NCBI GenBank assembly: GCA_040002535.1
Contig: JBDUEF010000003.1
Span: 1-46,360, forward strand
Source of the DNA: Actinomycetota bacterium
GTDB taxonomy: Bacteria; Actinomycetota; UBA4738; HRBIN12
DNA: 46,360 nt
Direction of reading: 5' to 3'
Positions 1 to 46,360 of the stretch are shown piece after piece. The notes under the pieces are model-generated. The model saw only the letters and a program-made list of their open reading frames with translations. It made no database searches and was not told the DNA's origin. The translations under genes and the position numbers were made by a program. Each line of letters starts with the position of its first letter. Position 1 is the stretch's first letter.

Positions 1-1
1 C

Positions 2-67
2 TACGACGAGCGGGCGGCCGGGCTGCTGATGGAGCGCACGCTCGCCTTCCTCCAGCGCGTCGGCTGA
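2..67 (+). CDS. 3' end of a gene truncated by the window edge, probably dienelactone hydrolase family
   Basis: Frame 2 reads YDERAAGLLMERTLAFLQRVG*, resembling the C-terminal helix of dienelactone hydrolase-like alpha/beta hydrolases; only 21 codons are visible. Confidence 0.5.
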   Translation, partial: YDERAAGLLMERTLAFLQRVG

Positions 68-145
68 AACGGAAAGATCGAGCGGGGCTGCGGGGGCAGG
101 GTGCTTTCGCCAACGCCAGTGCAGCCCGGGCTAGGGAGCCAGCTG

Positions 146-1132
146 TCAGCCCGCTCGGTGGTCGAGGACGGGGTACACCATCTGGGACCCCTCTATCCCC
201 TTGAGCTCGACCTGGCGGGGCTCTCCGAAGCTGTACCAACCTGTCGGCCCGATCAAGTCATGAACGAGGGACGACACCACGATCTCCCCACCCGAGGCCG
301 AGGAGGCGATCCGGGCTGCGTAGGCAACCGCGTGTCCGAAGAAGTCGTCGGCCTCGCGGATCGTCTCGCCCACGTGGAGCCCGATCCGAACCCGGATCGG
401 CGAGCCGGGATCGTCGAATCGCTCGCCGAGCCTCTGCTGGATCGCGAGGGCGCAGGCGAGGGCTCGTCGGGAGGAGGGGAAAGCCAGCATGAATCCGTCG
501 CCCTGATTCTTCACGACCTTGCCGTCGAACTCTCCGGTGACTGACTCGATCACCTCGTTGTGGACGTGGAGCACGGCCATCCATCGGTCGTCGCCGAGCA
601 GGCCGTTCAGCTGGGTGGAATCCTCGATGTCGGTGAACGCGATCGTGACCGTGCCGTCGGCCGACATGGTGCCGGAAAGGTCCGGTCGCGCCGCCTGCAC
701 CGACACGGCGATGTCGTCCACCGACGTGGTGAGGAGGAAGCCGTACGACTCGTTGGTGGCGGGCACCGCGCTTAACCACTGCACGATCTTCCACTCCCCG
801 TGCTCCAGGTGCAGCACGCAGGAGACGCGATACGGAACCGTGCCGAGTGCCGCCTCGAATTCCATCTCGGCGCTGGCCCAACCAACGGTGCCCTCCGACA
901 TGGCGTGGATATCGCTGACCCGTCGCCAGGGGAAGCCGCCCGTCTCGCGGATCTGCTGGATCAGCACGAGCGCTGCCTCGTCGCCGTCCCGCCAGTGCTC
1001 GGCGGGATCGGAGCCGTACCGCTCGAAGCCGGGCTGGCGCGAGAAGCGGTTGCTCACCGCCTGCTCGTCGCCGTCCCGGATCGCGTCGAGGAGGCGCGCC
1101 AGGACGTTCGCCATCTCCGGAGAGGGTTCCAT
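146..1132 (-). CDS. Class III adenylate/guanylate cyclase with N-terminal SnoaL/NTF2-like domain
   Basis: Cyclase motifs TIAFTDIEDST, KNQGDGFM, RIGLHVG, DFFGHAVAYAARI, LKGI. The N-terminal ~125 aa end in an NTF2-like 'VLHLEHGEWKIVQW'. ATG 1132 chosen because CACACT lies 6 nt upstream (leaderless pattern). Confidence 0.85.
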   Translation of the reverse strand: MEPSPEMANVLARLLDAIRDGDEQAVSNRFSRQPGFERYGSDPAEHWRDGDEAALVLIQQIRETGGFPWRRVSDIHAMSEGTVGWASAEMEFEAALGTVPYRVSCVLHLEHGEWKIVQWLSAVPATNESYGFLLTTSVDDIAVSVQAARPDLSGTMSADGTVTIAFTDIEDSTQLNGLLGDDRWMAVLHVHNEVIESVTGEFDGKVVKNQGDGFMLAFPSSRRALACALAIQQRLGERFDDPGSPIRVRIGLHVGETIREADDFFGHAVAYAARIASSASGGEIVVSSLVHDLIGPTGWYSFGEPRQVELKGIEGSQMVYPVLDHRAG

Positions 1133-1489
1133 CGGCACAGTGTGACAATCACGGAGCCGCCAGGCAAAGGCGCGGGGGGCAGCCTCACGCGCCGGGCGCG
1201 TGCACGATCAGACCCCTTCAGCGAATGCGAATGCGCGACTCCCTATGACTGTTCGCTCACGACCCGGTACGGGTGCCAGCGGTCGGTAGGCCCTTCAGGG
1301 CGAAACTCCACGCAGCGGGCTCCCTCGATGCGCGAGGCTAGATCGCGTGCCGCTCGACGTTGGCCATAGGGTCGTTCGTCGGTTCATGACCAGCCGGGTA
1401 CGTGGATGCTGGGCTGACCCCGCGGAGGCTGCCCTCCCCCGAAGAGCGGTCCGGTTGCAGCTCCCCGTGCGGTGATGTAGTGCTCATGC

Positions 1490-3364
1490 GTGCGGGAGAC
1501 CGGGAGAAACGTCGTCGCGGGGAGCGTCGCCGCCTTGGTGGGATCCGCGCTGGCGGTCCGGGCGGTCGCCGCTGACCCCCGTCTGGTCGTCGTCGCGATC
1601 GGGGCCGGCTGTCTCCTCACCTCGGTGCTGGGCGGCGTGGTCGTGGCCCGGTCGGGACACAGGGCCGGCCCTCTGCTGGTCGCGGCCGGGATCGTGGGCG
1701 CCATCTTCCTCCGCTCGAGCTCGGAGGGAGGAGCCGCCGGGTCAGACGTGGCGATGACGGCACTGGCGGCGGCAGCCGGAGCGCTGACGCTCGTCCTGGT
1801 GTCGCTGCCGGAGGGGACCTTCGGATCTCGTCTGCGGCGGGCCGTCGCGATGCTGGCCGTCTTCGGAACCGCGGTCGTTGCCGCGACCGCCGGGGCGCGC
1901 GGCGCCGACGCCGGCGTAGGGACGGCTGCCACCGGCGTCGGGCTGTGGCTCGGGGGATCAGCGATCGCCCTCGCGGGAGCCGGTGCCTGCGTCGCGTTGC
2001 TCGCGCGCGCCCGGGCGGCGCGGGGGGACGAGCGAGCGAAGCTGGCGTGGCCCGCCGCCGGCGCCTGTCTCACCGCGGGAGCGGCCACGGCCCTCGTCCT
2101 CCTGGGTCATGGCCTCTCTGTGGACGGCGGCTCCGCTGCCTCCTCGGCCGCGTGGGTCACGATCGGTCTCGCCCTCCCCATAGGCCTGATCGTCGGCGCC
2201 GTGGGATGGAAGCTGTTCGATGTTTGGAGGCTGGCCGGCTACCTGGCGGACTACCGGCTGTGGACCGCCTCGTTCGTCGCACTGGCGGTGGCGGTGGTGG
2301 CGGTGGTGGCCGTCGCGGTCGGATCGGTCCTGGACATCGGGTGGTGGCGTGCGATCGGGGTCGGGGTCGCCGCGGTGGTCACCGCGTTCCTCGCCGATGT
2401 CGTTCGCGCCCACCTGCAGGGCCGTGTCGATCGCCGGTTCGGTCAGCGCCAGGAGGATCCGGCCCGGACGATGGAGGATCTGGCCGCGCGCTGGACGACG
2501 GAGGATTGGGACACGCCATCCCTGCGTGGGCCCGTGTTCGACCTGCTCGCCCACGTGGCGCCGATGGCCGTCGCCGAGGGCATCGATGGCATCCGATTCG
2601 CCGTGCGCACCGACGACCGAGAGATCGGCCGGCACACGTTCGTCCACGGGGCCTACGACCTACATACCATGGAGCTCGCGGTGCGGCTGCTCGCCGATCG
2701 CGGCCTCGAGCTCCGCGGACGCACGTTCCTGGACGTGGGCGCGAACATCGGCACCGCGTCGGTCGTCGCGATCCGGCGATTCGGCGCCGCTGCGTGCGTG
2801 GCGATCGAACCAGCCCCCGAGAACCTGGAGCTCCTCCGGTGGAACGTCGCTCTGAACGGGATGCAGGACGTGGCGACGATCTTCCCGGTCGCCGTCTCGG
2901 ACCACGAGGGGCGCCTCACGTTGCGGCTGTCGGATTCCAACGCCGGTGACCACCGGCTCCGGACCGCCGCCGCCGGGCCGCAGTTCCGGCCCGACCGCCG
3001 CCGGGAGATCGAGGTGGACGTGGTCTCGCTGGACGGGTTGCTCGAGCGGGCAGGCATCGCGCTCGAGGCCCTGGGTCTGGTGTGGATGGACGTCCAGGGG
3101 CACGAGGGTCGCGTCCTGTCGGGCGCACCGACCCTGCTGGCCAGCGGCGTACCGATCGTCGTGGAGCTCTGGCCCTCGGGACTACGGGACGCGGGGGGAC
3201 TGGGATCGTTCTGGCAGGCCCTCGAGGAGAACTACCGATGGGCGGTCGACCTTCGCGCTGCATCGGACGACGAGCCACGTCCCATGTCGGTCTCGCAGCT
3301 CCGTGCATCGATCGGCGACGTCGGCGACCCTCAGTGGTTCACCGACATCCTCGCCGGATGGTGA
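1490..3364 (+). CDS. Multi-pass membrane protein fused to a C-terminal FkbM-family SAM methyltransferase
   Basis: About 9-10 hydrophobic segments in the first ~310 aa; C-terminal FkbM motifs FLDVGANIG, IEPAPEN, MDVQGHEGRVLSGA. Confidence 0.8.
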   Translation: MRETGRNVVAGSVAALVGSALAVRAVAADPRLVVVAIGAGCLLTSVLGGVVVARSGHRAGPLLVAAGIVGAIFLRSSSEGGAAGSDVAMTALAAAAGALTLVLVSLPEGTFGSRLRRAVAMLAVFGTAVVAATAGARGADAGVGTAATGVGLWLGGSAIALAGAGACVALLARARAARGDERAKLAWPAAGACLTAGAATALVLLGHGLSVDGGSAASSAAWVTIGLALPIGLIVGAVGWKLFDVWRLAGYLADYRLWTASFVALAVAVVAVVAVAVGSVLDIGWWRAIGVGVAAVVTAFLADVVRAHLQGRVDRRFGQRQEDPARTMEDLAARWTTEDWDTPSLRGPVFDLLAHVAPMAVAEGIDGIRFAVRTDDREIGRHTFVHGAYDLHTMELAVRLLADRGLELRGRTFLDVGANIGTASVVAIRRFGAAACVAIEPAPENLELLRWNVALNGMQDVATIFPVAVSDHEGRLTLRLSDSNAGDHRLRTAAAGPQFRPDRRREIEVDVVSLDGLLERAGIALEALGLVWMDVQGHEGRVLSGAPTLLASGVPIVVELWPSGLRDAGGLGSFWQALEENYRWAVDLRAASDDEPRPMSVSQLRASIGDVGDPQWFTDILAGW

Positions 3365-3384
3365 CGATCGGCGCAGGGGGGCCG

Positions 3385-4248
3385 CTACGGCCGGGGGCCG
3401 AACACGTACTCCTCTGCTTCGCAGACCCTGACGTAGCCGATCCGAGCGTAGATCGCGTTCGACGTGGGGTTGGCCATGTCGGTGAACAGGAAGCATGCGG
3501 GATCCCCCAGCGCCAGCCGAGCCGAGGAGAGCTCGGCCACCAGCCGGGTCGCGTAGCCACGGCCCCGGTGCTCCTGCGGCGTGTACACGGGGCCGATCCG
3601 TGCGCCGACGCCGGGGACCTCGCGATAGCCCGACACCGAGACGACCGCCGTCCCGTCCTCCCACAGCCAGTAGCCGCTGCCCCGCCCGACCGATCGCAGC
3701 TCGATGTCCAGGTCCGTGCGAGCGTCGTCCCGCGGGTGCTCGGGCGGCAGCGCCTCGTCCATGAACGCCCGCATCCACCGGCGCAGCAGGTCCCGATCCC
3801 CGGGCGTCGCGACACGCGCGGCGCCCGCAGGCGCCGGCACGTCGGCGACCGACGTCAGCCGCCACACGCCCTCCTCCAGGATGCGCTGGGCGCCGCGACC
3901 GGTGAGCTCGGTGACGCGGGCGGCGAATCGCTGGGCCCACGGACGGTTGGCGGTGACCCCGGGCAACGGGCCGGCGTCGGCGACGACCGCGTCGGCCAGC
4001 GTCTCGACGGCGTCGGCCTCGACCGGCTCGGCCAGCAGCAGGTTGTACGACTCGGTCTGCATCGCCAGACCCCGCGGCTCGCCGTCCCGCACGGCCATCC
4101 ACAGATGGAAGACCGGATAGACCTCGGGCTGGTCCTGCAGGACCTGCAGGACCGTCAGCAGAAGGTTGTTGCGTGCGGCGTCGGCGATCAGCAGCGGCTC
4201 GCCATCGCGGCGGAAGGATGCCGGATCGCCGTAGCGGAGAACCTCCAT
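3385..4248 (-). CDS. GNAT family N-acetyltransferase (FR47-like C-terminal domain)
   Basis: RIGPVYTPQEHRGRGYA acetyl-CoA motif and LFTDMANPTSNAIYARIGY; TAGCAT -10 lies 6 nt before the ATG. Confidence 0.88.
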   Translation of the reverse strand: MEVLRYGDPASFRRDGEPLLIADAARNNLLLTVLQVLQDQPEVYPVFHLWMAVRDGEPRGLAMQTESYNLLLAEPVEADAVETLADAVVADAGPLPGVTANRPWAQRFAARVTELTGRGAQRILEEGVWRLTSVADVPAPAGAARVATPGDRDLLRRWMRAFMDEALPPEHPRDDARTDLDIELRSVGRGSGYWLWEDGTAVVSVSGYREVPGVGARIGPVYTPQEHRGRGYATRLVAELSSARLALGDPACFLFTDMANPTSNAIYARIGYVRVCEAEEYVFGPRP

Positions 4249-4254
4249 CGCCGG

Positions 4255-4274
4255 ATGCTACACACCTCTACACT
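4255..4274. promoter_or_regulatory. Back-to-back -10 elements for divergent leaderless genes
   Basis: TAGCAT on - (4255-4260) is 6 nt before ATG 4248; TACACT on + (4269-4274) is 6 nt before ATG 4281; no SD sequence for either gene. Confidence 0.55.
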
Positions 4275-4280
4275 GAGCCG

Positions 4281-4652
4281 ATGACCGTCGGCGTGCGGTA
4301 CCTGGTGCAGGACCTGGACGCCACCGTCGACTTCTACCTCCGGCACCTCAGCTTCGGGGAGATGGAGCGGCTGGAGGGCGCGCCCTTCCGGATGCTGGCA
4401 CGCGGCGACCTCCGCCTGTGGCTCAGCGCGCCCGGCAGCTCCGCAGCGCGCCCCATGCCCGACGGCGCGCAGCCGGTGTCCGGCGGCTGGAACCGATTCG
4501 TGATCGAGGTCGACGACATCGAAGCCGAGGTGTCGCGCCTGCGTTCGGGCGGCGTCCGGTTCCGCAACGACATCGTCTCGGGCCCCGGCGGCAGACAGGT
4601 CGTGATCGAGGATCCCTCGGGCAATCCTATCGAGCTGTTCCAGCCCGCCTGA
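4281..4652 (+). CDS. VOC/glyoxalase family protein
   Basis: VRYLVQDLDATVDFY...GGWNRFVIEVDDIEAEV...EDPSGNPIELFQP; start at ATG 4281 rather than the longer ORF-track start. Confidence 0.88.
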   Translation: MTVGVRYLVQDLDATVDFYLRHLSFGEMERLEGAPFRMLARGDLRLWLSAPGSSAARPMPDGAQPVSGGWNRFVIEVDDIEAEVSRLRSGGVRFRNDIVSGPGGRQVVIEDPSGNPIELFQPA

Positions 4653-4655
4653 GCG

Positions 4656-5072
4656 CTACTCCAGGTGCTTCGCGCGCGGGTCTTGGGCGACCGGCTCGCG
4701 GTAGTCGGGGTCGCTGCGGGCCACCAGGAACTCCACCGCCGCCCAGATCATCTTGGAACGCGGGAAGAACCAGATGGGGATCACCACCATGATCACCACG
4801 CTCCCCAGCATGAGGGGCACGACCGGCACGTCGGGCACGGTCATGACGAGCACTACCACCAGCATCACGAGCCACACCGCGGTGGCCGCGATGTAGTTCA
4901 GCGTGAGAGCGCCGAGGAATCCTCCCTCCTCCTTCGCGAAACGCAGGCCGCAGCGCGGGCACGCGTTGCGCATCTCGAGGTACGAGACGAACGTGTCCCG
5001 AGCGCCGCAACGCGGGCACCGCTTCCGGAGGCCCCGCAGCAGGGCGACGAGGCCGCCGACCGGCGCGTACAG
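4656..5072 (-). CDS. DUF983-like membrane protein with two CPxCG zinc knuckles (start uncertain)
   Basis: The reading frame extends upstream of ATG 4973 with LLRGLRKRCPRCG, then MRNACPRCG, EEGGFLGA and two TM helices. No in-frame ATG/GTG/TTG upstream; CTG 5072 is a guess. Confidence 0.65.
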   Translation of the reverse strand: MYAPVGGLVALLRGLRKRCPRCGARDTFVSYLEMRNACPRCGLRFAKEEGGFLGALTLNYIAATAVWLVMLVVVLVMTVPDVPVVPLMLGSVVIMVVIPIWFFPRSKMIWAAVEFLVARSDPDYREPVAQDPRAKHLE

Positions 5073-5148
5073 AGGCGGCGACGCCGGCGCGCGCTGCGGC
5101 TCGCCCCCTGGACCGAGCGACGCGTACGCCCCCGAGCTCGTGCCACCG

Positions 5149-5868
5149 TCAGCGCCCGTGGTACACCGCCCAGAGCTTCCGGACAGGAGATCTGGCCCGC
5201 CACTCCGCGTGCGATCCCCGCGGCGTCACCAGGACGTCGCCGGGACCCACGTTCAGCACCCCGCCGCCGTCGATCGCCACGTCGACCTCGCCCTGCAGCA
5301 GGCAGGCGACCTCGTGGTAGTCGCGCAGGTCCATGGGCCCGGTCTCCGGTGCACGGCGCCAGAGACCGACGGCCGCCTGCCCGTCGAGCGAGCGGAACAC
5401 TACCGCCTCCTCGCCGGGGGGTGTCGGGTCGCCGGGCTCGGTCGGGATCTGGTTCCACGTCAGGTGCTCCGCGTTGGCGTCGATCGTGCGGATCCGCGTG
5501 TCGTCGCCCTGCGCGCCCTCGTAGATGACGAAGCACTTGGTCAGGGGCTCCCGGATGCGCCATGTGCCCTTCGCGCCGTTGGGCGTGACGAGGATGGTTC
5601 CGGGCACGAGCTCGTGCACGCGTCCGTCATCCGCCTCCATGTCCGCGGTGCCCCCGAGGATCAGGGCCACCTCGTCGTAGGAGCGTTCGAAGGCCCACGA
5701 GTCGGGCTCGCGGGCCCACAGCCCCACGGTCAGCTTGCCGTCGGGGCTGGTGAAAACGGTGGTCTCCGCCCCGCCGGCACCGGCCAGGCCCGCCGGCTCC
5801 ACCAACGGCGTCCAGTCGCCCTGCTGCGTCGATGGCACCACCTGGATCTCCGTTGCGCGCACGTGCAT
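5149..5868 (-). CDS. Tandem cupin (EutQ/DUF861-like) protein
   Basis: Two repeats of GLW...YxEVAxxLxG...GxxxVTPxG...W; SD GAGGAGG just upstream of ATG 5868. Confidence 0.78.
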   Translation of the reverse strand: MHVRATEIQVVPSTQQGDWTPLVEPAGLAGAGGAETTVFTSPDGKLTVGLWAREPDSWAFERSYDEVALILGGTADMEADDGRVHELVPGTILVTPNGAKGTWRIREPLTKCFVIYEGAQGDDTRIRTIDANAEHLTWNQIPTEPGDPTPPGEEAVVFRSLDGQAAVGLWRRAPETGPMDLRDYHEVACLLQGEVDVAIDGGGVLNVGPGDVLVTPRGSHAEWRARSPVRKLWAVYHGR

Positions 5869-5999
5869 TCCTCCTCGTCCGCTGGTACCCACGGGTTCGT
5901 CGTTCGTACCCGAGGCCGGCAGGCTACCTTCGGATCATCCAAGTCGTAGGTCGTGCGACGGGTCCCTCCGTCGGGACCCAGGGGTACAATCGCCCGACC

Positions 6000-6404
6000 A
6001 TGAAGAGCCACGGGACCCCGCTCGGGAAGAGCCGTCGCGCACAGCTCGGCGTCGTGGACTACACCCTGCAGAAGCGCTCGCTCCTGCGCGACGCGCGTGA
6101 CGGGCTCCTGGCGCTGACGGATCTGTGCGACGCCCATCCCGAGCTCGTGCGCGCCGCCAGGCATGTCGGGGAGCCCACCCGCCGCGACTGCCCGATCTGC
6201 GGCAAGGACGAGCTGGTGCTGCTGGCCTACGTCTACGGCGACGGCCTGAAGACGGAGAACGGCCGCGTCTGGTCGCTGGCCATCGGCATGAAGATGGCGG
6301 CCGCCAATCCGGGTTCCTGCTGCTACGTGGTGGAGGTCTGCCGCGGGTGCAACTGGAACCACCTCTCCGAGGCGTTCACCGCGCGCACGACCGCCGCGAT
6401 GTGA
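6000..6404 (+). CDS. DUF5318 family protein (Rv0049-like)
   Basis: VVDYTLQKRSLL...CDAHPELVRAA...CPICG...YVYGD...YVVEVCRGCNWNHL; sits directly upstream of ponA as is typical in actinobacteria; TACAAT 9 nt before the ATG. Confidence 0.85.
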   Translation: MKSHGTPLGKSRRAQLGVVDYTLQKRSLLRDARDGLLALTDLCDAHPELVRAARHVGEPTRRDCPICGKDELVLLAYVYGDGLKTENGRVWSLAIGMKMAAANPGSCCYVVEVCRGCNWNHLSEAFTARTTAAM

Positions 6405-6469
6405 CGGTCTGATCCGTCACCGTCCCGTCACAGGATCGCCGCACCGACGATCGGCCCTCCCGACGTTTG

Positions 6470-8767
6470 ATGACCGACCCCCTCGGTAGACTCGACCTCG
6501 TGTCTCTCGACACCGCCTCTCCTCGAAGAGGTTCCCGCAGCGGCAAACATGCCCCCGGCATCCGGTCGAAGTCCCCCAAGAAGAAGGGCTTCTTCCGGCG
6601 GTGGTGGTGGGTGATGCTCGGCCTCCCCTTCCTCGGGTTCCTGGTGGTCGCCGGCACGCTGGTCTGGGTCTACGTGCACCTGCAGCTCCCCGACACCCTC
6701 CCGCCGCTGCAATCCACCTATGTGTACGATCGGCAGGGGCAGCTGCTCACCACCCTCCACGGCACGGTGGATCGCACGGCGATCTCCCCGGGAAGGGTGT
6801 CCGACACCGTGAAGCACGCGATTCTGGCCGCGGAGGACGACGGCTTCTACCAACACCCCGGCATCGACCCGATGGGGATCGCGCGGGCGGCGTGGACCGA
6901 CCTGATCAAGCACGGCACCGTGCAGGGCGGCAGCACCATCACCCAGCAGGTCGTGAAGAACGTCTACGCCGGCACCTATGAGACCGATCCTGCGGGCGTG
7001 GTGACCTACACCGTGCCGCCCCGCTCGATCGGACAGAAGGTGCGCGAGGCGCTGTTGGCCCTGAAGCTCGAGTCCGAGCAGTCGAAGGATCAGATCCTGG
7101 CCACCTACCTCAACACGATCTACTTCGGCCACGGTGCCTACGGCATCCAGGCCGCCGCGAAGACCTACTTCGACCGCGACGCCTCGGCGCTGACCGACAC
7201 GCAGGCCGCCCTGCTGGCGGGGCTGGTCCGCTCGCCGAGCTTCTACGACCCCTCGGTGAAGGGCAACGAGCAGGTGGCTACCGACCGGCGCAACTACGTC
7301 CTGGATCAGATGGTGGAGAACGGATGGATCGAGCCCGCTCGTGCCGATGTGCTGAAAGCGCAGAAGATCCACGTGATCCCCCCGCAGGAGACGTTCAACA
7401 CGCCGGGTGACTCCGAGTACTTCGTTGACTACGTGAAGCGCGATCTGACCAAGCTCTACGGAGGGGCGAAGGTCTTCGGCGGCGGCATGCGCGTCACCAC
7501 CACCATCGACCTGACGTTGCAGCAGGAGGCGGAGGCGGCGGTGAAGGCGCACCTGCCCTCGGCGTCGGACCCCGCCGCCGCCGTGGTCACGATCGACGCC
7601 GGCACCGGCCAGGTGCTGGCGATGGTGGGAGGCAACAACTTCAACCGTTCGAAGGTCAACCTGGCCACGGGTGACGGCGGAACGGGCCGACAGGCCGGCT
7701 CGGCGTTCAAGCCGTTCACGCTCTCCGCCGCCATGGCCGACGGGTACGACCTGCGCAAGTACTGGCAGGGACCCTCCACGATCACCATCCCCAACAAGGC
7801 GTGCTACACCGACGGCAAGCCCTGGACGCTGTCGAACGCGTCGGACGCCGAGAGCGGGACATTCAGTCTGGAAGACGCGACCGCCTACTCGGTGAACACG
7901 GTGTTCGCACAGGTGATCGCCGAGCTCGGGCCGACCCGCGTGGTGGACATGGCCCACGACCTGGGCATCCGCTCGAAGCTCGGTCCCTACTGCGCGGCAA
8001 CCCTCGGGACGGAGGCGGTCAACCCCTTGGAGATGACCAACGCCTACGGCACCCTGGCGGATCGCGGCCTCCGCACGTGGGCAACGCCCCTGATCTCGGT
8101 GGACGATCGTCATCGTCAACCCATCCCCACGGCCGACGGCGGCACGCCCACCCCCCGCGCACGGCAGGTCTTGGATCAGAACGATGCCGACCTCGTGACA
8201 TCGGCCCTACAGGGCGTCGTGGACTTCGGCACCGGCACCGCCGCCGACCTCGGACGTCAGGTGGCCGGCAAGACCGGCACAGCGCAGGACTACGTGGACG
8301 CCTGGTTCTGCGGGTACCTGCCCGCGCCGTCGGCCAGGGCCGCGGCTCCCGACGGGTACGAGTCCGCTCCGCAGCTCGTCACCTGCGTCTGGATGGGCTA
8401 CCCGGAAGGGGAGAGATCCATGGACAGCGTGGAGGGCGTCACGCCGGTCTACGGTGGGACGATCCCCGCAGCCATCTGGCACGACTACATGGCGGCGGCG
8501 GTGGACTCCCTGCAGATCGACGCCACCGACTTCCCTGTGCCGTCCAACGAGGGCCACGACAAGGGCCCGCCGACGCCGGCGCCCGTCCCGCAGCCCTCGC
8601 CGGCAGCCTCGCCCAGCCACGAGCCGAGCCCCACGACCGACCCGAGTCCGTCGGGCTCCCCGAGTCCCACGGGTTCGCCCAGCCCCACCGATTCCCCGTC
8701 CCCGTCCCCGTCCGGCTCGCCGGCGGCACCGGCGCGTGGGCGACCCCCCCGGGGGCGTGGACCCTAG
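6470..8767 (+). CDS. ponA: Class A penicillin-binding protein (transglycosylase/transpeptidase, PonA1-like)
   Basis: TG motifs EDDGFYQHPGID, GGSTITQQ, QKVRE, YLNTIYFG; TP motifs SAFK, SVN, KTGT; N-terminal TM anchor and Pro/Ser/Thr-rich tail. Confidence 0.92.
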   Translation: MTDPLGRLDLVSLDTASPRRGSRSGKHAPGIRSKSPKKKGFFRRWWWVMLGLPFLGFLVVAGTLVWVYVHLQLPDTLPPLQSTYVYDRQGQLLTTLHGTVDRTAISPGRVSDTVKHAILAAEDDGFYQHPGIDPMGIARAAWTDLIKHGTVQGGSTITQQVVKNVYAGTYETDPAGVVTYTVPPRSIGQKVREALLALKLESEQSKDQILATYLNTIYFGHGAYGIQAAAKTYFDRDASALTDTQAALLAGLVRSPSFYDPSVKGNEQVATDRRNYVLDQMVENGWIEPARADVLKAQKIHVIPPQETFNTPGDSEYFVDYVKRDLTKLYGGAKVFGGGMRVTTTIDLTLQQEAEAAVKAHLPSASDPAAAVVTIDAGTGQVLAMVGGNNFNRSKVNLATGDGGTGRQAGSAFKPFTLSAAMADGYDLRKYWQGPSTITIPNKACYTDGKPWTLSNASDAESGTFSLEDATAYSVNTVFAQVIAELGPTRVVDMAHDLGIRSKLGPYCAATLGTEAVNPLEMTNAYGTLADRGLRTWATPLISVDDRHRQPIPTADGGTPTPRARQVLDQNDADLVTSALQGVVDFGTGTAADLGRQVAGKTGTAQDYVDAWFCGYLPAPSARAAAPDGYESAPQLVTCVWMGYPEGERSMDSVEGVTPVYGGTIPAAIWHDYMAAAVDSLQIDATDFPVPSNEGHDKGPPTPAPVPQPSPAASPSHEPSPTTDPSPSGSPSPTGSPSPTDSPSPSPSGSPAAPARGRPPRGRGP
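8565..8725 (+). repeat. Coding low-complexity Pro/Ser/Thr repeats (approx. 6-aa PSPTGS-like unit) in the PBP tail
   Basis: PSPAASPSHEPSPTTDPSPSGSPSPTGSPSPTDSPSPSPSGSP. Confidence 0.7.
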
Positions 8768-10872
8768 GCCTGCACGAACTCCCGTGCCGGCGCGAGGTCG
8801 ATGGGCAGGGTGGCCGTGACTCTCGTGCCCTTGCCGAGGGTCGCATGCACCGAGAAGGTTCCGCTGGCGAGCTCCACGCGTTCTCGCATGGATGCCAGAC
8901 CCACGCGGCCCATCCGGAGGTACTCGCGGGCACGCTGCGAGTCGAAGCCGACGCCGTCGTCGACGACCTCGATCCGGAGCTGCGAGCCATCGGCTTCCAC
9001 GTGCACGGATGTCCGCGACGCACGGGCGTGCTTGCCGGCGTTCGACAGGGCCTCCTGCACCACCCTGTAGGCCAGTGTCTCCAGATCCTGCGACAGCGGA
9101 TGGTGCAGGACGCCGGAGAACTCGGTCGTGACGTCGTGGTCGTGGCCGAAGCGTGTGAGTGTCTCCCGGAGTGCGGGGATCAATCCGCGCTCCTCCAGGA
9201 CCGGTGGCCGCAGGCCCGACATCAGCCGGCGCAGCGCGTCGGCCTCCTCGGTGAGCTCTCGCCGGATCTTCGACATGATCTCCAGCCCGCGATCGGTCTC
9301 GCCTGCCCTGATCATCAACAGGGCCGCCTCGAGCGAGAGGGACGCCGCCGACACACCCTGCACGGGCCCGTCGTGCAGATCGCGGGCGATCCGGTTCCGC
9401 TCGGACTCGATCGCGGCGTTCGTCCGACGCATGATGCGCGTCCGGTCCTCGTCCCGGTCCTGCAGAAACTGGAAGAGGGAACGGATGGTCTGGTCGGCAA
9501 CGCGTCCCGCCGTCACGTCGCGCACCATCAGGAGCCGGCGGGTCGGCGAAGAGGGGATCTGGCTCAGGCGTGACTCCAGGTGGAGAGGCTGACCTTGCCG
9601 CTGCACGGTCCCCTGTCCGGTCTGCGGCAGCGAAGCGAAGGAACCGTCGGCGTCTGCGAGCGCGGCGGCAAGCGTGGTCCATGGCTGGCCCTCCACGGTC
9701 TCACGCGTGAGCCCGATCATGCCGCAGAACGCCTCGTTCGCGCGCACCACCGTATCGCGCTCGTCCATCTCGACGATGCCGTCCACCGCGGCCTCGAACA
9801 CGAGCCGGAGGTGCTCCTCGGATTGACGGAGCGTCTCGTTGGTGTCGCGCACGCGATCGAGGGCCGTGTCGGTGTCGGCCAGCGCCGCCTCCTTCTCCTC
9901 CAACGCGAGCAGAGCCTGTTGGTTGACATGCGTCGATCGGATCTGGTTCAACAGGATCCGCAGCGCGATGCCGATCGCCAGCACCACGATCACGGCCGTG
10001 GCCTGTCGCGAGCTCATGCCTCGCTCGCGATGGAGGTCGGCGACCAGCCCCAGCGCGGCACACGCAGAGGCTACCGAGAGGCTCGTCAACAGTGGGCGGC
10101 CCCATCGGGTGGGTGCTGCGACCGGACCGGCGTGCACGCGCCGGGGCAGGAACGTGACGATCGCGGCCAGTGCCAGCATGCCCAGCGCGAACGGCAGCAA
10201 GATCGCGGCCTCCGTGCCGCCGAAGTCGCCGCGTACCCACCGCGACCCGAGGCTCGCGGTGGCCGAGGAGAACGCCCCGAAGACCACGAACTGCAGGACG
10301 TGCGCGGGGGTGGGGACCCACAGGGCCAGCGCCGCGTACGTGGTGAACATGGTGGCGGCGATCGTGGCGAACACCAGCGTGGACATCGAGGTCACGGCGT
10401 CCGCACCGGGCGGTCGGAGCAGCAGATACGCCAGGAAGGTGAGCGAGAGCGTGACGAGCGCGACGTCCACCGAGATCTCGCGGCGGTCCTCGGACCGGAA
10501 ATGGTCCGTGTACTCCGCTGCGGCGGGCAGGATCACCGCGACCAGGAACACCAGGAAGCCCAAGTCCCAGGTGCTGGCGTGGGCCCGGGGATCGCCAAGG
10601 ACGTCCCAGATCAGCAGGCCTCCCGTCCCCGCCGCCGTGAGGCCCAGTCCGGCAGCCAACGCCCGCTCACTCTGCCAGCCGTCGGCGGAGCGACCATGGC
10701 GCCCCACGACGACCGCTGCCACGACGGACGACACGAAGAGCGTGCCGTGGGCCAGCACCGCGCGCGCCTCGCCGCTCTCCGGGACGACCAGGAACACCAC
10801 CATTACCCCGACCGCCGTGGCGAGCAGGGCAAGGCCGACCGGCCACCGGGCAGAGAGGTCGTCGATGCTCAT
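8764..10872 (-). CDS. Membrane sensor histidine kinase with PAS domain, HisKA_3 type
   Basis: Multiple TM helices; PAS entry LRLVFEAAVDGIV...ANEAFCGMIG; H-box ERNRIARDLHD; N-box QEALSNAGKHA; G1 DDGVGF; GLASMRER. Start could alternatively be 10920. Confidence 0.9.
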   Translation of the reverse strand: MSIDDLSARWPVGLALLATAVGVMVVFLVVPESGEARAVLAHGTLFVSSVVAAVVVGRHGRSADGWQSERALAAGLGLTAAGTGGLLIWDVLGDPRAHASTWDLGFLVFLVAVILPAAAEYTDHFRSEDRREISVDVALVTLSLTFLAYLLLRPPGADAVTSMSTLVFATIAATMFTTYAALALWVPTPAHVLQFVVFGAFSSATASLGSRWVRGDFGGTEAAILLPFALGMLALAAIVTFLPRRVHAGPVAAPTRWGRPLLTSLSVASACAALGLVADLHRERGMSSRQATAVIVVLAIGIALRILLNQIRSTHVNQQALLALEEKEAALADTDTALDRVRDTNETLRQSEEHLRLVFEAAVDGIVEMDERDTVVRANEAFCGMIGLTRETVEGQPWTTLAAALADADGSFASLPQTGQGTVQRQGQPLHLESRLSQIPSSPTRRLLMVRDVTAGRVADQTIRSLFQFLQDRDEDRTRIMRRTNAAIESERNRIARDLHDGPVQGVSAASLSLEAALLMIRAGETDRGLEIMSKIRRELTEEADALRRLMSGLRPPVLEERGLIPALRETLTRFGHDHDVTTEFSGVLHHPLSQDLETLAYRVVQEALSNAGKHARASRTSVHVEADGSQLRIEVVDDGVGFDSQRAREYLRMGRVGLASMRERVELASGTFSVHATLGKGTRVTATLPIDLAPAREFVQA

Positions 10873-11009
10873 GTGATCGGTCCATGATGCCGCGCGCAGC
10901 CGGGGGGCTCCATCACCCAACCGAGGGGCCGACGGGGCCCGGAAGGCCTAGGCCGCCAGCGGGACACTCGGCACGGATGCCACGAGATCCACGCCCGCGA
11001 AGGAGGGAC

Positions 11010-11666
11010 CTACTCGATGAGTCGGCGACGAAGCGCCTCGGCCACGGCGGCGGTGCGGTCCGACGCACCGAGCTTCTCGAAGATGTGCTCGAGGTGGGTC
11101 TTCACCGTGTCGGGGGAGATGTAGAGGCGCTCGGCGATATCCCGGTTCGTGTGGCCGAACGCGAGGAGCTGCAGGACCTCGATCTCTCGTGCCGTCAGGG
11201 TCTCCGCCCTGCGGTCCTTCTCCTTGGCGGTGGAGAGCTCCTCGGCCAGGGCCACCACCAGCTGCGGGTCGATCACCATGTTCCCCCCGGCGACCAGGCG
11301 CACGGTCTGGATCAGGTGCTCGGCATCGCGGGCCTTCAGGACGTAACCGCGGGCGCCGCTGCGGACCGCCTCCACCACGAACTGCCGGTCGTCGTAGGCC
11401 GTGAGCATGATGACGCCCACCGTGGGGTGCTTGTCTCGGAGCTCGCGGGCGGCCTCCAGGCCATCCATCTCCGGCATCCGGATGTCGACGAGGGCGATCT
11501 GCGGCTCGGTCTCGGCGACCAGCGTCAGCAGCTCCCGCCCGTTGGCCGCCTCACCGACCACCTCGATACCGTCGGCCATCTCCAGGTACCGCCGGAGGCC
11601 CTGGCGCACGAGGGAGTGGTCATCTGCGATCGCAACCTTGATCGTCACGCTGTCTGTGTCCCCCAT
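11010..11666 (-). CDS. NarL/LuxR family response regulator
   Basis: IADDH, VDIRMP, LTAYDD, YVLK receiver motifs; HTH LTAREIEVLQLLAFGHTNRDIAERLYISPDTVKTH. Confidence 0.93.
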   Translation of the reverse strand: MGDTDSVTIKVAIADDHSLVRQGLRRYLEMADGIEVVGEAANGRELLTLVAETEPQIALVDIRMPEMDGLEAARELRDKHPTVGVIMLTAYDDRQFVVEAVRSGARGYVLKARDAEHLIQTVRLVAGGNMVIDPQLVVALAEELSTAKEKDRRAETLTAREIEVLQLLAFGHTNRDIAERLYISPDTVKTHLEHIFEKLGASDRTAAVAEALRRRLIE

Positions 11667-11746
11667 CTGACCCCCCGCCCTCCGCCATCCTGCTGCGGCT
11701 GGGCTCGGCTCGGTGCCGCAATCCTAGTGGGTTTGGGGGGGCGCGG

Positions 11747-12895
11747 TCAGAAGATGTCGTACCAGTTGACGAAGAGGACCGTGAGCAGGGATAGACCGCC
11801 CGCGAACGCGGCCACCACCAGCGTGCGGGGCAGGCGCCTGCGATCGACGAGATCGGCCAGGACCCAGAAGGAGGGGAAGATCACGGCCGCGAACCGGGGG
11901 ACCGACAGCAGCGGCCGGCTCGGGAAGGGGTAGGAGAGCGGGACCAGGAGGCTCGCGGTGGCGTAGGCGGCATACCCCGCCCGCAGCCGCCACCACGAGA
12001 TCCCCGCGCAGACCAGCACGACGCCCACCACCGCAACGTCGATGATCCATACGTTCCCGAAGGTGTACGCCGTCCATAGGGCGTCGGCCAGGGTGCGTCC
12101 GGGTAAGGTGGCCACCCGATGCCACGTCTGCTGCGCACGCAGCGGCGCCAGCCCGTCGCCGAAGGCGACCGCCCAGTAGCCGAAGTACAGGAACGGCCCG
12201 AGCAACGTCGCCATCGCGGCGGCCGCCCGCGAAAAGACTGGAACCCCCCGCTCTCGGTGCTGCTGCACGGCCTCGATCAGCAGTGCCGGCGCCAGCGCGA
12301 CGCCGATGCTCCGGGTCGCGGCCGCCAACGCCGCCGCCAGCGCGGCCAGCGCCCATCGGTCGCGCCGAGCGCACCAGAAAGCGGCGACGGACAGCAGGAG
12401 GAACGTGGATTCGCTGTAAGGGGCCAGGAAGAACAGCGAGGTCGGGAAGATCGCCACCAGGAGCACCGCGGTCCTCGCGTGCTGCTCGGACTGCTCCATC
12501 GACGTGAGCGCGAACAGCACGACGAGTGCTGCTAGGAACGAAAGGTTGGACACGAGGACGCCGGCGGCCAACATGCGACCCCCCGTGAACAGGGACACCA
12601 CCCGCACCAGCAGGGGATACAGCGGGAAGAACGCCGCACTGCCGTCGTCGGCGCGGTAGCCGTCGTCGGCGACCCGGAAGAACCACTGCGCGTCCTGACG
12701 CTCCAGCGCCGTGAACGCGTTGTGCCATCCGGGGGAGATGGCTGGCGCAGGCCACCCGGGAACGTCGACGCCCTCCTTGTGGACGGGGATCAGCCCGATG
12801 CCCACCACCGAGAGCAACGAGACCGCGAGGCGGACGGCCAGGAAGACACAGACGCAGTACCGCGCGCCTCGCCGGAGCTCCGTGCTCCCGGTCAC
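11747..12895 (-). CDS. GT-C membrane mannosyltransferase-like protein (PIG-V/Mannosyl_trans2-like)
   Basis: RQDAQWFFRVADDGY, AFFPLYP, FPTSLFFLAPYSESTF, ATRSIG, SVPRF; polytopic; GTGA overlap with the upstream gene. Confidence 0.82.
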   Translation of the reverse strand: MTGSTELRRGARYCVCVFLAVRLAVSLLSVVGIGLIPVHKEGVDVPGWPAPAISPGWHNAFTALERQDAQWFFRVADDGYRADDGSAAFFPLYPLLVRVVSLFTGGRMLAAGVLVSNLSFLAALVVLFALTSMEQSEQHARTAVLLVAIFPTSLFFLAPYSESTFLLLSVAAFWCARRDRWALAALAAALAAATRSIGVALAPALLIEAVQQHRERGVPVFSRAAAAMATLLGPFLYFGYWAVAFGDGLAPLRAQQTWHRVATLPGRTLADALWTAYTFGNVWIIDVAVVGVVLVCAGISWWRLRAGYAAYATASLLVPLSYPFPSRPLLSVPRFAAVIFPSFWVLADLVDRRRLPRTLVVAAFAGGLSLLTVLFVNWYDIF

Positions 12896-14151
12896 GCGGG
12901 GGCCATGCCGAGCTCTCCATCAGGCTCGAAGGACGGCAGCACCTCCGGCTCCCGCCGGATCCACTGCAGCAGACACCAGACCAACACAGCGGCGCGAAGG
13001 ACGACCGCGAGCTCGAACATCCACTGTTGCACCCCGGACGTGCCCGCCAGGTGCCCGAACCATCGGAACCTCGTCACGAAGACCGCGAGATCGGTCAGCG
13101 AGAACGCCACGAATGTCCGCAGGCCCGGAAGCGCCAGCGCGAACAGTGGCAGCAGCCACAGGCCGTACTGCGGCGAGTAGACCTTGCTGGTCAGAAGGAA
13201 GGCGACCAGGATGGGAAAGGCCAGCGTCCACCGCGGGAAGTCGGGGAACCGACACTGCTTCGCCCACCACACCACGATCACCAACAGCATGAGAGCGGTG
13301 AACGACGCCACGTTGATCGTCGCCGTCTGCGAGCACGCCGCTCCCGCGCCATCGTGCAGATACCGCCATCCGATCGCCCAGAGGCTGTCGAAGTCGGCGC
13401 ACCGCTGCGAATTGAACCGGAAGAACGTCAGCCACGCCGACGGCGCGGCGATCATGAACGGGACATTCACCACGATCCAGCTGCCGGCCGCTCCCCAGCC
13501 GAGCCTGATCCCGCGATCGGGCTGCTGGTCCTGCAATCGTTGCGCGATGAGCGGCAGCGCCAGCATGGCTGGGTAGAACTTCGCCGACGCACCGAGTCCC
13601 AAGAGCACGCCGGCCATCACATCCCGACCGTCGAAGAATGAGACCAGCGCGGCGGTGGCCAGGGCGACCGCCAAGAGATCCCAGTTCATGGTGCCGTACA
13701 CCAACAGCGTTGGCGCCAGCGCGAAATAGAGCGCCCGTACGCCGACGACGGCGTACAGCGCCACAGTGACGAGCGCCGCGCACAGCCAGAGCAGGGTCGC
13801 GTTGGCGGCGAAGAACCCCCGGTAGTTCGCGTCGGAGAACCATCCGGCCGCTCGCATGAAGTACATGGTGAGGACCGGGTACTCGTCGCATCGCTGATCG
13901 GGGATGGTCGTGCATGCGTCGATGAAGGGAAGGCGCCCCCCGGCCAGCTGCTCGGTCGTCAGCAGGGGGATGATGTCGGTGTAGCAGAGCAGGCGGTACT
14001 GGCGCCCGTCGGACCAGTCGCCGGACACGCAGGGGGCCTTGGCGGCGAACCCCACGATCAAAGTGCTCCCCAGACACAGCAGCACGAGTCCCAGCCCGAT
14101 GGAGCGCGGGGAGCCCTTCCCCGGTGTCGTCGCCTCGGGCGGGGTATCCAT
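12892..14151 (-). CDS. Glycosyltransferase family 87 (DUF2029, Rv0051-like) membrane protein
   Basis: KAPC...QYRLLCYTDI, EYPVLT, NWDLLAV, GASAKFYP, KVYSPQYGLW; TAGGAT -10 lies 9 nt before the ATG. Confidence 0.85.
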   Translation of the reverse strand: MDTPPEATTPGKGSPRSIGLGLVLLCLGSTLIVGFAAKAPCVSGDWSDGRQYRLLCYTDIIPLLTTEQLAGGRLPFIDACTTIPDQRCDEYPVLTMYFMRAAGWFSDANYRGFFAANATLLWLCAALVTVALYAVVGVRALYFALAPTLLVYGTMNWDLLAVALATAALVSFFDGRDVMAGVLLGLGASAKFYPAMLALPLIAQRLQDQQPDRGIRLGWGAAGSWIVVNVPFMIAAPSAWLTFFRFNSQRCADFDSLWAIGWRYLHDGAGAACSQTATINVASFTALMLLVIVVWWAKQCRFPDFPRWTLAFPILVAFLLTSKVYSPQYGLWLLPLFALALPGLRTFVAFSLTDLAVFVTRFRWFGHLAGTSGVQQWMFELAVVLRAAVLVWCLLQWIRREPEVLPSFEPDGELGMAPA

Positions 14152-14219
14152 CCGGCGCGAATCCTACGTCGGTTCCGACCGCCGTTTCGCCGTTGCCGAT
14201 CCGTGAAGGTTCGAGCGAA

Positions 14220-14232
14220 CACTCGTAGAGTG
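14220..14232 (+). promoter_or_regulatory. Inverted repeat CACTC-GTA-GAGTG overlapping the TAGAGT -10 of the merR-like gene (putative operator)
   Basis: Perfect 5-3-5 palindrome; TAGAGT at 14226-14231, GTG start at 14240. Confidence 0.45.
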
Positions 14233-14239
14233 AAAGGTC

Positions 14240-15007
14240 GTGAGGTATCGCGTGGAGCAGCTCGCGGGCGTCTGCGACGTCTCGGTGGACACCGTTCGGT
14301 ACTACCAGTCGCTCGGCCTGCTCCCGGCCCGGGAGCGGCAGGGCCGGGTTGCCTGGTACGGACCGGAGCACGCCGCACGCATCCGCGAGATCCGTCGATT
14401 GCAGTCCAAGGGTCTGACCCTCGCTGCGGTCAAGCGTGTGGTGACGGGGGAGCTCGGACCCGCCGACGCCGACCTGGCCGCGGCGGTGGCGGCCGCGCGC
14501 GGCGAGGCCGCCGGCGGCCAGGGGTCCCTGAGCCTCGAGGCGTTCTCGCAGGAGAGCGGGGTGCCGGCCTCCTTGATCCAGGCCGTCGAACGCGAGGGCG
14601 TCCGGCTCGGCCGTGACGTCGATGGAACGACCCATTACACCACCGGAGATATCGCGATCGTCCGTGTGGCCCTGAAGATGCTGGAGTTCGGGCTGCCGCT
14701 GGGGGATCTGCTCTCCCTTGCGCGGGAGACCGACACCGCCATGCGCGGCGTCGCGGAGCGGGCGGTGGAGCTCTTCGACGATCACGTCCGCAAGCCCATC
14801 CGAGATACCTCGCCCAGCGACGACGCGACGGCCGTGCAGCTCGTCACCGCGTTCCGCGAGCTCCTGCCGGCGGTGACGACCCTGGTGTCGCATCACTTCC
14901 GGCGCGTGCTGCTGGAGGTGGCAGAGGCGCACATCGGCAAGGTCGGGGCGGCGGCCGAGGTCGAGGCCACGCGGGCGGAGGCGCGACGGATGGAGGGCGG
15001 CACGTGA
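14240..15007 (+). CDS. MerR family transcriptional regulator with a second MerR-like HTH
   Basis: YRVEQLAGVCDVSVDTVRYYQSLGLL...YGPEHAARIREIRRLQSKGLTL; second HTH-like LSLEAFSQESGVPASLIQAVEREG. Confidence 0.88.
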   Translation: MRYRVEQLAGVCDVSVDTVRYYQSLGLLPARERQGRVAWYGPEHAARIREIRRLQSKGLTLAAVKRVVTGELGPADADLAAAVAAARGEAAGGQGSLSLEAFSQESGVPASLIQAVEREGVRLGRDVDGTTHYTTGDIAIVRVALKMLEFGLPLGDLLSLARETDTAMRGVAERAVELFDDHVRKPIRDTSPSDDATAVQLVTAFRELLPAVTTLVSHHFRRVLLEVAEAHIGKVGAAAEVEATRAEARRMEGGT

Positions 15008-15699
15008 CGCTCCCCGAACCGGCGCTGCCGCAGGGCGAGGAGAAGGCCCGGGTGGTGCGCGGTCTGTTCGACACGATCTCGGGGCGCTACGACCTGGTGA
15101 ACCGGGTCATGACGTTCGGCATGGATGTGGGGTGGCGCCGACGTGCGGTCCGGGAGCTGCGACTCCCCGGACGGTCGCTGGTGCTGGATCTGGCGTGTGG
15201 CACCGGGGACCTCTGCCGGGAGCTGGACGGCGCCGGCTACCGGGTGGTCGGCATCGACTTCTCGCACGGGATGCTCAGGGCCGCCAGGACTCGCGCACCG
15301 CTCGTCGAGGCCGACATCCTTCGCCTGCCCGTACGCGACCGCAGCGTCGGGGGCGTCACCTGCGGCTTCGCCATGCGCAACGTGGTCTCGCTCGGCGGGT
15401 TGTTCGAGGAGCTCGCGCGCGTGGTGTCGCCGGGTGGGCGCGTGGCGCTGCTGGACGTGAGCGAGCCCGACAACGCGGTGGTGCGCGCCGGCAACGCGGT
15501 GTACTTCCGGCGGATCGTGCCGCTGATCGGCGGCCTGCTGTCCGACCGCGCCGCCTACCGCTACCTTCCCCGCTCCATGGCCTACCTGCCCCCACCCGAG
15601 GAGATGGTGCGGATGCTGCGCGACGCCGGGTTCCCCGACGCCGAGCGCCGTCAGCTCGCGGGCGGGCTCACCCAGCTGCTGGCGGGCACCCGCGGATGA
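15004..15699 (+). CDS. menG: Demethylmenaquinone methyltransferase (UbiE/MenG)
   Basis: VRGLFDTISGRYDLVNRVMTFGMDVGWRR, VLDLACGTGD, GFAMRNV, AYRYLPRS; lies in the men cluster. Confidence 0.88.
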   Translation: MTLPEPALPQGEEKARVVRGLFDTISGRYDLVNRVMTFGMDVGWRRRAVRELRLPGRSLVLDLACGTGDLCRELDGAGYRVVGIDFSHGMLRAARTRAPLVEADILRLPVRDRSVGGVTCGFAMRNVVSLGGLFEELARVVSPGGRVALLDVSEPDNAVVRAGNAVYFRRIVPLIGGLLSDRAAYRYLPRSMAYLPPPEEMVRMLRDAGFPDAERRQLAGGLTQLLAGTRG

Positions 15700-16964
15700 G
15701 GCAGGAGGCGCCGGGACCCGCGCGCGGCCGCGTGCATGTCTCGGAGCTCGGATCCGCCTTCGACCTCCTGGCGGCGCTCGGTGAGGGGGACGGCTTCCTG
15801 ATGGAGCGGAACGGCCTCGGTGTCGGTGCCGCCGGTGCGTGGGCGACCGACACCGTCGAGGCCCGTGCCGGCATCGACGCGATCCGGGACGTGGGGAGCG
15901 CGGCGTTGCTGCGCCTCCGCGCGTTGGCCGGTGAACAGGATGCGCTCACGCCGGTCGCCGTCGGGGTGCTCCCCTTCGCCGGGGGCGATGCGACCCTGCG
16001 CACGCACGCGCGCGTGGTGCGTCGCACGGGCCCCCACCAGGCCTGGCTCGTTCGGATCCGGCGGGAGGGCGCGGGCCTCCCAGCGTTCCGCGCCCAGCCG
16101 ATCGGGCCGGTGGCGCTCCCACGTCGTCCCTTCACCGACGTGCAGCAGCGGGCGCTCCCGCCGCCCGGGGACTACGCCGATGCGGTGCGTGCCGCGACCG
16201 CCCGCATCCGCGCGGGCGGCCTGCGGAAGGTCGTGCTGGCCCGCCAGATCCGGGTCGAGACTGGTCGGGCGCTCGACGTTCGTCTGCTGGCTGCACACCT
16301 GCGTGCGGTCGATCCCGACGCGTACACGTTCGTGGCTCCGACGCCGCGGGGCGTCCTTGTCGGCGCCTCACCGGAGCTCCTCGTGTCCAAGCGCGGGCGC
16401 CGGATCCGCTCCAACCCACTGGCCGGGTCCGCTCCGCGCTTCGGGGACCCCGAGCAGGATCGCGAGAGCGCGCGTGCATTGGGCGCCTCCCCGAAGGATC
16501 GTGAGGAGCACGCGATCGTGGTGGAGGCGGTGGCCGAGACCCTTCGGCCCTTCTGCGACCAGCTCGCGTGGGATCCGGAGCCGGTGGTGCTGGCCACCGC
16601 CAACGTGTGGCACCTCTCCACGCTCTTCCGCGGCACGCTCAGGGATCCGGCGCCGCACGTACTGGAGCTGGTCGCAGCGCTGCACCCCACTCCCGCTGTG
16701 TGCGGTACGCCCCGCGCGGCCGCCGGCGCCATCATCGAGGAGTTGGAACCGTCGGATCGAGGCAGCTATGCGGGTCCGGTCGGCTGGATCGACACTCAGG
16801 GAGACGGGGAGTGGGCGATCGCCCTGCGGTGTGCTGAGCTCGCCGGCGATCACGCCACCCTCTACGCGGGCGCCGGCATCGTGGCGGACTCCCGCCCGGA
16901 CGCTGAGGTCGACGAGACGGATCGGAAGTTCCGGGCGTTCCTCGATTCCCTGCGCTGGGGGTAG
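15696..16964 (+). CDS. menF: Isochorismate synthase
   Basis: KVVLAR, GASPELLV, PLAGS, KDREEH, LHPTPAVCG, YAGPVGW, ALRCA, YAGAGIV; ATGA overlap with menG. Confidence 0.87.
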   Translation: MRQEAPGPARGRVHVSELGSAFDLLAALGEGDGFLMERNGLGVGAAGAWATDTVEARAGIDAIRDVGSAALLRLRALAGEQDALTPVAVGVLPFAGGDATLRTHARVVRRTGPHQAWLVRIRREGAGLPAFRAQPIGPVALPRRPFTDVQQRALPPPGDYADAVRAATARIRAGGLRKVVLARQIRVETGRALDVRLLAAHLRAVDPDAYTFVAPTPRGVLVGASPELLVSKRGRRIRSNPLAGSAPRFGDPEQDRESARALGASPKDREEHAIVVEAVAETLRPFCDQLAWDPEPVVLATANVWHLSTLFRGTLRDPAPHVLELVAALHPTPAVCGTPRAAAGAIIEELEPSDRGSYAGPVGWIDTQGDGEWAIALRCAELAGDHATLYAGAGIVADSRPDAEVDETDRKFRAFLDSLRWG

Positions 16965-16976
16965 CCGCACCGGGTG

Positions 16977-17333
16977 TCAGAGCACCGGCTTGTCGATCAC
17001 GCAGAACAGGTTGCCCTCGGGATCGGCCAACACCACGAAGTCCTCGTCCGGTCCGGGCTCGCGCGGATGCCGGAACGCCCCGATGCTCAGCAACCTGGCC
17101 ACTTCGTCGTCGGGGTCGTCGGTGTATAGGTCGAGGTGCAGGCGATTCTTCCCAACCCTCGGCTCGGGCACCTGCTGCAACGACACGTGCACGCCCTGCC
17201 CGTCGGGATCGCGTAGGACCACCCAGTCGTCGTCGGCCGGCTCGCGTGGCTCGTAGCGGAGCGCTCGCTGCCAGAAGGCCGACATCCGTGGGAAGTCGTT
17301 GCAATCGATCACGATCGATCCGACCCACATCAC
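16977..17333 (-). CDS. VOC/glyoxalase-like protein
   Basis: IVIDCND...AFWQRAL...KNRLHLDL...VLADPEGNLFCV; begins 11 nt after the menD stop. Confidence 0.85.
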   Translation of the reverse strand: MMWVGSIVIDCNDFPRMSAFWQRALRYEPREPADDDWVVLRDPDGQGVHVSLQQVPEPRVGKNRLHLDLYTDDPDDEVARLLSIGAFRHPREPGPDEDFVVLADPEGNLFCVIDKPVL

Positions 17334-17344
17334 GGTCGGAGAGC

Positions 17345-19078
17345 CTACCGAGGTTCGAGGCGCTCCAGGGTGTCGGCGACGGCGACTCGCAGCTCCGCGC
17401 GGCGTGCCCGGTCACGGTCTGCCTTGATCATCACCCGCACCACCTGGAGGCCGCCGGCGGCGGAGGCCGACTTCACGGCGGAGATCAGGTCGTCTGCTCG
17501 ATCCAACCGCCGGTAGCCGGCTCCCGCTGCACGGCAGAGCATCTCGAGATCCACTGTAGGAGGAGTGAGGAAGAGCCGTTCGAGCTCCCCACGGGGCAGC
17601 CGACCTTGCCCGAGCGTGACGAAGATCTGCCCCCCGCCGTTGTCGTTGACCACGACCACGAGGTCGGGTCCGCTTCGGGCGTTCCACAGCAGGGCGCCCG
17701 CGTCGTACACGAACGAGAGATCGCCGATCAGTGCGTAGGAGGGACCCGCGCCCGACGCGGCGACGCCAAGCGCGGTCGACACCAGACCGTCGATCCCGCT
17801 GGCCCCGCGATTGGCCAGGATCCGGAGGTCCGTGCGCGGCACCATGAACGCGTCGAGGTCCCGCACCGGCATCGAGTTCCCCACGAACAGCGTGCCGCCC
17901 CCCGGGATCGCGGCGGCGAGGTCACGCGCCACCCGCATCTCGGAGGGGTCTTCCCACGAGTCCAGGAGGTCGTCGGTCACGATCCGTGCGGCGGCGTCCA
18001 TCTCCTCGAGCCAGGGTGTGCGTTGCGGATCCGACACCGGGGCTGCACCGAGGAGGCCGCCGATGTGCAGCTCCCCGGGGACCTCGAATCGCTGCATGGC
18101 AAGGCCCTCGGGATCGGGGTCAAGGCGCTCCGTGTTCGCCACGACGATCCGATGCCCGGAGGCCGCGACCAGCCGTTGCGTCGCGCGGCTCGTCGGCGTG
18201 TCCCCGAACTGCACCACGACGTCGGGCGCGAGGTCGGGGTGATCCGAGAGCATCGACGCGAGCGCCTGACCGGCGGCCAGTGCGCGCCCCGGTCGCCGCA
18301 GACCCGACGTGGGTTCGGCCAGCACGGGGACGCCGAACGCGCCGGCCAGGCCCAGGATCGCCTCCAGTGGACGATCGAAGCCGCCCACGACGATGAGGCC
18401 TCGCGCCGCATCCCGCAGTCGTTGCCCGATCTCCGGCGCGTGCACGTCGGCCGGCGCGAACAGGCGCGGCGCCGTTGGCGGCGTCGAGACCCCCGGATGC
18501 ATCCCGGTGTCGGCGGGTACCAGCGGCTCCTCGAACGGGCAATCGATCTGCACAGGACCGCAGGGGTGCGATCGTTCATCGTCCGGCAGCTCCCCCCATC
18601 GGGCCGCGGCCACCGCCCGGGCGCCGATCGCCGACCAGGCCGCGATGTCCGCCTCGTCGAAGGGGACCGGGGCCTCCACGAACCAGCGCACGTAGCGCCC
18701 GTACAACTCCTCCTGGTCGATCGTCTGGTTCGCACCCGTGCCCCGCAGCCTCGGCGGCCGGTCCGCCGTCAGCAGCACCAGGGGCACGCGCGACTGTGAG
18801 GCCTCCACGACCGCGGGGAAGAGCTCGGCCGCCGCCGTACCGCTGGTGCACGCGATCGCCACCGGTTCACGACGGGCTCTCGCCAGGCCCAGAGCGAAGA
18901 AGCTCCCGGAGCGCTCGTCTAGGTGCACGTGCACCGTGAGCCCCGGATGGCGGGCGAGGGCCAGGGTGAGCGGCGTGGAGCGTGAGCCGGGAGACACGCA
19001 CGCATGGCTGACCCCGCCGCGCACCAGCTCGTCCACCAGCGCCCACGCACAGGCGAACGAGATCTCGGCCGTGATCAC
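17345..19078 (-). CDS. menD: SEPHCHC synthase (ThDP-dependent)
   Basis: SPGSRSTPL, DERSGSFFALG, CTSGTA, TADRP, GANQTIDQ, NRGASGIDG, GDLSF...NDNGGGQIF. Confidence 0.95.
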   Translation of the reverse strand: MITAEISFACAWALVDELVRGGVSHACVSPGSRSTPLTLALARHPGLTVHVHLDERSGSFFALGLARARREPVAIACTSGTAAAELFPAVVEASQSRVPLVLLTADRPPRLRGTGANQTIDQEELYGRYVRWFVEAPVPFDEADIAAWSAIGARAVAAARWGELPDDERSHPCGPVQIDCPFEEPLVPADTGMHPGVSTPPTAPRLFAPADVHAPEIGQRLRDAARGLIVVGGFDRPLEAILGLAGAFGVPVLAEPTSGLRRPGRALAAGQALASMLSDHPDLAPDVVVQFGDTPTSRATQRLVAASGHRIVVANTERLDPDPEGLAMQRFEVPGELHIGGLLGAAPVSDPQRTPWLEEMDAAARIVTDDLLDSWEDPSEMRVARDLAAAIPGGGTLFVGNSMPVRDLDAFMVPRTDLRILANRGASGIDGLVSTALGVAASGAGPSYALIGDLSFVYDAGALLWNARSGPDLVVVVNDNGGGQIFVTLGQGRLPRGELERLFLTPPTVDLEMLCRAAGAGYRRLDRADDLISAVKSASAAGGLQVVRVMIKADRDRARRAELRVAVADTLERLEPR

Positions 19079-19977
19079 GCGATGCGTCCGAGGAGCAGTC
19101 CGAGCACGAGCATGGCTCCGAACCCGGCCTCCAACGCGGCCGTGCCCGTCAGCACGGGGATCAGGTCACTCCCGGACGCCTCCCCGACGGTGTCCATCGG
19201 CGCGATCGCCAGGGGCCACGCGACCAGCGCCACCAACGCCCACTGCGTGATCCCGAGACCCTCGTTCGCCAGGAATACGACGACCCCCGCGCAGATCACG
19301 GCGAATGCGCCGACGATGCACGCGCGATACACCAGCCGGGTCCGGCGGTCCCCCAGCCGCACCGCCAGCGTGCGTTTGCCGGCCGCCTGGTCGGTGGGGA
19401 TGTCCCGAAGGTTGTTGGCGACCAGGATCGCCACGGCCAGCAGGCCGAGCGCCGTCCCCGACCACCACGCGGTCGCCGTCACCGTCCCGCCCGCGACGTA
19501 GGCGGTCCCGCAGGTGGCCATCAGCCCGAAGAACACGAACACCATCACCTCGCCGAGCCCGATCCCTGCGTAGGGCCGCGGGCCGCCGCTGTAGAGCAGC
19601 GCGGCCGCCAGGGCCAGCGCGCCGATCGCCAAGATCGGCACCGGAGCGGTGGCCAGCGCCAGCGCCAGCCCGACGACAGCCGCGACGCCCAGGCACCCGA
19701 GCGACGCCACCAACACGCTGCGCGCCGAGGCGGCCCCGCTGGCCACCAGCCGGGGTGGCCCGAGTCGCTCGGGCGTGTCCACACCCCGCACGCCGTCGAA
19801 GTAGTCGTTGGCGAAGTTCACGCCGAGCTGGAGGGCCACGGCCACCACCAGCGCGGCCGGGAACCGCCACCCCCATGGCGCGCTCCTGGCTGCGGCCGCG
19901 CCGACGAATACGGGGGTCACACCGGCGATCAGGGTGCGCGGGCGCGCGCCGCGCCACCACACGCCCGCTGCGCTCAC
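19075..19977 (-). CDS. menA: 1,4-dihydroxy-2-naphthoate polyprenyltransferase
   Basis: [53 protein letters not shown]; GTG 19977 overlaps the menB stop. Confidence 0.93.
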
Positions 19978-20786
19978 GGGCGCTTGGGGAACTTCGAGAA
20001 GTCCGGCGGTCGCTTCTGCACGTAGGCGTCGCGTCCCTCCTGCGCCTCCTCGCTCATGTAGTAGAGGAGCGTGGCGTCCCCGGCGAGCTGCTGCACGCCC
20101 GCCAGCCCGTCCACGGCGGCGTTGTATCCGGCCTTCAGGAGGCGGAGGGCCAGGGGAGACTCCGCCAGCATCTCCCGGCACCACTCGACGGTCGTGGACT
20201 CCAGATCCGCCAGAGGGACGACCGCGTTCACGAGTCCCCAGGCCAGCGCCGTCGGCGCGTCGTACTGGCGGCAGAGGAACCACACTTCCTTGGCGCGCTT
20301 CTCGCCGATCTGTCGAGCGAGCAGCGAGATCCCGTAGCCGCCGTCGAAGGAGCCGACCCGCGGCCCGGTCTGGCCGAAGCGCGCATTGTCGGCGGCGATC
20401 GTGAGGTCGCAACACAGGTGGAGGACGTGACCTCCCCCGATGGCATAGCCGGCCACCATCGCCACCACAGGCTTAGGCATCCGGCGGATCTGGATCTGGA
20501 GGTCGAGCACGTTCAGCCGCGCCGTCCCGTGCTCGTCGACGTAGCCGTCGTCGCCCCGGACCTTCTGGTCACCACCGCTGCAGAACGCGTCCGGGCCCTC
20601 GCCCGTGAGGACGATCACGCCGATCGCGGGATCGTCCCGGGCGACGTCGAAGGCGCGGATCAGCTCGGTGACCGTGAGCGGGCGGAAGGCGTTGCGGACC
20701 TCGGGACGCGCGATCGTGATCTTCGCGATCCCCGCAGCCGTCTCCGAACGGATGTCGGTGTAGCTGCCCGCCGGTTGCCAGTCCAT
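19974..20786 (-). CDS. menB: 1,4-dihydroxy-2-naphthoyl-CoA synthase
   Basis: [53 protein letters not shown]. Confidence 0.96.
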
Positions 20787-20846
20787 ATCGTTCGACCATC
20801 CACTCCGAGAGCCCGAACTCGTACGTTCCCGACTAGCCTATCGGAT

Positions 20847-22025
20847 GTGGGCAGAGGAGGGCACCTACCCAGCGGTCCCGGCGACCTGGTCGCCGTGGCG
20901 CTGCCGCCCGGACCTGCATGGATCGACGTCCTGGCCGACCTGTGGGCGGACGGCGCGGCGATCCTGCCGCTCGACCCCCGACTCGCAGCCTCGGAGACCC
21001 GTGCGATCATGGGCCTGGCGCGCCCAGGTGCGCTGCTCACCGCGGAGGGCGTCACCGCCCTGACGGAGACGGATGGCGTGGACCCCGGCGTCGGCCTGGT
21101 GCTGGCCACCTCGGGGACGGGCGGGCTGCCCAGGGTCGTGGAGCTCTCGCGCGGGGCGGTGGAGGCGGCGGTGCTCGGCTCGACACAGGCCCTCGGCGAC
21201 GGCCCCGACGGCCGGTGGCTCTGCTGCCTGCCGGTGGCGCACGTCGGCGGCATGTTGATCCTCATGCGCGGGCTGCTGACGGCGGCACCGGTCGAGGTGC
21301 ACCCACAGTTCGATCCCGCGGCGGTGGCGACCGCCGACGCCGATCACGTGTCGCTGGTTCCCACGATGCTGCACCGGCTGCTGACGACCGGCGTCGACCT
21401 GACACGGTTCCGAGCGATCCTCGTCGGTGGCGGCGCGATCGACGACGCCACGCGGCGATCGGCACGGGACCGTGGGGCGCGCGTCGTGGCGACGTACGGC
21501 CTCACGGAGAGCGCTGGCGGCGTCGCCTACGACGGCCAGCTGTTCGAGGGGTCGGCGGCCCGGATCGGTCCGGGCGGCGAGGTGCATCTGGCCGGACCGA
21601 CCCTGATGAGTGGCTACCGTGGGGACCCCTCGTCGACCTCGGCCGCGTTCACGCTGGACGGGTGGCTGCGCACCGGCGACGCCGGAACGCTGGGCGACGA
21701 CGGGCGCCTCCGGGTGCACGGACGCCTGGACGACTGCATCCTCACCGGGGCCGAGAAGGTGTGGCCGCAGGAGGTGGAGGACGCACTCCGTCGGCATCCA
21801 AAGGTCCACGAGCTCGCCGTCGCCGGCAGGCCCGACCCGGAGTGGGGGCAGCACGTGGTGGCGTTCGTCGTGCCAACGTCGCTCGACGATCCGCCGACGC
21901 TTGAGGAGCTGCGCGACCACGCCGCCGAGCGCATAGCAAGGTTCAAGATGCCGCGGGAGCTGGTGATGCTGCCAGCCTTGCCGCGAACACCATCCGGCAA
22001 GATCAGACGGGGTGAGCTCCGCTAG
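20847..22025 (+). CDS. menE: o-Succinylbenzoate--CoA ligase (AMP-binding enzyme)
   Basis: TSGTGGLP, LPVAHVGG, SLVPTML, TYGLTE, WLRTGD, GRLDD, GAEKVWP, LPRTPSGK; TAGCCT -10 lies 7 nt before GTG 20847; divergent from menB. Confidence 0.87.
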   Translation: MGRGGHLPSGPGDLVAVALPPGPAWIDVLADLWADGAAILPLDPRLAASETRAIMGLARPGALLTAEGVTALTETDGVDPGVGLVLATSGTGGLPRVVELSRGAVEAAVLGSTQALGDGPDGRWLCCLPVAHVGGMLILMRGLLTAAPVEVHPQFDPAAVATADADHVSLVPTMLHRLLTTGVDLTRFRAILVGGGAIDDATRRSARDRGARVVATYGLTESAGGVAYDGQLFEGSAARIGPGGEVHLAGPTLMSGYRGDPSSTSAAFTLDGWLRTGDAGTLGDDGRLRVHGRLDDCILTGAEKVWPQEVEDALRRHPKVHELAVAGRPDPEWGQHVVAFVVPTSLDDPPTLEELRDHAAERIARFKMPRELVMLPALPRTPSGKIRRGELR

Positions 22026-22139
22026 AACCCGTGGGGGTCTTGGCCCCACCGTCGTCTGAGCGAGGTTCGGCGCGAACGTGGGTTTCCCCATTCCGGGCGG
22101 CGGTGATTGCCACCACCGTGCATGCGGTAGGACCCACCC

Positions 22140-22255
22140 CCCGACCCGACCTACCCGCGGGTGGGGTAGCTCCGAAGCAAGCCGGAGGCCCGAGTCCGGG
22201 AGGGAGGACTCGGGCCTCCTGCGACAGGCGGCAACGCCGCACCTTCTCTGTCGGG
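22140..22255 (-). ncRNA. Candidate small RNA with a 14-bp hairpin and CU-rich anti-SD-like loop (boundaries and strand inferred)
   Basis: Perfect stem 22184-22197/22206-22219; on - it reads GGAGGCCCGAGTCC-TCCCTCCC-GGACTCGGGCCTCC; flanked by further hairpins in a 300-bp non-coding gap. Confidence 0.35.
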
Positions 22256-22292
22256 CTGAGCAAGGTTTCGGCCCCGCAGGGGGACGGGTGCA

Positions 22293-22308
22293 TACCCATC
22301 CTCGGGTA
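22293..22308. promoter_or_regulatory. NarL-type 7-2-7 inverted repeat
   Basis: TACCCAT-CC-TCGGGTA; the left arm fits the NarL heptamer TACYNMT; about 20 nt past the stop of a NarL-family regulator. Confidence 0.4.
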
Positions 22309-22327
22309 AAGGCGGCGCCCGGCTCGC

Positions 22328-22996
22328 TCAGACCGTGATGGCGCCGTGCTTGACGGCGAAGGCCACCGCCTCCAGCTTCGAGTGCACGCGCAGCTTGCCC
22401 AGGATGTTGCGGACGTGGGTCTGGACCGTCTGTGGGCTGATGAACAGCTTGCCGGCGATGTCGTCGTTGCGCAGTCCCTGGGCCAGCAGGTGCAGGATCT
22501 CCTGCTCCCTGTCGGTGAGGTCGTTCAGCAGCGCGTCCGCGCTGCTGCGGGCCTCGCGCTCGATCGCCACCTGGTGCAGGAGCCTTGTGAGGATCGTGGG
22601 GTCGATCAGGACCTCGCCGTCGGCGGCGGCCTTCACGGCGGCGAGGACTTCCCCGGCCGCCTCCTCCTTGCCCAGGAAGCCGGAGGCGCCCGCCTCCACC
22701 GCCTCCACGAGCAGCCGTTCGTCGTCGTGGGCGGTCATGATCACGACCTTCGTGGCCGGGGAGACCTCCTTGATCTTGCGGGTCGCCTCGATCCCGTTCA
22801 TGCCGCCCTTGAACATGATGTCCATGAGGACGACGTCGGGGAGCTGCTCGGCCGCCAGCGCGATGGCTGACTCCGCGTCGTGTACGGGCGGCCCCACCAG
22901 CAGGAGCTCGCCGTCACGCTCGACCACCATCGCGAGCGCGTCGGTAAGGATCTTGTGGTCGTCGCAGATGAGCAGGGAAACCTTGCGTTCGGGCAT
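22328..22996 (-). CDS. NarL/LuxR family response regulator
   Basis: ICDDH, VLMDIMF, MTAHDD, FLGK; HTH LTDREQEILHLLAQGLRNDDIAGKLFISPQTVQTH. Confidence 0.93.
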   Translation of the reverse strand: MPERKVSLLICDDHKILTDALAMVVERDGELLLVGPPVHDAESAIALAAEQLPDVVLMDIMFKGGMNGIEATRKIKEVSPATKVVIMTAHDDERLLVEAVEAGASGFLGKEEAAGEVLAAVKAAADGEVLIDPTILTRLLHQVAIEREARSSADALLNDLTDREQEILHLLAQGLRNDDIAGKLFISPQTVQTHVRNILGKLRVHSKLEAVAFAVKHGAITV

Positions 22997-24522
22997 CACC
23001 TATTGCCCTCCAACGGCAGATGGATCCGCAGCATCGTACCGCCCTCGGTGGCGTCCTCGATGGATATGGAGCCCCCATGGGCCAGGACGTGGGCTCGGCA
23101 GATGAACAGACCAAGACCGGTGCCGGGGATCTCCTCGTACCCCGCCGGGCGGAACTGGGCGAACCGTTCAAACGCCCCTGCTCGGTGCTCCGCCGCGATC
23201 CCGGGCCCGCGATCCAGCACCTCGATGACCGCATCGGCGCCCTCCCGCCGCGCGCGCACCACGATGGGCGCTCCACGGGGCGAGAAGTGGGCGGCGTTCT
23301 CCACGATCTGCGTGACGGTCTGTCCGATGCGCAGCCGATCGAGGGGCACGAGCACATCGGGCCGCGCCTCTACCTCGAGCGGATGGTCGCCGGCCTCTGC
23401 CTTCCTGATCCCGTCGCCCACCACCACGGCCAGGTCCTCCGGGCGGATGTCGTAGGCCAGCGTGCCGGCGTCGAGCGTCAGCGCGGTCGAGGTCTCATCC
23501 ACGATGCGCAGCAGCCGGCGCGACTCCTGATCGATCAACTCGAAGAACTCCTTCTTCTCCGCGTCGCTGAGTGAGTCGGCGTGGCGAGCGCCCGTGGTGG
23601 CGAGGCCCTTCACGGTGGTGACCGGGCTGCGCAGCTCATGCGCGATCATGGAGGCGATCTCGGCGCGGCCCTCGGTCACCTTCTGCGCACGATCGGTGGC
23701 GCGCCGCATGCGGGAGGCCTCCGTCCGTCCGGCGACCAGCATGCCGGTGAAGGCCAACCCAGCGGCCAGCGGCGGGAGGACCGCTCCCGGGATCAGGAGG
23801 GCACGGAACTGCACCGGCCAGGCCACGTACAGGATCAGCGCGCCGATCGCGACGATCCAGGCAGCGCCCAGCCACGCATGTTCCGTGTCAGGGCCCCGGG
23901 AAGCCAGCCGCTCGCGATGTCCGGCGACCCCCAGTAGTGCGACGGCTGCGACTCCCAGCACCCAGTGGAGCCACGTCGTGTGCCCGAACGGCCCGCCGGT
24001 GCGGAGCGCCGAGGGCGACACCGCCGCGAACGTCGTGCGGGTGAGCAGGAGCAGGAGATCCCCGGCGGCCAGCGCAACGGCCGCCAGACCCAGCACGGCC
24101 CGGGGTCGGGCGTGCGCCCTTCCGCGGCGATCCCACCACGGGTGGGCCAGTACGAAGCAGCCGCCGGCCAGCGCCCATGCCCACATCCAGGCCAGCGAGG
24201 GCAACGGCCGATCCTGCCATGCCGGGCTCCAGGGGCGGTCGGCCGCCAGGGCGGAGCCGGCGAACAGGAGCGTCTGCGTCGCAAGGATCGCGAAGCCAGC
24301 CCCCACCAGCAGGGCGTGGGGGTCGCGGCTGTCCCGATGCCGGGCCAGCGCCAGCGCGGCGGTGCCGGCCAACGCGGCCAGTGCGAACCCGTCGACGAGC
24401 TGCCGGCCGCCGAACGGCTGGTAGGGGTGCACCCCGGCGGTGGCGAGCATGCCTGCGGTGAGGATCCACGCGGCCACCAGCAGGGGCGTTGCGGTCGGGC
24501 GTCGTGCAGGCACGTCGGTCAC
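22996..24522 (-). CDS. Membrane sensor histidine kinase, HisKA type
   Basis: About 8 TM helices; H-box IAHELRSPV; N-box QIVENAAHFS; DRGPGI; GTGLGLFIC; TATGCT -10 lies 6 nt before GTG 24522. Confidence 0.88.
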   Translation of the reverse strand: MTDVPARRPTATPLLVAAWILTAGMLATAGVHPYQPFGGRQLVDGFALAALAGTAALALARHRDSRDPHALLVGAGFAILATQTLLFAGSALAADRPWSPAWQDRPLPSLAWMWAWALAGGCFVLAHPWWDRRGRAHARPRAVLGLAAVALAAGDLLLLLTRTTFAAVSPSALRTGGPFGHTTWLHWVLGVAAVALLGVAGHRERLASRGPDTEHAWLGAAWIVAIGALILYVAWPVQFRALLIPGAVLPPLAAGLAFTGMLVAGRTEASRMRRATDRAQKVTEGRAEIASMIAHELRSPVTTVKGLATTGARHADSLSDAEKKEFFELIDQESRRLLRIVDETSTALTLDAGTLAYDIRPEDLAVVVGDGIRKAEAGDHPLEVEARPDVLVPLDRLRIGQTVTQIVENAAHFSPRGAPIVVRARREGADAVIEVLDRGPGIAAEHRAGAFERFAQFRPAGYEEIPGTGLGLFICRAHVLAHGGSISIEDATEGGTMLRIHLPLEGNR

Positions 24523-24549
24523 CGCGCGAGCATAGGCCCCGTTGTCGAC

Positions 24550-24575
24550 CCTACCGGTAGTGGACCTACCGGTAG
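24550..24575. repeat. Two CCTACCGGTAG copies at 15-bp period, each containing the palindrome CTACCGGTAG
   Basis: Copies at 24550-24560 and 24565-24575; the second includes the panB stop codon. Confidence 0.7.
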
Positions 24576-25354
24576 CTGTGCTCCTCGTCGGGGAAGGTGC
24601 CCGCCTCCACGTCTCGGGCGAAGTCGGTGGCGGCCCGGGAGATCGCGCCGCGCAGGTCAAAGTAGGCCTTGGCGAACTTCGGCTCGTGCTCGCTCAGTCC
24701 CAGCAGATCGTTGATGACCAGGACCTGCCCGTCGGTGCCGGCTCCGGCGCCGATGCCGATCGTCGGGATGTGCAGTTCCGTGGTGATCGAGGTTCCGAGC
24801 TCGGTCGGGATTCCCTCCAGCACGATCGCGAACGCGCCGGCCTTCTCCAGCGAATGGGCCTGCTCGAGGAGCGCGGTCGCGGCCTCCTCGCCACGACCTT
24901 GCACCTTGTAGCCGCCCATCCCGTGCACCGACTGCGGCGTGAGCCCGACGTGGGCCATCACTGGGATCCCCAGGCCAACGAGCGTGTGGATCAGCTCGAT
25001 CTGCGGTCCCTCGACCTTCACGGCGTGCGCCCCGCCCTCCTGGAGGAATCGGACCGCGTTGCGAACGCCCTCGCTCACGGACACCTGGTAGGAGCCGAAC
25101 GGCATGTCGCCGACGACCATCGCGTGCTGCGCTCCACGCGTGACCGCCTTGGTGTGATGCAGCATGTCCTCCATCGTGACCGGCAGGGTCGTGGCGTAGC
25201 CGAGCACGTTGTTGCCGACGGAGTCGCCCACCAGCAGGACCGGGATGCCGGCCTCGTCCAGGATCCGGGCGGTGGGGAAGTCGTAGGCGGTCAGCATGGT
25301 GAAGCGCTTCCCCGCCTGCTTCCACCCGCGGAGATCGTTGATAGTGGTGCTCAT
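24566..25354 (-). CDS. panB: 3-methyl-2-oxobutanoate hydroxymethyltransferase
   Basis: MLTAYD, LLVGDS, DMPFGSY, VKVEG, HVGLTPQS, IGIGAG, DGQVLV. Confidence 0.96.
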   Translation of the reverse strand: MSTTINDLRGWKQAGKRFTMLTAYDFPTARILDEAGIPVLLVGDSVGNNVLGYATTLPVTMEDMLHHTKAVTRGAQHAMVVGDMPFGSYQVSVSEGVRNAVRFLQEGGAHAVKVEGPQIELIHTLVGLGIPVMAHVGLTPQSVHGMGGYKVQGRGEEAATALLEQAHSLEKAGAFAIVLEGIPTELGTSITTELHIPTIGIGAGAGTDGQVLVINDLLGLSEHEPKFAKAYFDLRGAISRAATDFARDVEAGTFPDEEHSYR

Positions 25355-25493
25355 CGCTCGCGCCTCCTTTGGAGAAAGTGCACGGCAGTTCCCGGGATTC
25401 TACCGGGCGCGCCTCGCCCTTGGGCCCCCCCGTTGTCAGACCCGGGTGCTACGGTTCGCGCTGGTCACGTACACTCTGGACGCGCTCCCGGAA

Positions 25494-25540
25494 CTTCCTG
25501 CTCCCTCATCGCGGGGGGGCCGTCCAGACCAGAGGAGGTG
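25494..25540 (+). promoter_or_regulatory. Putative S6:S18 ribosomal protein leader RNA
   Basis: CTTCCT (25494-25499) can pair with SD AGGAGG (25533-25538), enclosing an inner hairpin followed by a CCG motif; TACACT -10 at 25470-25475; lies before rpsF. Confidence 0.6.
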
Positions 25541-25543
25541 GGT

Positions 25544-26014
25544 TTGCGAGAGTACGAAGTCATGCTCATCCTGTCCGCCGAGGCCGACGAGTCGGTCGTC
25601 GGCACGGCGGTCGATCGGATCACGAAGGCCATCGAGCCTTCGGGAGGTTCGGTCGGAGGCATCGACCGGTGGGGCCGTCGCCGGTTCGCGTTCGAGGTCG
25701 ACCGTCAGACCGAGGGTTACTACGTGGTCGTAGCGTTCGATTCGGAGCCCGGGACAATCGCTCCTCTTGAGCGCGCCCTCACGCTGGCCGACGAGGTCAT
25801 GCGCGCCAAGGTGACGATCCGCCACCCCAAGAAGGTCGGGCGGACAGAGGCGCCCAAGAGGTCGGCTCCCCGGCCCACGGCCGTTCCTGCGCCCCAGGCC
25901 GCCGCTCCCCAGCCACCGGCCGAGGACGCAGAGGCCGCCACCCCCGAACCAGCTTCTCCGGAGACTGCCTCCCCCGAGACAGCCGAAGAGGAAACTTCCC
26001 CCGCTCCCGCTTGA
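25544..26014 (+). CDS. rpsF: 30S ribosomal protein S6 with Pro/Ala/Glu-rich C-terminal extension
   Basis: MREYEVMLIL...WGRRRFAFEV...EGYY...DEVMR; TTG start 5 nt after AGGAGG. Confidence 0.93.
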   Translation: MREYEVMLILSAEADESVVGTAVDRITKAIEPSGGSVGGIDRWGRRRFAFEVDRQTEGYYVVVAFDSEPGTIAPLERALTLADEVMRAKVTIRHPKKVGRTEAPKRSAPRPTAVPAPQAAAPQPPAEDAEAATPEPASPETASPETAEEETSPAPA

Positions 26015-26052
26015 GGCGGAGCGCGGACCCAGAAAGATAGGTGACAGCACCG

Positions 26053-26517
26053 ATGGCGAACGAGAACTCGGTCACCCTCGTGGGGAACCTGACCGACGAC
26101 CCAGAGTTGCGATACACCCCGAACGGCGCGGCGGTGTGCAAGTTCCGCATCGCCGTGAACCGGCGCATGCCCGACGGCAACGGAGGCTGGAAGGACGGCG
26201 AGGCGTCCTACTTCTCCGTGAACTGCTGGCGCGGGCTGGCCGAGAACGTGGCCGAGTCGCTGACCCGCGGCACGCGCGTGGTCGTGGCCGGCCGGCTGCA
26301 GTACCGGGCCTGGGAGAACCAGGACGGCGACAAGCGCAGTGCCGTCGAGATCGAGGCCGACGAGGTCGGTCCCAGCCTGAAGTGGGCGACGGCCCGGATC
26401 GAGCGCACACCGCGCGCGGGCGGCACCGCCACATCGGGCAGTGACTGGGGCGAGAAGGTCGCCGTCCCCGCCGGCGGCGCGACCGATCAGGAGGAGACAC
26501 CACTGGATGCCGGGTAA
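26053..26517 (+). CDS. ssb: Single-stranded DNA-binding protein
   Basis: [45 protein letters not shown]; rpsF-ssb-rpsR synteny. Confidence 0.95.
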
Positions 26518-26782
26518 AGCGAAATCACGGCGCCCCGTCAAGCGCGAGAAGGAAGAGAAGGCCTGGCAGAAGAGGGGCAAGCGCAAGATCTGCATCTTCT
26601 GCAAGGACCAGCTCGATCACGTGGACTATAAGGACGTCTTCACGCTCCGCAAGTTCGTGTCCGATCGGGGCAAGATCAAGGCGCGGCGCGTGACGGGCAA
26701 CTGCGTGCAGCATCAGCGCGACGTCGCCACGGCCGTGAAGAACGCCCGCCAGATGGCCCTGCTCCCGTACTCGAGCCGATGA
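26507..26782 (+). CDS. rpsR: 30S ribosomal protein S18 (zinc-binding C+ form)
   Basis: CIFC...VDYKD...[20 protein letters not shown]...[13 protein letters not shown]; SD AGGAG upstream of ATG 26507. Confidence 0.96.
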
Positions 26783-27231
26783 AGGTCCTTCTCCAGAAGC
26801 CCGTCGACAAGCTGGGTCAGCCCGGCGACATCGTCGAGGTCGCCGACGGCTATGCGCGCAACTACCTGGTGCCCCAGGGGATGGCGATCAAGGCGGCCAA
26901 GGGCGCGATGCTCCAGGCGGAGTCCATGAAGCGCGCGCACGACGCCCGGCAGTCGAAGGAGAAGGTCGAGCACGAGGCGGTCGCCTCGAAGCTGATCGCC
27001 GCGGGTGGTCTCACCATCTCCGCGCGTGCCGGCGAGGAGGGCAAGCTCTTCGGATCGGTGACCGCTGCCGACGTGGTCGATGCGATCGCCTCGCAGTCGG
27101 GGGTCGCGGTGGACCGCAAGTCCGTGCACCTCCAGGAGCCCATCCGGACCCTCGGTACCCACGAGATCCGCGTCACGCTGTTCCCCGACGTGGAGCCGGT
27201 GGTGACCGTGGAGGTCGTGGCCAAGAGCTGA
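26779..27231 (+). CDS. rplI: 50S ribosomal protein L9
   Basis: MKVLL...[37 protein letters not shown]. Confidence 0.96.
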
Positions 27232-27253
27232 CGACAGTCCGTTCGTATCGCAT

Positions 27254-27286
27254 GAGGCCGGGGGTTGCTCCCCGGCCTCTGTGCGT
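27254..27286 (+). terminator. Intrinsic terminator-like hairpin after rplI
   Basis: GAGGCCGGGG-gttgct-CCCCGGCCTC, 10-bp perfect stem followed by TGTGCGT (weak U tract). Confidence 0.65.
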
Positions 27287-27297
27287 GGGAGGCCGTG

Positions 27298-27404
27298 GGC
27301 TGACGCGTGGCAGAGGGCGGGACCCGCGGCTCGGGGGAGCTCGGACGCTGCCATCGGCTGACGCGAGGCAGAGGTCGGGACCCGCGGCTCGGGGGGCTCG
27401 GACG
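27298..27404. repeat. Two imperfect ~50-bp direct repeats, period 58 bp
   Basis: GGCTGACGCG(T/A)GGCAGAGG(G/T)CGGGACCCGCGGCTCGGGGG(A/-)GCTCGGACG at 27298-27347 and 27356-27404. Confidence 0.8.
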
Positions 27405-27786
27405 GCGCCACCGTTCACGGTCATCGGCCGCTTCGGCGAGCGCCGGCGCCGCCTCGACATCCCCCGACTCCGCGCCCCCCGCCCTCCGATCGCAGGTCAG
27501 GCGGGCGCCCGCTTCGCGTGGCCGCGCCCCGTGGTCACTGAGGCGTGCGTGCGCGCGCGCGATGGCGTACCGAGCCGGTCGGTCGGAGCGCTCGCCCCGC
27601 GGTCGTGCCGCCGGCGGGAGGGGTCGTCGGCTGGAGGATTGTCGAGGCGGCGTGTACGGCTGCCTGAGCAGCCGATGGGCAGGAACGCCCACGCCGTCCG
27701 AGCCCTCCGGACGACGATCCCGACCTCCTGCGCGCCAGCCCATCGCGGTCGTGGGTGTCCGGCCTGGCAGGTGAATGTCAGACGTG

Positions 27787-27902
27787 TGATTCACAATTGT
27801 CCCCATGGTTATCCACATGGGGAAATCGCAGGTCAGAGGCGGAGTGACAAGCTTTCTTCGGTCGCGACCTGCGGGTTCACTATGCACACCCGGTTATCCA
27901 CT
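27787..27902 (+). promoter_or_regulatory. Cluster of five co-oriented DnaA boxes upstream of dnaB
   Basis: TGATTCACA 27787, TTGTCCCCA 27797, TTATCCACA 27809 (perfect), CTATGCACA 27880, TTATCCACT 27894; locally lower GC. Confidence 0.7.
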
Positions 27903-27964
27903 GGTGTCTGCGAGTCGGGAGCGTAGCGTCTTCGGCGTCCGGCGAGGGAGAGCAGGGGTGGTTC

Positions 27965-29329
27965 GTGGCGCGCGTCGCTGAAGAGATCCGCCCCGGACGG
28001 GGCGACGCTCGCGTGCCGCCACAGAACGTGGATGCTGAGGAGTCCGTGCTCGGCTCCATGATGCTGTCCACCGACGCCATCGCCGACGTCGTCGAGATCC
28101 TGCAGCCCGAGGACTTTTACCGGTCGGCGAACGGCCGTATCTACGCCACCCTGCGGGGCGTGTACGCGCGGGGAGCGCCCGTGGACATCATCACGGCGGT
28201 CGAGGCCCTGGAGCGGGAGGGCATCCTCGAGGCGGTCGGCGGCCGGCTGTACCTGCGCGACCTCGTGGACCAGGTGCCCACCCCGGCCTCGGCCGGCCAC
28301 TACGCCACCATCGTGGCCAAGTCGGCGCTCCGCCGCCGGCTGATCTCCGCCGCCGCCGACGTGATGGAGATGGCCTACTCCTCCACCGGCGAGGCCGAGC
28401 AGGTGGCCGACGATGCCGAGCAGCGCATCTACGACGTCGCGCGGCGCGAGGACAAGGAGGAGATGGCGATCCTCAGCGACCTGGTCGACCGGGCCATGAT
28501 GGACCTGGAGTCCATCCAGAACCGGGATTCCACCTACACCGGCATGGCCACCGGGTTCCGGGACCTGGACGACCTGACCTCGGGCCTGCAGCCGGGCAAC
28601 CTCATCGTGATCGCGGCCCGGCCGGGCATCGGGAAGTCCTCGCTCGCCATGAACATGGCCCGCAACGTCGCCGTCGACGGGCACCCGGTCGCCGTCTTCT
28701 CGCTGGAGATGTCGCGCGCGGAGATCGGCATGCGCGTCCTGTGCTCGGAGGCGAAGGTGCCGTGGGACCGGATCCGCAGCAAGCGCGTGGGACCGCAGGA
28801 CTGGACGAACATCGTGTACGCCGCCGAGGTGCTGCACGACGCCCCCATGCACATCGTGGACTCCGGCAACGTGAACATCGTGGACATCCGTGCGAAGGCG
28901 CGGCGCATGCGCACCAGCAAGGCCGGGCTGCACATGATCATCGTTGATTACCTGCAGCTCATGACGAGCCCGAACGCCCGGCGCCCCGACAGCCGCCAGC
29001 AGGAGGTGGCTGAGATCAGCCGCAGCCTGAAGCTGCTGGCGAAGGAGCTCGCCATCCCGATCGTGGCGCTCAGCCAGCTGAACAGGAACCCGGAGGCTCG
29101 CGCCGACAAACGCCCACAGCTGTCGGACCTGCGCGAGAGCGGCGCCATCGAGCAGGACTCCGACATCGTGATGTTCATCCACCGTGACGACGCCGATCCC
29201 GAGAAGAAGCGCGAGGCCGAGCTGATCATCGCCAAGCATCGCAACGGGCCCACCGGCTCCATCCGCCTGCACTTCGAGCCCTCGCTCACGCAGTTCCGCA
29301 ACGCGGCACGCGATAGCGCCGCATCGTGA
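27965..29329 (+). CDS. dnaB: Replicative DNA helicase
   Basis: PPQNVDAEESVLG, AARPGIGKS, FSLEM, VDYLQL, LSQLNR, LRESGAIEQDSD, KHRNGPTG; no intein. Confidence 0.97.
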   Translation: MARVAEEIRPGRGDARVPPQNVDAEESVLGSMMLSTDAIADVVEILQPEDFYRSANGRIYATLRGVYARGAPVDIITAVEALEREGILEAVGGRLYLRDLVDQVPTPASAGHYATIVAKSALRRRLISAAADVMEMAYSSTGEAEQVADDAEQRIYDVARREDKEEMAILSDLVDRAMMDLESIQNRDSTYTGMATGFRDLDDLTSGLQPGNLIVIAARPGIGKSSLAMNMARNVAVDGHPVAVFSLEMSRAEIGMRVLCSEAKVPWDRIRSKRVGPQDWTNIVYAAEVLHDAPMHIVDSGNVNIVDIRAKARRMRTSKAGLHMIIVDYLQLMTSPNARRPDSRQQEVAEISRSLKLLAKELAIPIVALSQLNRNPEARADKRPQLSDLRESGAIEQDSDIVMFIHRDDADPEKKREAELIIAKHRNGPTGSIRLHFEPSLTQFRNAARDSAAS

Positions 29330-30042
29330 GCCCGGCCGCACCGGCCGACGCACGAAACGCCACGCCGCGGCGCGTGCGCGCGATCCACGCCCGGCTGGCC
29401 AGGCACTTCGGCGAGCTGGTCCCTCCGCGCAGCGTCGATCCGCTCGACGAGCTGATCCTCACCGTGCTGTCCCAACACACCAGCGACCTGAACGCAGGAC
29501 GCGCGTTCGCCGACCTGCAGGCGGCATTCCCGAAGGGGTGGGCCTCCGTGGTGCGCGCGCCGGCCACGAGGATCGCCGACACGATCCGCAGCGGTGGGCT
29601 CGCCAACACGAAGGCGCCGCGGATCCAGGTGATCCTGCGCGAGGTGAACCGACGCGAGGGCGCCTACGACCTGTCCTCGCTCACCGACATGACGGACCGC
29701 GAGGCGCGCGAGTACCTCACGTCGCTGCCGGGCATCGGGCCGAAGACCGCCGCCGTCGTGCTGAGCTTCGCGCTGGGACGGGATGCGCTCCCCGTCGACA
29801 CGCACGTGCTGCGCGCGTCGCGCCGGTTGGGTCTGATCCCGCCCACGACCTCGGCGGAGCGGGCCGACCGGCTCCTGGACGCGCTGGTGCCCGACGGCCT
29901 GCGGACCTCGCTGCACGTCGCGCTGATCCGCCTGGGCCGCGAGATCTGCAAGGCGGGCGTGCCGCGCTGCCCTCGGTGCCCGCTCAAGGACCTGTGCCCC
30001 ACAGCGCCGCGCTACGTGGAACGGTCGTCTGGTCGGGGGTAG
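29326..30042 (+). CDS. nth: Endonuclease III family DNA glycosylase
   Basis: TVLSQHTSD, HhH LPGIGPKTA, VDTH, 4Fe-4S motif CKAGVPRCPRCPLKDLC. Confidence 0.85.
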   Translation: MSPAAPADARNATPRRVRAIHARLARHFGELVPPRSVDPLDELILTVLSQHTSDLNAGRAFADLQAAFPKGWASVVRAPATRIADTIRSGGLANTKAPRIQVILREVNRREGAYDLSSLTDMTDREAREYLTSLPGIGPKTAAVVLSFALGRDALPVDTHVLRASRRLGLIPPTTSAERADRLLDALVPDGLRTSLHVALIRLGREICKAGVPRCPRCPLKDLCPTAPRYVERSSGRG

Positions 30043-30091
30043 ACGACTCGGGCAGCGGGGGCTGCGTCGATGCAGGAGGCGGATCCAGCGG

Positions 30092-30162
30092 AGCGGGCGA
30101 GGGGAATCGAACCCCCGTCTCGAGCTTGGGAAGCTCACGTTCTGCCATTGAACCACGCCCGC
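30092..30162 (-). tRNA. tRNA-Gly (anticodon CCC); CCA end not encoded
   Basis: Minus strand GCGGGCGTGGTTCAATGGCAGAACGTGAGCTTCCCAAGCTCGAGACGGGGGTTCGATTCCCCTCGCCCGCT folds as a cloverleaf with a TTCGA T-loop; followed by CCG. Confidence 0.95.
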
Positions 30163-30249
30163 GCGTGCCGGCCGCCGGGGCGGACCGGACCCCCAGTGTA
30201 GCCAGACCGCGGGTCGCGGCGGGAGGCCGCCTGCTAGCGTTCCGGCGCC

Positions 30250-31269
30250 ATGAGCGAGGACCGCTGGCCCCAGATCCTGACGCGGCTCGCAGCGCGGGAG
30301 ACCCTCACCGCCGACGAGGCGGCCGAGGCGATGCGCGGCATCATGAGCGGAGAGGCCACCCCGGGGCAGATCGGCGGCTTCCTGATGGCGCTGCGCACCA
30401 AGGGGGAGACCGCCGACGAGCTCGACGGCCTGGCGCGCACCGCCCTGGAGTTCGCGAACCCCGTCAACGCGCCCGCCCCGGTCGTAGACACCTGCGGCAC
30501 CGGCGGGGACCGGAGCAACACCTTCAACATCTCCACGGTGGCGGCGATCGTCGTGGCCGGCGCCGGTGTGCCGGTCGCCAAGCACGGGAACCGCGCGGCC
30601 TCCAGCCACTGTGGCTCTGCCGATCTTCTGGAGGCGCTCGGCGTGACGATCGACCTCGACGCAGCCGGGGTGGAACGATCCCTGGCCGACAACGGCATCG
30701 CCTTCATGTTCGCCCCCGTGTTCCACCCGGCCGCCAGGTATGCCGGGCCGGTCCGTGGCGAGCTGCGCGTCCCCACCGTCTTCAACTTCCTGGGGCCGCT
30801 CACGAACCCCGCCCGGCCCGTGGCGCAGGTCGTCGGCGTCTCGGACCCCCGCATGTTGCCGCTCATGGCCGAGGTGCTGGCTCGCCGGGGCGTGCGCGCG
30901 AAGCTGTTCCGCGGCGAGGACGGGCTCGACGAGCTCACCACCACCGGCCGGTCCACCGTGTACGACGTCCGAGACGGTGAGGTGCGCGAGCGCCATCTGG
31001 ACCCGGCCGACCTGGGCCTTCGCCGCGCCTCGGCCGGGGATCTTCGGGGTGGCGACGCTCGGGAGTCCGCGGCCATCGCCCGCGCGATCCTGGGGGGAGA
31101 GACCGGTCCACGGCGCGACGTCGTGCTGCTGAACGCCGGCGCAGCCCTAGAGGTCGCCGGCACCGCCGCCTCCATCGCCGAGGGCATGGACCTGGCGGCC
31201 ACGTCGATCGATTCCGGCTCGGCCGCAGCGGTCCTGGAGCGCTGGGCCGGCGCCGGCGGGAACGGGTAG
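30250..31269 (+). CDS. trpD: Anthranilate phosphoribosyltransferase
   Basis: DTCGTGGD, FNIST, KHGNRAASSHCGSAD, FNFLGPLTNP, DGLDE, LNAG. Confidence 0.96.
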   Translation: MSEDRWPQILTRLAARETLTADEAAEAMRGIMSGEATPGQIGGFLMALRTKGETADELDGLARTALEFANPVNAPAPVVDTCGTGGDRSNTFNISTVAAIVVAGAGVPVAKHGNRAASSHCGSADLLEALGVTIDLDAAGVERSLADNGIAFMFAPVFHPAARYAGPVRGELRVPTVFNFLGPLTNPARPVAQVVGVSDPRMLPLMAEVLARRGVRAKLFRGEDGLDELTTTGRSTVYDVRDGEVRERHLDPADLGLRRASAGDLRGGDARESAAIARAILGGETGPRRDVVLLNAGAALEVAGTAASIAEGMDLAATSIDSGSAAAVLERWAGAGGNG

Positions 31270-31281
31270 CATCCCCGCGCG

Positions 31282-31845
31282 ATGATCCTGTCGGACCGCA
31301 CGATCCGCGAGCAGATCGAGGCCGGCCGCATCGTGATCGACCCGTTCGACCCCGCCTGCGTCCAGCCCTCCTCAGTGGATCTGCACGTCGACGCCGAGTT
31401 CCGGGTCTTCCGCAACAACCGGTACCCGTTCATCGACGTGAAGCAGGATCAGGACCTCACCGAGCTGGTGGAGGTCAAGCCCGACGAGCCGTTCATCCTG
31501 CATCCGGGCGAGTTCGTCCTGGGTTCCACGCTCGAGCGCGTCTCGATCCCCGACGATCTCGTGGCGCGACTGGAGGGCAAGTCGTCGCTGGGCCGACTGG
31601 GCCTGCTGATCCACTCCACGGCCGGCTACGTCGATCCCGGCTGGGACGGCTTCCTCACCCTAGAGCTCTCGAACGTGGCGAACCTGCCGATCACCCTGTA
31701 CCCGGGCATGAAGATCGGCCAGATCAGCTTCTTCCAGCTCACCACGGCAGCGGAGACGCCCTACGGCAGCGCCGGCAACAAGTACCAGAACCAGCGCGGC
31801 CCCACGGCGAGCCGGTTCCACCAGGAGTTCACGAAGGAACCCTGA
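31282..31845 (+). CDS. dcd: dCTP deaminase
   Basis: [52 protein letters not shown]. Confidence 0.96.
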
Positions 31846-31864
31846 TCGAGATCCGCAGCCGCGC

Positions 31865-32572
31865 TTATCTCTTGGTGCTGCGCTCCTCCTCGTCGACGCC
31901 GTGGCCGATCCCGTTGCCGACGGGGTGGGGACCGACGCCCATCGACACCGCCGCCATCGCGGCCTGCGTGCGGTTGGTGACGCCGAGCTTGCGGAAGATG
32001 GCGGCAAGGTGCGCCTTCACCGTCTTCTCCGACAGGAACAGGCCCTGGGCGATGTCGCGGTTGCTCCGCCCCTCCGACAACAGGCCGAGGATGTCGTTCT
32101 CCCGCTGGGTCAAGCTGAACTCCGAGCGGCGGGCGTTGTGCGAGTTGGACTCGGCGTCATCGAACAGGTTCTGGATCACCCGAGGCGACAGGACGTTGCC
32201 GCTCCCCGACATCGCGACGTTGATCGCCTGGGAGAGATCCTCGGGCGTGGCATCCTTCAACAGGTAGCCGGAGGCGCCATCGGACAGCGCCCGCTTGACG
32301 TAGGGCGCGTTCTCGTAGGTGGACAGCATGATCACGGGGATGTCGGGCCACTCGGCCTTCATGGTGCGCAGCAGATCCAGACCGTCGAGGTCGGGCATCC
32401 GAACGTCGACCAACGCCATGTCGACCTTCTCGGCGCGCAGGATCACCAGGGCCGCCGCCGCGCTGCCGGCCTCCGACACGTCGGCGTCGGGGAAGCCCTC
32501 CTTCACGACGTAGCTCATGCCGCGGCGCACCAGCGCGTGGTCGTCAACGATCAAGATCCTCATCACAGTCAC
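31865..32572 (-). CDS. NarL/LuxR family response regulator
   Basis: IVDDH, VDVRMP, LSTYE, YLLK; HTH LTQRENDILGLLSEGRSNRDIAQGLFLSEKTVKAH. Confidence 0.92.
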   Translation of the reverse strand: MTVMRILIVDDHALVRRGMSYVVKEGFPDADVSEAGSAAAALVILRAEKVDMALVDVRMPDLDGLDLLRTMKAEWPDIPVIMLSTYENAPYVKRALSDGASGYLLKDATPEDLSQAINVAMSGSGNVLSPRVIQNLFDDAESNSHNARRSEFSLTQRENDILGLLSEGRSNRDIAQGLFLSEKTVKAHLAAIFRKLGVTNRTQAAMAAVSMGVGPHPVGNGIGHGVDEEERSTKR

Positions 32573-33267
32573 CTGGCTCCTTCAACGGGGAGACGCGCGA
32601 CGATCCGCGTGCCCTCCCCGGGTCTCGATCCGATATCGACGGTGCCGCCGACCTCCTCTGCCCGGGCCCGCATCATCCGCAGACCGAAATGCGAACCGCC
32701 GTCGGCGTCGCCGGCGATCCCACGTCCGTGATCCTCCACCTCGATGACGACCTCGCCGGGGCCGAGGTCCACGCGCACCTCGATCTCGGGAGAGCCTGCA
32801 TGCTTGGCTGCGTTGGTCACGGCCTCGTGCACGATGCCCAGGGCCGCGTCCATCACATCCCGGTCGATCGTTCCCACATCGCCCTGCACGTACACGCGCG
32901 CATGCGCACCCCAGCGCTCCGAGGCGGTGGCGGCGATCGCCGCGAACGGAGCCTTCGACAGGTCCTCGGCGGGAAGGGATCCGTCCGTGAGGCGGAACAG
33001 AACCTCGCGGATCCGCTCGAGATCGTCCCGGATGGCCTCCTGGGTCTCCTCCAGCTCGGCGAGCGCTGCCTCGGGGTCGGTCGCCATCCGGGAGCGGAAG
33101 GCCTGGAGCTCCAGCACGGCGCTGGTGACCGACTGCGTGAGGGTGTCGTGGATCTGCATGGCCCAGCGGGCACGCTCCTCCGCCAGGCATGCCTCGACGG
33201 TCTCGGCCACCTCGGTGGCCGCGACGGTCAGGTCTGTCTTCTGCGCGCGCAGCGCGGGAACGCTCAC
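32569..33267 (-). CDS. Soluble HisKA_3 histidine kinase with no apparent sensor domain
   Basis: EERARWAMQIHD about 30 aa from the start, HEAVTNAAKHA, DHGRG, FGLRMMRAR, GEGT; no TM segment. Confidence 0.85.
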   Translation of the reverse strand: MSVPALRAQKTDLTVAATEVAETVEACLAEERARWAMQIHDTLTQSVTSAVLELQAFRSRMATDPEAALAELEETQEAIRDDLERIREVLFRLTDGSLPAEDLSKAPFAAIAATASERWGAHARVYVQGDVGTIDRDVMDAALGIVHEAVTNAAKHAGSPEIEVRVDLGPGEVVIEVEDHGRGIAGDADGGSHFGLRMMRARAEEVGGTVDIGSRPGEGTRIVARLPVEGAR

Positions 33268-33390
33268 ATCCGTCCTTCGGTCGCGTGGCGGTCGTTGGGT
33301 CTAGTTCCTTTTCGGCCGCCGAAGGGCGCGGCTTGACCGGCATTCGGGAGACGTGAGGGGACCGGACGGATCGCCGTGCGTGGGAGGGGG

Positions 33391-35433
33391 TTACTCCCGA
33401 CGGACCGGCGTGGGGATGGAGCGGTCGCCCTCACCCTCAGGAGGCAGGGATCGTTCGATCACCTGCGCGACGTCGAGGACCTCCACCGGGGCGGCCCCGC
33501 CCGCCCGCGCCCGCGCCCCGTCGTCCAGCATGATCAGGCAGTAGGGGCACGCCACCCCCACGGCGTCCGCGCCCGTGGATGCGGCCTCATCCATCCGCTC
33601 GGCGTTGATGCGCTTGCCGATCCGCTCCTCCATCCACATACGCGAACCCCCCGCACCGCAGCACAGGCCGCGCTCGTGATGGCGGGGCATCTCCACCTGC
33701 CGGACGCCGGGCACCACGTCCAACAGCCGCCGGGGCGGCTCGTAGATCTCGTTGTGGCGGCCCAGGTAGCACGGGTCGTGGTAGGTCAGCAGCGTCCGGA
33801 CCTCCTCGCTGGGCGCCAGCCGTCCCTCCTCAACGAGTCGGGCCAGCAGCTGCGTGTGATGCAGGACCTCATAGCTGCCGCCGTAGGCGGGGTATTCGTT
33901 GCGGAGCGTGTTGAAGCAGTGCGGGCAGTTGGCCACGATCGTGCGAACGCCGATCCCGTTCAGCGTCTCTACGTTCTGTTCCGCCAGCGTCTGGAAGAGG
34001 AACTCGTTGCCCATCCGCCGTGCAGGATCGCCCGTACAGAGCTCGCGAGGGCCCAGGATCGCGAACCGCACCCCCGCGCGCGTGAGCAGCGCCGCGACCG
34101 ACCGGCTGACCTTCTTCGCTCGGTCGTCGAACGAGCCGGCGCACCCGACCCAGTACAGGACCTCCGGCGCCGTGCCGTTCACCACGGGGACGTCCAGGCC
34201 GTCGGCCCAGTCCGCACGCGTGGACTGCGACTGCCCCCACGGGTTCGAGCTGCTCTCCAGGTTCCGCAGCATGGTGCCTGCCTCAGCGGGGAACCGGGAC
34301 TCGCCCATGACCAACGCGCGACGCAGATCCACGATGGTGTCGATGTGCTCGATGTCGACCGGGCACTCCTGCACGCACGCGCCGCAGGTGGTGCAGGCCC
34401 ACACCGCCTCGTCGTCGACGACCTCCGGCACCAGCGCCGTGGGCTCGAAGGGTTCGCCCGCGGCCTGGGCGGCGAGCATCGCCGGGCCCTCGGTCAGCGC
34501 GTGGTCGCGCAGGTTCATGATCAGCAGCTTCGGCGACAGCGGTTTCCCGGTGTTCCATGCGGGGCACGCGCTCTGGCACCGCCCGCACTCGGTGCACGCC
34601 CCCAGGTCCAGCAGGGACTTGCGCGACAGTCCCTCCAAGGTGTCGGCGCCGAGCGATTGGGTTCCCGCCTCCAGCGCCGCCATGTCGATCGGCAAGGGCT
34701 CCAACGAGCCGCGCGGCCTGGTCGAGGAGAGCCACACGTTCAGCGCGCTAGTCGCGATGTGGAGGTGCTTGGAGCGGGGCAGGTAGACCAGGAACCCCAG
34801 GACCAGACCGAGGTGGGCCCACAGGAGGGCCCACACGCAGACCCGGCGGCCGTCGGGCGCCATCCATGTGAAGGCGTGGGAGGCGGCGGCCGACACTGGC
34901 GTCCACGCCGGCGGAGATTCGGCGATGCCGGATGCGATACGAGCCCCGCCGTACAGCAGCAGGGTCGCCACGATCCAGAAGATGAGGCCCAGGATCCGGT
35001 ACGCGTCCCGACGGTGGCTGCCCACGAACCGTTCGGGCCGCTGGCCGAGCCGGATCGCGACGGCGATCGCCAGGCCGACCAGCACGCCGCCCGCGAACAC
35101 GTCTTGCAGCAGCCCCAGCCATCCCGAGCGGCCGATCCAAGGGATCGCGAAGTCCAGGTCGACCGCCTGCCCCATCGCCTCCACGATCGTGGTGAGCAGC
35201 ACCAGGAAGCCCCAGAAGATCAGGGCGTGCATGATGCCGGGGACGGCGCGCTGGAAGAGCTTGCGCTGCCCCAGCACCTGCGTGGCCTCCCGGCCCAGCC
35301 GGGCTGCCACGTCGCCGGAACGGTCGACGGGTCGGCCGAGCCGCACGATGCGGACGAGGAGCTGGGCGCGACGGACGAAGAGCCCCCCGGCGGCGCCCAG
35401 CAGCACCAGCAGCACCACCCCCCGCAGGATCAC
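33391..35433 (-). CDS. Membrane-bound (Fe-S)-binding heterodisulfide-reductase-like oxidoreductase (FadF/Rv0338c-like)
   Basis: N-terminal TM region (HALIFWGF, SKHLH); two 4Fe-4S motifs CTECGRCQSACP and CTTCGACVQECP; CCG domains (WVGC, CTGD, CPHC, YHDPCYLGR, CCGAGG, ACPYC); TACACT 7 nt before GTG 35433. Confidence 0.9.
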   Translation of the reverse strand: MILRGVVLLVLLGAAGGLFVRRAQLLVRIVRLGRPVDRSGDVAARLGREATQVLGQRKLFQRAVPGIMHALIFWGFLVLLTTIVEAMGQAVDLDFAIPWIGRSGWLGLLQDVFAGGVLVGLAIAVAIRLGQRPERFVGSHRRDAYRILGLIFWIVATLLLYGGARIASGIAESPPAWTPVSAAASHAFTWMAPDGRRVCVWALLWAHLGLVLGFLVYLPRSKHLHIATSALNVWLSSTRPRGSLEPLPIDMAALEAGTQSLGADTLEGLSRKSLLDLGACTECGRCQSACPAWNTGKPLSPKLLIMNLRDHALTEGPAMLAAQAAGEPFEPTALVPEVVDDEAVWACTTCGACVQECPVDIEHIDTIVDLRRALVMGESRFPAEAGTMLRNLESSSNPWGQSQSTRADWADGLDVPVVNGTAPEVLYWVGCAGSFDDRAKKVSRSVAALLTRAGVRFAILGPRELCTGDPARRMGNEFLFQTLAEQNVETLNGIGVRTIVANCPHCFNTLRNEYPAYGGSYEVLHHTQLLARLVEEGRLAPSEEVRTLLTYHDPCYLGRHNEIYEPPRRLLDVVPGVRQVEMPRHHERGLCCGAGGSRMWMEERIGKRINAERMDEAASTGADAVGVACPYCLIMLDDGARARAGGAAPVEVLDVAQVIERSLPPEGEGDRSIPTPVRRE

Positions 35434-35476
35434 GGGGGCGAGTGTAGCCTCGTTGCCAATTTGGGACACGCGCCCG

Positions 35477-35508
35477 AAGTTGTCAATGGGGCGCTCAACT
35501 TCTATCAT
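35477..35508 (+). promoter_or_regulatory. dnaK promoter overlapped by a degenerate HAIR (HspR operator)
   Basis: -35 TTGTCA 35480-35485, 17-bp spacer, -10 TATCAT 35503-35508; GTTGTCA-N7-GCTCAAC (35479-35499) resembles the HAIR CTTGAGT-N7-ACTCAAG. Confidence 0.65.
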
Positions 35509-35565
35509 CCGTTCAGGCTTAGGATTACCCACGGGCGCCTCGCGCCCCGAACGTAGGAGGAGCAC

Positions 35566-37458
35566 ATGGCACGAGCGGTCGGGATTGACCTGGGCACCAC
35601 GAACTCCGTGGTCGCCGTACTGGAGGCCGGCGAGCCGGTCGTCATCCCCAACAGCGAGGGCGCGCGCACGACGCCCTCGGTCGTCGGGTTCAGCAAGAAC
35701 GCGGAGATCCTGGTGGGCGAGGTGGCCAAGCGCCAGGCCATCACCAACCCGGACCGGACCGTCCGGTCGGTCAAGCGCCAGATGGGCGACAAGAGCTGGT
35801 CCGTCGACATCGACGGCAAGGCGTGGACCGCCCAGGAGGTCAGCTCCCAGATCCTGGCGAAGCTCAAGCGCGACGCCGAGTCCTATCTGGGCGACACGGT
35901 GACGCAGGCGGTCATCACCGTCCCCGCGTACTTCGACGACGCCCAGCGTCAGGCCACCAACGAGGCCGGCAAGATCGCTGGCCTCGAGGTCCTTCGCATC
36001 ATCAACGAGCCCACGGCCGCCGCGCTCGCCTACGGGTTGGACACGCAGGAGTCCGATCACACGATCCTGGTCTTCGACCTGGGCGGCGGCACGTTCGACG
36101 TGTCCCTGCTGGAGATCGGCGACGGAGTCTTCGAGGTGAAGGCCACGCACGGCGATACGAACCTGGGCGGCGACGATTGGGACCAGCGGATCATCGATTG
36201 GATGGTCAAGGAGTTCAAGAATGGCCACGGCGTCGACCTCGCGGCCGACCGCATGGCCCTGCAGCGGCTGAAGGAGGCCGCCGAGAAGGCGAAGATCGAG
36301 CTGAGCCAGGTCACGGAGGCGACCATCAACCTCCCCTTCGTCACGGCGACGGCCGACGGTCCCTTGCACCTGGAGCTGAAGCTCACTCGCAGCGAGTTCG
36401 AGCGCATGACCGAGGACCTGGTGCAGCGCTGCAAGACGCCGTTCGAGCAGGCCATCAAGGACTGGGGCAAGGACGCCTCCGCGATCGACCACGTGATCAT
36501 GGTGGGCGGGTCCACCCGCATGCCGATGATCCAGGAACTGGTGAAGTCGCTGACCGGCGGCAAGGAGCCGCACAAGGGCGTCAACCCCGACGAGGTGGTC
36601 GCGATCGGCGCGGCGGTTCAGGCCGGCGTCCTTAAGGGCGACGTGAAGGACATCCTGCTTCTCGACGTGACGCCGCTGTCCCTGGGTGTCGAGACCAAGG
36701 GCGGCATCTTCACGAAACTGATCGAGCGCAACACCACGATCCCCACGCGCAAGTCCGAGGTCTTCACCACGGCCGACGACAACCAGACCAACGTGGAGAT
36801 CCACGTCCTGCAGGGCGAGGGTGAGACCGTCGGCTCACCCGCGGTGAAGTCCCTCGGGCGGTTCATGCTCACCGGCATCGCGCCGGCCCCGCGCGGCTTG
36901 CCGCAGGTCGAGGTCGCCTTCGACATCGACGCGAACGGCATCGTGAACGTGAGCGCGAAGGACCTGGCCACCGGCAAGGAGCAGGCCATGACGATCACCG
37001 GCGGCACCGCCCTTTCCAAGGACGAGGTGGAGCGCATGGTGGCCGACGCCGAGAAGTTCGCGGCGGAGGATCACGCGCGGCGGGAGGCGGCCGAGGCCCG
37101 CAACCAGGCCGATCAGCTCACCTACCAGGTGGACAAGTTCGTCGAGGAGAATGGCGACAAGGTCCCGGAGTCCGACATCGCCGAGCTCCGCAGCAAGAAC
37201 GACGAGCTGAAGGGGGCGTTGAAGGCCGAGGACGCCGATCTGGGCACGCTCCGCGGCGCCACCGAGGCCGCCATGCAGGTCTTTCAGCGGGTCGGCCAGG
37301 CGATGTACGAGCACCAGCAGGCGCAGGCATCCTCGGCGTCCGCGTCCGACGCCGGTCCCACCGACGCCGACGCCGGCACCGGCACCGCTGACACAGCCGA
37401 GTCCGAGTCTGACGACGATGTCGTCGAGGGCGAGATCGTGGACGAGGGCGGCGCATGA
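35566..37458 (+). CDS. dnaK: Chaperone DnaK
   Basis: [51 protein letters not shown]; short monoderm-type N-terminal subdomain; SD AGGAGG. Confidence 0.98.
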
Positions 37459-38084
37459 GCGACCACGACGAGGACGAGCGCCCCACGATCAAGGTGACCG
37501 ACAAGCGGCGGTACCACCAGGACCCCACCGCCCCGGCCGAGGCCGGTGCGGTGGGGGGTGGCACGACCGACGATGCGGCGGTGGACCCGCACGCTCCCGC
37601 CGTCGAGGACGGCGGCCCGGTCGCGTCCGAGGTCGAACCGGCGCTGGCGGACGCGGAACGCGAGGCGGCCGAGTACCTCGACCACCTGCGGCGGTTGCAG
37701 GCCGAGTTCGACAATTTCCGCAAGCGCTCGCTGAAGCAGCAGACCCACGCCGTGGAGCTGGCCGCGCAGCCCATCGTGGCGCGGTTGCTGGAGGTGGTCG
37801 ACGATTTCGAGCTGGCGTTGATGGCGGCCGAGCAGCAGCCCGACTTTGAACGGTTCCGCAAGGGTGTGGAGCTGGTGTACGCAAAGCTCGCCGACGTGCT
37901 CCGCGCCGAGGGCCTCCAGCAGATCGAGGCCCAGGGGGCGCCGTTCGATCCGGAGCTCCACGAGGCGCTGATGCAGACCGGTGAAGGGGACGGCGAGCTG
38001 GTGGTGGCCGACGTCCTGCGCCCGGGCTACACGCTGAAGGGCCGGGTGCTGCGTCCGGCCGGCGTGCGCGTGCACAAGGAGTAG
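37455..38084 (+). CDS. grpE: Nucleotide exchange factor GrpE
   Basis: [35 protein letters not shown]. Confidence 0.96.
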
Positions 38085-38086
38085 CC

Positions 38087-39253
38087 GTGGCCGACGAGGT
38101 CCGCCGGGAGTGGTTCGACAAGGACTACTACGCCGTGCTGGGCGTGCCCAAGAACGCCTCGGCCGCCGAGATCAAGAAGGCGTACCGCAAGCTCGCGCAG
38201 AAGCACCACCCCGACGCGAACCCGGGCAGCGGCGGCGCCGACGAGCGCTTCAAGGAGATCTCCGCCGCCCACGACGTGCTCGGTGACGAGGAGAAGCGCA
38301 AGAGCTATGACGCGGTCCGCGAGATGGGCGCGTCCGGATCCGGTGCGGGAGGGTTCCCGGGAGGGTTCCCCGGCGGCGCGGGCGGCTGGCCCGGCGGCAA
38401 CGTTCGGTACGAACAGGTCGACGTCGGGGACCTCGGCGATCTCTTCGGCGGGATGTTCGGCGGTGCGAGTAGGGGATCGGGCGGTCGCGGGGGGCGAGGC
38501 CAGCAGCGCCCGCAGCGCGGCGCCGACCTGGAGACGACGGTGAAGATCCCGTTCGACGAGGCCATGGCGGGCACCAGCGTGCCGGTGAAGATCACGGGCC
38601 CGTCCACCTGCCGCACCTGCCACGGCAGCGGGGCGGAGCCCGGCACCCAGCCGGTCACCTGTCCGCGATGCGGCGGCTTGGGCTCGGTCAGCGTGAACCA
38701 GGGCTTCTTCCAGATGGCCCAGCCCTGCCCGCGGTGCCATGGGAGCGGACGGATCGTGGAGCACCCCTGCCCCACCTGTCGCGGCACGGGGACGGAGCGG
38801 CGCACGCGCCGGTTCAGCGTGAAGATCCCGGCCGGCGTGAAGGACGGAGCGCGGATCAAGCTCGCGGGCCGAGGCGAGCCGGGGCAACCCGGGGCGCCCG
38901 CGGGCGACCTGTTCGTGAAGGTCCAGGTGGGCGAGCACCTGCTGTTCGGCCGCAGAGGCGACGACCTCACGCTCGACCTTCCCATCACCTACCCCGAGGC
39001 GGCCCTGGGCGCCCAGATCGCCGTGCCCACGTTGAACGGGCCGGTGAAGCTGAAGGTGCCGGCCGGCACGCCGGACGGGAAGACCTTTCGCCTCCGAGGC
39101 AGGGGCGCCCCGAAGAAGGGTGGTCACGGAGATCTCCTGGCGACGGTGCGGGTGGACGTGCCCGGCAAGGTGTCCCATGACGAGAAGGAGCTCCTGCGGC
39201 GCCTGCAAGACGCGACGAAGAACCCCCGGTCGCATCTGGATGGGGAGGTTTAG
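38087..39253 (+). CDS. dnaJ: Chaperone DnaJ
   Basis: J-domain with HPD, G/F-rich region, four CxxCxGxG repeats. Confidence 0.97.
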
Positions 39254-39255
39254 AC

Positions 39256-39657
39256 ATGGAGGAGTCACGGCACGAGGAGCGAGCGGTGTACGTGATCAGC
39301 GTGGCAGCGGAGCTGGCCGGTGTGCATCCGCAGACCCTGCGCATCTACGAGCGCAAGGGACTGCTGCAGCCGAAGCGAACGTCGGGCAACACCCGGCGCT
39401 ACTCCCAGCGGGATATCGAGCAGCTCCTGCGGATCCAGGACCTCACGCAGGTGGCCGGGATCAACCTCGCCGGGGTGAAGATGATCATCGAGATGCAGAC
39501 CGAGATCGACCGGTTGCGCGAGCGGGCGGCCGAGCTGGAGCTCGAGGTTCGCCGGCAGCGGCGGGCGGCTCGCGCACGCGAGGACGCGGCGGAGCCGGGC
39601 GCGCAGATGCTGCCGCTGCGGAGCGTGTTCCTGCCGTCGTGGGTGACACGGCGGTGA
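39256..39657 (+). CDS. hspR: Heat-shock repressor HspR (MerR family)
   Basis: VYVISVAAELAGVHPQTLRIYERKGLL...GINLAGV; follows dnaJ. Confidence 0.93.
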   Translation: MEESRHEERAVYVISVAAELAGVHPQTLRIYERKGLLQPKRTSGNTRRYSQRDIEQLLRIQDLTQVAGINLAGVKMIIEMQTEIDRLRERAAELELEVRRQRRAARAREDAAEPGAQMLPLRSVFLPSWVTRR

Positions 39658-40187
39658 TCGATCTGCGTGGCGGACGCGTGAGGATCCGGCCACTGCGATC
39701 CCTAGAGATCGATCGGGTGGTCCAGGAGTCACTGCCGGCATGGGTGGCGTGGGGCACCGATCCGGAGGTTGCACGCGCCAAGATCCGGGACCGGCTCCGG
39801 CGCTCCGGCGAGCTCACCGAGCATGGCCTCGACCTGGGCATCGAGGTTGGCGGCCGTCTGATCGGCGACGTGCAGGCGCGCGCCGACTCGCTGCCGGCGG
39901 GTGCCTTCGAGCTGGGCATCGGCCTGTTCGACGAGCGGGACCGGCGGCAGGGCCTGGGTGGGGAGGCGATCGCGCTGCTGACCGCGCATCTGTTCGACAC
40001 CCTGGCCGCTCGGCGCGTCCAGCTCAGTACCGACGTTGCCAACGAGGGGATGCGGCGGGTGGCCGAGCGCACGGGCTTCGTGCATGAAGGCGACCTCCGC
40101 GGCTTCTGGCCGCAGGACGACGGCGACCACGACTACGCCATGTACGGCATGACGCGGCGCGACTACCTGGCCGCGGAGAGGGAGTGA
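39654..40187 (+). CDS. GNAT acetyltransferase, RimJ/RimL-like
   Basis: ELGIGLF...RRQGLGGEAI...STDVANEGMRRVAERTGFVHEG; GTG overlaps the hspR stop. Confidence 0.85.
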   Translation: MIDLRGGRVRIRPLRSLEIDRVVQESLPAWVAWGTDPEVARAKIRDRLRRSGELTEHGLDLGIEVGGRLIGDVQARADSLPAGAFELGIGLFDERDRRQGLGGEAIALLTAHLFDTLAARRVQLSTDVANEGMRRVAERTGFVHEGDLRGFWPQDDGDHDYAMYGMTRRDYLAAERE

Positions 40188-40190
40188 GCC

Positions 40191-42782
<2,592 letters not shown>

Positions 42783-42838
42783 CCGACGGCCTTCGGTGCT
42801 TGCCTCAGGCGCGGGTCTCCGGTACCGATACCACTGAC

Positions 42839-43519
42839 ATGGGTGGGGCATGGATCTTCGTGGTGTTCGTGGTGATCGCCGGCGCGGCCGCGTACCTCAG
42901 CTATTACCTGAAGCAGAAGCGGCGGCAGGAGATGGCCTACGCGGCCAGACAGCTCGGCCTGGAGTTCGCGCTCACCGATCCCTTCGACACGCTGTCGGAG
43001 CCACTCCCGTTGCTGCAGAAGGGCGACGGACGTGGCGTCGAGAACGTGCTGTGGGGTACCTGGGGCGGGATCGAGTGCCGCGCCTTCGACTACTGGTACT
43101 ACGACGAATCCACCGACTCGAAGGGCAACCGCTCGCGCACCTACCACCGGTTCAGCTGCGTGCTGGCGCCGGTGGACGCCGCGTGCTCCCCGCTCACCCT
43201 CACTCCCGAGAACGTTTTCACGCGCATCGGCGATCACGTGGGCCTGCACGACATCGAGCTGGAGTCCGAGGAGTTCAACCGGGCGTTCACGGTGAAGTCG
43301 CCCGATCGCAAGTTCGCGGTGGACTTCTGCGACGCCCGGATGATGCAGTGGCTGCTGGCGCACGGCGAGGGGTTCTCGTTCGAGGTGGCGGGCGATCGGC
43401 TGCTGGCCTCCTGCCGCCGGCGCGCTCCGACGGAGCTCACCGCCCTGCTGGGCACGATGAAGACCTTCCGCGAGCACATCCCGCGCGTGGTGTTCTCGCT
43501 GTACCCGAAGCCCGGCTAG
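42839..43519 (+). CDS. Single-pass membrane protein, DUF3137-like
   Basis: N-terminal TM helix; FDYWY...TDSKGNRSRTY; IELESEEFNRAFTVKS...FA; directly before lemA. Confidence 0.6.
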   Translation: MGGAWIFVVFVVIAGAAAYLSYYLKQKRRQEMAYAARQLGLEFALTDPFDTLSEPLPLLQKGDGRGVENVLWGTWGGIECRAFDYWYYDESTDSKGNRSRTYHRFSCVLAPVDAACSPLTLTPENVFTRIGDHVGLHDIELESEEFNRAFTVKSPDRKFAVDFCDARMMQWLLAHGEGFSFEVAGDRLLASCRRRAPTELTALLGTMKTFREHIPRVVFSLYPKPG

Positions 43520-43570
43520 GATGCGGGCCGTGAGGCTGCGCGAGAGCGAGAGCGACAGAAGGGACCCACC

Positions 43571-44224
43571 ATGTCGACCGTGATCTGGATCGTCCTGGGC
43601 GTGATCGTGCTGGTGGCGATCGGCCTGATCGTCTCCTACAACCGCTTCGTGTCACAGAAGAACCTGATCCGCGACGCGTGGGCCAACATCGACACCGAGC
43701 TACGGCGGCGCTACGACCTGATCCCCAACTTGGTGGAGACCGTGAAGGGCTACGCCTCCCATGAGAGGGAAATCTTCGAGGAGGTGGCCCGCACACGATC
43801 GCTGGCCGCCGGGGCCACGGGCAACCCCGCCGCGCAGGCCGCCGCCGAGGGACCGTTCGTGGCGGCCCTGGGCAAGCTGTTCGCGGTCGCGGAGGCCTAT
43901 CCCGATCTCAAGGCCAACCAGAACTTCCTGGCGCTGCAGGCGGAGCTGTCCAACACCGAGGATCGCCTGCAGACCTCCCGGCGCTTCTACAACGCGAACG
44001 TGCGCGACTACAACCGGCGCGTACGGTCCTTCCCCAGCGGCGTGATCGCGCGGTCGTTCGGCTTCAAGGAGGCGGAGTTCTTCGAGGTGGACGAGGCGCT
44101 CAGGCAGGCCGGGCCGCCGCAGGTGAGCTTCGGCGGCGGGCCCGCGGTGTCGTTCGAGGGCGGCACGCCGGCTCCCACCCCGCCCGCAGAGCCACCCGCC
44201 GCGCCGGACCCGCCGACGCCGTAG
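43571..44224 (+). CDS. lemA: LemA family protein
   Basis: YNRFV, WANIDTELRRRYDLIPNLVETVKGYA, AVAEAYPDLKANQNF, RRFYN, FPS. Confidence 0.93.
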   Translation: MSTVIWIVLGVIVLVAIGLIVSYNRFVSQKNLIRDAWANIDTELRRRYDLIPNLVETVKGYASHEREIFEEVARTRSLAAGATGNPAAQAAAEGPFVAALGKLFAVAEAYPDLKANQNFLALQAELSNTEDRLQTSRRFYNANVRDYNRRVRSFPSGVIARSFGFKEAEFFEVDEALRQAGPPQVSFGGGPAVSFEGGTPAPTPPAEPPAAPDPPTP

Positions 44225-44236
44225 ACCCCTGATCTG

Positions 44237-45505
44237 TCAGGGGTCCAGGCCCGAGGTCGCGGCCCGGGAACGGATGTCGCGCGTCAGCATCCACCACGTG
44301 CCGCTCCACGCGAGAGCGACGCCACCCAGCCCGATCACCGTCGGCCGGGGGCCCACCGTGTCGGCCAGCCATCCCGCAGCGAAGCTCGACACCCCCAGGG
44401 ACAGGGTGACCAGGGCGTAGTCGAACGCGAAGATGCGGCCGCGGATCCGGTCGGGTGTGAGCCGCTGCAGGCCGTAGGTCGACAGCGTCCACTGTGCGCC
44501 GCCGCCCAGATGCGCACACATCACGATCGGAGCCGCTACCAGCAGTGACGGGCTGAGCCCGAACATCATGTACGAGGCACCGAAGACGGCGAGGGCCAGC
44601 CCGATGGCGCTGAACATCCGGCGATCGTCGGAGCCCGCGATCGCCCGGCCGAGGAAGGGACCGATCAGAGCGCCCACACCACGGCTGGCCATCAACAGGC
44701 CGATGCCGATGTCACCCTCTCGGAAGACGTCGGTGGCGAACACCGCGATCAGCACCAGCACGCCGGCCGCGAGGCCGAAGCCCGCCTTCACGCCGAGCAG
44801 GGCCAACACCCGATGATCCCGCCGGGCGTAGGCGACCGTCTCTCGTGTGGCCTCCAGGATGCCGGGATGGTGGGCGTGCTCCTCGCGTGGCTCGGAGAAC
44901 GCCCGGTGCACGCGGAACAGGAGCCACGCCGAGAAGAGGAACGACACCGTGTTGCCCACGATCGCGGCATCGCGCCCCAACAGCGTCACCACCAGGCCGC
45001 CTGCGGCGGCGCCCACGGCCAGCATCGTCCCCCAGGCCGATCCCACCAGCGTGTTGGCGGCGGCGAGGTCCGGGGGGTCCACGACGTTCGGGATGGCGGC
45101 CGAGGACGCCGGCTCGAAGCAGGCCGTGAACACGCTGATGGTGGCCAGCACGACGAAGACCAGCCAGACGGCGCTACGCGAGTCCACCAGCAGCAGGGGA
45201 AGGCACAGGCCGGCGCGCGCGAGGTCGGCCGCGATCATCAGTCGCCGCCGGTCCAGCCGGTCGGCCAGCGCGCCGCCGACCGGCGACAGCAGGAAGAACG
45301 CCAGCTCCGGCACGGTGATGGTGAGGGCCACGAAGATCGCCGATCCGGTCAGCTCGTGCACCAGCCCGAACAGCGCGACGGTCATGAACCAGTCCCCGCC
45401 GAACGAGATCAGCTGGGCGAAGTACAGTCGGCGGAAGTCGGGGTTCCGGCGCAGGAGCTCGAGGCTGGCGCGGGCGCCGGTGGAGTCGCTGCGAAGGTCG
45501 GCCAC
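44237..45505 (-). CDS. MFS transporter (DHA3-like)
   Basis: About 12 TM helices; motif A GALADRLDRRRLM; PDRIRGRIF. Confidence 0.9.
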   Translation of the reverse strand: MADLRSDSTGARASLELLRRNPDFRRLYFAQLISFGGDWFMTVALFGLVHELTGSAIFVALTITVPELAFFLLSPVGGALADRLDRRRLMIAADLARAGLCLPLLLVDSRSAVWLVFVVLATISVFTACFEPASSAAIPNVVDPPDLAAANTLVGSAWGTMLAVGAAAGGLVVTLLGRDAAIVGNTVSFLFSAWLLFRVHRAFSEPREEHAHHPGILEATRETVAYARRDHRVLALLGVKAGFGLAAGVLVLIAVFATDVFREGDIGIGLLMASRGVGALIGPFLGRAIAGSDDRRMFSAIGLALAVFGASYMMFGLSPSLLVAAPIVMCAHLGGGAQWTLSTYGLQRLTPDRIRGRIFAFDYALVTLSLGVSSFAAGWLADTVGPRPTVIGLGGVALAWSGTWWMLTRDIRSRAATSGLDP

Positions 45506-45542
45506 GGTGGCTGGTCAGCGTACCGCCCGGAAGGGGGCCAGG

Positions 45543-46187
45543 ATGCTCGAGGGATTCACGTGGTTCAAGCAGTCGGCGTTCCGATGGGCCGCCGGCGGGC
45601 CCACCGTCTACATCGACCCGTGGGGCGTGCGACCCGACGACGCCCCCGCGGACCTGATCCTCATCACCCACGCGCACTTCGACCACTTCCAGCCTGAGGA
45701 GATCGCGAAGATCACGAAGGAGGGTACGAAGCTGGTGGCGCCCCGCGACGTGGCGGCCGAGCTGTCCGGGGACGTGACACCGGTTGCCCCCGGCGAGTCG
45801 CACGAGGTGGGCGGCATCCGGTTCACCACCGTGCCGGCCTACAACGTGGTGGAGGAGCGGCTGGAGAAGCATCCGAAGGCCAACGGATGGGTGGGCTACG
45901 TCCTGGAGCTGGGGCCGCACCGCTATTACCACGCCGGCGACACCGACCACCTGCCGGAGCTGGAGTCGATCACCACCGACGTCGCGTTCCTGCCCATCGG
46001 TGGGACCTTCACGATGGACGTCCCGGAGGCAGCGGGCCTGGCCCGGGCGATGGCGCCGGCCGTGGCCGTGCCCATGCACTTCGGGTTCGTGGTGGGGGAG
46101 CCGCAGGACGCCGACCGCTTCCGCGAGGCCGCGGCTCCGGTGTCGGTGGAGGTCCTGACGCCGGTGCGTCCCTTCGGCGAGGAGTGA
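45543..46187 (+). CDS. MBL-fold metallo-hydrolase
   Basis: IDPW, ITHAHFDH, YHAGDT, LPIGGTFTM, PMHF. Confidence 0.9.
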   Translation: MLEGFTWFKQSAFRWAAGGPTVYIDPWGVRPDDAPADLILITHAHFDHFQPEEIAKITKEGTKLVAPRDVAAELSGDVTPVAPGESHEVGGIRFTTVPAYNVVEERLEKHPKANGWVGYVLELGPHRYYHAGDTDHLPELESITTDVAFLPIGGTFTMDVPEAAGLARAMAPAVAVPMHFGFVVGEPQDADRFREAAAPVSVEVLTPVRPFGEE

Positions 46188-46277
46188 GCCCGCAGCGGGC
46201 GCGCCGCCGGACCGCTAGCATCGGGGCGAAACCGGCCCCACACCCCATCCCCACCCACGATCCGGGAGGACGACGAC

Positions 46278-46360
46278 ATGACGCTCGGCTACGACGGGAA
46301 GCTCCACATCCTCGCGTTCGACCACCGGGGATCGTTCCAGAAGAAGTTCTTCGGCGTCGA
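46278..46360 (+). CDS. 5' end of a DUF2090/IolC-associated aldolase-like protein (truncated by window edge)
   Basis: MTLGYDGKLHILAFDHRGSFQKKFFGV with LAFDHR motif; SD GGGAGG upstream. Confidence 0.7.
   Translation, partial: MTLGYDGKLHILAFDHRGSFQKKFFGV

Follow-up and report, generated by a model that had tools for sequence, protein, structure and literature searches.

What, if anything, is made from the 302-nt non-coding gap at positions 22026-22327 of the window, by which we mean the whole 46,360-nt stretch of DNA that was analysed? The genome to which the window belongs comprises 2.04 Mb and is 75% complete. The sequence-only reading had described the gap as dense with hairpins and had proposed that it holds an undescribed small RNA, the output of the kinase and regulator beside it. 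Open reading frames within the gap gave no Pfam match, and the genes on either side are the following:

20805..22025, plus strand, AMP-binding (menE-like) gene, convergent; its best NCBIfam match is o-succinylbenzoate-CoA ligase at 240 bits, under the cut-off of 345
22328..22999, minus strand, response regulator of the NarL/LuxR family (Pfam Response_reg and GerE), directly upstream of the candidate RNA and on the same strand
22996..24522, minus strand, HisKA-type sensor histidine kinase (Pfam HisKA and HATPase_c), overlapping the start of the regulator gene

The best NCBIfam matches of the regulator are MadR and NarL, both under their cut-offs, and against the UvrY/SirA/GacA family it reaches a sub-threshold 113 bits (cut-off 280). 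The kinase gene is taken to start with the GTG at 24522. Repeats of TACCGGTA upstream of the kinase were considered as autoregulation sites and dropped, because in relatives they are the last codons (SYR-stop) of an upstream panB-like gene. The neighbourhood of the element is conserved: a kinase and a regulator lie upstream of it in all eight loci checked by Pfam, the AMP-binding gene is the convergent neighbour in seven of eight relatives' loci checked, and in 62 of 81 loci the stop codon of the regulator is found 107-215 nt upstream on the same strand.

Four hairpins had been listed for the gap, and all four are present. They are given here with the putative RNA body to which two of them belong:

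22031..22049, plus strand, GTGGGG/CCCCAC hairpin, 6 nt past the stop of the menE-like gene
22152..22168, no strand, the second copy (TACCC-N7-GGGTA) of a palindrome, just beyond the 3' hairpin of the RNA and within the CTACCC/GGGTAG hairpin at 22151-22169
22172..22258, minus strand, putative small RNA body of ~85 nt, both ends placed from the fold, from R1 (a covariance model built from the element's family) and from a sub-threshold match to 6C RNA
22184..22219, minus strand, 3' hairpin of the RNA, a perfect 14-bp stem GGAGGCCCGAGTCC / GGACTCGGGCCTCC with an 8-nt loop that reads GGGAGGGA on the plus and UCCCUCCC on the minus strand
22223..22252, minus strand, 5' hairpin GACAG..GCGGC-GUU-GCCGC..CUGUC, at the position of the C-rich-loop hairpin 1 of relatives

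Viewed on the plus strand, the last of these shows GACAG...CTGTC enclosing GCGGC-AAC-GCCGC. The hairpins are real, yet they are not all independent, since the inverted repeats at 22152-22168 and 22293-22308 are two copies of one DNA palindrome, TACCC-N6/7-GGGTA. The hairpin at 22031-22049 is, judging by its position, probably the terminator of the menE-like gene itself. On the minus strand, the 87-nt core 22172-22258 folds with -51 kcal/mol (z -4.44 vs. shuffles), and for the full 302-nt gap the corresponding z values are -2.3 on the plus and -2.8 on the minus strand.

Could the main stem be a dispersed REP-like repeat? In its own genome the 22184-22219 stem is the strongest hairpin with a C-rich loop, a 91-nt probe from the hairpin region finds no second site, and the 14 perfect hairpins of at least 14 bp (loop 3-12) that the 2.04-Mb sequence contains all differ in sequence. 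A search with the hairpin pattern matched 75 of 223 genomes of the family with one copy in each (75/75), and the reversed-pattern control gave 0. Copy number, together with the conserved neighbourhood, refutes a repeat of this kind for practical purposes. The covariance model R1 gave the same picture. Of the 151 genomes in a sample of the class, 70 had a match, namely G000 and 69 of the 115 other genomes of family f1, and none of the 35 genomes from other families of the sampled class. A single match was found in 68 of the 70 genomes, with a second, weaker match (38.6-41.7 bits) in G216 and G233. Three R1 matches outside the family were spurious and correspond to one coding region and two ordinary terminators. 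In the window, R1 matches positions 22175-22273 of the minus strand with 49.9 bits; no other member of the family scores so low (60-102 bits), and this copy has a single C-rich loop and lacks a U tract. We conclude that the gap holds the local member of a single-copy RNA family, presumably transcribed, that is restricted to a single family of uncultured soil Actinomycetota.

The 3' hairpin is kept in all 74 aligned relatives, with covariation in the outer pairs and one inner pair. The alignment contains 22 consensus pairs, 13 of which show compensatory changes, and 95.3% of the cells pair, compared to 86.1% in shuffles. The covariation score is 0.370 vs. 0.191 in shuffles, a value that 0 of 500 shuffles reached and that slid controls (at most 0.116) did not approach, with the proviso that the aligned sequences are phylogenetically related and the shuffle statistics therefore overstate significance. 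Because most of the aligned sequences were gathered with a pattern that fixes the loop and the inner stem, part of the invariance at these positions follows from the way of selection; only the 14 loci that the model found escape that bias. In genera found by the model, the apical stem reads GAGCGA/UCGCUC, GAGUCA/UGACUC or GAGCUC/GAGCUC, and the loop ACCCCUCCC is identical. The sequence-only reading had suggested looking for stem covariation around an invariant loop, and this is what the family displays.

The loop ACCCCUCCC of relatives reads UCCCUCCC in the window. Most relatives possess a second hairpin with the loop ACCCCCUC, some a third hairpin with a C-rich loop, and in many members a spacer and an additional small hairpin separate the two, so that the number of C-rich loops among members ranges from 1 to 3. 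The window has 1. Its 5' hairpin carries the loop GUU in place of a C-rich one, a loss shared with the genus-mates G001, G002 and G003, and the 3' loop UCCCUCCC is the one C-rich loop left in this genus. In genera g38 and g44 it is the other loop that has been lost instead.

Three observations support the minus strand as the functional one, in line with the earlier placing of the C-rich loop there: the alignment contains 65 G-U/U-G cells as opposed to 14 A-C/C-A cells, R1 scores the window with 49.9 bits on the minus but only 28.9 bits on the plus strand, and relatives have UUUC or UUUUC tails on the RNA strand, which corresponds to the minus strand of the window. A case for the plus strand, with the GGGAGGGA loop binding CsrA or another RNA-binding protein or with the hairpin terminating the menE-like transcript, can be made from three facts: the fold of the hairpin is equally good on that strand, the menE-like gene is located upstream of it, and relatives have the hairpin near this gene's stop. 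In addition to the strand evidence, two findings make a plus-strand function very improbable. In the window the hairpin is 159 nt away from the menE-like stop, where a separate hairpin stands, and no CsrA gene (PF02599) was found in the 75%-complete genome by a search whose controls were positive in E. coli, B. subtilis and Thermotoga, and the CsrA-type site that the sequence-only reading had offered for this strand has no support.

Is there anything upstream of the hairpins from which a separate RNA could be started? A scan of the gap for consensus (sigma-70) promoters and terminators found nothing. Two further features lie between the regulator stop and the 5' hairpin:

22293..22308, no strand, 16-bp palindrome TACCCGAGGATGGGTA with 7-2-7 geometry, candidate operator of the adjacent NarL-type regulator
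22263..22271, minus strand, -10-like element CCGAAACCT, whose conserved form CGA(A/T)(A/G) keeps a constant spacing to the palindrome

The palindrome reads TACCCGA-GG-ATGGGTA, i.e. two inverted 7-base elements 2 bp apart. The box TACCCG-N4-CGGGTA matches the NarL heptamer, for which we assume the consensus TACYYMT. A core of TACC-N8-GGTA with fixed half-sites and a free spacer recurs in 60 of the 88 unique upstream regions, added genera included, and the palindrome occurs in 34 of 59 unique intergenic regions, compared to a mean of 0.18 and a maximum of 2 after shuffling. Together with the conserved position behind the regulator gene, these counts uphold the proposed link to the two-component system. 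In genera g21 and g2 the palindrome is absent, and control by the regulator in that form therefore cannot be universal. In its own genome the motif TACCC-N6/7-GGGTA has only 3 occurrences, of which the copy at 22152-22168 is one; G003 has a 7-2-7 copy at the equivalent position. The third, on contig C42, has an unannotated small ORF on one side and on the other an ORF of 820 aa that weakly matches VWA, and the C42 site has no Rfam match.

The start of CGA(A/T)(A/G) follows the palindrome at 22-23 nt in 28 of the 60 palindrome-bearing regions and at 45-47 nt in 22 of them. On the strength of this conservation, we infer that CCGAAACCT at 22263-22271 acts as a promoter element, and the same applies to the candidate operator and to the start of transcription. 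A start ~12 nt after the -10-like CGAA(A/G) would centre the palindrome near -42. This may be compared with the 7-2-7 geometry of NarL-type sites and with activation by NarL from -44.5 and -67.5, as described in PMC7419079. The -10-like element of the RNA is, however, without the first T of the TAnnnT that is present at the kinase promoter. Two other promoter readings were considered. The conserved GGGTAT as a -10 element of the SigF/SigB type seems the less likely reading, since it has no suitably placed GTTT-type -35 and the two halves of the palindrome are equally conserved, for which reasons we read the palindrome as an operator. The stretch CCATCC...CCGAAT resembles a mycobacterial promoter of the ECF sigma type (SigK); searching the literature gave nothing relevant, and a promoter of this type is not claimed.

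Could the element be only an intrinsic, partly bidirectional terminator and 3' UTR of the kinase/regulator operon, with no trans-acting RNA? It shares the orientation of the operon, it begins ~100 nt past the regulator stop with no terminator in between, and the other long perfect hairpins of the genome are presumably for the most part terminators. Moreover, in relatives the GC-rich hairpin 2 is followed by the U-rich tail described above and sits 15-30 nt from the facing stop in six of the seven loci that have the AMP-binding gene, and a role as bidirectional terminator is therefore likely in addition. The loops of terminators, however, are not normally conserved, whereas here two C-runs are fixed across 14 genera in which the stems change, and termination does not need a second or third hairpin with a C-rich loop. 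A fixed palindrome and a -10-like element in front of the hairpins, at constant spacing, are what would be expected of a separate promoter, and the element persists behind a different gene in G002 and in genus g44. In the window there is no U tract after the main stem, which lies 159 and 109 nt away from the menE-like and regulator stops, respectively, in agreement with the more than 100 bp noted earlier, and the facing gene has its own hairpin. The earlier statement that the stem is unlike a simple terminator has to be qualified by the U-rich tails and nearby facing stops of relatives. We consider a terminator and 3' UTR without any further function to be unlikely, though clearly worth keeping in mind; termination may account for part of the conservation of hairpin 2. 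Among the sequencing runs listed for 21500-23500 there was none of RNA; should the element not be expressed, what is left is an unusually conserved terminator.

How does the element relate to 6C RNA (RF01066), which is also called B11 in Mycobacterium tuberculosis and cgb_03605 in Corynebacterium glutamicum? Both occur in Actinomycetota: the contigs with matches are MAGs of Actinomycetota/Actinomycetes, except for 5 off-target loci and L106 (“uncultured bacterium”). The best Rfam match in the window is indeed 6C, with 26.1 bits (E 0.24) at 22180-22242 of the minus strand, although the gathering threshold of 47 bits is not reached; among 20 loci of relatives that were scanned, 4 scored 30.2-36.0 bits, again all under 47. 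The Rfam comparison proposed earlier has returned a 6C-like RNA, but not a member of the family by its threshold. When whole 3-kb loci of relatives were searched, no 6C match was obtained at E<=1, which we attribute to the size of the search space, as small loci gave 30-36 bits. In the opposite direction, R1 gave full-model matches at the canonical mycobacterial-type 6C loci L135 (33.2 bits) and L132 (21.3 bits), and no match at the 6C positions of L133 and L134, of the same type, or of three Streptomyces-type loci.

The element and canonical 6C share their build, with ~80-100 nt, tandem GC-rich hairpins, loops containing C-runs and a last hairpin followed by a short U-rich tail. The loops differ in that the C-runs of ACCCCCUC and ACCCCUCCC are interrupted by U, while those of 6C are runs of 6-8 C. 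According to the definition quoted from PMC5014011, 6C is a stem-loop structure of ~80 nt with 2 loops that each contain 6 or more conserved cytosines. Most relatives comply, with 6 C in ACCCCCUC and 7 C in ACCCCUCCC; the window does not, having 6 C in its 3' loop UCCCUCCC and none in its 5' loop GUU. L139, from another part of the phylum and with an Rfam match below threshold (37.4 bits), likewise has just one C-rich loop. The genomic setting also differs: the canonical 6C loci L132 and L136 adjoin a HAD gene (PF12710), while the element lies between the regulator and the menE-like gene. Furthermore, the region upstream of the element has an operator-like palindrome and no good consensus promoter, unlike the 6C promoter of C. 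glutamicum, which PMC5014011 describes as a strong housekeeping one of the SigA/SigB type. The designation of the RNA as undescribed is accordingly half right: in build and best Rfam match it is like 6C, cited in the sequence-only reading as no more than an analogy, but it misses both the 6C threshold and the usual 6C neighbourhood.

Is the element then a true 6C orthologue, not independently evolved, that left the HAD-linked site for the two-component locus and drifted past the Rfam threshold? The common phylum and build and the sub-threshold matches in both directions would fit such a history, as would the one-loop form of L139. HAD orthologues are clear in the own genome and 5 relatives, and no C-rich double hairpin was found beside them in these six family genomes by a scan that detects 6C in 3 positive-control loci, nor does the own genome contain another two-hairpin candidate with C-rich loops. 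In four genomes (G004, G012, G063 and G201) the element and the HAD gene are 27-51 kb apart on one contig. Against this stand scores of 26-36 bits, the failure of R1 at the three Streptomyces-type loci and the different gene neighbourhood. In relatives' loci, the alphaproteobacterial ar14 model scores similarly, with at most 35 bits (threshold 58.8), from which it follows that C-rich loops on GC stems attract such models regardless of ancestry. Whole-genome 6C searches found no further 6C, but these negatives are weak, with only 26-150 candidates per genome scored; the searches missed the window's own 26-bit match and left the C. glutamicum control under threshold, which leaves room for a canonical 6C elsewhere. 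We give the relocated orthologue somewhat less than an even chance.

Two alphaproteobacterial families, CcsR/cuckoo and alpha-r14 (RF02791, RF02344), resemble the element in their CCUCCUCCC-type anti-Shine-Dalgarno (anti-SD) loops and a variable number of hairpin modules. They belong to a different phylum and have several copies per genome, whereas the element is essentially single-copy, and in relatives' loci CcsR1 reached at most 18.8 bits (threshold 65.3) and ar14 likewise stayed below its threshold. As for the link to a two-component system, GacS/GacA-RsmY/Z, BarA/UvrY-CsrB and LuxO-Qrr (with qrr1 beside luxO) are systems whose main output is a small RNA with a palindromic box upstream. 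A regulator of the NarL/FixJ family, a palindromic box before the small RNA gene and a position of that gene beside the regulator gene are common to them and the element, although the sequence of the box, TACCCG-N4-CGGGTA, differs from theirs. Rsm/Csr RNAs sequester CsrA via GGA motifs; here, C-rich loops and a genome in which CsrA was not found point to base pairing instead. 3'-UTR-derived small RNAs with an internal promoter, such as DapZ and MicL in enterobacteria, are similar in that the terminator is shared with the upstream operon and the promoter lies within the last part of the upstream gene or close to it, but the candidate promoter of the element comes after the stop codon. In the limited library searched, no listed paper connects 6C with a two-component system.

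Taken as a whole, we favour with moderate confidence a divergent 6C-like anti-SD small RNA that is located after the kinase/regulator operon, is activated by the regulator and pairs with G-rich ribosome-binding sites. The RNA would be ~85 nt long and run on the minus strand from roughly 22258 down to 22172, and the last hairpin, at 22184-22219, would double as its probable terminator. The phosphorylated regulator would activate the RNA's own promoter through the palindrome. Transcripts of the operon may also run on into the RNA, as no terminator separates it from the regulator gene. The RNA is probably an output of the adjacent two-component system. More tentatively, kinase, regulator and RNA could constitute a dedicated sensor-to-small-RNA module in which the RNA is the principal coupled output of the pair, with its box near -42 or -66, and acts as a modular anti-SD regulator with one, two or three loops. 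The kinase/regulator operon appears to be leaderless and would therefore escape its own RNA.

6C-type RNAs are conserved across high-GC Gram-positives, and the signal that controls them and their purpose are only partly known. Such a module, if it exists, would provide 6C-type RNAs with a defined signalling pathway upstream. In the present family, a 6C-like RNA is linked to one particular kinase and regulator and to an operator-like box in 14 genera and ~70 species of abundant uncultured soil Actinomycetota, which offers a testable route from signal to RNA, and the natural one-, two- and three-loop variants are useful for asking what role each loop plays. As the 6C model scores the family under its threshold, the family would go unannotated in these genomes.

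Which mRNAs might be targeted? According to PMC6486639, 6C represses translation by pairing its C-rich loops with G-rich ribosome-binding sites, for which no chaperone is needed. By analogy, the loop of the element would pair with the G-rich ribosome-binding sites of several mRNAs and block translation or alter stability. It is complementary to GGGAGGG, a strong Shine-Dalgarno-type sequence. GGGAGGG precedes plausible starts in 15 cases, equal to the 15 of another G-rich heptamer, GAGGGGG, and is thus not enriched. The 15-17 candidates from the scan ahead of start codons, which we regard as leads only, include an amino-acid permease, Rho, glutamine synthetase, the large subunit of a NiFe hydrogenase and an Fpg-type glycosylase.

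By its sequence and predicted fold, the element in the gap between the convergent menE-like gene and the NarL-type regulator gene (22026-22327) is a putative small RNA of the 6C type, with C-rich loops, in a new form restricted to one family. All four hairpins that a sequence-only reading had described in this gap were found at their coordinates, and the ORFs within the gap matched no Pfam family. The main features are:

ending at 22025, plus strand: AMP-binding, menE-like gene, bounding the gap on one side
22184-22219: main hairpin (hairpin 2), with 14 perfect pairs and an 8-nt loop that reads UCCCUCCC on the minus strand
22328-22999, minus strand: regulator gene with Response_reg and GerE domains, bounding the gap on the other side; a HisKA kinase gene is next on the same strand

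Compared with shuffled sequences, folding of the gap gave z-scores of -2.3 (plus strand) and -2.8 (minus strand), and its 87-nt core reached -4.4. The main hairpin is real and rare: perfect hairpins of at least 14 bp number only 14 in the window's own genome (a 2.04-Mb assembly, 75% complete, 147 contigs), every one with a different sequence. Probed with 91 nt of the hairpin region, this genome shows a single copy, which refutes the dispersed repeat named by the sequence-only reading as an alternative. The ORF of 906 aa at 19305-22025 is a high-GC artefact; AMP-binding domains fill only its last ~400 residues, and the real gene is therefore much shorter.

The hairpin region is conserved within the window's genus and in other genera of one family (f1) of uncultured soil Actinomycetota. 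A degenerate hairpin pattern was present in 75 of 223 family genomes (8 of 33 genera), with exactly one match per positive genome, and the reversed pattern, run as a control, matched nothing. The pattern found 78 loci in a public species collection, nearly all titled Actinomycetota or Actinomycetes MAGs; at five off-target loci (Kitasatospora, Streptomyces, and MAGs labelled Acidobacteria, Gemmatimonadales and Chloroflexia) the surrounding features were absent. A covariance model, R1, was built on 74 distinct sequences. Among 151 genomes sampled from the class it matched 70, namely the window's own and 69 of 115 other family genomes (14 genera), and none of 35 from other families of the class. 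There was one match in 68 of the 70 and a second, weaker one in two. Of three weak R1 matches elsewhere in the phylum, one proved to be a coding region and the other two ordinary terminators. The conservation, pattern and R1 counts include genomes flagged as unpublished (G003, G152, G159, G160, G178, G179, G225), and no conclusion rests on those alone. In one relative, G002, the element is present both on contig C6 (L006) and on contig C3 (L014), with identical flanks; this is probably an assembly duplicate.

According to RNAalifold both hairpins are predicted, with 22 pairs and compensatory changes in 13. In an alignment whose sequences are mutually related, and for which the collecting pattern had fixed hairpin 2 in its loop and inner stem, 95.3% of cells pair (86.1% in column shuffles) and the covariation score is 0.370 vs. 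0.191 in shuffles, a value reached by none of 500; sliding the partners by 1-3 columns gave at most 0.116. The 14 loci found by R1 are free of the collecting-pattern bias. Ten of them (genera g10, g11 and g37) have different apical pairs (GAGCGA/UCGCUC, GAGUCA/UGACUC, GAGCUC/GAGCUC), and their loop ACCCCUCCC and loop-1 core CCCCCUC are unchanged. This is the pattern that the sequence-only reading had suggested looking for, covarying stems with an invariant loop. The g39 locus L194 retains the family's usual apical stem, GAGUCC/GGACUC.

Cells with G-U or U-G outnumber those with A-C or C-A (65 vs. 14), the window's R1 score is 49.9 bits on the minus strand vs. 28.9 on the plus strand, and the U-rich tails of the relatives lie on the minus strand. 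For these reasons we place the RNA, with its C-rich loop, on the minus strand, as had been proposed. A plus-strand reading, or one as a CsrA-type protein site, has almost no support, with the same cell counts and R1 scores against it.

Read along the window's minus strand, the order in most relatives is regulator stop, short spacer, 16-bp palindrome, CGA(A/T)(A/G), hairpin 1 with the loop ACCCCCUC, hairpin 2 with the loop ACCCCUCCC, and a UUUC or UUUUC tail; some have a small extra hairpin between hairpins 1 and 2. The count of C-rich loops differs between lineages. One subgroup (L059, L063, L065, L076, L111) has three C-rich-loop hairpins, with ACCCCCUC twice plus ACCCUCCC or ACCCCUCCC, apparently as a result of a duplication of hairpin 1. 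The window's genus keeps hairpin 2, and its 5' hairpin is GCGGC-GUU-GCCGC within GACAG/CUGUC, without a C-rich loop. The mirror image of this loss occurs in genera g38 and g44 (L193 of G106; L191/L192 of G222, G221), where the hairpin 2 stem is kept with loops that are not C-rich (UCGCCUUGC, ACGCUCUCGC) and hairpin 1 retains CCCCCUC.

At the gathering threshold of Rfam the sole match of the window is a tRNA gene (30092-30162, minus strand, 67 bits), and the 6C RNA that the sequence-only reading had named as an analogue appears below threshold: the gap's best match at a relaxed setting is 6C (RF01066; minus strand, 22180-22242, 26.1 bits vs. a threshold of 47), with a good alignment over hairpin 2 and a poor one over hairpin 1. 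Relatives that have two C-rich loops score 30-36 bits against 6C, and the relatives weakly match alphaproteobacterial ar14 (35 bits, threshold 58.8) and CcsR1 (19 bits, threshold 65). Canonical 6C elsewhere in the phylum scores 70-92 bits in a mycobacterium-like family and 44-48 in a Streptomyces-like one; these copies have the same two-hairpin build as this family's element, and they adjoin a HAD hydrolase gene. R1 matched two canonical 6C loci (33 and 21 bits) and left the Streptomyces-type loci unmatched. Orthologues of the HAD gene are clear in this family (E 1e-78 to 1e-84), and a scan that recovers 6C in three positive-control loci found no C-rich double hairpin next to this gene, either in the own genome or in any of five near-complete relatives. 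A C-rich-loop hairpin scan of the own genome ranked the window's hairpin first and gave no second two-hairpin candidate; direct whole-genome 6C searches, an insensitive method of little weight, were negative in all 151 sampled genomes of the class. In our reading the element is the family's 6C-type RNA, and we give somewhat less than even chances to its being a displaced, diverged 6C orthologue as against a convergent family. Because its score is too low, the window's copy lacks one of the two C-rich loops and the gene neighbourhood differs, we do not file it as a 6C member.

In four relatives (G004, G012, G063, G201) the element and the HAD orthologue are on one contig, 27-51 kb apart, a shared chromosomal region without adjacency. 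A locus in another family of the phylum (L139 of G369), flanked by genes for an amine oxidase and a thioesterase, has a sub-threshold 6C match of 37.4 bits and, like the window, a single C-rich loop; the loop of its second hairpin is UGAA.

Is the element tied to the neighbouring two-component system? Pfam searches on the flanks of eight relatives' loci found both kinase and regulator to one side at all eight and an AMP-binding gene to the other at seven; in G001 a Peptidase_M73-like ORF replaces the menE-like gene. Further upstream, ahead of the kinase gene, the window has a panB-like gene, and so do six of the eight relatives (G001, G004, G008, G012, G063, G201). Across 81 loci, which include a few duplicates between two collections, the regulator C-terminus is upstream on the same strand in 63, at 107-215 nt from hairpin 2 in 62 of these; thirteen genuine loci have only 400 nt of flank, with no regulator within it. 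In G002 and genus g44 the gene upstream of the element ends ...WEA(R/Q)N(Q/N)-stop and is not the regulator.

Between the regulator stop and the hairpins stands TACCCG-N4-CGGGTA. Its core, TACC-N8-GGTA, is present in 34 of 59 unique intergenic regions (shuffled mean 0.18, maximum 2) and in 60 of 88 with added genera; genera g21 and g2 lack the palindrome and have other conserved upstream blocks in its place. The sequence is constant in the half-sites and varies freely in the spacer, which points to a protein-binding DNA site and not an RNA helix. The motif TACCC-N6/7-GGGTA has only three copies in the own genome:

22293-22308: 16-bp palindrome, window sequence TACCCGAGGATGGGTA
22152-22168: the CTACCC/GGGTAG hairpin of the sequence-only reading, just past the RNA
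contig C42, 1573-1588 (L186): flanked by a small ORF without annotation and an ORF of 820 aa that weakly matches VWA

Two of the three copies thus flank the RNA. The C42 copy and the window's have the extended flank CGGGTAAAGGCGGCGC in common, and the former may be a further site of the same regulator. The TACCC half-site matches TACYYMT, which we take to be the NarL heptamer consensus. The palindrome has the NarL 7-2-7 geometry, which PMC7419079 describes as two 7-base inverted elements 2 bp apart, together with activation by E. coli NarL from -44.5 and -67.5. In 28 regions the CGA(A/T)(A/G) block starts 22-23 nt after the palindrome; in 22 more the distance is 45-47 nt, and the remaining 10 have near variants. 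Transcription starting ~12 nt after this block would centre the palindrome near -42 or -66. The element is physically coupled to the two-component system, and probably by regulation as well. What the sequence-only reading observed stands, and its interpretation, a small RNA linked to this system, is supported in part.

The main alternative, that the element is no more than the operon's terminator or 3' UTR, is permitted by the geometry, and hairpin 2 lies 15-30 nt from the facing gene's stop in six of the seven relatives' loci with an AMP-binding gene; for this reason hairpin 2 likely also terminates both genes. As a full account we consider it unlikely, since a terminator alone leaves unexplained the loops fixed across 14 genera, the additional C-rich hairpins and the promoter-like block past the stop codon.

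As a small RNA, the element would act through its loop UCCCUCCC, which is complementary to GGGAGGG and hence to the core Shine-Dalgarno sequence GGAGG included in it. According to PMC6486639, the C-rich loops of 6C in M. tuberculosis and M. smegmatis pair with ribosome-binding sites that are G-rich, those of panD and dnaB among other mRNAs, repressing translation with no chaperone needed; by analogy, the same pairing and translational repression would be expected here. A GTG at 24522 is the probable start of the kinase gene; TATGCT lies 7 nt upstream of it, and relatives have TACACT or TAGACT in this position ahead of GTG or ATG, which suggests a leaderless mRNA for the kinase operon. If true, this would suit the earlier idea that leaderless messages escape the RNA. 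The same region (24511-24560) holds CTACCGGTAG twice; the first copy forms the end, SYR-stop, of the panB-like gene upstream. In a crude scan of the own genome, 15-17 plausible genes had GGGAGGG 3-11 nt ahead of the start codon, no more than had another G-rich heptamer; Pfam matches among them included an amino-acid permease, Rho, glutamine synthetase, a NiFe hydrogenase subunit and an Fpg-type glycosylase.
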